This document shows, piece after piece, positions 1-64,000 of a DNA stretch of 64,000 nt (within the stretch, counting starts at the first letter, position 1; every line of letters begins with the position of its first letter). A program made the translations under genes and the position numbers. The notes beneath the pieces are model-generated. The model was not told the origin of the DNA, did not search any database, and saw only the letters and a list, made by a program, of their open reading frames with translations. The stretch is from Myxococcota bacterium (GTDB lineage Bacteria > Myxococcota_A > UBA9160 > SZUA-336): NCBI GenBank assembly GCA_965247115.1, contig CBDFGR010000002.1:1856001-1920000 (forward strand). The letters run 5' to 3'.

Positions 1-372
1 ATCCGGCATACGACGCAGGCGCGCGCGATCCTGGGGCCGCAGAAAGCGCTGAACATCGCGCTCCCCTGCTGTCTCACTAGCGACGCCGTCGAGGCGCGGC
101 GCGTGTCGCGCAGAGGGCTCTCTTTTTACGTGGGGCTACCTGCGTATCATCGCCAGTGGCTGACGCTTGGCTACGAGCAAGGGGATTTCGAGAACGGCGG
201 CAGTGACCGGCTGATCGACGACCTGGTGGCCTGGGGAGATGAGGCGCAGATCCGAGCACGCATCGCTGCGCACATGGATGCGGGAGCGACACAGATCCAG
301 CTCATCACCTACAACCCGGAGGGTGGAGCCACCCTACACTGGAAGCTCCTGGAGGCGTTGGCCAGCAGCTAG
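1..372 (+). CDS. LLM-class (F420/flavin-dependent) oxidoreductase, C-terminal part, 5'-truncated by window
   Basis: Frame open from base 1; 'GGSDRLIDDLVAWGDEAQIRARIAAHMDAGAT' is typical of the LLM-family C-terminus. Confidence 0.75.
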   Translation: MRHTTQARAILGPQKALNIALPCCLTSDAVEARRVSRRGLSFYVGLPAYHRQWLTLGYEQGDFENGGSDRLIDDLVAWGDEAQIRARIAAHMDAGATQIQLITYNPEGGATLHWKLLEALASS

Positions 373-1431
373 GAACGCCCCTGCTGGGAGCCTCCTTTGC
401 TCTACCTGGAACTGGTCCCGGGACCAGCTGTCTCGCTTTGTGAAACGCGCCATGTAGGCTGCCCCAAAGTCCTGCAGAGCTGCGTAGTGGTTGTGCCCTC
501 GACATCGGAGCTCGATTCCGTCGACCGAGTGGCGCTTCCTCCTGGCCCATGGATCCCGGTGATGGAACTCGAGGAAGTCGCGTGAGCCGCAGCGCCGACC
601 CTTAGGCGCGACGAATGCACATCGACCCCCGTCTCGTGCAGAGACAGAACGCTTGATGTCCGCCGGGATATGCCGAGAAGCAGTTCCAGGTCTCTGCGAC
701 GCCTTCGTCCGCTTTCGAGGTCTCGACGTGTGGGCGAACTTCTTTCGCTTCGCGTCGTCGACCAACAGGGTGAGCGCTCGATCGAAGATCTCTGCGAGAG
801 CGCCGTCCGGAATCTGGTGGCGCAGCAGCCCCTGTGCCTCACGGAGCTTGTCGCAAAGCGCCTGGCTGCCTGTGAACTGGATCTTATACCGCTTGGCCCC
901 GAGTGGGATCGGAGCAGGACTCGCGCGCCCCTCGACCGGTTGGGCAGGTGCGCATGGTACCAGAGGCGGCGTCTGGACTAAGGCCGGCCTGGAGTCGGGG
1001 AGCCGTCTGATCCTCGTCGGCACGTTCGGCTTCGGCATGCGGTCAGCGAGGAGCTCCTCGATCGCGCGCTTGCTCTTGTGGCGCGTCAGCTCGATCATCT
1101 CCACGTGGTTTTCCGAAGTGAGCATAGGAGCGAGCAGCTTCGCCCCCGCCACGTGAAGCGCACCTTCACGGATTCGTTCTAGCAGCAGCGGGTACGCGAG
1201 TGCGGCTCGAGCAACGGAGATCCGGCGAAACGCCGTTGCCTCCGAGAAGTGGAGCACCTCGGTGCAATAGCCGAACATCGAGGTGCAGCGCTGTTCGAGG
1301 TATAGCCTGCGCCGATCCACTTCCGCCAAGTAGGCGAGCAGATCCGCTTCATTCTGGCGACTCTTCGCTACTAGCGTGTCGAGGGCTTGGAGCAGTGTTT
1401 GATCAGAGAAAGCCTTGAGAGAACTGTCCAT
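334..1431 (-). CDS. DUF222-like/HNH endonuclease
   Basis: Helical N-terminus ('LLAYLAEVDRRRLYL..CTSMFGYC'); C-terminal 'RDGGRC..C..LEFHH..L.CRGHN' HNH/Zn motif. Confidence 0.85.
   Translation of the reverse strand: MDSSLKAFSDQTLLQALDTLVAKSRQNEADLLAYLAEVDRRRLYLEQRCTSMFGYCTEVLHFSEATAFRRISVARAALAYPLLLERIREGALHVAGAKLLAPMLTSENHVEMIELTRHKSKRAIEELLADRMPKPNVPTRIRRLPDSRPALVQTPPLVPCAPAQPVEGRASPAPIPLGAKRYKIQFTGSQALCDKLREAQGLLRHQIPDGALAEIFDRALTLLVDDAKRKKFAHTSRPRKRTKASQRPGTASRHIPADIKRSVSARDGGRCAFVAPKGRRCGSRDFLEFHHRDPWARRKRHSVDGIELRCRGHNHYAALQDFGAAYMARFTKRDSWSRDQFQVEQRRLPAGAFLAAGQRLQELPV
410..429. repeat. Palindrome copy 1 (AACTGGTCCCGGGACCAGCT; perfect 16-bp core 412-427)
   Basis: Read directly; 19/20 identical to copy 2. 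Confidence 0.85.
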
Positions 1432-1686
1432 TGGTTTCTTCCGTATGGGACCGAGAAGATGTGAGACTCGAACGATAGCACGACGTATTTCGGTGTCGGA
1501 GGATCGCCACGCAGAGCGATCGAAAGCGTTTGGGACTTTGGAATCAGAACTCGCTCGAACGACTTGCAGAGGGGCCCCGGCGTCTCGAGGGACGAAACAC
1601 CGGTGCGGAACTCAGCTCGACTCGTTCGAGGTCGGAAAACCTGTCAAGCGCCGGCTCGATCTTTTTTACAAGCAGGTTGCCCACGC

Positions 1687-1706
1687 AACTGGTCCCGGGA
1701 CCAGTT
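1687..1706. repeat. Palindrome copy 2 (AACTGGTCCCGGGACCAGTT, perfect 20-bp palindrome)
   Basis: Read directly. Confidence 0.9.
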
Positions 1707-1721
1707 AGGTGATCGCCCGGG

Positions 1722-2111
1722 TTAGGAGCTCAGGCTTGCGACGATCTGGATCTCGACGAGTGCGCCGAACGCGAGCTCGCTGACGCCGATCGCCGTCCAG
1801 GTCGGATACGGCTCGGGGATGTAGCGATCCTTCACCGCCATGAACTTGGCGATGTGCTCGCCGAAGCCGACGTGATAAGTCGTGATGTCGACCACGTCGT
1901 CGAGTTTGGCTCCCGCCGCCTCGAGCACCGTCTTGACGTTTTCGAAGGCCTGCGCGAACTGCGCCTCGGGATCCTCGAGTGGCGCGCCGTCCGATCCTGA
2001 GCCGATCTGCCCGGAGCAGAAGAGCCGGTCTCCGTCCCGCACTGCAGGAGCAAAGTGGAACTGCTTGTACGTTTCCTCCATTTGCTTCGGTATCACAACA
2101 TCCTTGGCCAT
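1722..2111 (-). CDS. RidA/YjgF family protein
   Basis: 'FAPAVRDGDRLFCSGQIG', 'PYPTWTAIGVSELAFGALVEI'. Confidence 0.9.
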   Translation of the reverse strand: MAKDVVIPKQMEETYKQFHFAPAVRDGDRLFCSGQIGSGSDGAPLEDPEAQFAQAFENVKTVLEAAGAKLDDVVDITTYHVGFGEHIAKFMAVKDRYIPEPYPTWTAIGVSELAFGALVEIQIVASLSS

Positions 2112-2235
2112 ATTGGGTTCCCCTTTGTTCTTGAGGCATCATGATATCAGCGAGCGGGCGAAAGCAGGGGTGTGACTCCGAGCGGGCTCCAGCACATCTT
2201 CGCGATCGATGTGATGGGCCGGAGACGGGAGGGAG

Positions 2236-2901
2236 ATGATGGAGTTCCTCGAGCTGGTTCGGAACGTGCGGGCGATGCGGCGGCTCAAGCCCGATCCCGT
2301 GCCGCTGTCGGTGCTGCGCAAGGTGATCGACGCGGGAGTTCACGCGGCGAGCGGGATGAACTCGCAGCCGTGGGCGTTCGTCGCGGTTCAGGATCCAGAG
2401 GACAAGCAGTTTCTTGCGGATCACTACCGGCGCGCGATCGAGGATCAGTTCGGTGGGCCGGTGCAGGTCCGCGGGGACTCCGAAGCTGCGCGACAGTTGA
2501 GGGCGGTGCGCTACCAGATCGCTCACTTCCACGAGACACCCGTGGTGCTCCTCGTTTGCGGCCTACGCGACTGGCCGTTCGCGGTACCAGACGAGAAGCG
2601 GATCGGGTACGGGCCTCCGAACTACGGCGCGATCTATCCCTGCGTGCAGAACATGTTGCTCGCGTGCCGGGATCTCGGTCTCGGCGCGACGCTGACCACG
2701 ATGCACCAGATGTTCGAGGCGGAGCTGCACAAGCGCTTCGACATTCCCGACGAGTACGGCGTGGTGGTGATGATGCCGATCGGGTTCCCGCTGGGCCGAT
2801 TCGGTCCCGTACGCCGTCGACCCGCAGAGGACTCGACGTACTTCGACCGCTTCGGTGCGGCATCCGCTTCCCGCTGGGGCGGCGTAGTCGATGACACGTA
2901 G
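2236..2901 (+). CDS. Nitroreductase family protein
   Basis: 'RAMRRLKPDPVP', 'ASGMNSQPWAF', 'QNMLLACRDLGLG'; GGAG-rich RBS. Confidence 0.9.
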   Translation: MMEFLELVRNVRAMRRLKPDPVPLSVLRKVIDAGVHAASGMNSQPWAFVAVQDPEDKQFLADHYRRAIEDQFGGPVQVRGDSEAARQLRAVRYQIAHFHETPVVLLVCGLRDWPFAVPDEKRIGYGPPNYGAIYPCVQNMLLACRDLGLGATLTTMHQMFEAELHKRFDIPDEYGVVVMMPIGFPLGRFGPVRRRPAEDSTYFDRFGAASASRWGGVVDDT

Positions 2902-2980
2902 CGCCTCCTGAAGAGCGCTTCGCATGATGCGAGCCACGAGCATGATCTAACTCACGGCCTCAGCAGCGGGCGACGCACCT

Positions 2981-2986
2981 TATAAT
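2981..2986 (+). promoter_or_regulatory. Possible sigma70 -10 box upstream of the TPS operon
   Basis: Perfect TATAAT in a GC-rich background; no clear -35. Confidence 0.3.
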
Positions 2987-3069
2987 GGGCATCCCGCGCG
3001 CAGAGTGGAGTACATCGCTTGACCTCGCAGGGAACGCGCCAGTGTGAGCGAATTTGTTTTGAGCAGGAG

Positions 3070-4941
3070 GTGAGCGCCCCTCGCGCAACATTGCTTGCGG
3101 TCTCCGCGGTGCTGATCTGCGCGATCCTGGTTTCCGCAGACGTCCTCGCGAGTTACCGGCCCGAGTTGCCGGTAGCGACGCCCGCGGACGGCGCCGCGTA
3201 CCTGGTCACCGACGTCCTCCCGCGTTACGTAGAGGAGCATCCCGACCACCCCCCACTGGATTCCGATCTCGAAGTCGAGCTGGGAGAGGTCAGCGACGGC
3301 TACGTTGCTCCCAGGGAGGACGTTCCGAGCGCCAGGATCCGTCTGAAGCGGCACGGGGACCGTGGACCCGTGCGCTACTACGCCTCAGCGTTGGCCGCGA
3401 TCAATCGGTCCATCGTGGGCCATCTCAACCGTCGGGGCCTCGCCGGCATCCGGGTGCAGACAGACCCCAGCGACATCGACCCCGTTACGGGCGAGGATCG
3501 GCGGGCTCCGGGGCAGCGTTCGGTCCACCTCGACATTGCGACCGGCCGCATCAGCGGCCTTCGGGTGGTCGAGGTCGAGGCCTTTGGGCTGAGGGCTGGG
3601 GAGGAGTCCTCCTCGGATAGTCCCTTCCATCGGCGAGTCCTCGAGGGCTCGCCAATCCAGCCGCGCGACTCGGCCCGAGAGGGAACGACGGACCTGCTCC
3701 GCATCGACAAGCTCGAGGACTACGTCGCTCAGCTGAACCGATACCCGAGCCGCGCGGTCGTCGCCGAGATCACCCCTGGTTGGATCACGCCCGAGTCGAC
3801 CTACCTCGACTACAAGATCATCGAAGAGCGGCCGTGGACGCTCTACTCCCAAGTCAGCCGCTCGGGCACGGAAGAGACCCACCGCTGGCGTCAGCGGTTC
3901 GGCTTTCGCCACACACAGCTCAGGGGAGGGGACGACACCCTTCGGGTCGACTACGTCACCGGAGGCAAGTTCAAGGACGTCCACGGATTTCTCGCCTCGT
4001 ACGAATCGCCCCTCCTGGGGCAGAATCGGTTGCGCTGGCAGGCAAACCTCGAGTACGGCGAGTACGACGCGTCGGAGTTCGGGATCACCAACGCAAATCT
4101 CGCGGGGCGCCAGCACGCTGCTGGCCTTCAGCTCATCGCCAACGTCTTCCAGCATCGGCAGCTGTTCGTTGATCTCGTCGGTGAAGTTCGCTGGCAGGAC
4201 TTTGAAGTGGAGGACCAGCTCCGCAATACGGACGGCGATGAAGACATGTTCGTACCGCGGCTAATTCTCCGTTCGGAACGCCGGACCGACTCCACGCGGT
4301 TTCATCTGAACCTGGGGATCGAGCGTTCTCTGGGTGGTGGATCGAGCCTCCGGAAGAGCGATCTGCAACTCCTCGGTCGGGTGGACCCGGATGATCGGTG
4401 GAAGATCTTGCGCTGGGAAGCTGGGCTCTCGTTATTTCTCGAGCCCATCCTAGCTCGCGGGTTGCCTGGTCTCGTCGACGGGAGCAGGCGCGCGCACGAA
4501 GTCTATCTCTCCTCGAGGGGACAGGAGGCCTTCGACAATCGCCTCATCCCGCAGGAGGAGATGATCGTCGGCGGGCTCTACACGGTTCGCGGGTACCCAC
4601 AAGCGACCCTGGCGGGCGATTCCGTAGCGATGGCTTCCGCCGAGTACCGTCTGCATCTCGGACCGCTGCTGCAGCTCAAAGAGCTGCCGTTCGACTGGGA
4701 CCTGGTTCTGAGTGCGTTCGTCGATCTCGCTCGAGTTCGGCAGAGCCAGAAGGTGCCCGGAGAGGTCGAGTCCACACTCTTTGGCTCCGGTCTCGCCGTG
4801 GAGCTGCGAATCCTGAGAAACCTCCGCGTCCGGTACGACTTTGGATTTGCGCTCCGGGACCTCGAGGGTCCTGGCGGGACGCGCGACATCGTCGAAAGGG
4901 GAGATGCCGAGCACTACCTCTCCTTTACGGTTCTGTATTGA
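3070..4941 (+). CDS. TpsB (ShlB/FhaC/HecB family) outer-membrane transporter
   Basis: Signal-like N-terminus, POTRA-like region, 'VGGLYTVRGY' Omp85 motif, C-terminal aromatic beta-signal 'LSFTVLY'; start uncertain (3019 or 3070). Confidence 0.88.
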   Translation: MSAPRATLLAVSAVLICAILVSADVLASYRPELPVATPADGAAYLVTDVLPRYVEEHPDHPPLDSDLEVELGEVSDGYVAPREDVPSARIRLKRHGDRGPVRYYASALAAINRSIVGHLNRRGLAGIRVQTDPSDIDPVTGEDRRAPGQRSVHLDIATGRISGLRVVEVEAFGLRAGEESSSDSPFHRRVLEGSPIQPRDSAREGTTDLLRIDKLEDYVAQLNRYPSRAVVAEITPGWITPESTYLDYKIIEERPWTLYSQVSRSGTEETHRWRQRFGFRHTQLRGGDDTLRVDYVTGGKFKDVHGFLASYESPLLGQNRLRWQANLEYGEYDASEFGITNANLAGRQHAAGLQLIANVFQHRQLFVDLVGEVRWQDFEVEDQLRNTDGDEDMFVPRLILRSERRTDSTRFHLNLGIERSLGGGSSLRKSDLQLLGRVDPDDRWKILRWEAGLSLFLEPILARGLPGLVDGSRRAHEVYLSSRGQEAFDNRLIPQEEMIVGGLYTVRGYPQATLAGDSVAMASAEYRLHLGPLLQLKELPFDWDLVLSAFVDLARVRQSQKVPGEVESTLFGSGLAVELRILRNLRVRYDFGFALRDLEGPGGTRDIVERGDAEHYLSFTVLY

Positions 4942-4955
4942 CGAGAGATCGAGAC

Positions 4956-7900
4956 GTGAGCAGCCAAGACCACAATCGCACGATCGAGAAGCTCGGGCGG
5001 CTCCTCGTTGCGGCGCTGATGCTCACCTGCACGATGTCCACGAGGAGCGCGCTCGCGGGACCACAGGGAGAGTCTGTGGTTGTGGGCTCGGCTACGTTTG
5101 ATCGCTCGACTCCTGACCTGACACTGATCGAGACGCCCGATCGCAGCGTCATCATCAACTACCAGAGCTTCGACATCCTCTCGGAAGAAACGGTCCGCTT
5201 CATCCAGCCGGACGCTGGGTCCCGCGTGCTCAACGAAATCCTGAGCGCGGCGCCAACGTCGATCGACGGCAATCTGCTCGCGAACGGGCAGGTCTACATC
5301 GTGAACCCGGCCGGAGTCGTCTTTGGCCATGGGGCCGTCGTCGACGTCGCTAAACTCTTCGCCGCCGGCGGGACCATCGATCACGACGAATTCCTGCTGA
5401 ACGTCGACCGCTTCACGGACCTGACCGGCGCGGTCAAGAACGAGGGCGCAATCGATGCGGCCGCGGTCCACCTGATCGGTCGCATGATCGAGAACGCGGG
5501 TACGATCGTGGCTTCGGATGGTCTCGTGGTGATGGCCGCGGGTCAGAACGTCTTGATCGGGAGTCCGTCGAGCGGGGTCTTTGTTTCCGTCGGGGGACGG
5601 GGCGAGGGTCCGAGCACCGAGCCTGCCATCCTGAACTCGGGCCGCATCGACGCGGGCGCACAGGGAGCGGTCAGTCTTGTCGCTGGCGATATCTACTCGC
5701 TCGCCTTCCGCCAAGCCGAGACGGGCAGCGTCAGCGCCGCAGACATTCGCATAGAGGGCGGTGATGGAGGTGCCGTAGAAGTCGCGGGATCGTTGGACGC
5801 TTCGAACCTCAGCGAAGGGGGGAAGGGCGGGTCGATCACCGTTCTGGGCGACAAGGTGGGGCTGTTCGGCGACGCGCGGCTCGACGCCTCTGGGGACGGC
5901 GGCGGCGGGACGGTCCTCGTCGGTGGCAACTTCCAGGGCAAGGGCCCGGAGCGCAATGCGGACCTCACCTTCGTAGGACCTGAGGCGAGCATAGCGGCCG
6001 ACGCCATCACGTTCGGCGACGGTGGAGAGGTGATCGTTTGGGCGGACGGGGCCACGAACTTCCATGGTTCCATCAGCGCGCGCGGAGGGGAGGACGGAGG
6101 TGAGGGCGGATTCGTCGAATCCTCCGGTCGCGAGTATCTGAGTGTGACAGGAGCGAGAGTCGATACCAGCGCTCCCGCGGGGGAGTTCGGGATCTGGCTA
6201 CTCGATCCCACCGACATTCGGGTTGTAGCGGATGGAACCGAGGATTCCACCGACTTGACTGACGTGGACAACTTTGCCGACGCGGACTTAGATCAGGCAA
6301 ACAATGAGACCGCTATCGCGGTCAGTGCGGTCGATGGCGCCCTCGCGACCGTGGTGCTCCAAGCCACCAACGACATCTTCTTTGACGTCCCAGTGAACGT
6401 GGCCAGCAGCGGTGTCGGTATCACTGCGCAAGCCGGCAACGACATTACGGTTGACGCAAGCCTGACGACAAACGACGGGAACATCACCTTCTCGGCGAAT
6501 AACCCCGGAGGGACGCAGACCGGAACAGGGGCCATCAATGTCAATGCGGCGATAGATGGAGGTGGCGGCACGATCTCGATGACCACCAATGGCGGCACTG
6601 GAGCCATCAATCTTGCCGCAAACGTCTCGAGTAGCGGTGGCGGGGCCGGGATCATCTTCAGTAGCAATGTCGCTCTCACGAGTAGTCCGATCACGATCGA
6701 TGCGGGCAACAATTTTGTACGCTTCGACGGTCTGGTGGACGGCGACGGAGTTGGCGCGCGGGCATTGGTCGTCAACGCGGCCGGTTCCAGCACGACTCGG
6801 TTCAACGCAGCAGTTGGTTCAGTGACTCCGCTCTTGAGTCTGACGACGAATGCTGGAGGGACGGTACGGATCTCGGCGCCGATCAGCACGTCTGGCGGCA
6901 TGACGTTCCAGGGTCCCGTCGTCGTGGTGACCGATAACACTCTTACAGATACGGGCGGAGTAGGCGTCACGTTCGGCAGCACGGTCAACGGACAATCGAC
7001 TGGAGGACAGGCCCTGACGCTGGACGTGGCGGGAACTACCACTTTCAGCGGAGTCGTGGGAGGTTCGACATCTCTCGCGTCGATCACCACGAATGCTGCA
7101 GGGACGACTGCCATCAACGGCGGATCGATCACGACGACCGGCTCCCAGACCTACAACGATGCGGTCAATCTGGCAGCGGGGACGCAGACGCTCACGGCAT
7201 CTGCGCTGAGCTTCGCGTCGACGCTGGATGGGCCCGGAGCGCTGGACGCGGACGTGGCGGGGGCGACGACGTTCAGCGGGATCGTGGGCGGGACTACGTC
7301 CCTGGCCGCGGTCGACACGGATGCGGCGGGGACGACCGCCATCAACGGCGGATCGATCACGACGGCCGGCTCCCAGACCTACAACGATGCGGTGAGTCTG
7401 GCGGCGGGGACGCAGACGTTGGGGGCATCGGCGCTGAGCTTCGGATCGATGCTGGATGGACCCGGCGGGCTGGACGCCGACGTGGCGGGGGCGACGACGT
7501 TCAGCGGGATCGTGGGCGGGACTACGTCCCTGGCCGCGGTCGACACGGATGCGGCGGGGACGACCGCCATCAACGGCGGATCGATCACGACGGCCGGCTC
7601 CCAGACCTACAACGATGCGGTGAGTCTGGCGGCGGGGACGCAGACGTTGGGGGCATCGGTGCTGAGCTTCGGATCGACGCTGGATGGGCCCGGAGCGCTG
7701 GACGCGGACGTTGCGGGGGCCACGACGTTCGGTGGGATTGTGGGCGGGACAACGTCCCTGGCCTCGATCGATACCGACGCGGCGGGGACGACCGCGATCA
7801 ACGGCGGATCGGTCACCACGACCGGCTCGCAGACCTACAACGATGCGGCGAGTCTGGGCGCCGGGACGCAGACGCTCACGGCGTCCTCGCTGAGCTTCGG

Positions 7901-10900
7901 GTCAACGCTGGATGGACCGGGCGGGCTGGACGCGGACGTTGCGGGGGCCACGACGTTCGGTGGGATTGTGGGCGGGACAACGTCCCTGGCCTCGATCGAT
8001 ACCGACGCGGCGGGAACGACCGCGGTCAACGGCGGGTCGGTCACGACAACCGGCTCGCAGACCTACAACGATGCGGCGAGTCTGGGAGCAGGGACGCAGA
8101 CGCTCACGGCGTCCGCGCTGAGCTTCGGGTCGACGCTGGATGGACCGGGCGGGCTGGACGCGGACGTCGCGGGGGCCACGACGTTCAGTGGGAGTGTGGG
8201 CGGGACAACGTCCCTGGCTTCGATCGACACGGAGCCCCGGGGACGACCGCGATCAACGGCGGATCGGTCACCACGACCGGCTCGCAGACGTACAACGATG
8301 CAGTCAATCTGGCGGCGGGGACGCAGACGCTGGGGGCATCGGCGCTGAGCTTCGGGTCGACTCTCGATGGACCCGGCGGGCTGGACGCCGACGTGGCGGG
8401 GGCCACGACGTTCGGTGGGGCTGTGGGCGGAACAACGTCCCTGGCCTCGATCGACACGGATGTGGCGGGGACGACCGCGATCACCGGAGGATCGGTCACC
8501 ACAACCGGCTCCCAGACCTATAACGATGCGGCGAGTCTGGGCGCCGGGACGCAGACGCTCACGGCGTCCGCGCTGAGCTTCGGGTCGACGCTGGATGGAC
8601 CCGGCGGGCTGGACGCCGACGTGGCGGGGGCCACGACATTCAGCGGGGCTGTGGGCGGGACAACGTCCCTGGCCTCGATGGACACGGATGCGGCGGGGAT
8701 GACCGCGATCAACGGAGGATCGGTCACCACGACCGGTACGCAGACGTACAACGATGCGGTCAATCTGGCAGCGGGGACGCAGACGCTCACGGCATCTGCG
8801 CTGAGCTTCGGGTCGACGCTGGATGGGCCCGGAGCGCTCGACGCCGACGTCGCGGGGGCCACGTCCTTCAGCGGGGCGGTCGGCGGGACAACGTCCCTGG
8901 CCTCGATCGACATGGATGCCCCGGGAATGACCGCGGTCAACGGCGGATCGGTCACGACGACCGGCTCGCAGACGTACAACGATGCGGTCAGTCTGGGCGC
9001 CGGGACGCAGGCGCTCACGGCATCCGCGCTGAGCTTCGGGTCGACGCTGGATGGACCCGGCGGGCTGGACGCCGACGTCGCGGGGGCTACGACGTTTAGC
9101 GGGATCGTCGGCGGGACAGCATCCCTGGCCTCGATCGACACGGATGCGGCGGGGACGACCGCGATCAACGGAGGAGCGATCACGACGGCTGGCTCCCAGA
9201 CCTATAACGATGCGGTGAGTCTGGCGGCGGGGACGCAGACGTTGGGGGCATTGGCGCTGAGCTTCGAATCGACGCTGGATGGGCCCGGAGGGCTGGACGC
9301 CGACGTGGCGGGGGCCACGACATTCAGCGGGATCGTGGGCGGGACTACGTTCCTGGCCTCGATCGAGACGGATTCCGCGGGGACGACGGCGATCAACGGC
9401 GGATCGGTCACGACGACCGGCTCGCAGATCTACAACGATGCGGTCAGTCTGGCGGCGGGGACGCAGACTCTGGCTGCATCGGCGCTGAGCTTCGGCTCGA
9501 CGCTGAATGGGCCCGGAGCGCTGGATGCCGACGTCGCGGGGGCCACGACGTTCAGTGGGATTGTTGGCGGGACAACGTCCCTGGCCTCGATCGACACGGA
9601 TGCCGCGGGGACGACCGCGATCAACGGCGGATCGGTCACGACGACCGGCTCGCAGATCTACAACGATGCGACGAGTCTGGGAGTCGGGACGCAGACGCTG
9701 GCAGCATCGGCGCTGAGCTTCGAGTCGACGCTCGATGGCCCGGGTGGGCTGGACGCGGATGTGGCGGGAGTCACGATGTTCAGCGAGGTCGTGGGCGGGA
9801 CAGCATCCCTGGCCTCGATCGACACGGATGCCGCGGGGTCGACCGCCATCAATGGCGGATCGGTCACGACGACGGGCTCGCAGATCTACAACGATGGAGT
9901 CAGTCTGGCGGCGGGGACGCAGATGTTGGGGGCATCGGCGTTGAGCTTCGGGTCGACCCTGGATGGACCGGGCGGGCTGGATGCGGACGTGGCGGGGGCC
10001 ACGACGTTCAGTGGGATCGTGGGCGGGACCACGTCGCTAGCCTCGATCGACACGGACGCCGCGGGGACGACCGCCATCAACGGCGGATCGGTCGCCACAA
10101 CCGGCTCACAGACCTACAACGATGCGGCGAGTCTGGGCGCCGGGACGCAGACGCTGGCAGCATCGGCGTTGACCTTCGAGTCAACACTCGATGGCCCCGG
10201 CGGCTTGGACGCCGACGTCGCGGGGGCTACGACGTTTAGCGGGACCGTGGGCGGGACCACGTCTCTGACCTCGATCGACACGGATGCGGCGGGGTCGACC
10301 GCGATCAACGCTTCTGTTCGTACGTCTGGCGGCATCATGACGTTCAACGACGCCGTCAGTCTGACCGGTGCGACTACGCTCACGGACACCGGCGGAACGG
10401 GAGTCACGTTTAATAGCACTGTGGACGGCGCGCAGGACCTGGTCCTGGCCGTCACCGGGACCACGACATTCAACGGGGCGGTGGGCGGGACGACACCTAT
10501 CGGCGATGGCGTGGGTCCTGCGCTCACGGTCAACTCGACGGGAGTTACGACGTTCGCAAATACCTTGGCGACGGCGTCGGGTATCACGCAAGCGGACAGC
10601 GCCGGAGCCGTGACGTTCCGGGATCATGTCACGCTGGGGGATGGAGACACCGATTCGACGCTCCTCGCGGACGTGGTCCTGGACGGCTTGACCTTCACGG
10701 CCGACGATCCGGTGACGTTCGGGAGTGTCTCGACCGATCAGGTGACGCTGTCCGGGAGTGCGGTCACGGTAACCACGAGTGACGATGCTGTGACCTTCAA
10801 CGCACAGGTGGACGGGGCGCAGGCTCTCGTCGTAAACGCGGGTACCGGGACGACGAGCTTCAATGCGCTCGTGGGCTCCACGACGCCACTTCTGAGTGTG

Positions 10901-12001
10901 ACGACCGATTCGGGTGGGAGAACGGAGATTGGCGCCTCGATGAGCGCGTCGGGCGGTAGCATGACGTTCAATGACCCGGTAGAGCTGACGGGTGCCACCA
11001 CACTCACGGACACCGGCGGGACTGGGATTTTGTTCAACAACACAGTAGACGGAGCTCATGACCTGATCCTGGATGTGACGGGTCCGACGACGTTCGTCGG
11101 CTCGGTAGGCGGCACTACACCAATCGGAGCTGGGGTGGGTCCCGCGATTGCAATCAACTCGGCGGGAGCGACAGCCTTCGAGAGCAGCGTCGATACGGAT
11201 GGGCCCATCGTACCAGCGGACGACGCCGGCCCCGTGACATTCGCGGACGAACCCGCGCCTGGTGAGCCTCCGCCCGTTGAGGCCGATCCCAGAGATCCCA
11301 ACCCGGTCTTGCCTGAGATCTGGCAAGCGGAAAGCGTCGTCGGGATAGATGTTCCGCTCGCCTCTGGGAGTCCTCCGGTCGATGTGGATGCACTCGTCGA
11401 GAGGAAGGAGATCCGGGCAGACGACATGACAGTGTTCCTGGAATGCATCCGGTTGACTGGCGATCCGACACCGTTGCCCATGGACTGCCCGGACGAGTAC
11501 GCGACGCTAGCTGCGATCCCGGAACAGGGCGAGCTTCCACCCGTAGCCGGTAGAGGCGAGGGATCCGACCTGCGAGCGGGTCAGTTGGTTGTCATGGCCC
11601 AGCCGATTGGTCACCCCGAGCGACCTCCCTCTGCGGCGCAGCTGAAGGCGCTCCGTCACTATCGTGGTCTGATAGGCAGCGCAGCGAAGCCGGTGATTGC
11701 GCGTGCCGTCGAGTCGTACAGAGCCGAGGAGGGGGTACGCGAAGTAAAGGGTTCGGATCTCCGCCGGTACATCGAGGGGTCCTCTAGCCATGCGCATGCG
11801 GCGTCTCTCTTGAACAGCATTGGCGAACTCCTGAAGGAGCTGCGCGCCAGTGGAATGACACGGGAGGGGCTTTTGCGCGCGACGATGCGCGTACTCGAGG
11901 AGCTCTCGCCCGAGAACCTCTCGGCCGTCGAGCTGGGCAGGGCAGCCGAAGAGACCTCGCCGGGTGCCCGCGTCGGCCTCGTCTTCTACCAATCCTCGTA
12001 G
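4956..12001 (+). CDS. TpsA filamentous-haemagglutinin-family exoprotein (~2,348 aa if the 1-bp deletion at ~8233 is corrected)
   Basis: Signal peptide, TPS domain ('INYQSFDI', 'NGQVYIVNPAGVVFG'), 'GIWLLDP', tandem repeats; joins ORFs 4398-8348 and 8393-12001. Confidence 0.85.
7010..10310 (+). repeat. Intragenic tandem array, ~14 x 228 bp (76 aa)
   Basis: The YND codons (TA[C/T]AACGAT) recur every 228 bp from 7152 to 10115, with a single 227-bp interval at the frameshift. Confidence 0.93.
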
Positions 12002-13338
12002 AGCCCTCGGCGCGTCGGTGGAAGGCCGGAGGGGCCGTGCCCCTGGTGCTTGGTGGCTACCGCCTGGAAGATCAGCATCGATCCGTTGCTGAAGCCGCGC
12101 GTCACGCCGGCGGTGTAGGCTAGCCAGAGTCGGTAGCGCTCGGGTCCGACCAGACGGCTCGCCTCCTCGCCCTGCTCCGAGAGCCGCTCACACCAGGCCC
12201 TCGCGGTGCGCGCGTAGTGCTCGCGCAGGCCCTCGACATCGTGGACCTCGAAGCCCGCGTGCTCCATGGCGGCAAGCGTGTGTCCGATGTTGGTGAGCTC
12301 GGAGCCGGGGAAGATGTACTTCTGGAGCAGACGCTTCTCTGGCGTGATCCGCCGACGCCTGCGACGCGTCGGCTTGGAGCGGCTCGCGATGCCGTGATTG
12401 AGGAGAATTCCGCGATTGCGGAGCAAGCGGTTCAATGTGCCGAAGTAGCGCGGGAGGTTGCGCAGCCCGATGTGTTCGAACATGCCGACGCTCGCAATCT
12501 TGTCGTACTGGCCGTCGAGACCTGTGTAATCGACGAGGTCCACTCGGACGCGATCCTCGAGCCCGAGTCGCCCAATCTTTTCGCGCGTGAACTTGCACTG
12601 CTCCGCCGACAGCGTCACGCCGTGGGCGTGGACTCCGTACTTCTGCGCCGCGTAGCAGATCAACCCACCCCAGCCGCAGCCGACGTCCAAGAGACGCTCG
12701 CCGGGCTCGAGACGAAGCTTCCGACAGATCATCTCCATCTTGTCGAGCTGGGCCTGCTCGAGGCTGTTTTTCCAGTCGGTAAAGTAGGCGCAGGAGTACT
12801 GCATCTCCCGATCGAGAAAGAGCGCGTAGAACTCGTTCGAGACGTCGTAGTGGAACTGGATGAAGTCGCGGTTGTCCCGCCGGGATTCCCTGCGGCCAGT
12901 CGTCTCACCCCCGAACCCGTGTTCGAGCTCCTTCGGGCTGTGCCTTGCGAAGACCAACGGTAGAGCCTCGCGGAACGCGGCGACCAGCCCGACTTTCGAG
13001 AGCTTGGATCGCGAGGCGCCGCGGGAGCGCAGCGCCTCGAAGAACTCGAGGATCTCGCCTCCGGTCAGATCGAGGCCCCCGGTCGCGTACTCGCGCACCA
13101 GCATCTCCGGCGTCGGTCGGCGGAGAAGCGAGCCAAGGACACCGGGGTCCGCGATCGAGATTGCGAGTCGAGGGTCGACGTCGCTGCCGAGCGCCACGCG
13201 AGTCCCGTCCCACAGTCGGATCGAGAATCCCAGCTCGAGGGCCGGTGCGAGCCGCCGGAACAGCTTCCGTGCAGCTCGCAACCGCCGCGCGTCCGAGAAG
13301 AAGCCGCCAGCGGACCCATCCTGGCTCGGCGGTACCAC
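11986..13338 (-). CDS. cfa: Cyclopropane-fatty-acyl-phospholipid synthase family SAM methyltransferase
   Basis: 'HYDVSNEFY', 'MQYSCAYF', 'LLDVGCGWG', 'SVGMFEHIG', 'KYIFPG'. Confidence 0.9.
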   Translation of the reverse strand: MVPPSQDGSAGGFFSDARRLRAARKLFRRLAPALELGFSIRLWDGTRVALGSDVDPRLAISIADPGVLGSLLRRPTPEMLVREYATGGLDLTGGEILEFFEALRSRGASRSKLSKVGLVAAFREALPLVFARHSPKELEHGFGGETTGRRESRRDNRDFIQFHYDVSNEFYALFLDREMQYSCAYFTDWKNSLEQAQLDKMEMICRKLRLEPGERLLDVGCGWGGLICYAAQKYGVHAHGVTLSAEQCKFTREKIGRLGLEDRVRVDLVDYTGLDGQYDKIASVGMFEHIGLRNLPRYFGTLNRLLRNRGILLNHGIASRSKPTRRRRRRITPEKRLLQKYIFPGSELTNIGHTLAAMEHAGFEVHDVEGLREHYARTARAWCERLSEQGEEASRLVGPERYRLWLAYTAGVTRGFSNGSMLIFQAVATKHQGHGPSGLPPTRRGLYEDW

Positions 13339-13400
13339 ACGGGCAGCATAGGCGCTTCGGTCTGAGGAAGCTGCCGGTTCCCTGTGCTACACCGACCTGG

Positions 13401-14069
13401 ATGCCCGATCGCGCTCACAAGCCGGGTCTACTCGAACGTTGGCTGCTCGCCCTGGCGGCGCTGCTGCTGCGCTTGCACGCACTCTCTTTGCGCTATCGGG
13501 TCGAGGGCTTGGAGGTCGTCCACGAGCTGCTGGAAGCCGGTACACCGGTACTGCTGGCGAGCTGGCACGGCCGGGTGCTGCTGCTGCCCTTCCACCTTCG
13601 GGGTCTCTTGCAGACAATCATGATCAGTCGGAGTCGAGACGGCGAGCGTATTGCGACCATCTGCGAACGGATCGGGTACTCGACCGTGCGTGGCTCGAGC
13701 TCGCGCTCCGGCGCGCGCGCGCTACTCGAAGTCGTGCGCCTGCTGAAGAAGAGCCGTGTCGTTGGCCACGTCGTCGACGGTCCCCTCGGGCCGGCCGGAG
13801 AGATCAAGGGCGGCCTGGTCCTGATCGCCCAGCGCTCGGGTGCCTCGATCGTGCCCGTGTACGCGACCGCCGCGCACAGGTGGGAGGCGCCGAGCTGGGA
13901 TCGGATGCAGATCGTCTACCCCTTCAGTCGCGTGCTCGTTCGCTATGGACCAGCCGTCGAGGTATCTCCCGAGCTCGATGCCGAGGCCTGCGAGCGGGTG
14001 CGTCTCGGGCTGGAGCGGCAGATGAAAACGGAGTACGAGCGTCTGGAAGCCGAGCTCGTCGCGCGCTGA
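13401..14069 (+). CDS. Lysophospholipid acyltransferase family / DUF374 protein
   Basis: 'LASWHGR', 'MISRSRDGE', 'TVRGSSSR', 'VDGPLGP'. Confidence 0.85.
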   Translation: MPDRAHKPGLLERWLLALAALLLRLHALSLRYRVEGLEVVHELLEAGTPVLLASWHGRVLLLPFHLRGLLQTIMISRSRDGERIATICERIGYSTVRGSSSRSGARALLEVVRLLKKSRVVGHVVDGPLGPAGEIKGGLVLIAQRSGASIVPVYATAAHRWEAPSWDRMQIVYPFSRVLVRYGPAVEVSPELDAEACERVRLGLERQMKTEYERLEAELVAR

Positions 14070-14105
14070 GCGTTCCCTCGGTCGCACACGAGCGCGTCGC
14101 TAGCC

Positions 14106-14151
14106 TCACCTCGAGCGCCCGGAATCTGCTGATTCCGGGCGCTCGAGGTGA
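14106..14151. terminator. Perfect 21-bp stem / 4-nt loop between convergent genes (terminator or REP-like element)
   Basis: TCACCTCGAGCGCCCGGAATC-TGCT-GATTCCGGGCGCTCGAGGTGA; no U-tract. Confidence 0.6.
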
Positions 14152-14181
14152 AGCCGGCCGCCGGCGTTCGACGGGTGGGTT

Positions 14182-14430
14182 TTACTCCGTCAACGCGTCC
14201 GGCGCGTCCCCTGGTTGCACGGCTTCGTCAGCCGGCTGCTCCTCGTCCTTAGCCGGATCTTCGGCGGTGGCCTCGGACGGCTCTTCCGTCGTCTCAACCG
14301 ATTCCGCAGCAACGTCCGGAACGTCGTTGGTCGTCGCGCCCTCAACGCACGCTCCCGACCCGAACCCGAGCAGGGCTAGCCCAATAAGGGGCGCAAGAGC
14401 GCCCCTCAACCCTTTCTGCAGTTTCATCAC
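14182..14430 (-). CDS. Small acidic putative lipoprotein
   Basis: Basic-hydrophobic signal ending 'GSGAC', then a D/E/P/A-rich tail; GGAGG RBS; sigma54 promoter upstream. Confidence 0.7.
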   Translation of the reverse strand: MMKLQKGLRGALAPLIGLALLGFGSGACVEGATTNDVPDVAAESVETTEEPSEATAEDPAKDEEQPADEAVQPGDAPDALTE

Positions 14431-14504
14431 CCCAATCCTCCACTCGCGCCAGCGCGCACAATTCGGAGGCGCCCCTTACCCCCCACGGGCACGGTGGGCC
14501 GTAT

Positions 14505-14520
14505 CGCAAGTCACGTGCCA
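14505..14520 (-). promoter_or_regulatory. Sigma54 -24/-12 promoter
   Basis: Minus strand TGGCACGTGACTTGCG, matching consensus TGGCACG-N4-TTGC with GG-N10-GC spacing. Confidence 0.8.
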
Positions 14521-14675
14521 CTCGTGAATGGCACGGGCGTTCAGGCGGACCCAGTCTGAGATCATTTGTGGCGACGGGCACTTAGGTGGGTCGCGATGTT
14601 CCTGGTGCGCCTTCCCCGTGGGCTCGGGAAGATTTGTCCTTTGAAATTCGCGTCTGTACATTTTACAAAGGGTTT

Positions 14676-16022
14676 ATGCCACGAGCGCTCGTCGTCGACG
14701 ACGACCCGGAGATCCTGCGACCCCTCGCCAAGCTGGTAGAGAGGGAGGGTTTCACGACGAGGACATGCGAGAGTCTGGCCAAGGCGCGCAGTCAGCTGGC
14801 GGGGGAAACCTGGGACGTCGTGATCGCGGACCTCTCGCTGCCCGATGGCAGCGCGCTCGACCTCTTGTCGCAGATCGAGGACCTCGCACAGACCGAGGTC
14901 ATCCTCGTCACCGGTCACGGGAGCATCGACTCGGCCATCGAGGCGTTTCGGGGCGGCGCGATCGACTACCTGACCAAGCCCATCGACACCGGGCGCCTGC
15001 GCGGACTCTTGCACAAGCTGCTGCGCACAGTGGAGCTGCGCAACGAGGTGGACGCATTGCGTGCAGAGCTGCGTCGCGCGGGTCGCTTTGGAAAGATGCT
15101 CGGCGTCTCGCCAGCAATGCAAGTTCTCTACGATCAGGTGCTTCGGGTGGCCCCGACCGACGCAACCGTCCTCATCACCGGCGAGACCGGGACCGGCAAA
15201 GAGCTCGTCGCCGAGAGCATCCACCAGATGAGCCCGCGGGCGAAGAAGCCTTTCGTTGCAGTGAACTGTGGGGCGGTCGCGTCGAACCTGATCGAGTCGG
15301 AGCTATTCGGGCACGAGCGCGGTAGCTTCACGGGGGCAACGAGAAGACACCGCGGAGTGTTCGAGCGCGCGGACACAGGGACGCTGTTCCTCGACGAGAT
15401 CACGGAGATGCCGGCGGAGCTCCAGGTCCGGCTGCTCCGCAGTCTCGAGACCAAGACGGTGCTGCGCATCGGAAGTGAACGGGACATCGTCGTGGATGTT
15501 CGGGTCGTGGCGGCGACGAACCGGGACCCGGAGGAAGCGGTCCAGGAAGGAAAGCTACGTGCGGATCTCCTGTACCGGTTGCTCGTCTTCCCGATCGAGG
15601 TGCCGCCGTTGCGCGAACGGGGCAACGACGTCGCCCTGATTAGCGAGCACTATCTCGGTCAGCTGAACGCGGAGGCGGAGACCTCGAAGCAGTTCACCGC
15701 GGAAGCGCTGGATCAGCTGTGCGCGCACGAGTGGGCCGGGAACGTGAGGGAGCTGCGCAACGCCATCGAGCGGGCATTCATCATGGCTTCTGATCGCATC
15801 ACCATGGAGAGTCTTCCCTTCGCCCCGGATGCGGAGCTCGCGAGCGAGCCAGCGGGGGCCCGGTCACCCGTCGGTACGAGCCTCGCGGCGGCGGAACGCG
15901 AGCTGATCCTGACTACGGTGAACCACTACGGGGGCGACAAGAACGAGGCCGCGCGTGTTCTGGGCATAAGCCTGAAGACGCTGTACAACCGGCTCCACAA
16001 GTATGGAGTGATTGGGTCTTAG
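14676..16022 (+). CDS. Sigma54-dependent NtrC-family response regulator
   Basis: REC domain, Walker A 'GETGTGKE', 'GSFTGA' loop, 'LFLDEI', 'GNVREL', Fis-type HTH. Confidence 0.95.
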   Translation: MPRALVVDDDPEILRPLAKLVEREGFTTRTCESLAKARSQLAGETWDVVIADLSLPDGSALDLLSQIEDLAQTEVILVTGHGSIDSAIEAFRGGAIDYLTKPIDTGRLRGLLHKLLRTVELRNEVDALRAELRRAGRFGKMLGVSPAMQVLYDQVLRVAPTDATVLITGETGTGKELVAESIHQMSPRAKKPFVAVNCGAVASNLIESELFGHERGSFTGATRRHRGVFERADTGTLFLDEITEMPAELQVRLLRSLETKTVLRIGSERDIVVDVRVVAATNRDPEEAVQEGKLRADLLYRLLVFPIEVPPLRERGNDVALISEHYLGQLNAEAETSKQFTAEALDQLCAHEWAGNVRELRNAIERAFIMASDRITMESLPFAPDAELASEPAGARSPVGTSLAAAERELILTTVNHYGGDKNEAARVLGISLKTLYNRLHKYGVIGS

Positions 16023-18214
16023 GCGGGGGGCGGCGCAGGGAAGCGCATGCGGAAGGAGGCCCCCTGGCCCGGCCGTCCCTCCGCCGTGATCGTTCCGCCG
16101 TGGCGTTCCATGATGCGCCGGCAGAGCGCCATGCCGAGGCCGGAGCCCTCCTCCCGGGAGCCGAACCGCTCGTAGATGCCGAACACCTTATCGGCGTCCT
16201 CGGGTGCGAAGCCGCGCCCGTTGTCCGCGTACAGGATCTCGAGCCAGTCGCCACCCCGCTGTGACGAGAAGCGTAGCTCCGGAGACGCTTCGGGACGGCG
16301 GTACTTGATCGAGTTGTCGAGCAGGTTTCGCACCAGCTGATAAAGCTGGCGGGAGTCTCCCCGAACCGAGGGCAGGTCGTCAGAGTGCACGGTGGCTCCG
16401 ACCTCCTCCAGCGCCGACTTTAGATCCGACGTGATCTCGCGAATGACGGACGCCATGTCGACGAGCTCCAGGTCGAAGACCGCCGACGAGGTCTCGGAGA
16501 GCGCGATCTGGCCCGCGATGAGATTGTCCATGCGCTTCACCGAGCGTCGGATTTCGGAGAGGTACTCTCGGCCCTGGGGGTCGAGCGAGTCGCCGTACTG
16601 CGAGTCCAGAAGCTCCGCCCAGAGCGCCTGCGCGGAGACCGGCTGCCGCAGCTCGTGGGACAGGAAGGACGCGAACCGCCCGAGCTCGCGGTTGGTGCGC
16701 TCGAGTGCAGTGGTGCGCTGCGCGACACGATCTCCGAGCTCCGTGTTGAGCGCTCGAACCTGCTCCTCCGCTTGCTTGTGTGCCTCGACCTCGGTGTCCA
16801 GCCTGCGCGCTCGCGCCGAAGACAGCTGGGCCGCGCGAATCGCCCATACGAGTAGACTCGCGAGCACGAGCCCTCCAGCAAGGACGACCTGGGGCAGGAA
16901 GGAGCGCTGCTGTGCGAGCCACTCCTCCGAGGGCTGGACGGTCAGCGAGAGTGTCAGCGCCTTCTGAACGGGGAGCGTGCGCGACCACTGGCGAGAAAGG
17001 CCACTTGGTCGCCCGTCGTAGATCGTCGTCTTGCCAGCGCGTAGTCGCACCGCGTAGTTGGACGGAAGCGCCGTCGAGAGTGCTTCCAGCAGCTCCGGGG
17101 CACGGAACACACCGCAGAGCCATCCCTTGGGATCTCCCACATTGCCCAGCGCCGCCGCGAGCCGAAAGCCACGCGTGCCGTCGGCGAACGAGACTGCCTC
17201 TGCCCAGGTCCGCGGGAGAGCCTCGTCCGTGCCACCAGACGGGAGCACCAGCGCCGGTTGCTCTGCGGCCTTGGGATACGTCCAGCCGATGTCTCCCTCC
17301 CGCTTGATCCATTCGATCGAGCTCATGCCGGGGGAACGGGAGAGGACCAGTCGGGCGTCGGATTCCCATGCACCGCGCCAGCGAATGATCCTGTCCTCCC
17401 ACTCGTTCGCGAGGGCGGAGAGCGCGTTCGTCCGTTCTTCGATCTCGGCGCGGATCTCCGCGCGAATCTGATATGCCGTAGCCTCGACAGAGCTCCGGAT
17501 CTGAGCCTCTTCGTGCCTGGTGATCGCGTGGAAGAACAGGAAGGCGAGCGCGGCGACGAGCAGCCCGGCGAGCAATGGACCCTGCCAGAGAGGCTTCGCG
17601 TCCGGGTCCGCAAGCGCGGCCCTGCGCCATGCCAGCGTCGACCCCACGACGAGGAACGATACTCCCGTCGCCTGGGCCATCGGCGTTAGCCCACCCCACT
17701 TGTAGGCCGCGTCGAGCCCCATCGCGTGCCCGAGCAGTGCGCCTGCTCCGAGCGCGAAGGCGCCCACCGCAGAGAGTCCGCCGAGCGACGGGAGACGTCG
17801 GAGCGTCACGAGTGCGATTCCCGTCAACAGCACGCACACGGCCGTATTTGGCGGCATCGGACTTGGCTGTAGAGCTCCAGCTGGAAGCCAGCGCGTGACG
17901 AGGCCAGCGGCGATCCCGACGTCGAGTGGGTAGCGGTACTCGACCAGCACGACGGCACCCGCAGCGGCCGTCGCCAGACCCACGAGAACCGCAAAGATCT
18001 TGCGTCTCAGCGTCGAGAGCAGGAGCCCCACGCCTGCCAGAGCCAGGCCCGCGGCGCTGTCGGGTTGCATGGGAGCCCAGGCGGGCCGCACCTGCACCAG
18101 CTCGGGCGAGCCGAGCATCCAGCCGGTCCCGACGACGCCGGCGACCCCGAGGGCCAGGAATCCCGCGACCGCCCTCACGGTTGAATTGAATCGCTGCGTC
18201 GCTGGGTGGGGCAT
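16019..18214 (-). CDS. Multi-TM sensor histidine kinase
   Basis: Many TM segments, H-box 'SHELRQP', 'NLLDNSIKY', 'DNGRGF', 'GSGLGMA'. Confidence 0.92.
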   Translation of the reverse strand: MPHPATQRFNSTVRAVAGFLALGVAGVVGTGWMLGSPELVQVRPAWAPMQPDSAAGLALAGVGLLLSTLRRKIFAVLVGLATAAAGAVVLVEYRYPLDVGIAAGLVTRWLPAGALQPSPMPPNTAVCVLLTGIALVTLRRLPSLGGLSAVGAFALGAGALLGHAMGLDAAYKWGGLTPMAQATGVSFLVVGSTLAWRRAALADPDAKPLWQGPLLAGLLVAALAFLFFHAITRHEEAQIRSSVEATAYQIRAEIRAEIEERTNALSALANEWEDRIIRWRGAWESDARLVLSRSPGMSSIEWIKREGDIGWTYPKAAEQPALVLPSGGTDEALPRTWAEAVSFADGTRGFRLAAALGNVGDPKGWLCGVFRAPELLEALSTALPSNYAVRLRAGKTTIYDGRPSGLSRQWSRTLPVQKALTLSLTVQPSEEWLAQQRSFLPQVVLAGGLVLASLLVWAIRAAQLSSARARRLDTEVEAHKQAEEQVRALNTELGDRVAQRTTALERTNRELGRFASFLSHELRQPVSAQALWAELLDSQYGDSLDPQGREYLSEIRRSVKRMDNLIAGQIALSETSSAVFDLELVDMASVIREITSDLKSALEEVGATVHSDDLPSVRGDSRQLYQLVRNLLDNSIKYRRPEASPELRFSSQRGGDWLEILYADNGRGFAPEDADKVFGIYERFGSREEGSGLGMALCRRIMERHGGTITAEGRPGQGASFRMRFPAPPPA

Positions 18215-18308
18215 GAAGCGCGTCCCGTCGGGCCGGCTGAGGCCCCAGTCTACCCCAAGCCGCGATGGTAGAGTTGCCTCTCGACCCGAACCCCAGTGGA
18301 GGCAGCCG

Positions 18309-18656
18309 ATGAAGTTCATGATCAACTTCACCCACATCGACGGAACGTGGGAGAAGCTGAGCGCGACCGAGCTCGAGAACGTTCAAGCGCAGCACAAGGA
18401 GTTCGTGCGGGTGCTCCAAGAGGAGCAGAACACACAGATGACTTTCTTCACGCCGCCGGGAGATGCGAAGGCGGTGCGCCGCAAGCAAGACTGGAGCCTC
18501 GAGGTTAGTGACGGTCCCCTGTTGCCGAGCCCCGAGTTTGTGGGGGGCTACTTCATTATTGAAGCCGACTCGATGAACGACGCCGTGGAGTTCGCAAAGC
18601 GCGGCCGCTACATGTTCGGTGCCAATGAGATCCGCGAGATCGTGGAGAGCGACTAG
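18309..18656 (+). CDS. YciI/DGPF family protein
   Basis: 'VSDGP...EFVGGYFIIEADS...A', 'EIREI'. Confidence 0.85.
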   Translation: MKFMINFTHIDGTWEKLSATELENVQAQHKEFVRVLQEEQNTQMTFFTPPGDAKAVRRKQDWSLEVSDGPLLPSPEFVGGYFIIEADSMNDAVEFAKRGRYMFGANEIREIVESD

Positions 18657-18708
18657 AGCGACTTCTGGAAGGTTGACAGGTGGACCGGCGTTCCCTTGGA
18701 TTCCTTGC

Positions 18709-19539
18709 ATGGAGAGACTCGACGGCAGAGTGGCGGTGGTGACCGGGGCCAGTCGCGGTGTAGGTCGTGGCGTTGCGCTGGGTCTGGGGGAAGCTGGCGC
18801 GACCGTCTACGTGACCGGGCGGACGCTCAGCGACGGAGCTTCCGAGTACCCCGGGTCACTCGAGTCTACGGCGCAGGCCGTCTCGGAGCTGGGTGGCAAA
18901 GCCCGGGCCGTTTGCTGCGACCACACCTGCGATGAGGAGGTCGAGGCTCTCTTCGGGCAGGTGCTCGAGGAGAGCGGGCGGGTGGACGTGCTCGTGAACT
19001 CGGCATGGGGGGGCTACGAGCGCATGTCGGAGGAAGGGGAGTTCACGTTCGCGCTGCCGTTCTGGGAGCAGCCCTGGTGGCGCTGGGACGCGATGTTCCA
19101 AGCGGGCGTACGGGCTGCGTACGTGGCCAGCGCGCTCGCCGCGAGGTCCATGATCCGTGCGCGCTCGGGCCTGATCGTGAACGTCTCTGCCTTCGCGGCC
19201 AGGAAGTACCTGGGGAACGTCGCGTACGGCGCATCCAAGGCCGCTACGGACAAGCTGAGCTTTGACATGGCAGAGGAGCTGCGCGAGCACTCGGTCGCCG
19301 TCGTCTCGCTCTATCCCGGACTCGTGCGCACGGAGAGCGTGCTCGCGGCAGGGGTGTTCGATCTGACGAACTCGGAGTCCCCGCAGTTTCTCGGTCGCGC
19401 CGTCGCGGCTCTGGCGGCAGCCCCGGACGCGCTCGCCCGGAGCGGACAGGCGCTCGTGGCCGCGGATCTCGCCAGGGAGTACGGTTTCCGCGACATCGAC
19501 GGTTCGCAGCCCGCACCTCTCAATCTGAACGAGCTCTAG
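18709..19539 (+). CDS. SDR oxidoreductase (DHRS1-like)
   Basis: 'TGASRGVG', 'YGASK', 'ESPQFLGR'. Confidence 0.92.
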   Translation: MERLDGRVAVVTGASRGVGRGVALGLGEAGATVYVTGRTLSDGASEYPGSLESTAQAVSELGGKARAVCCDHTCDEEVEALFGQVLEESGRVDVLVNSAWGGYERMSEEGEFTFALPFWEQPWWRWDAMFQAGVRAAYVASALAARSMIRARSGLIVNVSAFAARKYLGNVAYGASKAATDKLSFDMAEELREHSVAVVSLYPGLVRTESVLAAGVFDLTNSESPQFLGRAVAALAAAPDALARSGQALVAADLAREYGFRDIDGSQPAPLNLNEL

Positions 19540-20597
19540 GTCGTCATCCGACGGGCGAGATAGCGGTGGAAGAGCCGCAGCGTCTTCTCGTAGTGGCTCA
19601 GCCTGCCCGGTCGCCATAGGCGGCTCTGCAGGCCGCGCTGCACCCCCTCGCAGACCGGGATGTCCTCGTGATGGATCGTGTCCAGCATCTTCGTGTACGC
19701 CTCGATGATCCCGGGGCTGGACGCGTGTTCCGGAGGAACCAGCGGGTGGATTCGCAGGTGCAGGTGGTCGTGACTGTCGATCTGCATCTCGTACCAGGTC
19801 CCGAGGGGCGGGTCGCCGCGGCTCAGCGCGAAGAGCAGCGTCGGGAACACGTTGAAGACCCAGAACGGGGGCTCGCCAGGGTTCTCGAGCGCCGCGAACG
19901 GCCCCTGCAGGTCGAGAGCATGGGTGCCCTTGGCGGGGTTCGTGCGCTGCAGCGTATCCGCGTGAGGGCCCTGGTGGTGATACGACTCCATGAAGTTCTC
20001 CACCATCACCTTCCAGTTCCAGGGCGTGTCGAAGTCCAGGGCGTCGGCCGCGACAAAGTTGCAGAAGCCGAACGGCTCCAGCAGCGCATCCAGAGCCTTC
20101 ATGCGCGGTCCGAGCGGCTCCGCGTTCGGGTTCGCGCTCACGAACACGAAGCCCTGCCACTCCTCGAGCGATAGCTCGGGCAGCCGGCAGGCGTCGCGGT
20201 CGAAACCCGGCACGTCGTCCATCAACGGCGCCGTTTTGAGCCGACCGTCCAGATCGTACGACCAGCGATGGTAGGGACAGACCAGACGCCTGGCGTTGCC
20301 CGACCCCGTTGCGATCTGAAACGCGCGGTGCAGGCAGACTCCCGAGAACGAGTGCAGCTCGCGTTCCTCGTTGCGCACCAGCAGGACGGGCTCGCCGTAG
20401 AGGTCCAGCGCCCGGTAGTCGCCTGGCTCGGGGAGCTCGTCCTTCCGCGCGACCACGTGCCACTCCGGCCGCAGCACGCGCTCCAGCTCGAGCTGATGGA
20501 ACTCCTCGTCGAGATAGCAGTCCGCCGCAAGCGCGATCCCGGTGTCGGGCGCATGGGCGGTTCTCCGCAGCCGCTCGAGAATCGCGTCCAGACCCAC
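19536..20597 (-). CDS. Rieske non-heme iron oxygenase alpha subunit
   Basis: 'CLHR..CPYH' Rieske motif, 'NWKVMVENFMESYHH'; start set at the GTG after AGGAG. Confidence 0.9.
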   Translation of the reverse strand: MGLDAILERLRRTAHAPDTGIALAADCYLDEEFHQLELERVLRPEWHVVARKDELPEPGDYRALDLYGEPVLLVRNEERELHSFSGVCLHRAFQIATGSGNARRLVCPYHRWSYDLDGRLKTAPLMDDVPGFDRDACRLPELSLEEWQGFVFVSANPNAEPLGPRMKALDALLEPFGFCNFVAADALDFDTPWNWKVMVENFMESYHHQGPHADTLQRTNPAKGTHALDLQGPFAALENPGEPPFWVFNVFPTLLFALSRGDPPLGTWYEMQIDSHDHLHLRIHPLVPPEHASSPGIIEAYTKMLDTIHHEDIPVCEGVQRGLQSRLWRPGRLSHYEKTLRLFHRYLARRMTT

Positions 20598-20638
20598 GGT
20601 TACAACTCCTGGTAGTCCGGCGATGACTCCGCTTGATC

Positions 20639-21574
20639 CTAGCGGAACGCCGGAAGGACTTTCTCCGCAAAAAGCCGTGCCGGCTCGCGTGTGTCGCGGC
20701 CGAAGAACTCCATCAAGAGGGTCGTGCAGCCCAGCGCGCGGTGACGCTCGATGCACTCGATCACGCGTTCCGGCGAGCCCCAGATACCGTGCTCCTCGAG
20801 GCCGGCGCCCATGTGTCCGCCGTAGATTTTCTGTGCGCGCTCGAGGGACGATCGGGCCGAGCTCTCGTCGGGCGAGATCACGACCACACACTGCTGCGAG
20901 ACCTCGATGGAGTCGAAGTCGCGGTCGAGCTCGTTGCAGCGCTTGCGCAGCGCCTCGACCTTCTGTCCGAGTACCGGCTGGAACCCGGCCAGGTTGTTCC
21001 AGATGTCGGCGTGGCGTGCTGCAATCCCCATGAGGACGCGCTCTCCTCCTCCACCGATCAGGATCGGCGGGCGCCGCACGGGCTTCGGCTCCGAGACCGC
21101 GTCATGGACCTGGAAGTACTGGCCTTCGAAGGTGACCCGCTCCTCGGTGAACAGCCGCTTCATGACCTCGGCGGTCTCCTCGAGCGCGCGCATGCGCTCT
21201 CGCAGTGGCGGGAAGGGCGAGCCCGTGCCCTCGAACTCCGCCTGGAACCAGCCAGCGCCCAGCCCGACGATGCTCCGGCCCCCTGAAATGTGGTCGATCG
21301 TCGCAACCTGCTTGGCGAGGATCGCCGGATTGCGAAAGAAGGGTGGCGTGACGAGAGTGCCGAGCTCCACGTTCTCGGTGATGGCCGCCACCGCTGCGAG
21401 CTCCGTCCAGGCTTCGAAGATGGGCAGGTGGGGCGCGGGCACGCCGTACATATGGTCGCAGACCCAGACGGAATCGAAGCCGAGCCGATCGAATTCGAGA
21501 GCGGCGTCCCGTGTCTCCTCCCAGGACCGCTTGATCTGTGGCAGCGTGACTCCGAAACGAACGGCTCGACTCAT
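20639..21574 (-). CDS. LLM-class flavin/F420-dependent oxidoreductase
   Basis: 'GFDSVWVCDH', 'LAKQVATIDHISGGR', 'PPILIGGGGE'. Confidence 0.9.
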   Translation of the reverse strand: MSRAVRFGVTLPQIKRSWEETRDAALEFDRLGFDSVWVCDHMYGVPAPHLPIFEAWTELAAVAAITENVELGTLVTPPFFRNPAILAKQVATIDHISGGRSIVGLGAGWFQAEFEGTGSPFPPLRERMRALEETAEVMKRLFTEERVTFEGQYFQVHDAVSEPKPVRRPPILIGGGGERVLMGIAARHADIWNNLAGFQPVLGQKVEALRKRCNELDRDFDSIEVSQQCVVVISPDESSARSSLERAQKIYGGHMGAGLEEHGIWGSPERVIECIERHRALGCTTLLMEFFGRDTREPARLFAEKVLPAFR

Positions 21575-21677
21575 CGTGGCTCCTCCCTCACTCGCGCCAG
21601 CATACCAACTCCGAGGGCGCCCCCGTACGTGTTGAAGTAGGCTAGGACCGACCGCGTGGTGGCGGTGAGAGGTCCGT

Positions 21678-24600
21678 GTGGCGGGGGTGATACTGAGATC
21701 GGCTCGGGGGGAGCTCCGAACCGCCCGAGCTAGGGAGTGGCTCTCCGCGCATCTTCCAGCCGCCGAGGTTCTGGTCGTCGCGGCGACCCCTGACGCCGCT
21801 AGCGACCTGTTGCGCACGGCGGCTCTGAGCCAGGGCGCGTCCTTTGGCTGGCATCGGGCCACCCTTGGACGCCTGGCCGCAGAGCTCGCTACGCACGCTC
21901 TCGTCGAGGACGAGCTCGCTCCGATCGGGCGGCTCGCGTCGCAGGCCGTCGTGGCCCGCGTCCTGCACGAGCTGGCAGAGAGCGACGGGCTGGGGCGCTT
22001 CGTCGAGACCGCTCACGGCCCGGGGCTGGCGCGCGCGATCTCGGAGACTCTCGGGGAGTTGAGGCTCGCAGGGATCACAGCCGAGTCGCTCGGAACGGTC
22101 ATGCCCGAGCTCCGAGCGATCGCCACCAGCTACGACGTTGCTCTGCAGCGCGCGCAACTCATCGACCGGGCAGGCGTCTTCCAGCTGGCAGCCCGCCTGG
22201 CGGCAGAACCCGAGGTCGCGAGCCCGCTGCTCGGGCTTCCGACCCTGCTCCTCGACGTACCTGTCGAGAGCGCTGCGGAGCGCGCGCTCGTCGAGGCGCT
22301 CGCGGCTCGTTCTCCCTCGCTCCTGGCGACGGTTCCGGCGGGAGACGAGCGCGGCCGTCGGAATCTGGAAGCGGCTCTGGGAACAAGAGCGGAGGATCTG
22401 GAGAACAACTCCGCGACCTCTCTCTCTCGCTTGCAGACCCACCTGTTCGAGGAGTCGGCGCCTGCGCCAGCGGAGCTCGGCGAGGACGTGATCGTGCTCT
22501 CTGCCCCCGGAGAGAGTCGAGAGTGCGTGGAGATCGCCAGGCGGCTGCGTCGCTTTGCCGCAGAGGGAATCCCGTTCGACCGGATGGCGGTTCTGTTGCG
22601 CTCGCCGGAGGAGTACCGCCCACATCTGGAAGAGGCGCTCGCCCGCGCCGAAATTCCGGCTCACTTCGTGCGCGGCGCTGTGCGGCCCGATCCGGCGGGG
22701 CGCGCGCTTCTCGCTCTGCTCGGCTGCGCGGCGGAGCGACTCTCGGCGCGCCGATTTGCAGAGTACCTCTCGTTGGGTCAGGTCCCGTCTGCCGACGAGG
22801 CGGGTGCCCCACCGGCGCCTCGGGCGGACCGCTGGGTCGCGCCAGACGAGGAGCTCGTGTCCGAGATCGTGAGGGAGGGGGTTGCGGAGGGAGTGGCAGC
22901 TTCGGACCCGGGTGGGCTCGTGGACGATCCGGATGAGGCGCCCGTTGCGGCGGGAACGTTGCGTGCGCCGCGGCGCTGGGAGGAGCTTCTCGTCGACGCA
23001 GCCGTCATCGGCGGGAGGGACCGCTGGCAACGCCGCCTGGACGGAGTGGGGCGCGAGCTGAGTCTGGATCTGGAAGCGTTGGAGGAGGACGACCCCCGCC
23101 AAGAGCGCATCACCCGCGACCTGAAGGATCTCGCGAGCCTCCGTGACTACGCGCTTCCGCTGATCGACGAGCTCGACGCGCTGCCGAGGCGCGCGAGCTG
23201 GGGGGAGTGGCTCGACGCGCTCTCGGCTCTTGCCACCCGTTCCCTGCGACGGCCCGAACGGGTTCTCTCCGTTCTGTCCGAGCTTGCGCCCATGGCACCG
23301 GTTGGGCCGGTAGAGCTGCGGGAGGTCCGGCTGGTGCTGCAAAGCCGCCTGCAGCAGGTGCACGAGCCCCCGTCGAAGCGGCGCTATGGCCGAGTCTATG
23401 TCGCACCGACCGACGCGGCGCGCGGGCTCGCGTTCGAGGTCGTGTTTGTGCCGGGGCTTGCCGAGAAGCTGTTCCCGCGCAATATCGTCGAGGATCCGAT
23501 CCTGCTCGACGCGGCGCGGGAGCCCCTTGGCGGTCTCACGACGGACACGGAGCGGCTGGCCGGAGAACGGCTCGCGCTGCGGCTCGCGCTTGGCGCGGCG
23601 TCTCGGGTCGTCGTGCTCTCGTACCCGCGCCTGGACTTGGACCAGGGACGCCCGCGCGTTCCCTCCTTCTACATGCTGGAGGCGCTGCGCGCAGCGGAAG
23701 GGCGACTCCCCGGTTTTGACGAGCTGGCCGCCCGCGCGGAAACGCTGGCGGAAGTGCGTGTGGGATGGCCGGCGCCGGCCCGGCCGGAGGATGCGATCGA
23801 CGAGGCTGAGCACGACTTGGCGCTGCTCGAGAAGCTGCTGAGGGCGAAGCCCGGGGAAGGCATCGGCACGGCGCGCTACCTGCTCGCGGCGAACGAACAC
23901 CTCGGACGGGCGCTGCGTTTTCGCGCGCGCCGCTGGTTGCGACGCTGGACACCGGCTGACGGGCTGCTCGAGCCGACGGACCAGGCTCGTGAGGCCATGC
24001 GCGCGCACCAGCTACACGCGCGCAGCTACTCGCCTACGGCCCTTCAGAACTTCGCATCTTGTCCGTACCGGTTCTTTCTCTCCGCAGTGCTCAGGCTCGC
24101 TCCGCGCAGCATGCCGGAGGCGATCGAGGAGCTGGATCCACTGCAGCGGGGCTCGCTGGTTCACGAGGTGCAGTTCGAGCTGTTCCAGGAGCTGTCCCAG
24201 GAGGGTCTGCTTCCCGTAACACCACAGAACCTCCGCCGCGCGCGCGAGCTCCTCGACGCGGTGCTGGATCGGGTCGCTGCGCGCACGCGCGACGAGCTCG
24301 CGCCCGCGATCGAGCGCGTGTGGGAGGACTCCGTGGGATCGATCCGTGCCGACCTGCGCGAGTGGCTGCTCCGCATGAGCGAGGACGAGTCCGGCTTTGT
24401 GCCGTGGCGCTACGAGCTGGCGTTTGGTCTCCCCGGGCGACGTGCGGCGGATCCTCACTCTGCGCCCGAAGCCGCAGAGCTCGACTGCGGCGTTCGCCTG
24501 CGCGGCTCGATCGATCTGGTCGAGCGGCGCGGGGATGGCCACCTGCGTGCGACGGATCACAAGACGGGCAGGGAGCGCTTCAAGGCGGGAGCCGTCGTCT

Positions 24601-24941
24601 CGGGTGGAGAGGTGCTCCAGCCCGTACTCTACGCGCTGGCTCTCGAGAAGGTGTTTCCCGACGCAGAGGTCGATTCCGGACGCCTGTACTACTGCACGTC
24701 GGCGGGTGGCTTCACGGAGCGCGCGGTTCCCCTCGATGAGAAGGCCCGCCACAGTGCCGGCGAGCTCGCGAAGATCGTCGGCGCTGCCCTCGAGAAGCCG
24801 TTCCTGCCCGCGGCTCCAGCCAGGCGGGCCTGCGAGTGGTGCGACTTTCAGGTGGTCTGTGGTCCGTACGAGGAGCTGCGTACCGGGCGCAAGCCGCCGG
24901 GTGAGCTCGCGGATCTCGAGCAGCTCCGGGGCCTGCCATGA
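21678..24941 (+). CDS. addB: AddB-like subunit (inactive helicase fold + PD-(D/E)XK nuclease with Fe-S cysteines)
   Basis: 'YSPTALQNFASCPYRFF', 'RGSIDLVE..DHKTG', 'CEWCDFQVVC'; ATGA overlap with the addA-like gene. Confidence 0.8.
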   Translation: MAGVILRSARGELRTARAREWLSAHLPAAEVLVVAATPDAASDLLRTAALSQGASFGWHRATLGRLAAELATHALVEDELAPIGRLASQAVVARVLHELAESDGLGRFVETAHGPGLARAISETLGELRLAGITAESLGTVMPELRAIATSYDVALQRAQLIDRAGVFQLAARLAAEPEVASPLLGLPTLLLDVPVESAAERALVEALAARSPSLLATVPAGDERGRRNLEAALGTRAEDLENNSATSLSRLQTHLFEESAPAPAELGEDVIVLSAPGESRECVEIARRLRRFAAEGIPFDRMAVLLRSPEEYRPHLEEALARAEIPAHFVRGAVRPDPAGRALLALLGCAAERLSARRFAEYLSLGQVPSADEAGAPPAPRADRWVAPDEELVSEIVREGVAEGVAASDPGGLVDDPDEAPVAAGTLRAPRRWEELLVDAAVIGGRDRWQRRLDGVGRELSLDLEALEEDDPRQERITRDLKDLASLRDYALPLIDELDALPRRASWGEWLDALSALATRSLRRPERVLSVLSELAPMAPVGPVELREVRLVLQSRLQQVHEPPSKRRYGRVYVAPTDAARGLAFEVVFVPGLAEKLFPRNIVEDPILLDAAREPLGGLTTDTERLAGERLALRLALGAASRVVVLSYPRLDLDQGRPRVPSFYMLEALRAAEGRLPGFDELAARAETLAEVRVGWPAPARPEDAIDEAEHDLALLEKLLRAKPGEGIGTARYLLAANEHLGRALRFRARRWLRRWTPADGLLEPTDQAREAMRAHQLHARSYSPTALQNFASCPYRFFLSAVLRLAPRSMPEAIEELDPLQRGSLVHEVQFELFQELSQEGLLPVTPQNLRRARELLDAVLDRVAARTRDELAPAIERVWEDSVGSIRADLREWLLRMSEDESGFVPWRYELAFGLPGRRAADPHSAPEAAELDCGVRLRGSIDLVERRGDGHLRATDHKTGRERFKAGAVVSGGEVLQPVLYALALEKVFPDAEVDSGRLYYCTSAGGFTERAVPLDEKARHSAGELAKIVGAALEKPFLPAAPARRACEWCDFQVVCGPYEELRTGRKPPGELADLEQLRGLP

Positions 24942-27900
24942 CCCAGAGCGACACCGAGGCGCGTCGCCGGATCCGGGAGGATCTCGACTCCACTCTCTTC
25001 GTCGAAGCTGCGGCCGGAACGGGAAAGACGACCGAGCTCGTCGCCCGCATCGTCTCCCTGCTCGAGAGCGGTCGCGCGACACTCGAGGGGATTGTGGCGG
25101 TCACTTTTACCGAGAAGGCTGCCGGGGAGATGAAGCTGCGGCTGCGGGCGGAGATCGAGCGCGCCAGGGAGCGCGAGGGTGTCTCGCCGTCGGAACGGGC
25201 GTTCCTGGACGGGGCACTCGGCCAGCTCGAGATCGCTCACATCGGGACGATCCACGGCTTCTGTGCCGACCTGCTGCGCGAGCGCCCGGTCGAGGCCGGC
25301 GTGGACCCGCTCTTCGAGGTCGCACCGGAGGACGAGCAACGCGAGCTCCTGGACGGTGCCTTCGACGCGTGGTTCCAACGCACGCTCGCGGATCCCCCGG
25401 AAGGCGTGCGGCGGGTCCTCCGAAGACGGACACGCGGCCCCAATGCGGTAGGGCCCCGAGCCAGCCTGCGGGCCGCAGCGGAGAAGCTGCTCGATCACCG
25501 GGACTTCACGGCCGCGTGGCAACACATGCCCTTCGATCGCAGAGCGGAGATCGACGGCGTCATGGATCGACTCGCGACGCTCGCGCCGCTCGCAGGACAG
25601 GCGAGCAGGCGAGACAGCTATCTCGCGCGGAGCTTTCGCGAGATCAACGGCTTTGTCGACGAGACCGCGCACCGCGAGGCGGTACGTGGCCGCGACTACG
25701 ACGGTCTGGAGGCCGAGCTGCGGCAGTTCCACCGCGCAAGGCACTGGAGGTGGAAGGGCAGCGGGAAGTGGTTCGGGAAGGGGCTCGAGCGCGACGGCGT
25801 GCTCGCAGAGCGAGATGGCGTCAAGACCGATATTGGAGCGCTACTCGCACGCGCGGACGCGGAGCTCGCTGCGTACTTGCGCGAGGAGCTGCGCCCCCTC
25901 GTCGCTACCTACGAGTCGCTGAAGGAGCGCATGGGGAAGCTCGACTTCCTCGATCTGCTCCTGCGCGCGCGCGACCTCGTGCGAAACGACCACGGGGTAC
26001 GCGAGCTGCTCCAGTCGCGCTTTACCCACTTCTTTGTGGACGAGTTCCAGGACACAGATCCGCTTCAGGCGGAGCTCCTCATGCTGCTCGCCGCAGCGGA
26101 TCCGCGGGAAACCGACTGGCGACAGGTGAGACCGGTGTCCGGGAAGCTCTTCCTCGTCGGAGATCCCAAGCAGTCGATCTACCGCTTCCGGCGCGCTGAC
26201 GTCGACGTCTACGAGTCCGTGAAGCAGCAGCTCTCGCTGCATGATGCTGGGGTCCTGCACCTGAACAGGAGCTTCCGGAGTGTCCCCTCACTGCAGTCTG
26301 CCGTGAACGCGTCCTTCGAGCCCGTGATGTCCGGATCCGAAAGCGGGAGCCAGGCCCGCTACGTGCCGCTCGAGCCGTTTCGTCCCGAGACGCAGGAGCA
26401 GCCCAGTGTCGTGGCGCTCCCCGTACCCCGGCCGTACGGCGACTACAGAACCATCGTGCAGTGGAAGATCGAGGAGTCGTTCCCGGATGCGGTCGGGGCC
26501 TTCGTAGACTGGCTGATTCACAAGAGCGGCTGGACGGTGGTGGAGCGCGATCGGCCCGAGCAACGTGTGCCGATCCAGGCGCGTCACGTCTGCCTGCTCT
26601 TTCGGCGCTTTCGCCGCTTTCGCGACGACGTGACGCGCCCGTACGTACGGGCGCTCGAGGTGAGGCGCGTGCCGCACGTGCTCGTGGGTGGGCGCTCGTT
26701 CCACGCCCGCGAAGAGGTGCTCGCGATTCGCAACGCGCTCTGTGCGATCGAGTGGCCGGAGGACGAGCTGCGCGTCTTTGCCACGCTGCGCGGTCCGCTG
26801 TTCGCATTGGGAGACGATGCGCTCCTGGCCTTCCACCATCGCGTAGGGCGGCTGCATCCGCTCCGTCGCCTGGACCGGGACTCCCACGAAGACTCGGACC
26901 GCGCGGTTGGCGAGGCGCTAGAGGTTCTCGGGCGGCTCCACGTCGGCCGCAACCACAGGCCCGTGGCAGAGACGCTCGTGCGCCTGCTCGGAGCGGTGCG
27001 TGCGCACGCCGGGATCGCGATCACGCCGACCGGGGAGCAGGCACTGGCGAACTGCTTGCGAATGGTGGAGCTGGCGCGGCGCTTCGAGCGTGGCGGCGCC
27101 TCGTCCTTCCGGGCCTTTGTAGAACGCATGGAGAGCGATGCCGAGCGCGGTGAATCGCAGGAAGCACCCGCAGTGGAAGAGGGTACCGAGGGTGTGCGCA
27201 TCATGACGGTACACAAGGCCAAAGGCCTCGAATTCCCCGTCGTGGTTCTGGCGGATCCGACATGCAACGCGACGATGGACGTGCCGACGCGTCACATCGA
27301 CGCCGAGAAAGGCCTGTGGGCGGAGCCCTTGTGTGGCTGCGCTCCCCAGGACCTGCTCGACGCGCGGGAGGAAGAGGCGCGGCGGGACCGCGAGGAGGCC
27401 GTGCGTCTCACCTATGTTGCAGCGACGCGAGCCCGTGACTTGCTGGTGTTGCCCGTGATCGGGGATCCGACGAACGCCGACAGCGAGCGCTGGCTCGATG
27501 TCATGAACCCCGCTGTCTTTCCGGAGCCCGAGCAGCGCAGGGCCGCCACTCCTGCGCAAGGCTGCCCGGAGTTTGGCGAGGACAGCGTGTTCGAGCGGCC
27601 GGACAACGTGGAGCGCGGACCAAAGGGCTCGATTGCCCCGGGGTCGCATCAGCCGCAGGCCGGATCGCACCGGGTCGTCTGGTGGGATCCTGCGGTTCTG
27701 GAGCTCGACCAGGAGCAGACCGTAGGGCTGCGTCAGCAACCCATCCTCGAGGCGGACGAGGGCGAGGTCGCTGCGGACGAGGGGGTCCAGGCGCACGAGC
27801 GCTGGCAGACCGCGCGAAAGGAAGCGCTCGAGCGTGGCGCCGAGCCACTGCTGCGCGTCGAAGCCGTGACCTCGCTCGCGGAGCCCACCGAAGACGGCAT

Positions 27901-28384
27901 ACACATCGACGTGTTAGAGGTCGCAGTCGACCGTGGCTCGCGCCCGTCGGGTCGGCGGTTTGGATCTCTCGTACACGCGAGCCTTGCCGTGGTGGATCTG
28001 CAAGCCGATGCCTCTGCCGTTCACCAGACGGTGCGAGCACAGGCCCGGCTCGTCGGAGCGTCGGGCGACGAGTTGGCCGCTGCAGCGACCGCCGTCGGTG
28101 CGGCCCTTGCGCATCCGCTGGTGCGCCGCGCTGCGCTGGCTCACGGGCGCGGTGAGCTTCGCCGCGAGACACCGGTCATGCTGCTGCGCCCCGATGGAAC
28201 TCTCGCCGAGGGGGTGGTGGACCTGGCCTTTCGCGAGGAATCCCGCTGGATCGTGGTCGACTTCAAGACGGACCGGGAGCTCGAGCCGCGTCGGCGCGAG
28301 TACGAGGCGCAGGTCGGGCTCTACGTAGAGGCGGTTGCGCAGGCGACGGGAGAGCCGGCGGAAGGGTGCTTGCTGCTGCTCTGA
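24938..28384 (+). CDS. addA: AddA-like UvrD helicase/nuclease
   Basis: 'AAAGTGKT', 'VDEFQDTD', 'VGDPKQSIYRFR', 'MTVHKAKGLEF', 'YVAATRA', C-terminal 'GVVDL..VDFKTD'. Confidence 0.85.
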   Translation: MTQSDTEARRRIREDLDSTLFVEAAAGTGKTTELVARIVSLLESGRATLEGIVAVTFTEKAAGEMKLRLRAEIERAREREGVSPSERAFLDGALGQLEIAHIGTIHGFCADLLRERPVEAGVDPLFEVAPEDEQRELLDGAFDAWFQRTLADPPEGVRRVLRRRTRGPNAVGPRASLRAAAEKLLDHRDFTAAWQHMPFDRRAEIDGVMDRLATLAPLAGQASRRDSYLARSFREINGFVDETAHREAVRGRDYDGLEAELRQFHRARHWRWKGSGKWFGKGLERDGVLAERDGVKTDIGALLARADAELAAYLREELRPLVATYESLKERMGKLDFLDLLLRARDLVRNDHGVRELLQSRFTHFFVDEFQDTDPLQAELLMLLAAADPRETDWRQVRPVSGKLFLVGDPKQSIYRFRRADVDVYESVKQQLSLHDAGVLHLNRSFRSVPSLQSAVNASFEPVMSGSESGSQARYVPLEPFRPETQEQPSVVALPVPRPYGDYRTIVQWKIEESFPDAVGAFVDWLIHKSGWTVVERDRPEQRVPIQARHVCLLFRRFRRFRDDVTRPYVRALEVRRVPHVLVGGRSFHAREEVLAIRNALCAIEWPEDELRVFATLRGPLFALGDDALLAFHHRVGRLHPLRRLDRDSHEDSDRAVGEALEVLGRLHVGRNHRPVAETLVRLLGAVRAHAGIAITPTGEQALANCLRMVELARRFERGGASSFRAFVERMESDAERGESQEAPAVEEGTEGVRIMTVHKAKGLEFPVVVLADPTCNATMDVPTRHIDAEKGLWAEPLCGCAPQDLLDAREEEARRDREEAVRLTYVAATRARDLLVLPVIGDPTNADSERWLDVMNPAVFPEPEQRRAATPAQGCPEFGEDSVFERPDNVERGPKGSIAPGSHQPQAGSHRVVWWDPAVLELDQEQTVGLRQQPILEADEGEVAADEGVQAHERWQTARKEALERGAEPLLRVEAVTSLAEPTEDGIHIDVLEVAVDRGSRPSGRRFGSLVHASLAVVDLQADASAVHQTVRAQARLVGASGDELAAAATAVGAALAHPLVRRAALAHGRGELRRETPVMLLRPDGTLAEGVVDLAFREESRWIVVDFKTDRELEPRRREYEAQVGLYVEAVAQATGEPAEGCLLLL

Positions 28385-28440
28385 GGGCACCCCGGCCAGC
28401 GGCTGCACGTTGGAGATCGGGGTTCCGGTAGACTGCACGC

Positions 28441-29580
28441 ATGGCGTGGGACCTGATTGTCATCGGTGGCGGAGTGGTCGGCGCGTCGGTCGCGTACTAC
28501 AGCGCGCGGGCGGGCTCGCGGACTCTGCTGGTCGATGCCAGGGACGAGGGCAGGGCGACCGACGCGGGGGCGGGCATCGTGTCCGCTGCCACGAACACCC
28601 GCGACGTAGACGCGTGGCAGGTGCTGGCGCGCGCAGCCGCCGCGGACTACCCGCAGCTGGCAGCCGAGCTGCGCGAGGCACAGGCCAACGATCCCGGTTA
28701 CGAACGCGTGGGAATGCTGATCGTGGCCCTGGACGAGGAAGACGCAAAGCGCTTCGATCGCTACCTCTCCTACGTGCGAGCGCGTGAGGTTCACGACGAC
28801 GAGCTCCAGGAGGTGGATAGTGCCGAGGCGAGGAGGCGCTTCCCCGCGCTTGGACCCGTCGAGCGGGCGCTCTGGGCGCCGGGTGCGGGCCGTGTGGACG
28901 GCCGCCAGATCGAGACCGCGCTGCTTGCTGCCGCAGAGGAACACGGCTTGGAGCGGAGGCATGCGCGGGTCGAGCGACTGCTGACGGAGGGGGGCTCCGT
29001 CAAGGCAGTCGAGGTCGAGGGCGAGCGATGTGCGGCCGCAGCCGTCGCGATCTGCGGTGGTGCGTGGTCGGGGAGCCTGGCAGCTCAGCTCGGTGTCGCG
29101 CTCGCGGTGGTGCCGCAGCGCGGTCAGATCATCCACCTGGAGCTGCCAGGAGCGGACACACGGAGCTGGCCACTACTGGGCGCCCTGCGCGATCACTACA
29201 TGGTTCCCTGGCCGGGCGGACGTGTGGCGGTGGGTGCGACGAGGGAGGACGGCTCGGGCTTCGATCCCCGCACCACCGCCGCCGGCGTGCGTGAGGTGCT
29301 CGACGAGGCCCTGCGCGTGGCCCCAGGCCTGGCGGATGCGAGCATCCACGAGATCCGAGTCGGCCTGCGCCCCTGCACGCCAGACCTGCTCCCCGTGTTG
29401 GGGACGCTACCGGGCTATCGGAATCTCTGGCTCGCCACGGGTCACGGTCCAACGGGACTCACGCTTGGACCGTTCAGCGGAAAGCTCGTGGCTCGCCTCG
29501 CGCGTGGCGAGAGCGTCGAGCTCGACCTGTATCCCTTCCGACCCGATCGCCCGGAGCTCGCGACGACGGCCTCGGGCTGA
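28441..29580 (+). CDS. FAD-dependent oxidoreductase (DAO/glycine oxidase family)
   Basis: 'VIGGGVVG', 'GLRP', 'ATGHGPTGLTLGP'. Confidence 0.9.
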   Translation: MAWDLIVIGGGVVGASVAYYSARAGSRTLLVDARDEGRATDAGAGIVSAATNTRDVDAWQVLARAAAADYPQLAAELREAQANDPGYERVGMLIVALDEEDAKRFDRYLSYVRAREVHDDELQEVDSAEARRRFPALGPVERALWAPGAGRVDGRQIETALLAAAEEHGLERRHARVERLLTEGGSVKAVEVEGERCAAAAVAICGGAWSGSLAAQLGVALAVVPQRGQIIHLELPGADTRSWPLLGALRDHYMVPWPGGRVAVGATREDGSGFDPRTTAAGVREVLDEALRVAPGLADASIHEIRVGLRPCTPDLLPVLGTLPGYRNLWLATGHGPTGLTLGPFSGKLVARLARGESVELDLYPFRPDRPELATTASG

Positions 29581-29582
29581 CC

Positions 29583-30469
29583 GTGCCTCGTCCTTCCTGT
29601 GTCGTTCACGTCTCGGATCTCGTCGCAGAGAAGCGCCCGCGCTTCACGTACGGCAGCAGCGTGCGTTCGGAAGTCCGGGCCGTCGGAAACAGTGCGGGCC
29701 TCACCCGGATGGGCGTTGGGTGCGCAGCGTCGAGCCGGGCTGCGCCGGCACGAACCGTCACTATCACGAGGTCGAGGAGGAGTGGGCCTACGTGCTCTCG
29801 GGGGCGGGGGTCGTCCGGATCGGGCCTCTCCGCATCGACGTCTGTGCGGGGCACTTCGTGGCGTTTCCGCCAGGGCCGAGACCGCACCACTTCGTGGCGG
29901 CCGGGACGGAAGCCATGATTCTGCTCGAGGGTGGCGAGCGGCGGCCGCAGGAGGACACCGGGTGGTACGTAGACGAGCGGCGTGGGTGGCGCCACGGCGA
30001 GCCCGTGGAGATGACCGAGCCGCCTCCTCCCGAAGAAGGCGACTCTGGACAGTGCATCCATCTCGAAGACGTTCCCGAGCGTGACTTCCAGCACGCTGTC
30101 GACCCCCGCTCGCGGCGGGTGATGCGTTCGCTCAGCCGTGCGACGGGGCTGGTGCGTCAGGCCGTGCGTTGGGCGCGGGTCAGGGTAGAAGACCGAAGCA
30201 CGGCGTACCACACGCACGATCGCACCGACGAGTGGGTGTACATCCTGGCCGGGCGTGCAAGCGTACGCGTCGGCGAGGACCAGTTCGAGGCGTCGCCAGG
30301 AGACTTCCTTGGCCATCCTGCGGGCAGCCCGGCTCACGTGATGGAGCCCCTGGAGGAGCTCACCTACCTGGTGGGCGGGCAGATCGATCCGGACGACGTC
30401 GTGACCTATCCCGAGGCAGGGGTGAGGAAGCGACGAGGTCGCATCGAGCCGCTCGACGTGGTGCCATAG
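29583..30469 (+). CDS. Bicupin protein, frameshifted at ~29716 (sequence error or pseudogene)
   Basis: N-terminus '..AGLTRMGV' continues in another frame as 'WVRSVEPG..RHYHEVEEEWAYVLSG'; second cupin 'YHTHDRTDEWVYILAG'. Confidence 0.75.
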
Positions 30470-30483
30470 GCGCGAGGTACTTC

Positions 30484-30528
30484 CGCGGGTCAGAACCCGA
30501 AGTCGCGGGTCAGAACCCGAAGTCGCGG
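30484..30528. repeat. 20-bp tandem duplication covering the stop codon of the histone-fold gene
   Basis: CGCGGGTCAGAACCCGAAGT x2 followed by CGCGG. Confidence 0.9.
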
Positions 30529-31001
30529 TCGAGGACCGTCTTGCGTTCTGCGCGGCGCGCGTTCTGGATCGCTCGATCCGCGAGCTTGCGCACCTCATCG
30601 GACAGGATCTCCATGACCCGGTCCGACGTACTCATGCCCGAGCGCGCTTTGACGTACGTCTTGAGCTTCGAAGCAACGATGAGCACGTCGCGCGGCAGGC
30701 CCTCGACCTCCAGTCCGGCTGCTGCCGCAGCAGGGGACGAGGCGATGATGCGTCGTGGGCGCTTCGCCTTGGCAGCGGGCGGGCGCTCAGGAACCGCCTC
30801 ACCCTCCGCCGGAGCTCGCTTCTCGATCGCCCAGGACTCGCGGTGGTTCACGAGTCCGAGATGCGCGTCCCAGCAATCGGTTCTGCAGAACGCGAGTGCC
30901 GTGCGCTTGCGGTTGCAGGTCGACACGTTGCAGACCCAGTAAACCTCCCCGTACGCAATCGGGCGCTTGCAGCTGCTGCAACGCCGCCAGATGTTCGGCA
31001 T
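30510..31001 (-). CDS. ZZ-type zinc finger fused to a bacterial histone fold
   Basis: C8/C11/C24/C29/C39/C43/H47/H53; C-terminus 'VLIVASKLKTYVK..MSTS..A..NARRAERKTVLDRDF' with the RKTV..D histone motif. Confidence 0.85.
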   Translation of the reverse strand: MPNIWRRCSSCKRPIAYGEVYWVCNVSTCNRKRTALAFCRTDCWDAHLGLVNHRESWAIEKRAPAEGEAVPERPPAAKAKRPRRIIASSPAAAAAGLEVEGLPRDVLIVASKLKTYVKARSGMSTSDRVMEILSDEVRKLADRAIQNARRAERKTVLDRDFGF

Positions 31002-31090
31002 CGGCCCCTCCCAAAAGCGCGCGAAACGACGTCGCTTTTGTAGGGTACAAACCTCGCTGGATCGGGCCAGGCTCGTTACTCTCCTGCGCC

Positions 31091-32140
31091 ATGATAAGAC
31101 GAGGTTCTGTCGCGCTAGCGGCAGGGATGTTGTGGGGGCTCGTCAACGTTGCCAGCGCTGACGAGATCGTGTTCACGAACGGTGACCGTCTCAGTGGTGA
31201 GGTAGTACACCTCATCGACGGGACACTCACCCTTGAGTCAGAGGTCCTGGGAAAGATCGAGGTCGACGCGGCCAGGATCCAGACCTTTTCGACCTCGCAG
31301 GCGGTGGAGATCCACACCGAGGACGGGACGGTGCTGAAGGACGTCGTGGTCAAGGGAGACCGTGGCGAGATCCGTACGGCGGGGACGAGTCCCGTCGGCC
31401 CCCAGACCTTTGCGCTCGCGGACATGGAGGCGCTGAACCCACCTCCCAAAGAGGCTCCGGCCTGGCACGGGACGCTGACTGCAGGGCTGGACGTGGAGCG
31501 AGGGAACTCGTTCACGACGGAAGCCGATGTTGCAGTCAGTGCGGTGCGGGAGACCGAATTCAACCGGATTCGGTTTGATGCCAGCTATGAAGGAGATCGC
31601 AACAAGAACAAGAACACCGGCATCTCGGACACGACGGAGCGCTCCATCAACTTCCTGCTCCGCTACGACTACTTTCTTTCCGAGAACGTGTTCTGGTATG
31701 GCTCGGCTGAGGGCGAGAAGGACGGCGTGCAGGACCTGAATCTTCGCTTTACGGGAGCCGCGGGGTTCGGTCGCCGCTGGTTCAATACCAAGGACTTCAA
31801 GCTCGAGGCGGACCTCGGGCTGTCCTGGATCAGCGAGAACTACGGGTCGGGCGCGCGGGATGAGGACTTCATCGCATCACTACTCAACTGGTCCGCGGAG
31901 CGTCGACTCCCGAGTCTGATCTCGGATCGCTTGACCTTCTTTCAGCGCGGAAAGTTCTGGGTCAACCTGGAGGACTGGGAGGACAAGTTTTACGCCAAGA
32001 TCACCACAGGTCTCCGGAGTGACCTGACGCCCAAGACCTTCCTCGAGGCGAAGATCGTCTATGAGTACGATAGCGCGCCGGCACGCGGTGTAGATCGCCG
32101 GGACATCGACTACATCTTCGGGCTTGGAGTCCGCTTCTAG
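31091..32140 (+). CDS. DUF481-family outer-membrane beta-barrel protein
   Basis: Signal peptide, 'DEIVFTNGDRLSG', 'ERGNS', beta-strand pattern, terminal Phe 'GLGVRF'. Confidence 0.85.
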   Translation: MIRRGSVALAAGMLWGLVNVASADEIVFTNGDRLSGEVVHLIDGTLTLESEVLGKIEVDAARIQTFSTSQAVEIHTEDGTVLKDVVVKGDRGEIRTAGTSPVGPQTFALADMEALNPPPKEAPAWHGTLTAGLDVERGNSFTTEADVAVSAVRETEFNRIRFDASYEGDRNKNKNTGISDTTERSINFLLRYDYFLSENVFWYGSAEGEKDGVQDLNLRFTGAAGFGRRWFNTKDFKLEADLGLSWISENYGSGARDEDFIASLLNWSAERRLPSLISDRLTFFQRGKFWVNLEDWEDKFYAKITTGLRSDLTPKTFLEAKIVYEYDSAPARGVDRRDIDYIFGLGVRF

Positions 32141-32174
32141 GTGTAGACTCGGTTCTCCACAGGAGGAAGAGCCA

Positions 32175-32567
32175 ATGCCTGTTTCCCCAGAGGATCGCGG
32201 AGCGATCTTGGACCTCGCTTCTCGTTACTGTCACACGTTCGATCTGGGCGACCCGGACGGCTGGGCGGAGTGCTTCACGGAGGACGGCGTATTCGAGGCC
32301 CCCGGCCAGACGCTGAAGGGCCGCGAAGACCTGCGCAAGATGGCGGAGAGCGCCCAGTTTCCCGCACCGATTCGGCACCTGCCATCGGTATTCTCCATCC
32401 AGGGCGACGCCAATTCTGCAACGATGCTGTGCTACTTCACCGTGATTCGCCTCGACAGTCCACCCGCAACCTTCGCGGTCGGCCGCTACGAAGACCAGCT
32501 GAAGAAGATCGACGGCCAGTGGAAGTTCGCCGCCAGGCGAGTGATCATGGACTGGAGCGACACATAG
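32175..32567 (+). CDS. SnoaL/NTF2-like protein
   Basis: 'DLASRYCHTFD', 'FTEDG', 'GRYEDQL..WKFAARR'. Confidence 0.85.
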   Translation: MPVSPEDRGAILDLASRYCHTFDLGDPDGWAECFTEDGVFEAPGQTLKGREDLRKMAESAQFPAPIRHLPSVFSIQGDANSATMLCYFTVIRLDSPPATFAVGRYEDQLKKIDGQWKFAARRVIMDWSDT

Positions 32568-32592
32568 GTAGCGGCCCGCGCTGACCGGTTGT

Positions 32593-32727
32593 CTACTCGA
32601 GAGGGCTCTCGAACTTCGAACGTGAGATGAGCCGACCCGAGCCCTTCTCGGCGTCGACCGCTCCTCCCTCGTAGACCACCTCGCCCCGCCGAATCGTGAT
32701 CCGCGGCCACCCAGTGACCTCCGTCCC
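32593..32727 (-). pseudogene. C-terminal remnant of a dihydropyrimidinase/hydantoinase-type amidohydrolase
   Basis: Manual translation 'GTEVTGWPRITIRRGEVVYEGGAVDAEKGSGRLISR..*'; rest of the gene is absent. Confidence 0.65.
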
Positions 32728-32813
32728 CTGCGCCGGAGCGCTCACCGGTGGAAGCCCCACAGAGCTCCCGTTCGGCGCTACTCTCGTGCGGAAGACACGA
32801 GCAGGGACATCCG

Positions 32814-32891
32814 ATGAGTACCCTCTTTGGCCCGGTCATCCAGCAAGGCTACGTGGCTCCGGACTTCCACTATGGGGAAAGTGTAGGCTAG
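32814..32891 (+). pseudogene. N-terminal remnant of a VOC-family gene
   Basis: Manual translation 'MSTLFGPVIQQGYVAPDF' then stop after 25 aa. Confidence 0.5.
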
Positions 32892-32959
32892 AGTTCGAGA
32901 GGGCTTGAGTGTCCCGGAGATAGACCCATCGCAGCCATCAGCTCTTGGAGGCACGGTAA

Positions 32960-34780
32960 ATGACACTTGAGGCGACCCCGCGACCGGAGCACGCAGACCT
33001 GGATTTCGATCCCATCGCCCTGCGCGAGAGGTATCGGGAGGAGCGGGACAAGCGAATCCGAGCGGACGGGAACCAGCAATACCAGGAAGTCAAAGGCGAC
33101 TTCGCCCACTACACCGACGATCCCTACGTGGAGCCGGGCTTCCAGCGCGAGCCGCTCACCGACGAGGTGGATGTAGTCATCATCGGGGGCGGGTTCGGCG
33201 GGCAGCTCGCGGGCGCCCGCTTCCGTCAGGCCCGCTTCGAGGACGTTCGCATCATCGAGAAGGGCGGCGACTTCGGGGGGACGTGGTACTGGAACCGCTA
33301 TCCCGGTGCCCAGTGCGACATCGAGTCCTACATGTATCTGCCGTTGCTCGAGGACCTGGGCTTCATACCCAAGGAGAAGTACTCCTTCGCCCCCGAGATC
33401 CAGACCCATGCGCGTCGGATCGGCGAGGCGTTCGACCTGTATCGCGAAGCCTGCTTCCAGACGGAGGTGACCGACCTGAGCTGGGATGAGGCGGAGGACC
33501 GCTGGATCGTCACGACGGACCGCGACGACCGCATGAGGGCGCGCTTCGTGGTGCTGTGCAGCGGGCCGCTGAACCGGCCGAAGCTGCCGGCCATTCCGGG
33601 CATCACCGACTTCGAAGGACACACTTTCCACACGAGCCGCTGGGACTACGACTACACCGGTGGCGATGAGACGGGCAACCTCGACAAGCTGGGTGATAAG
33701 CGAGTGGGGATCATCGGGACGGGTGCCACGGCCATTCAGTGTGTTCCGCACGTCGGTCAGAGTGCCCAGCACCTTTACGTTTTCCAGCGAACCCCGTCTT
33801 CGGTCGACGAGCGCGGAAACAAGCCCACGGATCCCGACTGGGTGAGAGAGCTGACACCGGGTTGGCAGAAGCGTCGCCGGGAGAACTTCAACACCATGTT
33901 GACGGGCGGTCATGCGGAGCGAGACCTCGTGAACGACGGCTGGACCGAGATCTTTCGCAATCTCGCCAGCCTGCTTCCGAGGCAGCACGAGAGCACCGAA
34001 TCCCGCCACGCAGCCGGCGCGGCTATGGAGATCGCGGACTTCGAGAAGATGAACCAGGTCCGCGATCGCGTGAACACCACCGTCGAAGACGAGGCGACCG
34101 CCGACGCGCTGAAGCCGTGGTATCGCCAGTTCTGCAAGCGCCCCACCTTCAACGATGAGTACCTCCCCACGTTCAACCGGCCCAACGTGACGCTGGTCGA
34201 TACTGAGGGCAAGGGCGTCGACCGAATCACGAAGCGAGGAATCGTCGCCAACGGTGTCGAGTACGAAGTGGACTGCCTGATCTTCGCCACCGGGTTCGAG
34301 GTCGGTACAGCGTACACGCGGCGCGCGGGGCTCGAGATCCACGGCCGAGGCGGCGTGACCCTCACAGACCACTGGTTGGACGGCATGAAGACCCTGCACG
34401 GCTTCACCAGTCGCGGGTTCCCCAACATCTTCCACATGGGTATCCTGCAAAATGGTCTGTCCCCGAACTTGACCTCGATGCTCGACGACCAGGCCCAGCA
34501 CATCGCCTACATCATCGAGCAGGTGAAGGCGCGAGGGGCGCGCCGCGTAGAGCCGTCCGCCGAGGCGGAGGCAGACTGGGTCGCCACCATCCGCAAGCTC
34601 GCGCGCCACAGCTACCGCTTCTTCGAAGCGTGCACGCCGGGCTACTACAACAACGAAGGACAGCCGGGGGCGGGCAATGCCCTGGCCCAGGAGCAGTACG
34701 CCCCGGGGATCAACGCCTTCAACCAGCTCCTCGAGGAGTGGCGCACAAAGGGCGAGCTGGAAGGGCTCGAGCTGGACTAG
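32960..34780 (+). CDS. Baeyer-Villiger monooxygenase
   Basis: 'GGGFGG', 'GGTWYWNRYPG', fingerprint 'FEGHTFHTSRWD', 'GTGATA', 'FATGF'. Confidence 0.95.
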   Translation: MTLEATPRPEHADLDFDPIALRERYREERDKRIRADGNQQYQEVKGDFAHYTDDPYVEPGFQREPLTDEVDVVIIGGGFGGQLAGARFRQARFEDVRIIEKGGDFGGTWYWNRYPGAQCDIESYMYLPLLEDLGFIPKEKYSFAPEIQTHARRIGEAFDLYREACFQTEVTDLSWDEAEDRWIVTTDRDDRMRARFVVLCSGPLNRPKLPAIPGITDFEGHTFHTSRWDYDYTGGDETGNLDKLGDKRVGIIGTGATAIQCVPHVGQSAQHLYVFQRTPSSVDERGNKPTDPDWVRELTPGWQKRRRENFNTMLTGGHAERDLVNDGWTEIFRNLASLLPRQHESTESRHAAGAAMEIADFEKMNQVRDRVNTTVEDEATADALKPWYRQFCKRPTFNDEYLPTFNRPNVTLVDTEGKGVDRITKRGIVANGVEYEVDCLIFATGFEVGTAYTRRAGLEIHGRGGVTLTDHWLDGMKTLHGFTSRGFPNIFHMGILQNGLSPNLTSMLDDQAQHIAYIIEQVKARGARRVEPSAEAEADWVATIRKLARHSYRFFEACTPGYYNNEGQPGAGNALAQEQYAPGINAFNQLLEEWRTKGELEGLELD

Positions 34781-34874
34781 GGCGGCAAGCTGAACCCGAG
34801 ACCCAAGTGCGAGTGCGTGTGACTCGTATGGCACGGGGGCGTATGATCGGGCGGGCTGTTCCGAGGAGAGAGAC

Positions 34875-35297
34875 ATGCCGAGCTTGGAAGAAAAAGTGCA
34901 GGCGCTCGAGGCGCGCGACGAGATTCGCGAGCTGACCGCGCGCTACTGCCACGCGGTGACCCGCGCTGACTCCGCCACGATCGTCGGACTCTTCTGCGAC
35001 GACGGAGTCTTCGAGACAGGGAAGACCGTAGTGCGCGGACGAGTCGAGCTCGAGAAGTTCTACCGCGCGATCCAACCCCCGCCGCTTCCGTTCATCCAGA
35101 ACCACGTAATCGAGCTTGCGGGGGAGGAGGCGACGGGACAGTGCTCCGCCGAGATCCGGATGGTGCGCGATGGTGAGGCGATCACGGCCTGCGGCTACTA
35201 CGACGACCGCTACCGCCGCGTAAAGGGGGAATGGAAGTTTGCGGCCCGCAAGTTCAACTTCTTCCACGCGGTGCCGCTCAGCAAGGGCTGGGCCTGA
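34875..35297 (+). CDS. SnoaL/NTF2-like protein
   Basis: 'LEARDEIRELTARYC', 'GYYDDRY..GEWKF'. Confidence 0.85.
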   Translation: MPSLEEKVQALEARDEIRELTARYCHAVTRADSATIVGLFCDDGVFETGKTVVRGRVELEKFYRAIQPPPLPFIQNHVIELAGEEATGQCSAEIRMVRDGEAITACGYYDDRYRRVKGEWKFAARKFNFFHAVPLSKGWA

Positions 35298-35298
35298 G

Positions 35299-36444
35299 AT
35301 GGGACCGCTCGAGGGGATCCGGATCATCGAGCTTCAGGGCATCGGACCGGGTCCGTTCTGCGCGATGATGCTGGCGGACATGGGAGCCGAGGTCATTCGC
35401 GTCGATCGGACCGGGGTACGCGGTGGCTTGCCGCGGGATCCGCGCTACGACACGCTTGCGAGGGGGCGTCGGTCGGTGCGGATCGACCTCAAACAGCCGG
35501 GCGGCGTCGAGGCGCTCCTGCGTATGACCGAGCGGGCCGACGGGCTCATCGAGGGATTTCGCCCCGGCGTCATCGAGCGTTTGGGTCTCGGTCCCGACGT
35601 GCTTCTCGAGCGCAACCCGCGAGTCGTGATCGGGCGTATGACCGGTTGGGGGCAAGAGGGCCCGATCGCCCAGACGGCCGGGCACGACATCAACTACATC
35701 GCGCTGGCTGGCGCGCTGTTCAACATCGGGCGCAAGGGCGCGCCTCCGGTGCCGCCGCTCAACCTGGTCGGAGATTTCGGGGGCGGGGGGATGTTTCTCG
35801 CCTTTGGCATGGTCTGTGGGATCCTGAGCGCCCGGCAGACCGGTGTGGGGCAGGTCGTAGACTCGGCGATGGTCGACGGGGCGGCTGTTCTCTGCGCTCC
35901 CTTGTACGGACAGCTCGCAGCGGGACGCCTCGAGGAAGGCCGGGAGACGGGCATCCTGAACGGCGGAACACACTTCTACGACGCGTTCGAGTGTTCCGAT
36001 GGAGAGTTCGTCTCGATCGCTTCGCTCGAGCCGCAGTTCTACGCTGAGCTCTGCAAGCTCATGGGACTCGACCCGGAGGACTTCAGCGAGCAGATGAACC
36101 CCAAGCGCTGGCCGGAGCAGCGCGCCAGGATCGCGGCGCTATTCCGAACAAAGACACGGGACGAGTGGTGCGATGTCCTGCAGCAGAGCGATGCCTGCTT
36201 CGCCCCGGTGCTCCGGATGGCCGAAGCGATCGAGCACCCTCAAAACCGGGTGAGGAAGACATTCGTCGAGGTGGACGGCGTGGTTCAGCCGGCCCCGGCC
36301 CCGCGCTTTAGCGCGACGGCTCCCGAAATCTCACGCCCTCCCGCACAGCCGGGGGAGCACACCGACGAGATCCTCGCAGACTTCGGCTTCAGCACGGACG
36401 AGATCGGAGCTCTTCACGACTCGGGCGCCGTCGCGGGGCAGTAG
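35299..36444 (+). CDS. CaiB/BaiF family, alpha-methylacyl-CoA racemase-like
   Basis: 'GIGPGPF', 'EGFRPGV', 'GHDINY', 'NLVGDFGGG', 'QPAPAPRFS'. Confidence 0.92.
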   Translation: MGPLEGIRIIELQGIGPGPFCAMMLADMGAEVIRVDRTGVRGGLPRDPRYDTLARGRRSVRIDLKQPGGVEALLRMTERADGLIEGFRPGVIERLGLGPDVLLERNPRVVIGRMTGWGQEGPIAQTAGHDINYIALAGALFNIGRKGAPPVPPLNLVGDFGGGGMFLAFGMVCGILSARQTGVGQVVDSAMVDGAAVLCAPLYGQLAAGRLEEGRETGILNGGTHFYDAFECSDGEFVSIASLEPQFYAELCKLMGLDPEDFSEQMNPKRWPEQRARIAALFRTKTRDEWCDVLQQSDACFAPVLRMAEAIEHPQNRVRKTFVEVDGVVQPAPAPRFSATAPEISRPPAQPGEHTDEILADFGFSTDEIGALHDSGAVAGQ

Positions 36445-36456
36445 GTCAGCGCCCGA

Positions 36457-37929
36457 GTGCGCAAAGTCCCTGAGAGGGCGTCCGCAGTGTGGATGATGGT
36501 GCTGTCAAGCTGTGTCGGGCTGCTTCTTGCGAGTGCGGGGTCGGCGGTTGCAGATTCGGTTGACGAGGCGGCCCTCCAGGAGTTCGTCGCTGCGCCCTGG
36601 ACCGGAGATCTCGAGGGCATGCGCGAGCGGGGTTTCGTCCGCCTGCTGACGACCTACAACCCGCTCTACTTCACGTACGACGGGATCGAGCAACGCGGCA
36701 TCGTCGTCGAGAGTGCGAGGGCATTCGAGGATCATCTCGGCCAGGCCAGCAACCGAAAGGGAGGAGACCTGCACGTAGTCCTGATCCCGGTCGCCCGCGA
36801 CGAGCTCCTGCCGAGTCTGAGAGCGGGAAGGGGAGACGTGGTGTCGGCGAACCTGACGATCACGCCGGCCAGGCAGGCGCTCGTGGCGTTCTCCGATCCG
36901 ATGGTTCCGGATGTGCGGGAGCTGGTGGTGAGCGGTCCGGCCGCTCGGGGCCTGGGATCGCTCGATGACCTCAGCGGAACGACCCTCTACGTGCGGGAGT
37001 CCAGCAGCTACTACGAGCACCTGGCAGAGCTGAACGCGGTACGAGAGCGAGCGGGCAAGACCGAGATCCCGGTGCGCAAGGCCGATGAGCGTCTGGAAGA
37101 CTACGACTTGCTCGAGATGGTGAACGCGGGCCTCATCCCTGCGGTCGTCGTGGACGGCTACAAGGCGAGGCTCTGGGCGCAGGTCTTCGATGACATCGAG
37201 GTGCACGAGGACATAGTGACCCACTCGGGCGGCTCGCTGGCATGGGCCGTCCGCAACGACTCGCCAGAGCTCCTGGCGGAGGTCAACGCCTTCGTCAAGG
37301 TCGTCCGCAAGGGGACCATGCTGGGGAACATACTCATCAAGCGGTACTACGGAAGCACGAAGTGGATCGACAACATCTACTCGGAGACGGGGCGGGAGAG
37401 GTATCGAGAGACGATCGATCTGATCCAGCGCTACGCGGATCTATACGAGTTCGATGCGTTGATGCTGACGGCGCAAGCGTACCAGGAGTCGAAGCTCGAC
37501 CAGAGCACGCGCAGTCCCGCCGGCGCAATCGGCATCATGCAGGTGCTTCGCAGCACGGCTGCCGACCCCAACGTGGACATCCCGAACATCGATGAAGCCG
37601 AGCAGAACGTCCACGCGGGTGCGAAGTATCTGCGCTTTCTCCGCAAGCGCTATTTCAGCTCGGACGAGATCGCACCCCTGGACCGCATTCTGTTCTCGTT
37701 CGCCGCGTACAACGCCGGACCCCGAGCCATCCGCAGGGCGCGACAGCTGGCGGCTGACATGGGCTTTGATCGGAATGTCTGGTTCGGGAACGTCGAGGTC
37801 GCTGCGGCGCGGACGATCAGCCGCGAACCCGTCGTCTACGTGCGCAACATCTACAAGTACTACATTGCGTATACGCAGCTCGAAGAGCGGCGGCTGGCAC
37901 GCGAGGCCGCGCTCACGGGCTTGGAGTGA
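36457..37929 (+). CDS. mltF: MltF-type lytic transglycosylase (SBP + SLT domains)
   Basis: SBP 'ANLTITPAR'; SLT 'AYQESKL', 'GIMQV', 'AAYNAG'. Confidence 0.85.
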   Translation: MRKVPERASAVWMMVLSSCVGLLLASAGSAVADSVDEAALQEFVAAPWTGDLEGMRERGFVRLLTTYNPLYFTYDGIEQRGIVVESARAFEDHLGQASNRKGGDLHVVLIPVARDELLPSLRAGRGDVVSANLTITPARQALVAFSDPMVPDVRELVVSGPAARGLGSLDDLSGTTLYVRESSSYYEHLAELNAVRERAGKTEIPVRKADERLEDYDLLEMVNAGLIPAVVVDGYKARLWAQVFDDIEVHEDIVTHSGGSLAWAVRNDSPELLAEVNAFVKVVRKGTMLGNILIKRYYGSTKWIDNIYSETGRERYRETIDLIQRYADLYEFDALMLTAQAYQESKLDQSTRSPAGAIGIMQVLRSTAADPNVDIPNIDEAEQNVHAGAKYLRFLRKRYFSSDEIAPLDRILFSFAAYNAGPRAIRRARQLAADMGFDRNVWFGNVEVAAARTISREPVVYVRNIYKYYIAYTQLEERRLAREAALTGLE

Positions 37930-37936
37930 TTCCCGT

Positions 37937-38416
37937 TCAGAGGTACTGCGGGAGCACCTCTGCGATCTCCTCCGGCGCGGCTCTCGGACCGAATCTCTCC
38001 ACCACGGCTCCGGAGCGATCGACCAGAAACTTGGTGAAGTTCCAGGCGATGTCCTCGTTACCCTCTTCGTCTGACTTCTGCGACTTCAGGAACTTGTAGA
38101 GCTCACAGGCGCCGTCACCGTTGACCTCGATCTTCGCAAACAGAGGGAACTCGACACCGAACTTCGAGCTGGCGAACTCGAGTATCTCTGCGTTGCCGCC
38201 CGGCTCCTGGCCGCCGAACTGGTTGCAAGGGAAGCCAAGGACGCGGAGACCCCTGGCCTTGTTGGTCTCGTGTAGGGTATGCAGACCTGCATACTGCGGC
38301 GTGAGGCCTCACCGACTCGCCAGGTTGACGATCAAGCAAACCTGGCCCTCGTACTGCGAGAGCGGAACCGGCTCGCCTGTAATCGAGTCCATCTCAAAGT
38401 CGTAGAGAGTCGCCAT
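37937..38416 (-). CDS. gpx: Selenocysteine-containing glutathione peroxidase (159 aa, Sec36)
   Basis: Manual translation: MATLYDF..IVNLASR-U(TGA 38311-38309)-GLTPQY..LGFPCNQFGGQEPG..WNFTKFLVDR; single frame, no other stop. Confidence 0.92.
38277..38294 (-). promoter_or_regulatory. Bacterial SECIS hairpin
   Basis: mRNA GUAUGCA-GGUC-UGCAUAC starting 14 nt after the UGA; the G-initial loop is 21 nt from the UGA. Confidence 0.8.
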
Positions 38417-38514
38417 CGGGCTCCTTTTGCGAATGGGAGCGCCCAGGCTACCGCATAACCCGAGCCAGCGTCGACCCCGAGCGACTGCGCAACAAGCTCC
38501 TGAGGTACTCCGCC

Positions 38515-39720
38515 TCAGTAGTCGATGCCCTTCTCCGCGGCCTGGCTACGGATGGTACCGAAGACCCTCTCGTCGAATGCGTCATCCTTGCCCTCCGCCT
38601 CGCGCTTTGCGGCTTCTTTGGCGAGATACGCATCACGCTCCTCGACCAGCTCCGAGATACGGTCCTGGACCTCTCTTCGCTGCTTGGCCTTGTTCGCCAG
38701 GTAGCCGCGCTGCTCGTCGCCGTTCATGTCGCGCATCTCCTCTGGCAGCGCTGCGGCCGGAAGAGCCTCGAGCTCGACCTCACCGGCGTTCACCGCGTCC
38801 ACCAGATCGGCGCGACCGGAGTTGAGAGCGCCTCCCTTCTTGTCCAGGTAGGCCAGTCGTGAGGCCACGGCCGCGGGGACCGCTCTGAAGGTCTGGCGCA
38901 GCTTCCCCATGAGCTCTTCTCTCTCATCCGCGTCACCGTAGGCGAGGACGGTCTCGTTGACTTCTCGATTCAGCTTCGCCAGCTCTTCGTCCATCGGCGT
39001 GGACTCGGCAATCATGGCTCCGTCCTGGGCGATCGCTGCGTACTCGCCCTGACTCAGACGGGCGATCTCCTGCCAAACCTGAGCCGTCGCTGGATCGGGG
39101 CCACACTGGATCGTGTTCACGACGATACCGCGGCTCTTTGCGAGCTCGACGGATCGCGCGTAGCGAACGTCGTTGTCGTAATCCATGTGCGGCGGTGCGT
39201 CCCCCACCAGGAAGATCACCCGGTAGACGTCTGGAGCATCGCTCCAGCCCATCTCGGTCACGGCCTCGTGCAGGGCCTGGTTCACCGACTCCGGCCCGTC
39301 ACCTCCTCCTCCCGCCTGAAAGCTCTGGAGCTGCCCGTAGAGGGCGTCGATGTCGTCGTCGAGCGCGAAGCGGCGCGTGACGTATGCGTCGCCGCGATCG
39401 CGGTAGCTGATCAGGCCCATACGGATGTCGGGCGTAGTGTTCGCGCTCGCCATGCGGTTCGCAATCGACCAGATCTTCTGCTTGGCGCCGTCGATCAAGT
39501 TCGACATCGATCCGGTCGTGTCAAGCACGAAGACCGCCTCGATGCGGGGCGCTGCGATCTGCGTGATCGGACTGAGGGTTCCTCCCGTCGTGACGACGAG
39601 ATCCGGCGCGTTCGCGTGGGCAATCAGCGCCGTGGTGAGCACGAGAACGGAAAGCGCACAGAGCCTTGCACCAGTGGTCTTCGACAGAGTTGCCAGTCTT
39701 CGGGGAATCGAATCGGTCAT
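38515..39720 (-). CDS. Secreted vWA-domain protein
   Basis: Signal peptide, MIDAS 'DTTGSMS', 'GGGDGPE', 'GDAPPH', helical C-terminus. Confidence 0.88.
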   Translation of the reverse strand: MTDSIPRRLATLSKTTGARLCALSVLVLTTALIAHANAPDLVVTTGGTLSPITQIAAPRIEAVFVLDTTGSMSNLIDGAKQKIWSIANRMASANTTPDIRMGLISYRDRGDAYVTRRFALDDDIDALYGQLQSFQAGGGGDGPESVNQALHEAVTEMGWSDAPDVYRVIFLVGDAPPHMDYDNDVRYARSVELAKSRGIVVNTIQCGPDPATAQVWQEIARLSQGEYAAIAQDGAMIAESTPMDEELAKLNREVNETVLAYGDADEREELMGKLRQTFRAVPAAVASRLAYLDKKGGALNSGRADLVDAVNAGEVELEALPAAALPEEMRDMNGDEQRGYLANKAKQRREVQDRISELVEERDAYLAKEAAKREAEGKDDAFDERVFGTIRSQAAEKGIDY

Positions 39721-39745
39721 CGCGGAATCTCCTCTTGGGCGGGGT

Positions 39746-40324
39746 TTACGAGCTCTGCTGCAGCAACGCGCGTGCGCGCCGACAGGCCCGTTCGAAGGGA
39801 TCGGTCTCATGCAGTTCGCTGAGGTCTCTGCGTGTCGGCGCGCTGGCGCCGCCTATCAGGAAGAAGGCGCTCTGAACCAGGAAGAAGCCCCACAGAGCCG
39901 AGGCTTCCGGAACGAGCGGGCCGTGGAACAGGTACGAGCCCAGGGCCAGGCCCGCGCCGATCAAGCCGGCCTCGGTTGCAAAGCGGCGGGCGAAGCCACT
40001 CGCATTCTTCTGCCGAGCCGGATGCAGCAGGCCGGAGCGGAACAGCCCGATCAAGACCGCGAGCGCCAGCGCGAGCTCGGATACGCTGGCTCCAAACAGC
40101 AACAGCAGGGAGCCGCACAGCAGCGCCGTGCCCGCGGCGGCAATCCCGCGCAGGGGCCGACGCGAGACGCCCGCCAGGTAAACGGCCGCTGCCAGCAGCA
40201 GGTAGGTTGCGAACGCGAGCTTCCAGCCGCCGACGATCTGCATCAGGCCCAGGTAGAACGGGGCTCCGCCCGCACACAGGAAGGCGAAGAGCAGGCTTCG
40301 GCCGAAGCCGTTCCAGTAGCTCAT
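39746..40324 (-). CDS. Multi-pass membrane protein of unknown function
   Basis: Several hydrophobic segments; ATGA overlap with the upstream PspA-like gene. Confidence 0.75.
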   Translation of the reverse strand: MSYWNGFGRSLLFAFLCAGGAPFYLGLMQIVGGWKLAFATYLLLAAAVYLAGVSRRPLRGIAAAGTALLCGSLLLLFGASVSELALALAVLIGLFRSGLLHPARQKNASGFARRFATEAGLIGAGLALGSYLFHGPLVPEASALWGFFLVQSAFFLIGGASAPTRRDLSELHETDPFERACRRARALLQQSS

Positions 40325-40890
40325 GCCGCTGCCCCCCCGGCTCCGTGCTGCTCGCGCCGCCGCAGCAGCTCCAGGTCGACCTCCTCGTCGCAGACGGTGA
40401 CGACGTCGCTCGCGTGCTCCCCTTCCTCACGTGTCTCACACCTCGAGCGATCCAGGGCCCGTTCGCGTGCCAGCTGCGCCTCCACGCGATCGCGCAGCTC
40501 CTCGAGCTCGCGCTCTTGCGTCTCGAGCTTCTGACTCAGTCGCTCGAGCTCCTCGCGCGCCTCCCGTTCCTGCTCGTCGAGGAGCTCGGCCTGCTTCCGC
40601 GCCGACAGCAGGCGCCGGATCGAGAAGCGAGCCAGCGTCTCCTCACCGCGTTCCAGCGCGAGGCGGATGTCGTCATCCAGCCCGGTCGAGCGCGCCTCGA
40701 GCTGCTGGCGCTGGCGCTCCAGGAGCTCCGTCCAGTTCGCGAGCTCCTCGCGTCGGACTCGCTTCTGGGCCAGCTCGAGCTCCGCCTCGCGAAGACACTG
40801 CTTGAGCATGAGCGAGCGATCCTCTAGCGAGTCGAGCAGGCCGTGCGCGTCGGCCCTCGAGAGGGTGATGAAACGTTGGAAGAAGGTCAT
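40321..40890 (-). CDS. PspA/IM30-family coiled-coil protein
   Basis: 'MTFFQRFITLSRADAHGLLDSLEDRSLMLKQCLREAE', 'ALERGEETLAR', 'EVDLEL'. Confidence 0.82.
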   Translation of the reverse strand: MTFFQRFITLSRADAHGLLDSLEDRSLMLKQCLREAELELAQKRVRREELANWTELLERQRQQLEARSTGLDDDIRLALERGEETLARFSIRRLLSARKQAELLDEQEREAREELERLSQKLETQERELEELRDRVEAQLARERALDRSRCETREEGEHASDVVTVCDEEVDLELLRRREQHGAGGAAA

Positions 40891-41004
40891 GTCGGGCTCC
40901 TCTTGGTGTCGCGAGCGAGCGAACTCGCTCTCTCGTCTAGAGATAAGTGTCGGCGAACGAGACCGGAATGACGCCAAAAGCTCTGTAAAGACCCTGGCGT
41001 CGCG

Positions 41005-41020
41005 TTTACATTCTCTTTAC
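41005..41020. promoter_or_regulatory. Putative OmpR-family operator (TTTAC direct repeat, 11-bp period)
   Basis: TTTAC-ATTCTC-TTTAC (GTAAA-N6-GTAAA on minus); a further GTAAA at 40985; lies between divergent operons. Confidence 0.5.
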
Positions 41021-41053
41021 GCAGAACGCCGCTCGATTACCGATACTCTGGAA

Positions 41054-41755
41054 ATGGCAGCCCCCAAGCTCGAGATCCTCGTCGTCGAAGACGAGGAGTC
41101 GATTCGCCGCGGGCTCGTGGACGTGCTCGCCTATCACGGCTACGCACCCACGGGAGTGGAAGACGGCGAGGCCGGGCTGCGCGAGGGGCTCACGAATCGC
41201 TACTCGCTCGTCGTCCTCGACGTCATGTTGCCAGGCTTGTCCGGCTTCGAAGTCTGTGCGGCGCTGCGCGAGCGACATGCGCACCTGCCGATCCTGATGC
41301 TCACCGCCCGCGGCAGCGAGCAGGACGTGCTGGCGGGCTTCAAGGCAGGGGCCGACGACTACGTGACCAAGCCCTTTTCCGTGGCAGAGCTCGCTGCACG
41401 CGTCGAGGCGATCCTGCGACGCTCGGGGAGCCTGCGCGGGCCGGACGAGTGCCCCTTCGAATTCGGGGAGTGGGAGGTTGACCCGGCCAATCTTCAGGCG
41501 AGCCGAGCCGAGATGCACGTGGACCTGACCGCGCGGGAGCTGGCGATCCTATCGCTCTTGCTGCGCGAGCGCGGCCGCATCGTGAGCCGCCGCATACTGC
41601 TCTCTCAGGTATGGGGAGCGCCAAATCCCGAGCGCGTGGAGACACGCAGCGTGGACATGCAGCTGGCAAAGCTGCGCAAGAAGCTCGGGCTGGTTGCTGG
41701 TGCGGCGTCCCTGATCGAGACCGTGCGCGGCGCAGGCTACCGCTTCAGGGGCTGA
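41054..41755 (+). CDS. OmpR-family response regulator
   Basis: 'LVVEDE', 'LDVMLP', 'ADDYVTKPF', wHTH 'ETVRGAGY'. Confidence 0.95.
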   Translation: MAAPKLEILVVEDEESIRRGLVDVLAYHGYAPTGVEDGEAGLREGLTNRYSLVVLDVMLPGLSGFEVCAALRERHAHLPILMLTARGSEQDVLAGFKAGADDYVTKPFSVAELAARVEAILRRSGSLRGPDECPFEFGEWEVDPANLQASRAEMHVDLTARELAILSLLLRERGRIVSRRILLSQVWGAPNPERVETRSVDMQLAKLRKKLGLVAGAASLIETVRGAGYRFRG

Positions 41756-41756
41756 G

Positions 41757-43631
41757 GTGGTGCTGCGCCGCATCCGCGCTGTCTTCTTCCTGCTCGGGTT
41801 GGTCCTTGTCGTGCTCCTGGGACTCCTCCTGTCCCGAGCGTTCGAGAGCCTGGGCCGTGAGCGCGAGGTGCGCCACGCTGCGGTCGCCAAACGGGTCTTC
41901 GACGAGGCGGAGCGAGCGCTGGGCGAGTTCCTGACTGAGGAGGAGGGGCGCCCGCCAGACCACTACTTTGCGTCGACGCAGTCCGGCGGCGCCTCTCCGC
42001 TCGCGAACGGTCCGCTCCGCGAGTTCGTTGTCGGCTACTTCCAGATCGCTGCGGGCGGCGGGCTGACCACCCCTCACACCGGCTCCGATCGTGTTCTGCC
42101 CCGACTGCGCTCTGCCGTGTCCGAGGCCCCGGCGTCGAAGGACAAGCGGGCCGAGCTTGCGGATCTAGACCTGGGCTCACTCAAGAAGGAAGCGGCCAAG
42201 GCGGATCAGGTGCCGGGGACAACCCGGACGGTCCAGAGGCTCGACCTGCTCACCGGTCGCCTCGAAGGCGAGTCGGACGACGTGCTCGCCGAACTCGCGG
42301 AGGAACAGCGCGAGGTTGACGAGTCTCTTTCGTCCTACCGGGTCCTCGAGCAGCTGAACCTGGCGAGGAAGGCCCGCCGCCAGCGTGCCTCTCCCGACGA
42401 GTACGCCTCCGACGACGAGAACGCCGCCATGTCGAGTGGCCTCGCGAACGAGCCCGAGAGCTTCGCTGACGCGAAGCTCTCCGCGCCGGTTGTCCCTCGC
42501 GCGCCCACCGTCCCTCTGCTTGCCCGCATGGGACCCTCTCCCATGGCGGGAGCCATGCTCGATCGAGGGGGCTTGATCCTCTACCGCACCGTGCTGGTGC
42601 CCGACGCGGGCCCCTTTCAACAGGGCATCCTGCTCGACCTTGCGCGCTTCACACGCTGGCTGGAGCTGCGAGTCCTGGGAGAGAGCGGTCTCCTCGAGTT
42701 CATCACGCTGGACTTCAAGAGCGAGGACGGACCGGGGTTCCTCGAGCCTGCCGCGAATCGCTTCGTCTACCAGTATCGCTTCGGCGAGCCGTTCGAGGCG
42801 CTGACAGCGCGTGTCAGCCTTGCCCCGCTTCCCGACGAGGGCGGGGTGCGGTACGTCTACGCGATCGGGCTGCTGCTCATCGTTGCCAGCACGCTCGGGC
42901 TCTGGGCCGTGTACCGCAGGGTGGCCGCCGCCGTGCACTTCGCGGAGCGTCGTAGCAACTTCGCGGCCGCCGTCTCTCACGAGCTCAAGACACCCCTGAC
43001 GGCGATTCGCATGCACGCCGAGATGCTGCGCGACGGGATGGTGTCGGGCGCTGAGAAGCAACGCGAGTACTACGCCACCATCACATCCGAGTCGGAGCGG
43101 CTCACGCGGCTCATCAACAATGTGCTCGAGTTCTCACGGCTCGAGAGCCAGAAGGTCGAGCGTCCCCTGACTCAGGAGTCGCTCGAGGAGCCGCTCCGCG
43201 ACGTCGTCCAGCTGCTCCGGCCACACGCACAGTCACAGGGGTTCACCCTCGTACTCGAGGTCGACGCTGACCTAGCGCCAGCCGCATTCGAGCGCGACGC
43301 GTTGCAGCAGCTGCTCTTCAACTTGATCGACAACGCCCTGAAGTACGCCCGCACCGCAGAGCGCAAGGAGATTCTCGTTCACTGCCTCGAAGTCGATGGT
43401 GGCGTCGCGCTCCGAGTTCGTGACTACGGTCCGGGCGTCGCCCGTGCACACCAGCCACACCTGTTCGAGGCGTTCTACCGGGGCGAAGACGAGCTCACAC
43501 GCAAGACCAAAGGAACCGGTATCGGCCTGGCGCTCGTGCGTGGACTTGCGGAGGAGATGGGCGCGCGAGTCTCTGCGCGGAACCATCCCGACGGTGGCTT
43601 CGAGGTGGAGATCCGCCTGCCAACGAGCTAG
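41757..43631 (+). CDS. Sensor histidine kinase
   Basis: 2 TM segments flanking a large periplasmic region; 'SHELKTP', 'NLIDNALKY', 'GTGIGL'. Confidence 0.93.
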   Translation: MVLRRIRAVFFLLGLVLVVLLGLLLSRAFESLGREREVRHAAVAKRVFDEAERALGEFLTEEEGRPPDHYFASTQSGGASPLANGPLREFVVGYFQIAAGGGLTTPHTGSDRVLPRLRSAVSEAPASKDKRAELADLDLGSLKKEAAKADQVPGTTRTVQRLDLLTGRLEGESDDVLAELAEEQREVDESLSSYRVLEQLNLARKARRQRASPDEYASDDENAAMSSGLANEPESFADAKLSAPVVPRAPTVPLLARMGPSPMAGAMLDRGGLILYRTVLVPDAGPFQQGILLDLARFTRWLELRVLGESGLLEFITLDFKSEDGPGFLEPAANRFVYQYRFGEPFEALTARVSLAPLPDEGGVRYVYAIGLLLIVASTLGLWAVYRRVAAAVHFAERRSNFAAAVSHELKTPLTAIRMHAEMLRDGMVSGAEKQREYYATITSESERLTRLINNVLEFSRLESQKVERPLTQESLEEPLRDVVQLLRPHAQSQGFTLVLEVDADLAPAAFERDALQQLLFNLIDNALKYARTAERKEILVHCLEVDGGVALRVRDYGPGVARAHQPHLFEAFYRGEDELTRKTKGTGIGLALVRGLAEEMGARVSARNHPDGGFEVEIRLPTS

Positions 43632-43704
43632 GCCGCGCTCTGCAGACGACGCGAGGCGGCATCTCGGGCAGCTCTGGTATGCTGCTTCGCCCAGGGAGGA
43701 TGCG

Positions 43705-44727
43705 ATGCAGGCAGCACTGATGCAGCGTGGCTCGATCTGGGTTGACACCCTGGCGGATCCTGTCCCGCGCCAGGGCGAGGTGCTGGTCAAGTCCCGGGGC
43801 TGCGGAATTTGCGGCTCGGATCTCCATGCCGCCGAGCACACCGAGGAGTTCGTTGCCACGAGCCGCGAGGCTGGCGGCGCCTTCAAGCTCACCACGCTGG
43901 ACCCGATCGTGCTCGGCCACGAGTTTTGCGCAGAGATCGTGGACTTCGGGCCAGATACTCCGCACGACCTGGCCCCGGGCACGTTGGTCTGCTCTGTTCC
44001 GGTGCTGCCACGCGAGGAGCCGCTCCCTGTCGGCTACTCCGACGTGATTCCCGGCGGCTTTGCCGAGTACATGGTGCTGGCCCGGCGCCTGCTCGTACCG
44101 GTCCCCGGCGGTACGCCCGCTGGCCACGCGGCGCTGACGGAGCCGATGGCGGTGGGCCTGCACGCGGCGAACAAGGCGAGACTCTCGGGGAGCGAGGCCG
44201 CGCTGGTGCTGGGCTGCGGCCCGGTCGGTCTCGCGGTGGTGAGCGCGCTCAAGCACAAGGGCATCGGCCCGGTGGTTGCAGCGGACTTCTCGCCCAAGCG
44301 CCGACAGCTCGCTGCGCTGCTGGGTGCCGACGTGTGCATCGACCCCAACGAGGGCTCTCCCTACGCGCACTCCGAGCTGCAGCGGCCGGAGGACGTGGTG
44401 ATCTTCGAGTGCGTCGGCGTTCCCGGTGTGCTCGACGGGATCTTTCTGGCTGCTCCGCGCAACGCGCGCATCATCGTGGTGGGCGTCTGTCTGCTGACCG
44501 ATCACAGCCGTCCGCTGATCGCGATCAACAAGGAGCTCTCCGTGCAGTACGTGTTGGGTTACACAGTGCCCGAGTTCGCCGAGACCCTGCAGCTGATCGC
44601 CGACGGTGCCTACGACGTCGCGCCCCTGATCACGGAGCGCGTCCCTCTGTCCGGAGTTGCGGGCGCTTTTGCGGCCCTCCGGGATCCGGAGAAGCAGGCG
44701 AAGATCCTGGTCGAGCCCTGGTCGTAG
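43705..44727 (+). CDS. Zinc-binding (MDR) dehydrogenase
   Basis: 'GICGSD', 'GHEF', 'GCGPVG'. Confidence 0.92.
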   Translation: MQAALMQRGSIWVDTLADPVPRQGEVLVKSRGCGICGSDLHAAEHTEEFVATSREAGGAFKLTTLDPIVLGHEFCAEIVDFGPDTPHDLAPGTLVCSVPVLPREEPLPVGYSDVIPGGFAEYMVLARRLLVPVPGGTPAGHAALTEPMAVGLHAANKARLSGSEAALVLGCGPVGLAVVSALKHKGIGPVVAADFSPKRRQLAALLGADVCIDPNEGSPYAHSELQRPEDVVIFECVGVPGVLDGIFLAAPRNARIIVVGVCLLTDHSRPLIAINKELSVQYVLGYTVPEFAETLQLIADGAYDVAPLITERVPLSGVAGAFAALRDPEKQAKILVEPWS

Positions 44728-44743
44728 CGAGCGGGCACGAGAC

Positions 44744-45847
44744 TCAGGACCGGGTGCCGGCGTAGCCCTGAAGCTGGGCGGCGCGCTCGCGGAGCGCTCC
44801 CGGTCCGCCCAGCAGCTGGCGGTTCAGGCCGATGCGCTTGAACCAGAAGTGCAGGTTCTGATCGTCGGTGAAGCCGATCCCCCCGTGAACCTGGGTCGCC
44901 AGATCGGCGAGCCGTTCCCCCACCTCGGCCATGTGGGCCTTGGCATGGGCCACGGCCACGGGCGCGTCGTCCGGATCGGCCTCGATGGCATGCGCCGCGT
45001 ACCAGACCAGCGAGCGCGCGGGCTCCAGCTCGGAAGTCATCTCCGCGCACAGGTGCTTGACCGCCTGGAAGCTCGCGATCACGCGACCGAACTGCGAGCG
45101 CTGCTTGGCGTACTCAACGGCTTGATCGAGCATGGACTGGCAGGCTCCGAGCGTGTCCGCAGCGAGCACGGCGCGGCCCGCGTCGAGCACGCGGTCGAGA
45201 GCGCGCGTCGCTCCGCCTGGCCCCCCGAGAAGCGCGGCCGGTTCGACGGACTCGAGACGCAGCTCCGCCAGGCGGCGGGTGCGGTCGATGGTCGAAAGAG
45301 CCTCGATCTGGAGCCCCGGAGCGTCCGTCGCCACCAGCGCGAGATCGTCCGTCCCCGCGGCAATGAGCACGAGGTCCGCGCCTGGCAGGCCCAGTGCCAT
45401 CAGCGCTCTGCCCACGAGCTTTCCTCCCTCGAGGCGCACCTCGGCGCCCTCGCGGCGGGAGTAGGTCTCGGTCAGCGCGGCGGCGACCTGCAGGTCTCCG
45501 GTAGCGAGCCTTGGCAACCACTCCTTCTGCTGCTCGGGAGTGCCCGCCTCGCGCAGGGCGACCGGCGCGAGCACGGCGCTGGCGACGAAGGGCACCGGGG
45601 TTACGGCCCCGCCAAGTTCTTCGGCGACGAGCGCGGCGTCGAGATGCGACAGCGCGCTGCCGCCGTGCTCCTCGGGAATCAGGATTCCCGCGGCCCCGAG
45701 CTCGGCAAGACTCGACCAGAGCGTGCGCACCTCGGCGCCGTCGCCGATCGCGACCTCGCGCACGCGGGTGATCGGGATGTTGTCGGCGAGATAGTTCCGG
45801 AAGGTGTCCTGCAGCAGCCTCTGCTCGTCCGAAAGCCCGAAGTCCAT
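44744..45847 (-). CDS. Acyl-CoA dehydrogenase family (short partner subunit)
   Basis: 'RSQFGRVIASFQAVKH', 'QVHGGIGFT'. Confidence 0.9.
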   Translation of the reverse strand: MDFGLSDEQRLLQDTFRNYLADNIPITRVREVAIGDGAEVRTLWSSLAELGAAGILIPEEHGGSALSHLDAALVAEELGGAVTPVPFVASAVLAPVALREAGTPEQQKEWLPRLATGDLQVAAALTETYSRREGAEVRLEGGKLVGRALMALGLPGADLVLIAAGTDDLALVATDAPGLQIEALSTIDRTRRLAELRLESVEPAALLGGPGGATRALDRVLDAGRAVLAADTLGACQSMLDQAVEYAKQRSQFGRVIASFQAVKHLCAEMTSELEPARSLVWYAAHAIEADPDDAPVAVAHAKAHMAEVGERLADLATQVHGGIGFTDDQNLHFWFKRIGLNRQLLGGPGALRERAAQLQGYAGTRS

Positions 45848-45849
45848 CG

Positions 45850-47055
45850 CTACTTCCCCGCCGCAACGATTTTGGGCTCTCGCGGCATGCCGAGTCCCCG
45901 CTCCGAGATGATGTTCTTCTGAATCTGCGCGGTCCCGCCGCCAATGATCAGACCCAGTGAGAGCATGTGCTCTCGCTGCCAGAAGCCGCGTGCGCGCTCG
46001 TACTTCGAGCCGTAGTAGAGCGTGCCGAGCTCACCCATGACGTCGATCGCCAGCGCGGCGATGTCGTGGTTGAGCTGGCAGCCCTGGAGCTTGACCACAA
46101 GGCCCGCGACGCCCGGCGCCTCGCCGCGCAGGGTGCAAGTGAGGAGTCGCATGGAGTGGTACTTCATGGTGCGCGTGCGAGCCTGAAGGCGCAGAAAGCG
46201 ATCCCGCAGGGTCGGGCTCAGCATGGCCGAGGCGCCGTTCGAGACCTCATCCTGCATCAGCTTCTCGAGACGCAGTAGCAGACCCTCGGTCTGAGAGGCG
46301 TTCCCGAGCATGTTGCGCTCGTAGCGGAGCGTCGTGTTGGCGACGATCCAGCCCTCACCGCGCGCCCCCACGACGTTGGCCTTGGGAACGCGCACGTCCG
46401 TCAGGAACACCTGGTTGAACGTTGCGTGTCCGGTCATGGTCATGAGCGGCTGAACCTCGATCCCGGGCGTGTCCATGCGCAGGAGGATGTAGCTGATGCC
46501 CGAGTGCTTGGGAGCGTCGGGCTCCGTGCGCACCAGGATGAAGATCATGTCCGCAACCTGTGCCCCGCTCGTCCAGATCTTCTGGCCGTTGATCAGGAAG
46601 TCGTCGCCGTCCTCCTTCGCCGAGGTCTGCAGGCTCGCCAGGTCACTACCCGAGCCTGGCTCGGAATAGCCCTGACACCAGACCTCCTCGCCGGTGAGCG
46701 CGGGTAGGATCCAGCGCTTCTTCTGGTCCTCCCGCCCGTGCTCCAGCAAGGTCGGCGCGAGCATGCTCGAGCCGCTGCCCCCACCGGGACCCTGGAGCCC
46801 GGAGCGCGTGAACTCCTCACCGATGATCACGCTCTCCAGGATGTCCGGCTCGGCTCCGTAGCCCCCGTACTCGCGCGGGATGGTGCGCGCGTGGTAGCCG
46901 TGCTCGATCAACAGCTCCTGCCACGCGACCTCTTCCGGAGTTGGACGCCAGCGCTCGTCGGGCCCGCGTTTCGGAGAGCGCTCGCCGTGCTCTTTGATGA
47001 AGCCCCGCAGGTCCGCCCGGAACTGCTCGTACTCCTGACCGTAGCTCAGGTCCAT
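45850..47055 (-). CDS. Acyl-CoA dehydrogenase
   Basis: 'WCQGYSEPGSGSDLASL', 'NGQKIWTS', 'LRYER'. Confidence 0.92.
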   Translation of the reverse strand: MDLSYGQEYEQFRADLRGFIKEHGERSPKRGPDERWRPTPEEVAWQELLIEHGYHARTIPREYGGYGAEPDILESVIIGEEFTRSGLQGPGGGSGSSMLAPTLLEHGREDQKKRWILPALTGEEVWCQGYSEPGSGSDLASLQTSAKEDGDDFLINGQKIWTSGAQVADMIFILVRTEPDAPKHSGISYILLRMDTPGIEVQPLMTMTGHATFNQVFLTDVRVPKANVVGARGEGWIVANTTLRYERNMLGNASQTEGLLLRLEKLMQDEVSNGASAMLSPTLRDRFLRLQARTRTMKYHSMRLLTCTLRGEAPGVAGLVVKLQGCQLNHDIAALAIDVMGELGTLYYGSKYERARGFWQREHMLSLGLIIGGGTAQIQKNIISERGLGMPREPKIVAAGK

Positions 47056-47195
47056 GCTGCCTCCGACGCGGAGCCGCCGCGCTGGCCCTCATTGTACGCC
47101 TAGTGGCTCGCTCGCCGCAGTGCGGCTTTCCCAGCACGGTCGAAGGGAATACACTCAGGGCCGGAGCAGGAGCTTCGGAAGAGAGAGGAGGACTT

Positions 47196-48305
47196 ATGCA
47201 GACACCGCTTCGCGAGCTGCTCGAGGTGGAGTTCCCGATCGTCGCGTTCAGTCACTGCCGCGACGTCGTCGCCGGCGTGAGCAAGGCAGGCGGGTTTGGC
47301 GTGCTGGGCGTAACCTCACTCTCGGCAGATCAGATGAAGATCGAGCTCGACTGGATCGAGAGCGAGATCGGCGACAAGCCGTACGGCATCGACGTGCTGA
47401 TGCCGGCCAGCTACATCGGCAGCGAGGAAGGGGGCCTGTCGCGAGACAAGCTCGACGCGCTGATCTCGGACGAGCACCGCAGCTTCGTCGACGCGCTCCT
47501 TGCGGAGCACGGCGTGCCGCAGTTTCCGGACATCGAACGCGCGCCGCGGACCGAGTCGCACAACCGGGACCTGGTCGACGTCGCGCTCTCCCACAATGCG
47601 CGGCTGATCGCGAACGCGCTCGGCCCGCCTCCGCCCTGGCTGATCGAGCGGGCGCACGAGCAGGGCCTGCTCGTCGCAGCGCTCGTTGGGAAAAAGCGCC
47701 ACGCCCTCAAGCAGCAGGCGGCGGGGGTCGACATCATCGTGGCCCAGGGCTACGAGGCGGGAGGCCACACCGGCGAGATCGGAACCATGGTGCTCATTCC
47801 CGAGATCGTCGACACGGTGGCGCCGCTGCCCGTGCTCGCCGCGGGGGGGATCGCGAACGGGCGTCAGATGGCGGCGGCGCTGTCACTCGGTGCCCAGGGG
47901 GTGTGGACCGGGTCGGTCTGGCTCACGACCGAGGAGGCGGAGACGCACCCCGTCGTAAAAGAGAAGTTCCTCGAGGCCACGTCGAGTGACACGCTCCGCT
48001 CGCGCTCGCTCACGGGCAAGCCCGCCCGTCAGCTGCGCAGCGCGTGGACCGATGCCTGGGAGGATCCAGCCAACCCGGATCCGCTACCGATGCCGCTGCA
48101 AGGGCTGCTCACCCGTGAAGCCCAGGGGCGCATCGGCCGCGTGGCGCACCAGAAGGGCTCCGGAGCGGAGAAGCTCGTCAACTACTTCGTTGGCCAGGTC
48201 GTGGGCTCGCTGAATCACGTGAAGTCCGTCCGAACCGTCGTGGAGGAGCTGGTGCAGGAGTACGTCGACACGATGGAACGGATGGAGACCTGGACGAACG
48301 GGTAG
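47196..48305 (+). CDS. Nitronate monooxygenase / FabK-like flavoenzyme (IpdC-like)
   Basis: 'AFSHCRDVV', 'EAGGHTG', 'AAGGI', 'TGKPARQL'. Confidence 0.88.
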   Translation: MQTPLRELLEVEFPIVAFSHCRDVVAGVSKAGGFGVLGVTSLSADQMKIELDWIESEIGDKPYGIDVLMPASYIGSEEGGLSRDKLDALISDEHRSFVDALLAEHGVPQFPDIERAPRTESHNRDLVDVALSHNARLIANALGPPPPWLIERAHEQGLLVAALVGKKRHALKQQAAGVDIIVAQGYEAGGHTGEIGTMVLIPEIVDTVAPLPVLAAGGIANGRQMAAALSLGAQGVWTGSVWLTTEEAETHPVVKEKFLEATSSDTLRSRSLTGKPARQLRSAWTDAWEDPANPDPLPMPLQGLLTREAQGRIGRVAHQKGSGAEKLVNYFVGQVVGSLNHVKSVRTVVEELVQEYVDTMERMETWTNG

Positions 48306-48408
48306 CTCCGACGCCCCCTCTCCAGAGCGGGCAGGTCGACGTAAAGCCCCACCACGAGATCCGCGCACTATCCGAGCTGCTCGAGCTGATCGCGCCCGGG
48401 TAAGCGCG

Positions 48409-49605
48409 ATGCTCGATCTCTTCATCCCGGAGCGCGTCGAGGACCTGACGCCCGAGTGGCTCAGCCTGGTGCTTCGGGAACGCGACGTCCTGGGAGGAGC
48501 CCGCGTCAGCTCCGCCCGCCACGAGCTGATCGGGGACGGCGAGGGCTTCGTCGGTGTGATCACCCGGCTCTTTCTCGAGCTTGATCCACCCGGTTCGGTT
48601 GGGCCCCGCACGTTGATCGCCAAGCTTCCCACGCCGGTCGCGCAGAATCGCGTGCTGGGCGAGCTGCTCGGAGCCTACGAGCGGGAGATCCTGTTCTACG
48701 AGGAGCTTGCACCGGAGCTCCCGCTGCGCGTACCCGCGACCTATTACACGGCGTTCGATCCCGATGTTGGGTCCCGGTATCAGGAGCAGATCGTCGGCTT
48801 GATGGATCGATTGCCTGTCTGGCTGATCCGCCGGCTGATGCCGCTGGCGCGCTGGGTCGCCGGACGCAAGAAGCGACGCTACGTGCTTCTGATGGAGGAC
48901 CTGACTGGAGCCCGTCTTGGCGACCAGGTCGCGGGAGCCCGACCCGAGGATTGCGAGCGTGCGCTTCAGGCGCTGGCCGGGGCACACGCCGCGCTCTGGG
49001 AGAGTCCGCTCCTCCAGGGGCGCTTCTGGCTCGCGCGCCAGGACCTGCAGAGCAAGACCCGACACACCATGTATCGAGACTCACGCAGCGACTTCGCGCA
49101 GCGCTTCGAACCGCTCCTGGGACAGGGCCTGGGCGCGCTGCTGGATTTCCTGGACAGGAGGGGGACGGCGCTGGCGCGACGACTACACCGCTCGGCGCCG
49201 CAGACGCTGGTCCACGGCGACTTCCGCCTGGACAACATCTTCTTCGACGGCCGGCAAGGCGAAGACGAGGTAGTGATCATCGACTGGCAGCTGGCGGGAC
49301 GAGGCTGTGCCGCGTACGACGTTGCCTACCTGCTCGGAGGCGCACTGCCTGTCGATCTGAGCCGGGAAGGCGAGCGCTCGCTGCTCCACGCGTACCACGA
49401 CGCGCTCGAGGACGGTGGTGTCACGAACTACGACTACTCGGAGTTTGTCCGTGATTATGAGCGCGGTCTCCTGACGGTCCTGCAGACGATCGCGACGACG
49501 GACGTCATCGAGATGGGACAGGAGCGGGGCGTGGACTTGATCGACGTTTGGGTCGAGCGTCTCCTCGCCCGGTCGTCGGGAATAGAGCTCGCTACACTGC
49601 TCTAG
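48409..49605 (+). CDS. APH/EcKinase-like phosphotransferase
   Basis: 'LIAKLP', 'REILFY', 'HGDFRLDN', 'IDWQ'. Confidence 0.88.
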   Translation: MLDLFIPERVEDLTPEWLSLVLRERDVLGGARVSSARHELIGDGEGFVGVITRLFLELDPPGSVGPRTLIAKLPTPVAQNRVLGELLGAYEREILFYEELAPELPLRVPATYYTAFDPDVGSRYQEQIVGLMDRLPVWLIRRLMPLARWVAGRKKRRYVLLMEDLTGARLGDQVAGARPEDCERALQALAGAHAALWESPLLQGRFWLARQDLQSKTRHTMYRDSRSDFAQRFEPLLGQGLGALLDFLDRRGTALARRLHRSAPQTLVHGDFRLDNIFFDGRQGEDEVVIIDWQLAGRGCAAYDVAYLLGGALPVDLSREGERSLLHAYHDALEDGGVTNYDYSEFVRDYERGLLTVLQTIATTDVIEMGQERGVDLIDVWVERLLARSSGIELATLL

Positions 49606-49655
49606 CGGAGACTTCGAGGCGACCGCACTCCCAGTACCCGCTTCGCCCTCGGGAG

Positions 49656-51161
49656 TCAGCGCGCTCCACGGATCACGCGCCAGAGCAGCGACGGTCGACG
49701 GGCCAGTCCGATGACGGCTGCAGCGGTAATGCACGGGTCGAGCGCCCACGGCAGGGCGTAGATGCCACCGTGGACCTGTTGCGAGAAGAGTGCCGCAGCG
49801 CGCGCAGCGTCGTCTGCGTAGACCTGGGAGGCGGATCCCGGCGCCTGTGGGTTCAGCAGGTCGTGCAGGGCGAGGAGCCCACTGAGCGAGCGCGTCGTCT
49901 CGGGAGCGAACGTCGTGACACCCAGGAGTGGAGCGCCGATGAAGGCCGCGTCGAACACGGGGTGGGAGAGGGAACGCGTGCGGGAGATCCCCGCGACGTT
50001 CGCCGACACGGTGACGGGAGTTCGGCGCGTCGCGTCGAGTCCGATCCCGTACGCGGCGAGGCTCTCTGCCGTCAGGATCTTCTCGATGTACTGCGCTGCC
50101 TGGTAGCTCGCGCCCTGCAGCGAAACGATCGCGCGAGCGATCTCGATGGAGCCCACCGTGAAGCGCCCAGGCGGGAAGGTCCCCGCGCGCTCGAGTAAGG
50201 CTTGCCACCAGCGAGGGCGTCGCCGCCGCGCAGCTTCGAGGTCCTCTGGCTGAACCACCGCCGGAGACGTCGGCGAGACGAGCAGCGTGACCGAGCGCAC
50301 CGCCTGCGGGTCGAGATGGCGCACGACGCTGTTCATGGCGGCCGCGAGTCGCCACTCGCGGCCGCCGCCGGCCGCGTACGCGTAGAGCCCCAGGTGTACT
50401 GGGTCGTCTTCTGCGAACCGCGTGATCGTCTCGACGATCTCACTCGCCTGGCGAAGCAGGTCGGCGCCGTTCGCGACATACGTGAGGGCGCCAGCGCGAC
50501 GCCGGTCGTCCCTCAGCAGCGGCTGTGGCTCGGTCACGTCAATCCAGAGGACGGAGGCGCCTGCCTCGAGGAGCAGGCTCGTGGCCGCGAGCTCGGCCCC
50601 CGCACCGAGAACGACGAACTTGTGACCCGACAAGTCGATCCCGCCATGCTGCTCCGCGATCCAACGCAGCGCGTCCGCGGCTGGCCGGGTCATCAGGCTC
50701 CCCGCAAGGAAGGAATCGGCGAGCTCGTGCAGATGCTTTCCGCTGTATCGCCGCCCCTCCCAGTCGACCTGCGGAGTGAGTGCCGTCGAGTTGACCGCTG
50801 GGATCGTCTCGAACGCCAGGGGCTCCGCGCTGCTACTCCAGTACTCCGAATGTGCCAGGGTGTTTCCGTTCGATAGGAAACAGAGCCGGTCGCTGGCGGC
50901 GCGCACAAGATCGCTCGCGATTTCCGTGCGCAGGGGTGAGGCCGCACGCGCAGCCTCGAAGCGGACCAGGGCCTCGCCAAAGTTCGAGCGAAAAGCGCTG
51001 GCGTCGGACGGGAAGCCCGCCGAGCTCAGCACCTCGGGCCAGTGCTCCACGCTCCCGCGCAGCAGCTCGTGGAGGAAACCCGAGGCGGTGTAGCCGGATG
51101 GAAGCTGGAGGCCTTCCGCCGTGCCACGCGCCACCGAACCCCGCTCCCCCTTCGCACTCAT
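49656..51161 (-). CDS. Hypothetical protein with a Rossmann-like motif
   Basis: 501-aa ORF with normal composition; 'FVVLGAGAELA'. Confidence 0.65.
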   Translation of the reverse strand: MSAKGERGSVARGTAEGLQLPSGYTASGFLHELLRGSVEHWPEVLSSAGFPSDASAFRSNFGEALVRFEAARAASPLRTEIASDLVRAASDRLCFLSNGNTLAHSEYWSSSAEPLAFETIPAVNSTALTPQVDWEGRRYSGKHLHELADSFLAGSLMTRPAADALRWIAEQHGGIDLSGHKFVVLGAGAELAATSLLLEAGASVLWIDVTEPQPLLRDDRRRAGALTYVANGADLLRQASEIVETITRFAEDDPVHLGLYAYAAGGGREWRLAAAMNSVVRHLDPQAVRSVTLLVSPTSPAVVQPEDLEAARRRRPRWWQALLERAGTFPPGRFTVGSIEIARAIVSLQGASYQAAQYIEKILTAESLAAYGIGLDATRRTPVTVSANVAGISRTRSLSHPVFDAAFIGAPLLGVTTFAPETTRSLSGLLALHDLLNPQAPGSASQVYADDAARAAALFSQQVHGGIYALPWALDPCITAAAVIGLARRPSLLWRVIRGAR

Positions 51162-51248
51162 CGTCGTGCCTCGGCGTCTGAGTCCCGGGATCAGAGCACA
51201 GACCGCAAAGCCGAAGCAAGGGTGAGCCGCGGGCTCAGGTCGAGCGCC

Positions 51249-51593
51249 TCAGATCTCGTCGACCAGGTCGATCACTTCCGGGTGCTGGAGCTCCAGGAGT
51301 ATCCCCCTGGCCTCGAGGTCCAGCTCGTTGAACAGCACGGCGAAGCCCGTCTCGGTCTCCCTGACGACTTCGGCTGGAAGCTCCACCGCGCGGAGCTCCA
51401 CGTGGCTGCGGGGAAAGTAGGGGACGAGCAGCGAGATGGGGGTGCCGGGGGCGACAGAAGGGGACGCGGGCTCGATCAGGGCGCCGGAGATGGAGATGTT
51501 CGCCAGGCTGCCGCCGCCCTCGACGTCTGGCCCCGAATACGCGACGGGCGTCCGGATCCCGTGGCGGGGCCTTGCAGCGGTCTCCTTCTCCAT
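51249..51593 (-). CDS. Stand-alone PilZ-domain protein
   Basis: 'RPRH..' and 'NISISGA', 'AEVVR..GFAVLF'. Confidence 0.75.
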   Translation of the reverse strand: MEKETAARPRHGIRTPVAYSGPDVEGGGSLANISISGALIEPASPSVAPGTPISLLVPYFPRSHVELRAVELPAEVVRETETGFAVLFNELDLEARGILLELQHPEVIDLVDEI

Positions 51594-51669
51594 ACAGAGT
51601 GCTTATCTTCCGCCCCGTCCCGCGACTTTAGCCAGCCCTCTCGAATCGAGAGGAAGCTCTCGGGGGAGG

Positions 51670-51966
51670 TTATCCCCGGTTCATTGCCTGGGAGATGACG
51701 GCAAAGCCTTCGGTGGAGGCGAGGCGCTTCCCGAGCACCTTCTGGTACTCGGGCGAGTTGTACCACTCCTTGGCCTTCTCGACGGAGTCGAACTTCAGGA
51801 TCACCGTCTGGGGACCCGGTGGCTTCCCCTCGATGGTCTCGGCGGCTACGTCGATGGCAATCAGCTCGCCGCCGAATGGGGGGATCGTGGGACCGGCTTC
51901 CCGGGCGTACTCGGCGTAGAGGTCACTATCGTTCACGGTGTATTGGACAACAAAGTAGGCAGGCAT
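51670..51966 (-). CDS. DUF1330 family protein
   Basis: 'MPAYFVV', 'ILKFDSVEKAKEWYNSPEYQ'. Confidence 0.9.
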   Translation of the reverse strand: MPAYFVVQYTVNDSDLYAEYAREAGPTIPPFGGELIAIDVAAETIEGKPPGPQTVILKFDSVEKAKEWYNSPEYQKVLGKRLASTEGFAVISQAMNRG

Positions 51967-52036
51967 ACCTCCACCTATCACAGTCGCAGCCGACCCTGCA
52001 AGACGGAGCTGGGAAGAGCTCCTCGAAGGTTTGGGG

Positions 52037-52516
52037 CTACGGCTCTTGCAGGGTATCCCTCGGTCCCGGGCCGCCCGGACCGAGACGTCCGCCCTCGCCG
52101 AGGTGTCCGCGGCCAGGAACGTAGTTCACCTCGACCCGGATTCCTTCAGGATCTTCGAAGAGAATGGAGTAGTAGCCAGGCGCCCACGGGCCCACGTGGG
52201 GGACCCTCACGATCTTCGCGTCGAGTTCCTCGACGATGAACGCGTGAATCGCGTCCACGTCTTCGCGACTACGCGCACGGAAGCAGAAATGGTGGAGCCC
52301 AGCTCGGTCCTGATCGAAGGAGGTGCCACGATGCTCCGGCGGTACCCCTCTGATGAGGATCCCCGTCCGACTCCCGATGCAGTAGATGATGCCGTCGCTC
52401 TTGATGAGCGTCTTCATGTTGAGGAAGTGACAGAGCTTCTCCCAGAACGGGATGCAACGGTCGGGGTCGTTCACGTTCAGCTGAATGTGAGCGATGCTGT
52501 TGAGTTCGACGCTCAT
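52037..52516 (-). CDS. VOC/glyoxalase family protein
   Basis: 'IAHIQLNV', 'GLHHFCF', 'YYSILFEDPEGIRVE'. Confidence 0.9.
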   Translation of the reverse strand: MSVELNSIAHIQLNVNDPDRCIPFWEKLCHFLNMKTLIKSDGIIYCIGSRTGILIRGVPPEHRGTSFDQDRAGLHHFCFRARSREDVDAIHAFIVEELDAKIVRVPHVGPWAPGYYSILFEDPEGIRVEVNYVPGRGHLGEGGRLGPGGPGPRDTLQEP

Positions 52517-52528
52517 CGGAGCTCCTCT

Positions 52529-53716
52529 CTAGACGACGCGTCCGGCGTGTAGCTCGGCTATCGCTGCAGCGTCGTAACCGATCTCACGCAGGATTGCGTC
52601 CGTGTGCTCGCCGAGCTGCGGTGCCCGCGTGGGGGTGCGAGCCGGGCTCCGACCGAGCGCAACGGGAAAGCCCGCGATCGCGAGAGGCTTCTCCGCGGTC
52701 GGATACGAAACGTGCTCGAGGAACCCGATGGACTGGACGTGCGGGTCGTCCAGCACCTCTCTCGGGGCGTAGACAGGTCCGCCTGGCACCTTTGCCACCT
52801 CCATTTCGGCCAGGGCTTCGGCGCTGCTGCGCTTGAGACACCACTCGGCCATGCGAGCCGAGAGAAGGGCACCGTTGTCTCCGCGGCTCCTGTCATCCAC
52901 GAAACGCTCGTCGTCGAGCAGCTCCTCGGCGCCCACCATGCGGCACCAACGCTCGAACTGGGGCTGGCCGATCGTCAGGCACATCACCCAGCCGTCCTTA
53001 GTTTGGAACACGTCCATTGGGCCCCCTGTCTGGCCTCGGTTGAGCGTCGCCTTGCGGTTGAGTCCGAGCTGCTGCTCTTCGAGCAACGTGCTGTTCATGA
53101 ACGTGAGGGCCGTCTTGAGCAGCGCCCCCTCCAGGTGCTGGCCCTCTCCGGTCCGGTTCCGGTGCATGAGCGCGGCCAGCGTCGCGAACGCGCAGAGTGA
53201 GGCTGTGCCGAAGTCCACGTACGGCGTGAACGATCGCGTTGGCGCATCGGCAGTCCCCGAAAGGTGCAGGTTCCCCGACATCGCCTGCGCGAGACCGTCG
53301 AAGCCGATCTTGGAGGTCCAGGGCCCTCCGCTGCCGAAGGCGTTGATGCTCGTGAGGATGATGTCTTGCTTCACCGCCCGGAGGCTTTCGTAGTCCAGGC
53401 CCAGGGCCTGCAGCGTCTCGGGCGGCAGGTTGGCCACGACCACATCCGCCGTCGCGACGAGCTCGCGTGTGATCTTCGCGCCCTCCGGCTTCGTCGGGTT
53501 GAGCGTCAGGCTGCGCTTGTTGCGGCCGACCTGAAGAAACATCGCTCCCATCCCGTCGGAGGTGACCGGTGCCACGAAGCGGTCTTCTCCACCGTCGACT
53601 CGCTCGATACGGATCACCTCCGCGCCCAGGTCCCCAAGCAGGGCAGCGCAGAACGGGCCGGCAATGTAGCGGCCGAAGTCCAGAACGCGGACTCCGTCGA
53701 GAATGCCCACTCCCAC
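52529..53716 (-). CDS. CaiB/BaiF class III CoA transferase
   Basis: 'IAGPF', 'LGAEVIRIE', 'RNKRSLTL', 'APQLGEHT'. Confidence 0.92.
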   Translation of the reverse strand: MGVGILDGVRVLDFGRYIAGPFCAALLGDLGAEVIRIERVDGGEDRFVAPVTSDGMGAMFLQVGRNKRSLTLNPTKPEGAKITRELVATADVVVANLPPETLQALGLDYESLRAVKQDIILTSINAFGSGGPWTSKIGFDGLAQAMSGNLHLSGTADAPTRSFTPYVDFGTASLCAFATLAALMHRNRTGEGQHLEGALLKTALTFMNSTLLEEQQLGLNRKATLNRGQTGGPMDVFQTKDGWVMCLTIGQPQFERWCRMVGAEELLDDERFVDDRSRGDNGALLSARMAEWCLKRSSAEALAEMEVAKVPGGPVYAPREVLDDPHVQSIGFLEHVSYPTAEKPLAIAGFPVALGRSPARTPTRAPQLGEHTDAILREIGYDAAAIAELHAGRVV

Positions 53717-53722
53717 CTCCGA

Positions 53723-54139
53723 CTAGGCCGGCTGGAACTTTGGAAGGTGAACGCCGTCCGCCACCTTCTCGAAGACCGCCTGCAGCTTCATGCCGACCAC
53801 GAGGTCGTCGTTCGAGCAGCCCACGACGTTCGTATTCACGCGCGGCCCCTCCTCCAGCTCCACGATGGCGATGTTGTACGGGAGCTCCGCGTCGAAGCCA
53901 GGGTGGTAACGCTGGTGCATGATGCCAAAGGAGAAGAGCTCCCCCCGCCCCGACGCCTCCGTCCAGGTTAGATCTTCGCCCAGACACTCCGTGCAGAGCC
54001 GCGTTCTCGGATCTAGACGAGTTTCGCATCCCTCGCAGCGTTTGATCATCAGGACCCCACGAGCGGCGCCATCGAAGAAGGGCGCTGACTCCTCGTCCGG
54101 TTCCGGGACCGGCTTCTCGATGCGTGTGGCTTCGCTCAC
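53723..54139 (-). CDS. DUF35 Zn-ribbon/OB-fold protein
   Basis: 'CEGC..CTEC', 'PYNIAIVELEEGPR'; adjacent to a thiolase-like gene. Confidence 0.9.
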   Translation of the reverse strand: MSEATRIEKPVPEPDEESAPFFDGAARGVLMIKRCEGCETRLDPRTRLCTECLGEDLTWTEASGRGELFSFGIMHQRYHPGFDAELPYNIAIVELEEGPRVNTNVVGCSNDDLVVGMKLQAVFEKVADGVHLPKFQPA

Positions 54140-54150
54140 GAGCTCATCTC

Positions 54151-55350
54151 CTAGTGCAACGACTCGTGCTGGCTCAGCACGAGGCAGGCGTGATAATCGA
54201 GGAGGCCACCCTGGCCGCTCACCAACACGACGTCGTGCTTCGGCACCTGTCGGTCGCCGCCCTGACCACGGGCCTGGATGACGCCCTCGGAGATCGGCGT
54301 CATGCCCCACATGTAGTAGCCAGAGAGCTCTCCGCCTCCGGTGTTGGTGGGCAGAGCCCCTCCGGGCTCGAGCCGTCCGTCGCTGACAAAAGGACCTCCC
54401 TCGCCCTTCGGGCAGAACCCGTAGTCCTCGAGCGTGACCAGGGTTGTGTAGGTGTAGCAGTCGTACAGCTCGCATACGTCGACGTCGTCAGATGTGATCC
54501 CGGCCATCTCGAAGGCGGTCTTCTTTGCAATCTTCGCGCCGGTGTTCACCTCGTTCTCAAAACTCGCTCGCTGGGGATTGCCCGGATGTCCCTGACCCAT
54601 GCCGACTACATGGACGGGAGGTTGTTTGAGCTCCGCCGCACGCTCCGGCGTGGTGACGATCACGGCAATCGCGCCGTTGTTCACCAGCGTGCAGTCGAGC
54701 AAGTGGAACGGCTCGCAGATCCAACGGGAGGCGTGATAGTCCTCGAGCGTGATCGGCTTCTGCATGATCGCAGCGGGGTTTCGAGCCGCCCACTTCCGGT
54801 TCGAGACGGCTATGGCGCCCAAGTGGTCGCTCGTCGTCCCATAGAGGGCCATGTGCCGTCGGGCCGCCAGCGCGTAGGCCGCGTTCGCACCGAAGAATCC
54901 ATAGGCTGCGCCCAGACCGGAGAGTCCGCGCGGGGCGCGGCCGGCGCCTCCATAGGCTGCTCCAGCCGAACGTCCGTCCGTGAGCGGTGCGTCCGCGAAC
55001 ACGCACGCAACCATGTTGCACATGCCTGCCTGTACGGCGAGCGAGGCGAACTGCACCATCTGCCCCGCCGTCGAGCCGGCCGCGTTCATGTGATTCACGA
55101 GTCGAAGGTCTCTGAGCCCCATGGCACTCTGCAGGTTGAGCGGAGAGTCTGCCGGCCCAGACCCACCCATTCCGGAGATCCCGCTGTTGATCAGAAGGCC
55201 GTCGAGGTCGTCCTTATCAAGGCCAGCATCCGCGAGGGCTCGCGCGACGGCTCTCGCGGCAAGGGTCACGGCGCCACCGGTGTAGTGCCGTGTCATCTCC
55301 GTGAGGCCGAGGCCAACGATTGTGCCGGCAGGGCGGCTCGTGGACGTCAC
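54151..55350 (-). CDS. Thiolase-like (SCP-x/Ltp2-type) protein
   Basis: 'ELYDCY', 'LEDYGFC', 'NTGGGELS'; no canonical nucleophile Cys seen ('NAAGST'). Confidence 0.88.
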   Translation of the reverse strand: MTSTSRPAGTIVGLGLTEMTRHYTGGAVTLAARAVARALADAGLDKDDLDGLLINSGISGMGGSGPADSPLNLQSAMGLRDLRLVNHMNAAGSTAGQMVQFASLAVQAGMCNMVACVFADAPLTDGRSAGAAYGGAGRAPRGLSGLGAAYGFFGANAAYALAARRHMALYGTTSDHLGAIAVSNRKWAARNPAAIMQKPITLEDYHASRWICEPFHLLDCTLVNNGAIAVIVTTPERAAELKQPPVHVVGMGQGHPGNPQRASFENEVNTGAKIAKKTAFEMAGITSDDVDVCELYDCYTYTTLVTLEDYGFCPKGEGGPFVSDGRLEPGGALPTNTGGGELSGYYMWGMTPISEGVIQARGQGGDRQVPKHDVVLVSGQGGLLDYHACLVLSQHESLH

Positions 55351-55359
55351 TCCGTACTC

Positions 55360-55728
55360 CTATGGTGCATTCGCCGTGTCCTGGACGGCGCGGATCGGTC
55401 GAAGCAGCACGGGGTACCAGTGCGGCTCCGTATGTCCCTCTGGCGGGATCGTTTTCTCCACCGGCAGGCTGAGCACCCGTCCGGCTCGCACGTACGCGGA
55501 CTTGTGCCCCGGCACCGCCGCCAACGCCTGTTCCTCGAGGAGCTCCAGCACCGCGTCGATCATCGGCAGCGGCAGTCCCGTCCACACGATGCGGTTTCCC
55601 GGCAGCGCGATCTGAGTCTCGTGGTCGGCTTCTCCAGCGAAGCGCTGGTGAAGCTCCGCGAAGCTAACCCAGTCCGTTTTGTCCACGTAACTGAGGATCG
55701 CTTCCTTGTACTCGTCCTTGTTCGTCAC
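55360..55728 (-). CDS. Hypothetical protein resembling the SaPI Ppi (phage packaging interference) family
   Basis: Pattern 'I..YV....VSF.EL', 'N.IVW.G', 'Y...GRV..LP', 'P.W.P..LR' matches my recollection of Ppi proteins; not verified by search. Confidence 0.5.
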   Translation of the reverse strand: MTNKDEYKEAILSYVDKTDWVSFAELHQRFAGEADHETQIALPGNRIVWTGLPLPMIDAVLELLEEQALAAVPGHKSAYVRAGRVLSLPVEKTIPPEGHTEPHWYPVLLRPIRAVQDTANAP

Positions 55729-55778
55729 TTTCTGATCATACTCCGTTCGGCGACCCCGGAGCGAGGCGGGTGCGGTGC

Positions 55779-56732
55779 TCAATCGAGCGAGCGGAGGAAG
55801 TCCAGCATCGCTGAGTTCACCGCGTCGGGTGCTTCCTGCTGGGTCCAGTGGCCGATGCCGGGGAGGATCACGACGTGCCGGAGGTCGGGCACGATCGCGC
55901 GCATCTGCTCCTCGAAGCCCGGGTTGCGCGCGATCAGGTCCTGATCACCGCTGATGAATAGGGCGGGCTGCTCGATCTTCCGTCCCTGGAAGGCTGCAGA
56001 CAGCTCCCAGCTGCGGTCTATGTTGCGGTACCAGTTGAGCCCGCCGCGGAAGCCCGTGCGCAGGAACTCCTGCGTGAAGAACTCGAGGTCTTCCTCCGTG
56101 AGCCAGTCGGGCAGCTTGTCGGGATCCTCGAGCTGATCCAGAAAGTCCGCGGTTTTGGGCTGCGCTCGGAACACGCGCTTCAGTCCGCTGCCCGACGCAC
56201 TGTGCAGGAACATGCGCAGCGAGCGGCGCACGTTCTTCTGTAGCTCGTGCTCCGCAACCCCCGGCGTCTGGAAGTAGAGGATGTAGAAGAAGTTGTCGCC
56301 AAAGGCCTGCTTGAGCAGCGCGGTGGGCTGCAGGGCCGCTCGATCCGAGGCGGGCACGGACAGCCCGATCACGGCACGGACCAGGTCCGGCCGCCACATG
56401 GCGGCGTTCCAGGCGACGGGGGCTCCCCAATCGTGGCCGGCGATCACTGCGCTCTCCGCTCCCAGTGCCGAGACGAGACCGACGATGTCTCCAACCAGGT
56501 GATGCTGTGTGTACTGGTCTATCGCTTCGGGCGCCTCCGTTTGCCCATAGCCGCGTTGATCGGGCGCAACAACGTGGTATCCCGCGTCAGCGAGGGCCGG
56601 GAGCTGGTGACGCCATGAGTACCAGGACTCCGGAAAGCCGTGGCACAGAATCACCAGCGGCCCCTCGCCTGCCTCGGCAACGTGCATCTGAATGCCGTTT
56701 GTTTGTAGGGTGCGGTGCCGGATTTCGCTCAC
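55779..56732 (-). CDS. Epoxide hydrolase (alpha/beta fold)
   Basis: 'HGFPE', 'DQRGYG', 'GHDWG', 'GHWTQQE'. Confidence 0.93.
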   Translation of the reverse strand: MSEIRHRTLQTNGIQMHVAEAGEGPLVILCHGFPESWYSWRHQLPALADAGYHVVAPDQRGYGQTEAPEAIDQYTQHHLVGDIVGLVSALGAESAVIAGHDWGAPVAWNAAMWRPDLVRAVIGLSVPASDRAALQPTALLKQAFGDNFFYILYFQTPGVAEHELQKNVRRSLRMFLHSASGSGLKRVFRAQPKTADFLDQLEDPDKLPDWLTEEDLEFFTQEFLRTGFRGGLNWYRNIDRSWELSAAFQGRKIEQPALFISGDQDLIARNPGFEEQMRAIVPDLRHVVILPGIGHWTQQEAPDAVNSAMLDFLRSLD

Positions 56733-56825
56733 GTCTCTCTCCTGGCGAGCAGCTGAAAGTACGGTACGCGATGCTCCTCCGAGCGTTGCTCGAACCCGAT
56801 TTCGACAGGCATGACCCGCGCAGGT

Positions 56826-57653
56826 TTACTCGGCGGGGGCGAAGAACGCGAGCGTGCGTACCTCGATGCTCTCTCGCGGCGCCGCGTCTGGGGGGCTGGT
56901 CGGGTCCAGGAACGCGGAGTGGGCGCTGAAGCGCGCGCGTCCGTCCTCCGCGGAGTCGTAGCACTTGAGCAGCATGACTTCTGTCGGTTGCATCTTCGGG
57001 AAGTAGAACCAGCGGTGTTCCGGGCTGAACGTGAGCTGGTACACCTCACCTGTCCGATCCTGGTACTTGAGGTCGGTCGGAACGAGATCCTGCTTGCCGA
57101 TGCTGCGTGCGTCGCAGACCGCGATGGGCATCTCCTCCACGGGCCCGACGATCGGCTTCCAAACGTTGATCACCGCGAAGCGCTGCTCGAGCAGCCGCTC
57201 TGCCTCGGCGGGCTCGACCAGGTCGCGCACTCGCTGCGGACCGGACTTGGTCGTGTAATCGTTATGGGCGATCTTCACGGGCCTCTGCGCCCCGTTCTCG
57301 CCGCGCTCAGCCATGGGTTCACAGCGCACGTTGTGGTCAAAGACGAGCACCTTCGATGCGCCGGTCGCCTTCTTCACCAGCTGCTCGACCTCCAGATAGT
57401 AGACCGCCCGAACCTCCGCCCTGTCGTAGAAGTTCGAAACCCCGCTATCGTGGTGCGCCAGCGTGAAGCCCTGCTCGTCCAGCGACAGCGATTCGAGGAC
57501 TTTCCGCCCATCATGGATCGCCAATGTGCGGCGGTCGCTCTCCGCCGTCGGTCGGGGCGTCCCCGGCGAAGGCTCGTACATGTAGAAGGCTGGCTTCTCA
57601 GCAAGCGGAACGAGGTAGTTCAGCGAGGCTTCGACGTGCTCTAACCCTTCCAC
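56826..57653 (-). CDS. CmcJ/NvfI (AsaB-like) family oxidoreductase
   Basis: 'FDHNVR', 'AHNDYT', 'INVWKPI', 'LLKCYDS', 'RESIEVR'; AAGGAGG RBS before GTG. Confidence 0.85.
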   Translation of the reverse strand: MEGLEHVEASLNYLVPLAEKPAFYMYEPSPGTPRPTAESDRRTLAIHDGRKVLESLSLDEQGFTLAHHDSGVSNFYDRAEVRAVYYLEVEQLVKKATGASKVLVFDHNVRCEPMAERGENGAQRPVKIAHNDYTTKSGPQRVRDLVEPAEAERLLEQRFAVINVWKPIVGPVEEMPIAVCDARSIGKQDLVPTDLKYQDRTGEVYQLTFSPEHRWFYFPKMQPTEVMLLKCYDSAEDGRARFSAHSAFLDPTSPPDAAPRESIEVRTLAFFAPAE

Positions 57654-57702
57654 CGGGTCGTCCTCCTTGCCGCATGGCGCAACTCCTAGTATAGGGGGAA
57701 GC

Positions 57703-57981
57703 ATGTGTAGAAACATCAAGACGCTGTTCAACTTCGACCCGCCTGCGGGACCGGAGGAGGTCGCGGCGGCGTCGCTCCAGTTTGTCCGCAAGCTGAGCGG
57801 GTTCACCAAGCCGTCCAAAGCAAACGAGGCGGCCTTCGAACGGGCCGTGGAAGAGGTCGCCCGAATCTCCCACGAGCTCCTGGACTCGCTCGTGACCTCG
57901 GCTCCCGCTCGCGACCGCGAGGTCGAGGCCGCCAAGGCCCGCGCTCGCGCCGCCAAGCGCTTCGGCAGCGCTGCCGCGTAG
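57703..57981 (+). CDS. DUF2277 family protein
   Basis: 'MCRNIKTLFNFDPPA..AASLQFVRKLSGF'. Confidence 0.92.
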   Translation: MCRNIKTLFNFDPPAGPEEVAAASLQFVRKLSGFTKPSKANEAAFERAVEEVARISHELLDSLVTSAPARDREVEAAKARARAAKRFGSAAA

Positions 57982-58018
57982 TCCGCCGTGGTGCGGTAGC
58001 TCAGGGAGAATCGGCCAG

Positions 58019-58263
58019 ATGGCCCAAGGCAAGGTTGCCCCTATCCTGGGGTTCTGCGACGTACGCAAAGCCGCGGAGTACTACCGCGACGTGTTGGGGT
58101 TCAGCGAGCGGAGCGTGACGCCGACGCCCTGCACGCCGAGCTGGTAGGCCGAGGGGCCAGCATCCTCCGGCCGCCGCAGGACGTGCCCTACGGCTTGCGC
58201 GACTTCGCGGTCGAGGACCTCGAGGGCCACCGCCTGCCTTTCGGCACGCCGCTGACTGCCTGA
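58019..58263 (+). pseudogene. VOC (bleomycin-resistance-like) gene with internal deletion and frameshift
   Basis: 'MAQGKVAPILG..AAEYYRDVLGF' joined out of frame to 'DADALHAEL..DVPYGLRDFAVEDLEGHRL.FG'. Confidence 0.7.
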
Positions 58264-58391
58264 AGTACCGCTTCCCTAGAGCTCCGCCGGGCCGGCTTGG
58301 CTGACCACTTCACGTTCTCTGGCTCGGAGATCCGGTGGCCGACACAAGCGCTCCGTCTCATCGTGGCCGTTTCGACGGATGCAATCGCTTC

Positions 58392-59078
58392 CTACGCCGG
58401 AGAGCCATGAGCCCCTCCAGGCGCTTCCAATGGATCGAGCAACCCGTGTCTCCTCCAGCCGACATCGAGAAGCCAAGTGTGAGGGAAGGCTACAGGCCGG
58501 ATTCCGTCCGAACCCTCGAATCGCCTCGCGCCCCTCCTCCAGCCCTCGAACCAGCGGCCCGAAGAAGCGGGATCGATCGACCCGGGCCGAAGGCGCACAG
58601 TGTGTCGCCGCGCGTTGAGCAGCACATACCGGATCGCATTCCGGACCTCGCGCGGCGTCTTCAGAACCCGCATGTGATACCGGTCCGCCAGGAGCTTGCC
58701 GCGCCACGCGAACGCCCGCTCTGCCGCACGCACCATCCTCATGGCAACCGACTTCATTCCCCGTCCCAGTGCGTGGCGGCTCTTGGCCTCAACGATGAAA
58801 TGGGCATGGTTCCCCAGGAGGGCGTAGTGCACCAACCGAAACTCCCCGCGCTCGCAGCCCCGCGCAAGCGTCTCTTCGAAGGCGCGAACAAAGCTCCCCC
58901 TGCGCAGCGAAGGCACACCGGCCCGAATCCGGAGTGTCACGTGGCACGGGTGACGCGATGCGAATATCGGCCGACTGCGGTGACGGACCATGGGGTTCGG
59001 ACCAGGCTTTCGTCCCGCGCCTTCTCTCCGTTCTCGGAGACCTAGAGATAGTTGCTTCTGCCTCTTCCTGTCATTCAC
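58392..59078 (-). mobile_element. REP-associated tyrosine transposase (RAYT / Y1 HUH)
   Basis: 'HVTLR', HUH motif 'NHAHFIVE', catalytic 'NAIRYVLLN'. Confidence 0.82.
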
Positions 59079-59088
59079 CGTTGTGTGT

Positions 59089-59116
59089 ATAATAGGGCTT
59101 TCCTATTCATTGTCAA
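59089..59116 (-). promoter_or_regulatory. Sigma70-like promoter of the RAYT gene
   Basis: Minus strand TTGACA-N16-TATTAT, with an AATAGG/CCTATT inverted repeat overlapping the spacer. Confidence 0.55.
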
Positions 59117-59138
59117 GGGTACAGACCTGGTAGATGGT

Positions 59139-59660
59139 TGACACTTAAGCTCTGGAACTTCGCTGACACACTCCGAGCTGCATGCAGCAAGGGGGGGAGC
59201 GATGCCCTGGGCGGAGACGTCAGCCGTGCAAGAGCGGATCCGGTCTATCGCGGACTACAAGAGCGGGCTCTACACCATGACCGAGCTGCGTGAGCGCTTC
59301 GGCGTGAGCCGCCAGACCGCCTACAAGTGGATCCAGCGCTACCGCGGCCCGACCTCCTGCGCCCAACAAACGGGCCCAGCAGCGCCGATTTGACCGCTTC
59401 CGCACGATCTACAACCAGCAGCGGCCCCACGAAGCCTTGAACCAGAAGCCTCCGGCTCCACGCTGGCGGCCGTCCCCTCGGACCTTTCCCGAGCTCACGC
59501 CGTGGCCTGACTATCCCAGACACTTCGAGGTCCGAGTGGTCAGTGACGCGGGCAGTTTCGTTCGGAGACGCCCGATGTTCATTGGCTCTGCGCTTACCCA
59601 CAAAGCGATCGGACTCGAGCCCGCGGTGTCCGACGGACGGGTTCGTGGTGTCCCCCTCGA
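59139..59660 (+). mobile_element. IS481-family remnant (HTH N-terminus + C-terminus, integrase core deleted)
   Basis: 'MPWAETSAVQER..FGVSRQTAYKWIQRY' and 'PHEALNQKPPA..SPR..YP..VRVV..G'; TGACAC repeated at 59139 and 59164. Confidence 0.8.
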
Positions 59661-59681
59661 GGAGGGCGCTCTCTTGTTTGC

Positions 59682-62411
59682 CTACCCGGTGTTGCGGAGG
59701 CCGGCGGCGATGCCGTTGATCGTGAGCTGGATGGCCTGGGTGAGCTCGTGGGGGTCGGGGGCGTTGCCCTGGCGCTTGCGCTGCAGGAGCTCGGTCTGGA
59801 TGTACCCGAGCACGTCGAGCCCGGGCCCGCGCAGCTCGAGGCTCTGCGCCAGCTCCTCGTCGTTTGCGAGCAGGCGCGGGCTGTCCACGATCTCGAGGAC
59901 GCCCTCCACGATCAGCTCGTACTCGTGCTCCAATCTCTGCAGAACCTGTGCGGCGATCGGAGTTCCGGCAAGCTCTGTGTAGATCGACGCGATGTGTAGA
60001 TCGGTCTTGGCCAGCACAAGCTGCAAGTTGTCGATCACGGTGCGGAAGAAGGGCCAGCGTTGGTACATGCGACGCAGGCGAGCGACCAGCTCTTCGCGCT
60101 CTCCAGCGTCGAGCAGTCCGGCCAGCGCCGTTCCCCCTCCATACCAGGCGGGCAACAGCACCCGCGCCTGATTCCAGGCGAAGGTCCACGAGATGGCGCG
60201 GAGATCCTCGACCCGGGTGGTGGCTGACCTGCGCGCGGGCCGCGATCCGATCTGGAGCTCAGAGATCTCCTCGAGGGGAGTCATCGCGTAGAGGGCCTCG
60301 GCAAAGCCGGGAGTCTCGTAGACGAGCTCCCTGTAGGCCCGTCGGGAGAGCTCCGCGAGCTCTGTCATGGTCTCCTGCCAAACTCCTGGGACCGCGCCCC
60401 GCCCCGGGAGTGCGTCGAGCGGAAGGGAGGCTTCCAGTGCGGCCGACAGCGACTGATCCAGATGGTGCACCGCCGATGGAATGGAGTCGTACTTGTGGCT
60501 GATGACCTCTCCTTGCTCCGTCAGCTTGATGCGGCCCATCACGCTGCCCGGAGGCTCCGCGAGAATGGCGCGATGTGTTGGCCCTCCTCCGCGTGCGATG
60601 GTCCCGCCACGACCATGGAAGAACTCGATGCGAATGCCGTATTCCCGTCCCTGCGCAGCCAGCTCGCGCTGGACGCGGTAGAGACCCCAGCACGCCGCCA
60701 TGTAGCCCCCGTCCTTCATCGAGTCTGAGTAACCCAGCATGATCTGCTGCCGAGAGCTCCGGGCCGCAAGCTGAGAGCGATAAGCCTCTGACTCGTACAG
60801 ACGTCGCATCGAGCCAGGGGCTGCATCAAGGGCGGCGATGGACTCGAACAGGGGCACGAGATCGACGCTGCTCTCGAGCGCTCCTTCGGGTCCGAGCCTC
60901 ACCAGCCCGGCATGGCGAGCCAGAAGCAGCAGCTCCAGGACGGGGATCTCGCTGCCAGCGTCGCTGATCACGAGGTCGCGCACGCAATCCGGTCCGAAGC
61001 GCTCCTGAGCAGCGAGAACACCGCGCAGGGTAGCCATGACTTCTTCGGCCTCTTCCGAATGAACAGGAGTGGGCAACAACGTGTCGCTCAGGATCAGCTC
61101 TTCCAGAAACGACTGCTGTCGATCGAGCGAAAGCGAGTCGATTGGCCCCTCGGCGGGCACGATCAGCTCCTCACGAGCCTCGCGATGCCGGCCCTGATGC
61201 TGACGCACGTCGAGCACGGCGAGCTGTAGCCCGAAGATGTCGACCATCCGGAGCCAGCGGGCCAGCCTTCCCGAGGCGAGGCGCTCGCCGCCGTGCTCCT
61301 TCAGACTCTGCACGATCAGCTCCAGCTCGTGACGGAGTGCGAAGGCACTCTCGAAGCCTCCGAGCGTTCCGGCGGCCCGTTCCTCTCGAACCTCGGCCTT
61401 GCTGTGCTCGAGGCGCAAGGCGATGCCATTCAGCTTGGTGCGATAGAGCTCCTCGGGGTTGTGCTGCCCCACGAGCGGTCGGAGGGCCGGGAGCGTCTTC
61501 AGGTCCCGCTCTATACTCGCGCGCAGTGCCGTGGACACTGCTGTGCGGCGTGCCGAGAGCGTCAGCTCTTGAATCAGCGGTGGAATCTCTGCGAGGTAGC
61601 GATCCAGCATGGCCGTCCGATACATCCCGAGCGCAGCCTCGGTGACGCCAGCGGTGACGAAGGGATTCCCATCACGATCTCCCCCGACCCAGCTCCCCAG
61701 CTCGAGTGGTCGGAGGTCCACCGGAGGCTCGCCGGAATAGGCCGCCGCGAAGGCGCGCGACAGGCGTTCGGGAAGAGCGACCATCGCCGGCACCAGAACG
61801 TGCTCCACCGTGTGCACGACGTGACGTACTTCGTCCAGTGGGGTCGGGGCACGATAGCGGAGGATCTCCGTCTGCCACAGCCCGGTGAGCTCTCTGAGCA
61901 GCTCGGGCTCGTTGTCGTCCGCCGCCACGCCGCCGTCGAGCAGCCTGTCGATCCGTTCGAGGCTCTCGTGAACGGACCAGCGCATGGCCTCCGTCGGGTG
62001 TGCGGTCAGCACCAGGGTCAGGCGCAGGTCCTCGAGCGCCGCCTCCACGATCGAGCGGGGCACTCCCCGGCGCCCCAATCGCTCGAACAGCGCCAGCAGT
62101 CCACCGCGTTCATCAGCGCTGTGGGCGCTGGCAAAGTAGCGCTGCTCACACAGGTTGAGCAGCCAGAACGAGAGTGTCAGCGCACGTCCCGTCTCCATCA
62201 GCTCCTCCACGGAGCTCGTGGCGAGAAGCCTGCGCAGCCTCGCCTGATCCTCTTCTCTGTAGGCTCCCCGAAGCGTTGCCGCGAGTCGGCGCAGCGCCCG
62301 GTAGCGTGCGAAGAACCCGGCGCCCCGTTGCTCGCGCAGCACCTGCTCGAGACAAGCCGACACGAGCTCTCGCTCCTGCTCGAACCTGCGGCTCTTTGCT
62401 GCGGTAGTCAC
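59682..62411 (-). CDS. ppc: Phosphoenolpyruvate carboxylase
   Basis: 'VLTAHPTE', 'GGDRDGNP', 'MLGYSDSMKDGG', 'FHGRGG', 'GIAAGLRNTG'. Confidence 0.97.
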   Translation of the reverse strand: MTTAAKSRRFEQERELVSACLEQVLREQRGAGFFARYRALRRLAATLRGAYREEDQARLRRLLATSSVEELMETGRALTLSFWLLNLCEQRYFASAHSADERGGLLALFERLGRRGVPRSIVEAALEDLRLTLVLTAHPTEAMRWSVHESLERIDRLLDGGVAADDNEPELLRELTGLWQTEILRYRAPTPLDEVRHVVHTVEHVLVPAMVALPERLSRAFAAAYSGEPPVDLRPLELGSWVGGDRDGNPFVTAGVTEAALGMYRTAMLDRYLAEIPPLIQELTLSARRTAVSTALRASIERDLKTLPALRPLVGQHNPEELYRTKLNGIALRLEHSKAEVREERAAGTLGGFESAFALRHELELIVQSLKEHGGERLASGRLARWLRMVDIFGLQLAVLDVRQHQGRHREAREELIVPAEGPIDSLSLDRQQSFLEELILSDTLLPTPVHSEEAEEVMATLRGVLAAQERFGPDCVRDLVISDAGSEIPVLELLLLARHAGLVRLGPEGALESSVDLVPLFESIAALDAAPGSMRRLYESEAYRSQLAARSSRQQIMLGYSDSMKDGGYMAACWGLYRVQRELAAQGREYGIRIEFFHGRGGTIARGGGPTHRAILAEPPGSVMGRIKLTEQGEVISHKYDSIPSAVHHLDQSLSAALEASLPLDALPGRGAVPGVWQETMTELAELSRRAYRELVYETPGFAEALYAMTPLEEISELQIGSRPARRSATTRVEDLRAISWTFAWNQARVLLPAWYGGGTALAGLLDAGEREELVARLRRMYQRWPFFRTVIDNLQLVLAKTDLHIASIYTELAGTPIAAQVLQRLEHEYELIVEGVLEIVDSPRLLANDEELAQSLELRGPGLDVLGYIQTELLQRKRQGNAPDPHELTQAIQLTINGIAAGLRNTG

Positions 62412-62432
62412 CCGGCGGCGGCGGTCGTCGCG

Positions 62433-63635
62433 CTAGGCAGCTGCGGCGCGCCGATGCTCAGCCTGGTGCGAAGCCAGATAGTCGAGGTCGAAGCCGTAGA
62501 GCCGCGCCGCGTTTCCGCACAGTACCTTGCGCGTGTCCCCGGGCGAGAGCCGCTTGCGAATCTGCGCCAGGCTGGCGTCGCTATTCGGCCAGGTGCCCTC
62601 ATCGTGCGGGTAGTCGTTTCCCCAGAGCAGGCAGTCCGCGCCTACGAACTCCAGATTGTTCAGCCCCACCGGATCGTCGCCGATCGTCACAGCGCCCTGC
62701 CGTCGGAAGTAGTCGCTGGCACGCATAGGCAGCTTGCGCATGCCGAGCGAGCGTCGCTGCTGCATCTGGTCCATCGCCTGCAGCGTCCAGGCCAGCCAGC
62801 CACAATCGGATTCAGTCACCACGAAGCGCAGCCCGGGGTGGCGTTCCAGCACGCCCGAGCCGGTGAGCTCCACGATCGGCGCCATTCCGGCGGCCATCCC
62901 CACCACCGTGCTCAGCTCCTCGAGTCGTTCCCCCTCCTCACGTACCGCTACTCTGGCACGCTCGTAGCGCTTGCTGTCGATCCGGGCGATGGCGCCGAAC
63001 TCTCCGCCCAGCGCGAGGTTTCCGCTGAAGATGTGGAAGCTGAGCGGGATGCCCGCTTCCTCTGCAAGACTCCAGAGCGGTTCGTAGACCCCGAGGCGAT
63101 AGGGTTGCCAGGGCATGACTGCTGGGATGAAGAGCGTGCAGAACCCGTTCTCGATGCAGCGTGTTGCCTCCGCGACCGCGACGTCGACGTCCTCTACGTG
63201 CAGCATTGCCGCGGGTCTGAACCGTTCGGGGTCGCTGCCGAACACGTCCCGTACATAGTCGTTGTGAGCGTAAGCCCAGGCTTCGTAGCAGGCCTGGGGT
63301 TCGTGCCCCAGGCCGCAACTGAGCCCGAGGTTCGGGAAGATCACCTGCGCGTCGACGTTCTCGCGCAGCATGTGCATGCGTCGCACGTCCAGGTCCGTTC
63401 CGAGGGAGGGATCACTCCGAAACTCCCGCTCCAGATCCGCGGGAGTCGCGTTGTGGGCCGCCTGGAGCACCGTGGTCTGTCCCTTGATCTCGACCGTGAG
63501 CTCTCCGTTCGGTCCAATGCCGAGGCGGGGCACGGACTCGCGGAACTCGGCCGGCATTCGCTCCCGCAACGCTTCGGTCTCACCCACGTGCGCATCGGCA
63601 GTGATGAGGATCTCTGAGATCTCCGGCTGGCTCAT
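62433..63635 (-). CDS. Amidohydrolase_2 family protein
   Basis: 'ADAHV', 'FHI', 'WGNDYPH', 'NAARLYGF'. Confidence 0.9.
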   Translation of the reverse strand: MSQPEISEILITADAHVGETEALRERMPAEFRESVPRLGIGPNGELTVEIKGQTTVLQAAHNATPADLEREFRSDPSLGTDLDVRRMHMLRENVDAQVIFPNLGLSCGLGHEPQACYEAWAYAHNDYVRDVFGSDPERFRPAAMLHVEDVDVAVAEATRCIENGFCTLFIPAVMPWQPYRLGVYEPLWSLAEEAGIPLSFHIFSGNLALGGEFGAIARIDSKRYERARVAVREEGERLEELSTVVGMAAGMAPIVELTGSGVLERHPGLRFVVTESDCGWLAWTLQAMDQMQQRRSLGMRKLPMRASDYFRRQGAVTIGDDPVGLNNLEFVGADCLLWGNDYPHDEGTWPNSDASLAQIRKRLSPGDTRKVLCGNAARLYGFDLDYLASHQAEHRRAAAA

Positions 63636-63710
63636 CGCACGCACCTCCCTTGCGCTGATTCTATCACCCGAATCTTACGGTCTAGCGGTTACTCTGGAGG
63701 TTCGTGGTGC

Positions 63711-64000
63711 TCAGGACACGAGGCGCCGCACGATCTCTTCCATTCGGTTCACAGCGAGCGAGAGATGTCCCTCAGCGGGGAAGAAGTGCGCCTTGCAATG
63801 AGGCAGCACGCTCGCCTGGTAGCGTCCCATCGAGGGCGCCACGTTCACGTCCAGCTCGCCCTGATAGAGGTCGATCTCCGCAAGAACATCCTCGAGGCTG
63901 AAGCCCCAGGCTTGCGCGTAGAGCTGTGCCTCCAGGCCTGCCCCGCGCGTACCCGGACGCAGGCTCTCCACGGTGCTGAGGACGAAGCTCTCGAGGGCTT
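63711..64000 (-). CDS. Alpha/beta hydrolase C-terminus (5'-truncated by window)
   Basis: 'WGF', 'YQGELDVNV', 'EGHLS'. Confidence 0.75.
   Translation of the reverse strand, partial: ALESFVLSTVESLRPGTRGAGLEAQLYAQAWGFSLEDVLAEIDLYQGELDVNVAPSMGRYQASVLPHCKAHFFPAEGHLSLAVNRMEEIVRRLVS

Follow-up and report, generated by a model that had tools for sequence, protein, structure and literature searches.

Bacterial histones with a truncated third helix include HBb (Bd0055) of Bdellovibrio (PDB 8cmp, 8fvx, 9ezz, 9f0e), an abundant, probably essential, stand-alone protein of 64 residues, and the face-to-face histones HLp (9qt0) and HTkC (9f2c), with R49 and N53 as the tetramer residues of HLp (PMC12701072). 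The ZZ histones are a published family (Schwab et al., 2024; PMC11390915), exemplified by D0LYE7, in which an N-terminal finger of interleaved C4 and C2H2 sites is joined to a C-terminal fold like that of the bacterial dimer histones. The first-pass annotation of the DNA studied here had stated that such fusions were noted computationally and had called their function essentially uncharacterised; both statements hold, for the family is published but experimentally untouched. Expression of the ZZ histone of Bdellovibrio is reported to be low (PMC11390915). Published work further describes bd0055 and bd3044 as peaking together late in growth (bioRxiv 10.1101/2025.09.24.678257) and Bd3044 as not compensating for the loss of Bd0055, from which we infer that B. 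bacteriovorus Bd3044 is the ZZ-histone orthologue. Further literature on bacterial histones and fingers was also drawn on (PMC10627809, PMC11318664, PMC4999995).

A ZZ-histone gene and its family

The window (the whole stretch of 64,000 nucleotides that was analysed) contains a ZZ-histone gene, P0001, with the following features:

30510..31001, minus strand: ZZ histone gene P0001, 163 aa (intact 163-codon open reading frame, homologues, codon comparison)
31005..31012, minus strand: ribosome-binding site GGGAGGGG, purine-rich, 3 bases before the ATG (read from the sequence)
30810..30989, minus strand: binuclear treble-clef zinc finger, residues 5–64 (conservation, model)
30696..30809, minus strand: Ala/Pro-rich linker, residues 65–102, predicted disordered (model, family alignment)
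30744..30755, minus strand: recurring linker motif RRII, residues 83–86 (pattern against shuffles)
30519..30695, minus strand: HBb/Bd0055-type alpha3-truncated histone fold, residues 103–161, RD clamp R153/D160 (profile match, superposition)
30484..30528, no strand: 20-bp tandem duplication spanning the stop codon, perfect, 2.2 copies (repeat detected in the sequence)

The gene is real and the anatomy first assigned to it is correct: the coordinates and strand of the reading frame are exact, a ribosome-binding site lies upstream, and the N-terminal C6H2 cluster is present. A database search with the ZZ histone yielded 1,574 homologues among 1,638 candidates of 89–286 residues. The few named sources among them are Myxococcota, and the titles of genome records carrying the gene are mostly Myxococcota, Deltaproteobacteria and Bdellovibrionales. 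Compared with four relatives, many codon differences in the gene are synonymous-only. Conservation was assessed over 209 non-identical sequences (120 homologues among the matches listed plus the genes from 95 loci).

P0001 is almost certainly an ordinary member of the ZZ-histone family. Like the published examples, it has the N-terminal finger, with zinc predicted, and the C-terminal dimer-like fold, and we find no difference in kind from their description. Of the eight ligands that the published legend gives for D0LYE7, seven coincide with those of P0001 at a constant offset of 12; the spacing shared by 204 of the 209 sequences would put the sixth, given there as C53, at C55. Since the fusion is already published, the gene itself is not a discovery; its value is that of a clear representative of the bacterial histone class that is understood least.

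The gene has a cupin gene as its tail-to-tail neighbour and a DUF481 gene as its head-to-head one. Contigs from runs X3 and X7 span the tandem duplication at its stop codon gap-free; a contig spanning it is known from a related strain sequenced in a separate study. Between the divergent gene pair, an 8-bp inverted repeat with a 13-nt spacer (window 31012–31040) abuts the ribosome-binding site; it is not conserved upstream of relatives. Elsewhere in the window (21678–28384, plus strand), two long open reading frames of 1087 and 1148 aa form what we take, by eye, to be an AddB/AddA-type nuclease-helicase pair.

The histone fold and the linker

Residues 104–161 match HBb (PDB 8cmp, 8fvx) at E ~2e-6 and HLp at 1.7e-5. 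In an AlphaFold model built from 48 sequences (mean pLDDT 80.8, pTM 0.44), the C-terminus of the single chain forms a histone fold that superposes on HBb at 1.1–1.2 Å over 58–59 residues and on HLp and HTkC at about 1.0–1.5 Å. This agrees with its initial reading as a Bd0055-type histone, for which a structural comparison had been proposed as a check. The low pTM and the low-confidence linker (pLDDT <50 at residues 84–89 and 94–100) are as expected for two independent domains. At 34% identity, the ZZ histone shares with HBb the short alpha2, the one-turn alpha3 and the RD clamp, but carries about 100 additional N-terminal residues. The RKTxxxxD motif reads R153-K-T-V-L-D-R-D160, and the basic alpha1 residues K112, K114 and K118 are present.

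The DNA contacts given for HBb (N22, R57, S9, T53, T8, S24, K10, K12, K52 and K16; PMC11317129) map, in that order and at an offset of +102, to S124, R159, S111, T155, A110, S126, K112, K114, K154 and K118. Eight of the ten are identical, the exceptions being T8 (Ala) and N22 (Ser), the latter in a column that is Asn in 80% of the family. S111, K114, S126, T155, R159 and the clamp residues R153/D160 are 98–99% conserved across the 209 sequences. R49 and N53, which build the tetramer in HLp, correspond here to N147 and A151, in columns where they are not kept (N53/E13/K7/S7 and D35/E25/A23/N7, respectively; 209 sequences), and a dimer is therefore the expected unit. By homology with HBb, the fold would thus dimerise and bend DNA.

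Between the two domains, the linker was first described as basic and tail-like. The stretch quoted for it is present (residues 71–86), but the description is overstated because the linker is internal, carries a net charge of only +1 over residues 65–102 and offers no free N-terminus; the free, strongly basic N-terminal extension of eukaryotic type is absent from the ZZ histone. Among 207 homologues the linker ranges from 18 to 111 aa, and in 52 of them its net charge is zero or less. The pattern [RK]R[RK]?[IVLT][IVLA] recurs in 148 of the 207 linkers, which come from related sequences, against a shuffle mean of 6.8 and maximum of 14. Of 13 loci labelled Bdellovibrionota, just 3 have the RR-hydrophobic motif. 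Judged by these patterns, the RRII stretch is a non-random, lineage-biased motif.

The zinc finger, its affinities and distribution

The finger (model pLDDT 84) has two predicted zinc sites, C8/C11/C39/C43 and C24/C29/H47/H53, paired here as in the D0LYE7 legend (PMC11390915, Fig. 4). Across the 209 homologues, C8, C11, C24, C29, C39, C43 and H53 are 100% and H47 99% conserved, and the spacing C-x2-C-x12-C-x4-C-x9-C-x3-C-x3-H-x5-H is identical in 204. Mean pairwise identity is 67% in the finger, 64% in the histone fold and 31% in the linker. The finger is basic (net charge +6 in P0001, median +4 over 207 sequences), with mostly basic positions 6, 7, 12, 31, 32, 33 and 54 in the 209-sequence alignment, which also contains invariant aromatic and acidic finger positions.

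In fold comparisons, ZZ domains head the list by a non-significant margin, and ZZ, B-box, L24e/TRASH and HIT tie within about one Z unit, none with a Z of at least 5. Eukaryotic ZZ domains (ZZZ3, HERC2, p62, Rsc8, Nbr1) have two aspartates that cage a protein N-terminus, whereas the finger lacks both. ZZZ3 D824 aligns with S9 (structural range 4–63 = 819–874) and D848 with A37, the mapping of the latter following strand and helix positions. Neither column is acidic in the 209 sequences (S 97% at S9; V45/A32/S3/F3 at A37). The finger also differs from these domains in its third pair, C-x3-C after a Phe. In a Pfam profile search with 78 fingers, ZZ was absent from the listed families (25 of 26); VATC (32), zf-FCS (19), zf-FLZ (19) and zf-HIT (18) gave weak matches, all below the curated cut-offs. 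The sole PDB sequence match of the finger profile was the MYM-type 2das, at E 1.7. Treble clefs of the TRASH/FCS/MYM, YacG, L24e and HIT types share the F-C-[ST]-x-x-C signature with the finger, but those of TRASH and YacG bind one zinc and lack its C24/C29 loop and H47/H53 pair. By sequence the weak matches thus lean towards the TRASH/FCS type; by fold the candidates tie.

The finger is also encoded alone. In five of six fetched loci, from five genomes, the gene stops directly behind the finger, and a downstream stretch of about 1 kb or longer contains no histone fold; a contig end truncates the sixth locus:

L187, 1021–1233: stand-alone finger gene, no histone fold
L188, 462–674: stand-alone finger gene, no histone fold
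L189, 976–1275: stand-alone finger gene, no histone fold
L192, 1025–1354: stand-alone finger gene, no histone fold
L191, near 1730–1929: stand-alone finger gene, no histone fold

The ESM Atlas contains unnamed finger clusters of 69–78 aa. Conversely, 8 of 207 proteins (P0059, P0063, P0070, P0072, P0077, P0090, P0115 and P0117) join one finger to two tandem histone folds; L125 is also a locus with a two-fold ZZ histone. Stand-alone genes and two-fold forms together indicate that the finger is a separable, self-contained module. We did not find these forms or the linker motif mentioned in the account of ZZ histones by Schwab et al. (PMC11390915), nor did we meet stand-alone finger genes, two-fold forms or the class-wide HMf-like histone described below in the published accounts of bacterial histones that we consulted.

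A phylum-wide sample had the finger in 21 of 101 genomes, 17 of them in the class of the present genome. For a second lineage we used 61 genomes, of ungiven completeness, from the order (Bdellovibrionales) to which an uncultured Bdellovibrio record belongs. The finger occurs in 29 of them, and a tailed face-to-face histone in 17 at E 1e-7 or better (12 matches inspected, all tailed, and 5 uninspected; distant ones could escape the profile). The tailed histone is found in 7 of 29 finger-bearing and 10 of 32 finger-less genomes (Fisher p 0.58, related genomes not being independent), and the conserved finger residues are the same in both lineages. Since the finger is conserved in both lineages irrespective of which other histones occur, a histone tail is probably not its ligand. 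These comparisons narrow what to examine to a separable finger with a probable ligand other than a histone tail.

Other histones of the genome and possible roles

The search for a stand-alone partner histone proposed in the first-pass annotation turned up two more histones in the genome, both outside the window. One, of the face-to-face type (G000:C3:2203705–2203932, plus strand; L129:1405–1632, plus strand), has 75 aa and a basic N-terminal tail of 22 residues that starts Ala-Ala-Arg-Lys-Lys; a candidate tail ligand for the finger therefore exists. This histone is matched in 37 of 41 related genomes. Of the 30 tails inspected, 22 start with MA[AG][RK][RK], so that removal of Met would leave Ala as the first residue, like that of H3. 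The other is the tail-less, HMf-like P0121. The profile searches found no stand-alone HBb-type gene in this genome. Among 30 good-quality genomes, this one included, 21 have the finger with the tailed and HMf-like histones, 4 the finger with tailed and HBb-like histones, 1 the finger with the HMf-like histone only, and 4 no finger that we could find. The tailed histone thus accompanies the finger in 25 of 26 genomes and is present in all 4 finger-less ones. The finger is encoded on its own in one of the 26, and a fragment of a histone domain lies at the end of a contig in one of the 4. Good-quality relatives in which the finger was not found and other histones are present include G002, G016 and G028, one of them in the same genus.

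We tentatively propose, giving the mechanism as a whole slightly less than an even chance, that the ZZ histone is a scarce DNA-bending accessory histone with an independent finger that likely contacts nucleic acid. For its HBb-type fold we predict dimers that bind and bend DNA irrespective of sequence, and the flexibly tethered, basic two-zinc finger would likely add a second contact. The protein would then act at selected sites rather than in bulk packaging, its low abundance being borrowed from the Bdellovibrio orthologue. The weakest step is the ligand of the finger: about half of our expectation falls on nucleic acid and four parts in ten on a conserved non-histone protein.

A protein ligand is the basis of an adaptor role, which we consider unlikely yet the most serious alternative, with the histone dimer anchored on DNA and the finger recruiting or regulating a DNA-processing machine. 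The invariant aromatic and acidic finger positions and the five stand-alone genes favour it. Its specific version is a contact with gyrase like that of the inhibitor YacG, a likeness that we put to profile comparison. Against 25 fetched YacG sequences the finger reached a probability of 57% and a score of 24.9 over 32 columns, above all 40 loose shuffles, but 4 of 150 column shuffles with the zinc ligands and F38 fixed did as well. A relaxed alignment places W57 opposite the invariant Trp of YacG, the key GyrB contact (PMC4083091); however, the invariant Asp of YacG falls on the zinc ligand H47, with W57 six residues further out. A search of 10 genomes of the class found YacG in none, yet it co-occurs freely with the finger in the Bdellovibrionales-order sample (17 of 29 finger-bearing and 21 of 32 other genomes, counted by hand). 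A YacG-like relationship is thus a minor possibility. Equally a matter of the finger is a zinc or redox switch, also suggested in the first pass, in which zinc loss or cysteine oxidation would unfold the finger and alter DNA binding by the dimer. The six cysteines and two histidines and the resemblance to TRASH-type fingers, named for predicted metal sensing (PMC4999995), are consistent with it. The model, though, has no finger-histone packing to transmit a signal, and ZZ-histone loci have no widely common neighbour gene. Cross-braced two-zinc fingers are, moreover, normally structural, and we regard such a switch as improbable.

The first-pass annotation had seen a chromatin protein carrying its own reader. 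Its Bd0055-type histone fused to a binuclear finger stands, as a published fusion, but the reader is weak. A finger that binds the face-to-face histone by its free tail would position the ZZ histone on chromatin which that histone builds. For this role speak the widely kept tailed histone with its H3-like Ala start, its presence in nearly all good finger-bearing genomes and the non-significant lead of ZZ domains in the fold list. Against it, the acidic cage is replaced by S9 and A37, finger (+6) and tail are both basic, the linker has no free N-terminus to be read, the finger persists without tailed histones in the second lineage and has the same sequence in both, and all 4 good-quality finger-less relatives keep the tailed histone. 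Schwab et al. take the same negative view (PMC11390915). The ZZ histone is thus probably not a reader of histone tails, and we rate this role as improbable as the switch; the two further histones keep it alive at low odds. No more probable is a three-histone chromatin (tailed face-to-face, HMf-like and ZZ) in which the finger reads the Ala-Ala-Arg-Lys-Lys tail through a non-canonical surface of D45, E55, W57 and E60; if true, this would be a bacterial histone reader. Slightly less probable still is bulk packaging of the genome in the manner of HBb, the finger being a dispensable extra. The near-complete HBb DNA-binding surface and the missing stand-alone HBb-type gene fit this role, but the Bdellovibrio orthologue is lowly expressed (PMC11390915), the two other histones are more widely kept in relatives, and conservation of the finger matches that of the fold.

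A more surprising lead lies outside the window, in a bacterial class that keeps a full-length HMf-like histone beside the tailed face-to-face one, in contrast with the description of nucleosomal histones as exclusively archaeal (Schwab et al., 2024; PMC11390915). P0121 (71 aa; G000:C2:1056951–1057142, minus strand; L096:1480–1695, minus strand) has full-length alpha2 and alpha3, and its closest PDB matches are the archaeal folds 1f1e, HPhA and HMfA, and H2B. The His of the archaeal tetramer interface aligns with a Lys in P0121. PF00808 exceeds its cut-off in 32 of 41 genomes, and P0121 has 125 database homologues; the literature found on such a bacterial histone consists of general bacterial-histone papers only. 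All six sampled genomes of family f5 (G028, G031, G035, G037, G039 and G040; L117–L122) lack it and have instead a stand-alone HBb-like histone, 51–56% identical to the ZZ-histone fold, and the two types were seen together in none of the sampled genomes. Because the six genomes belong to one family, this swap counts as one event. In 8 of 20 loci, groEL adjoins the HMf-like histone gene.
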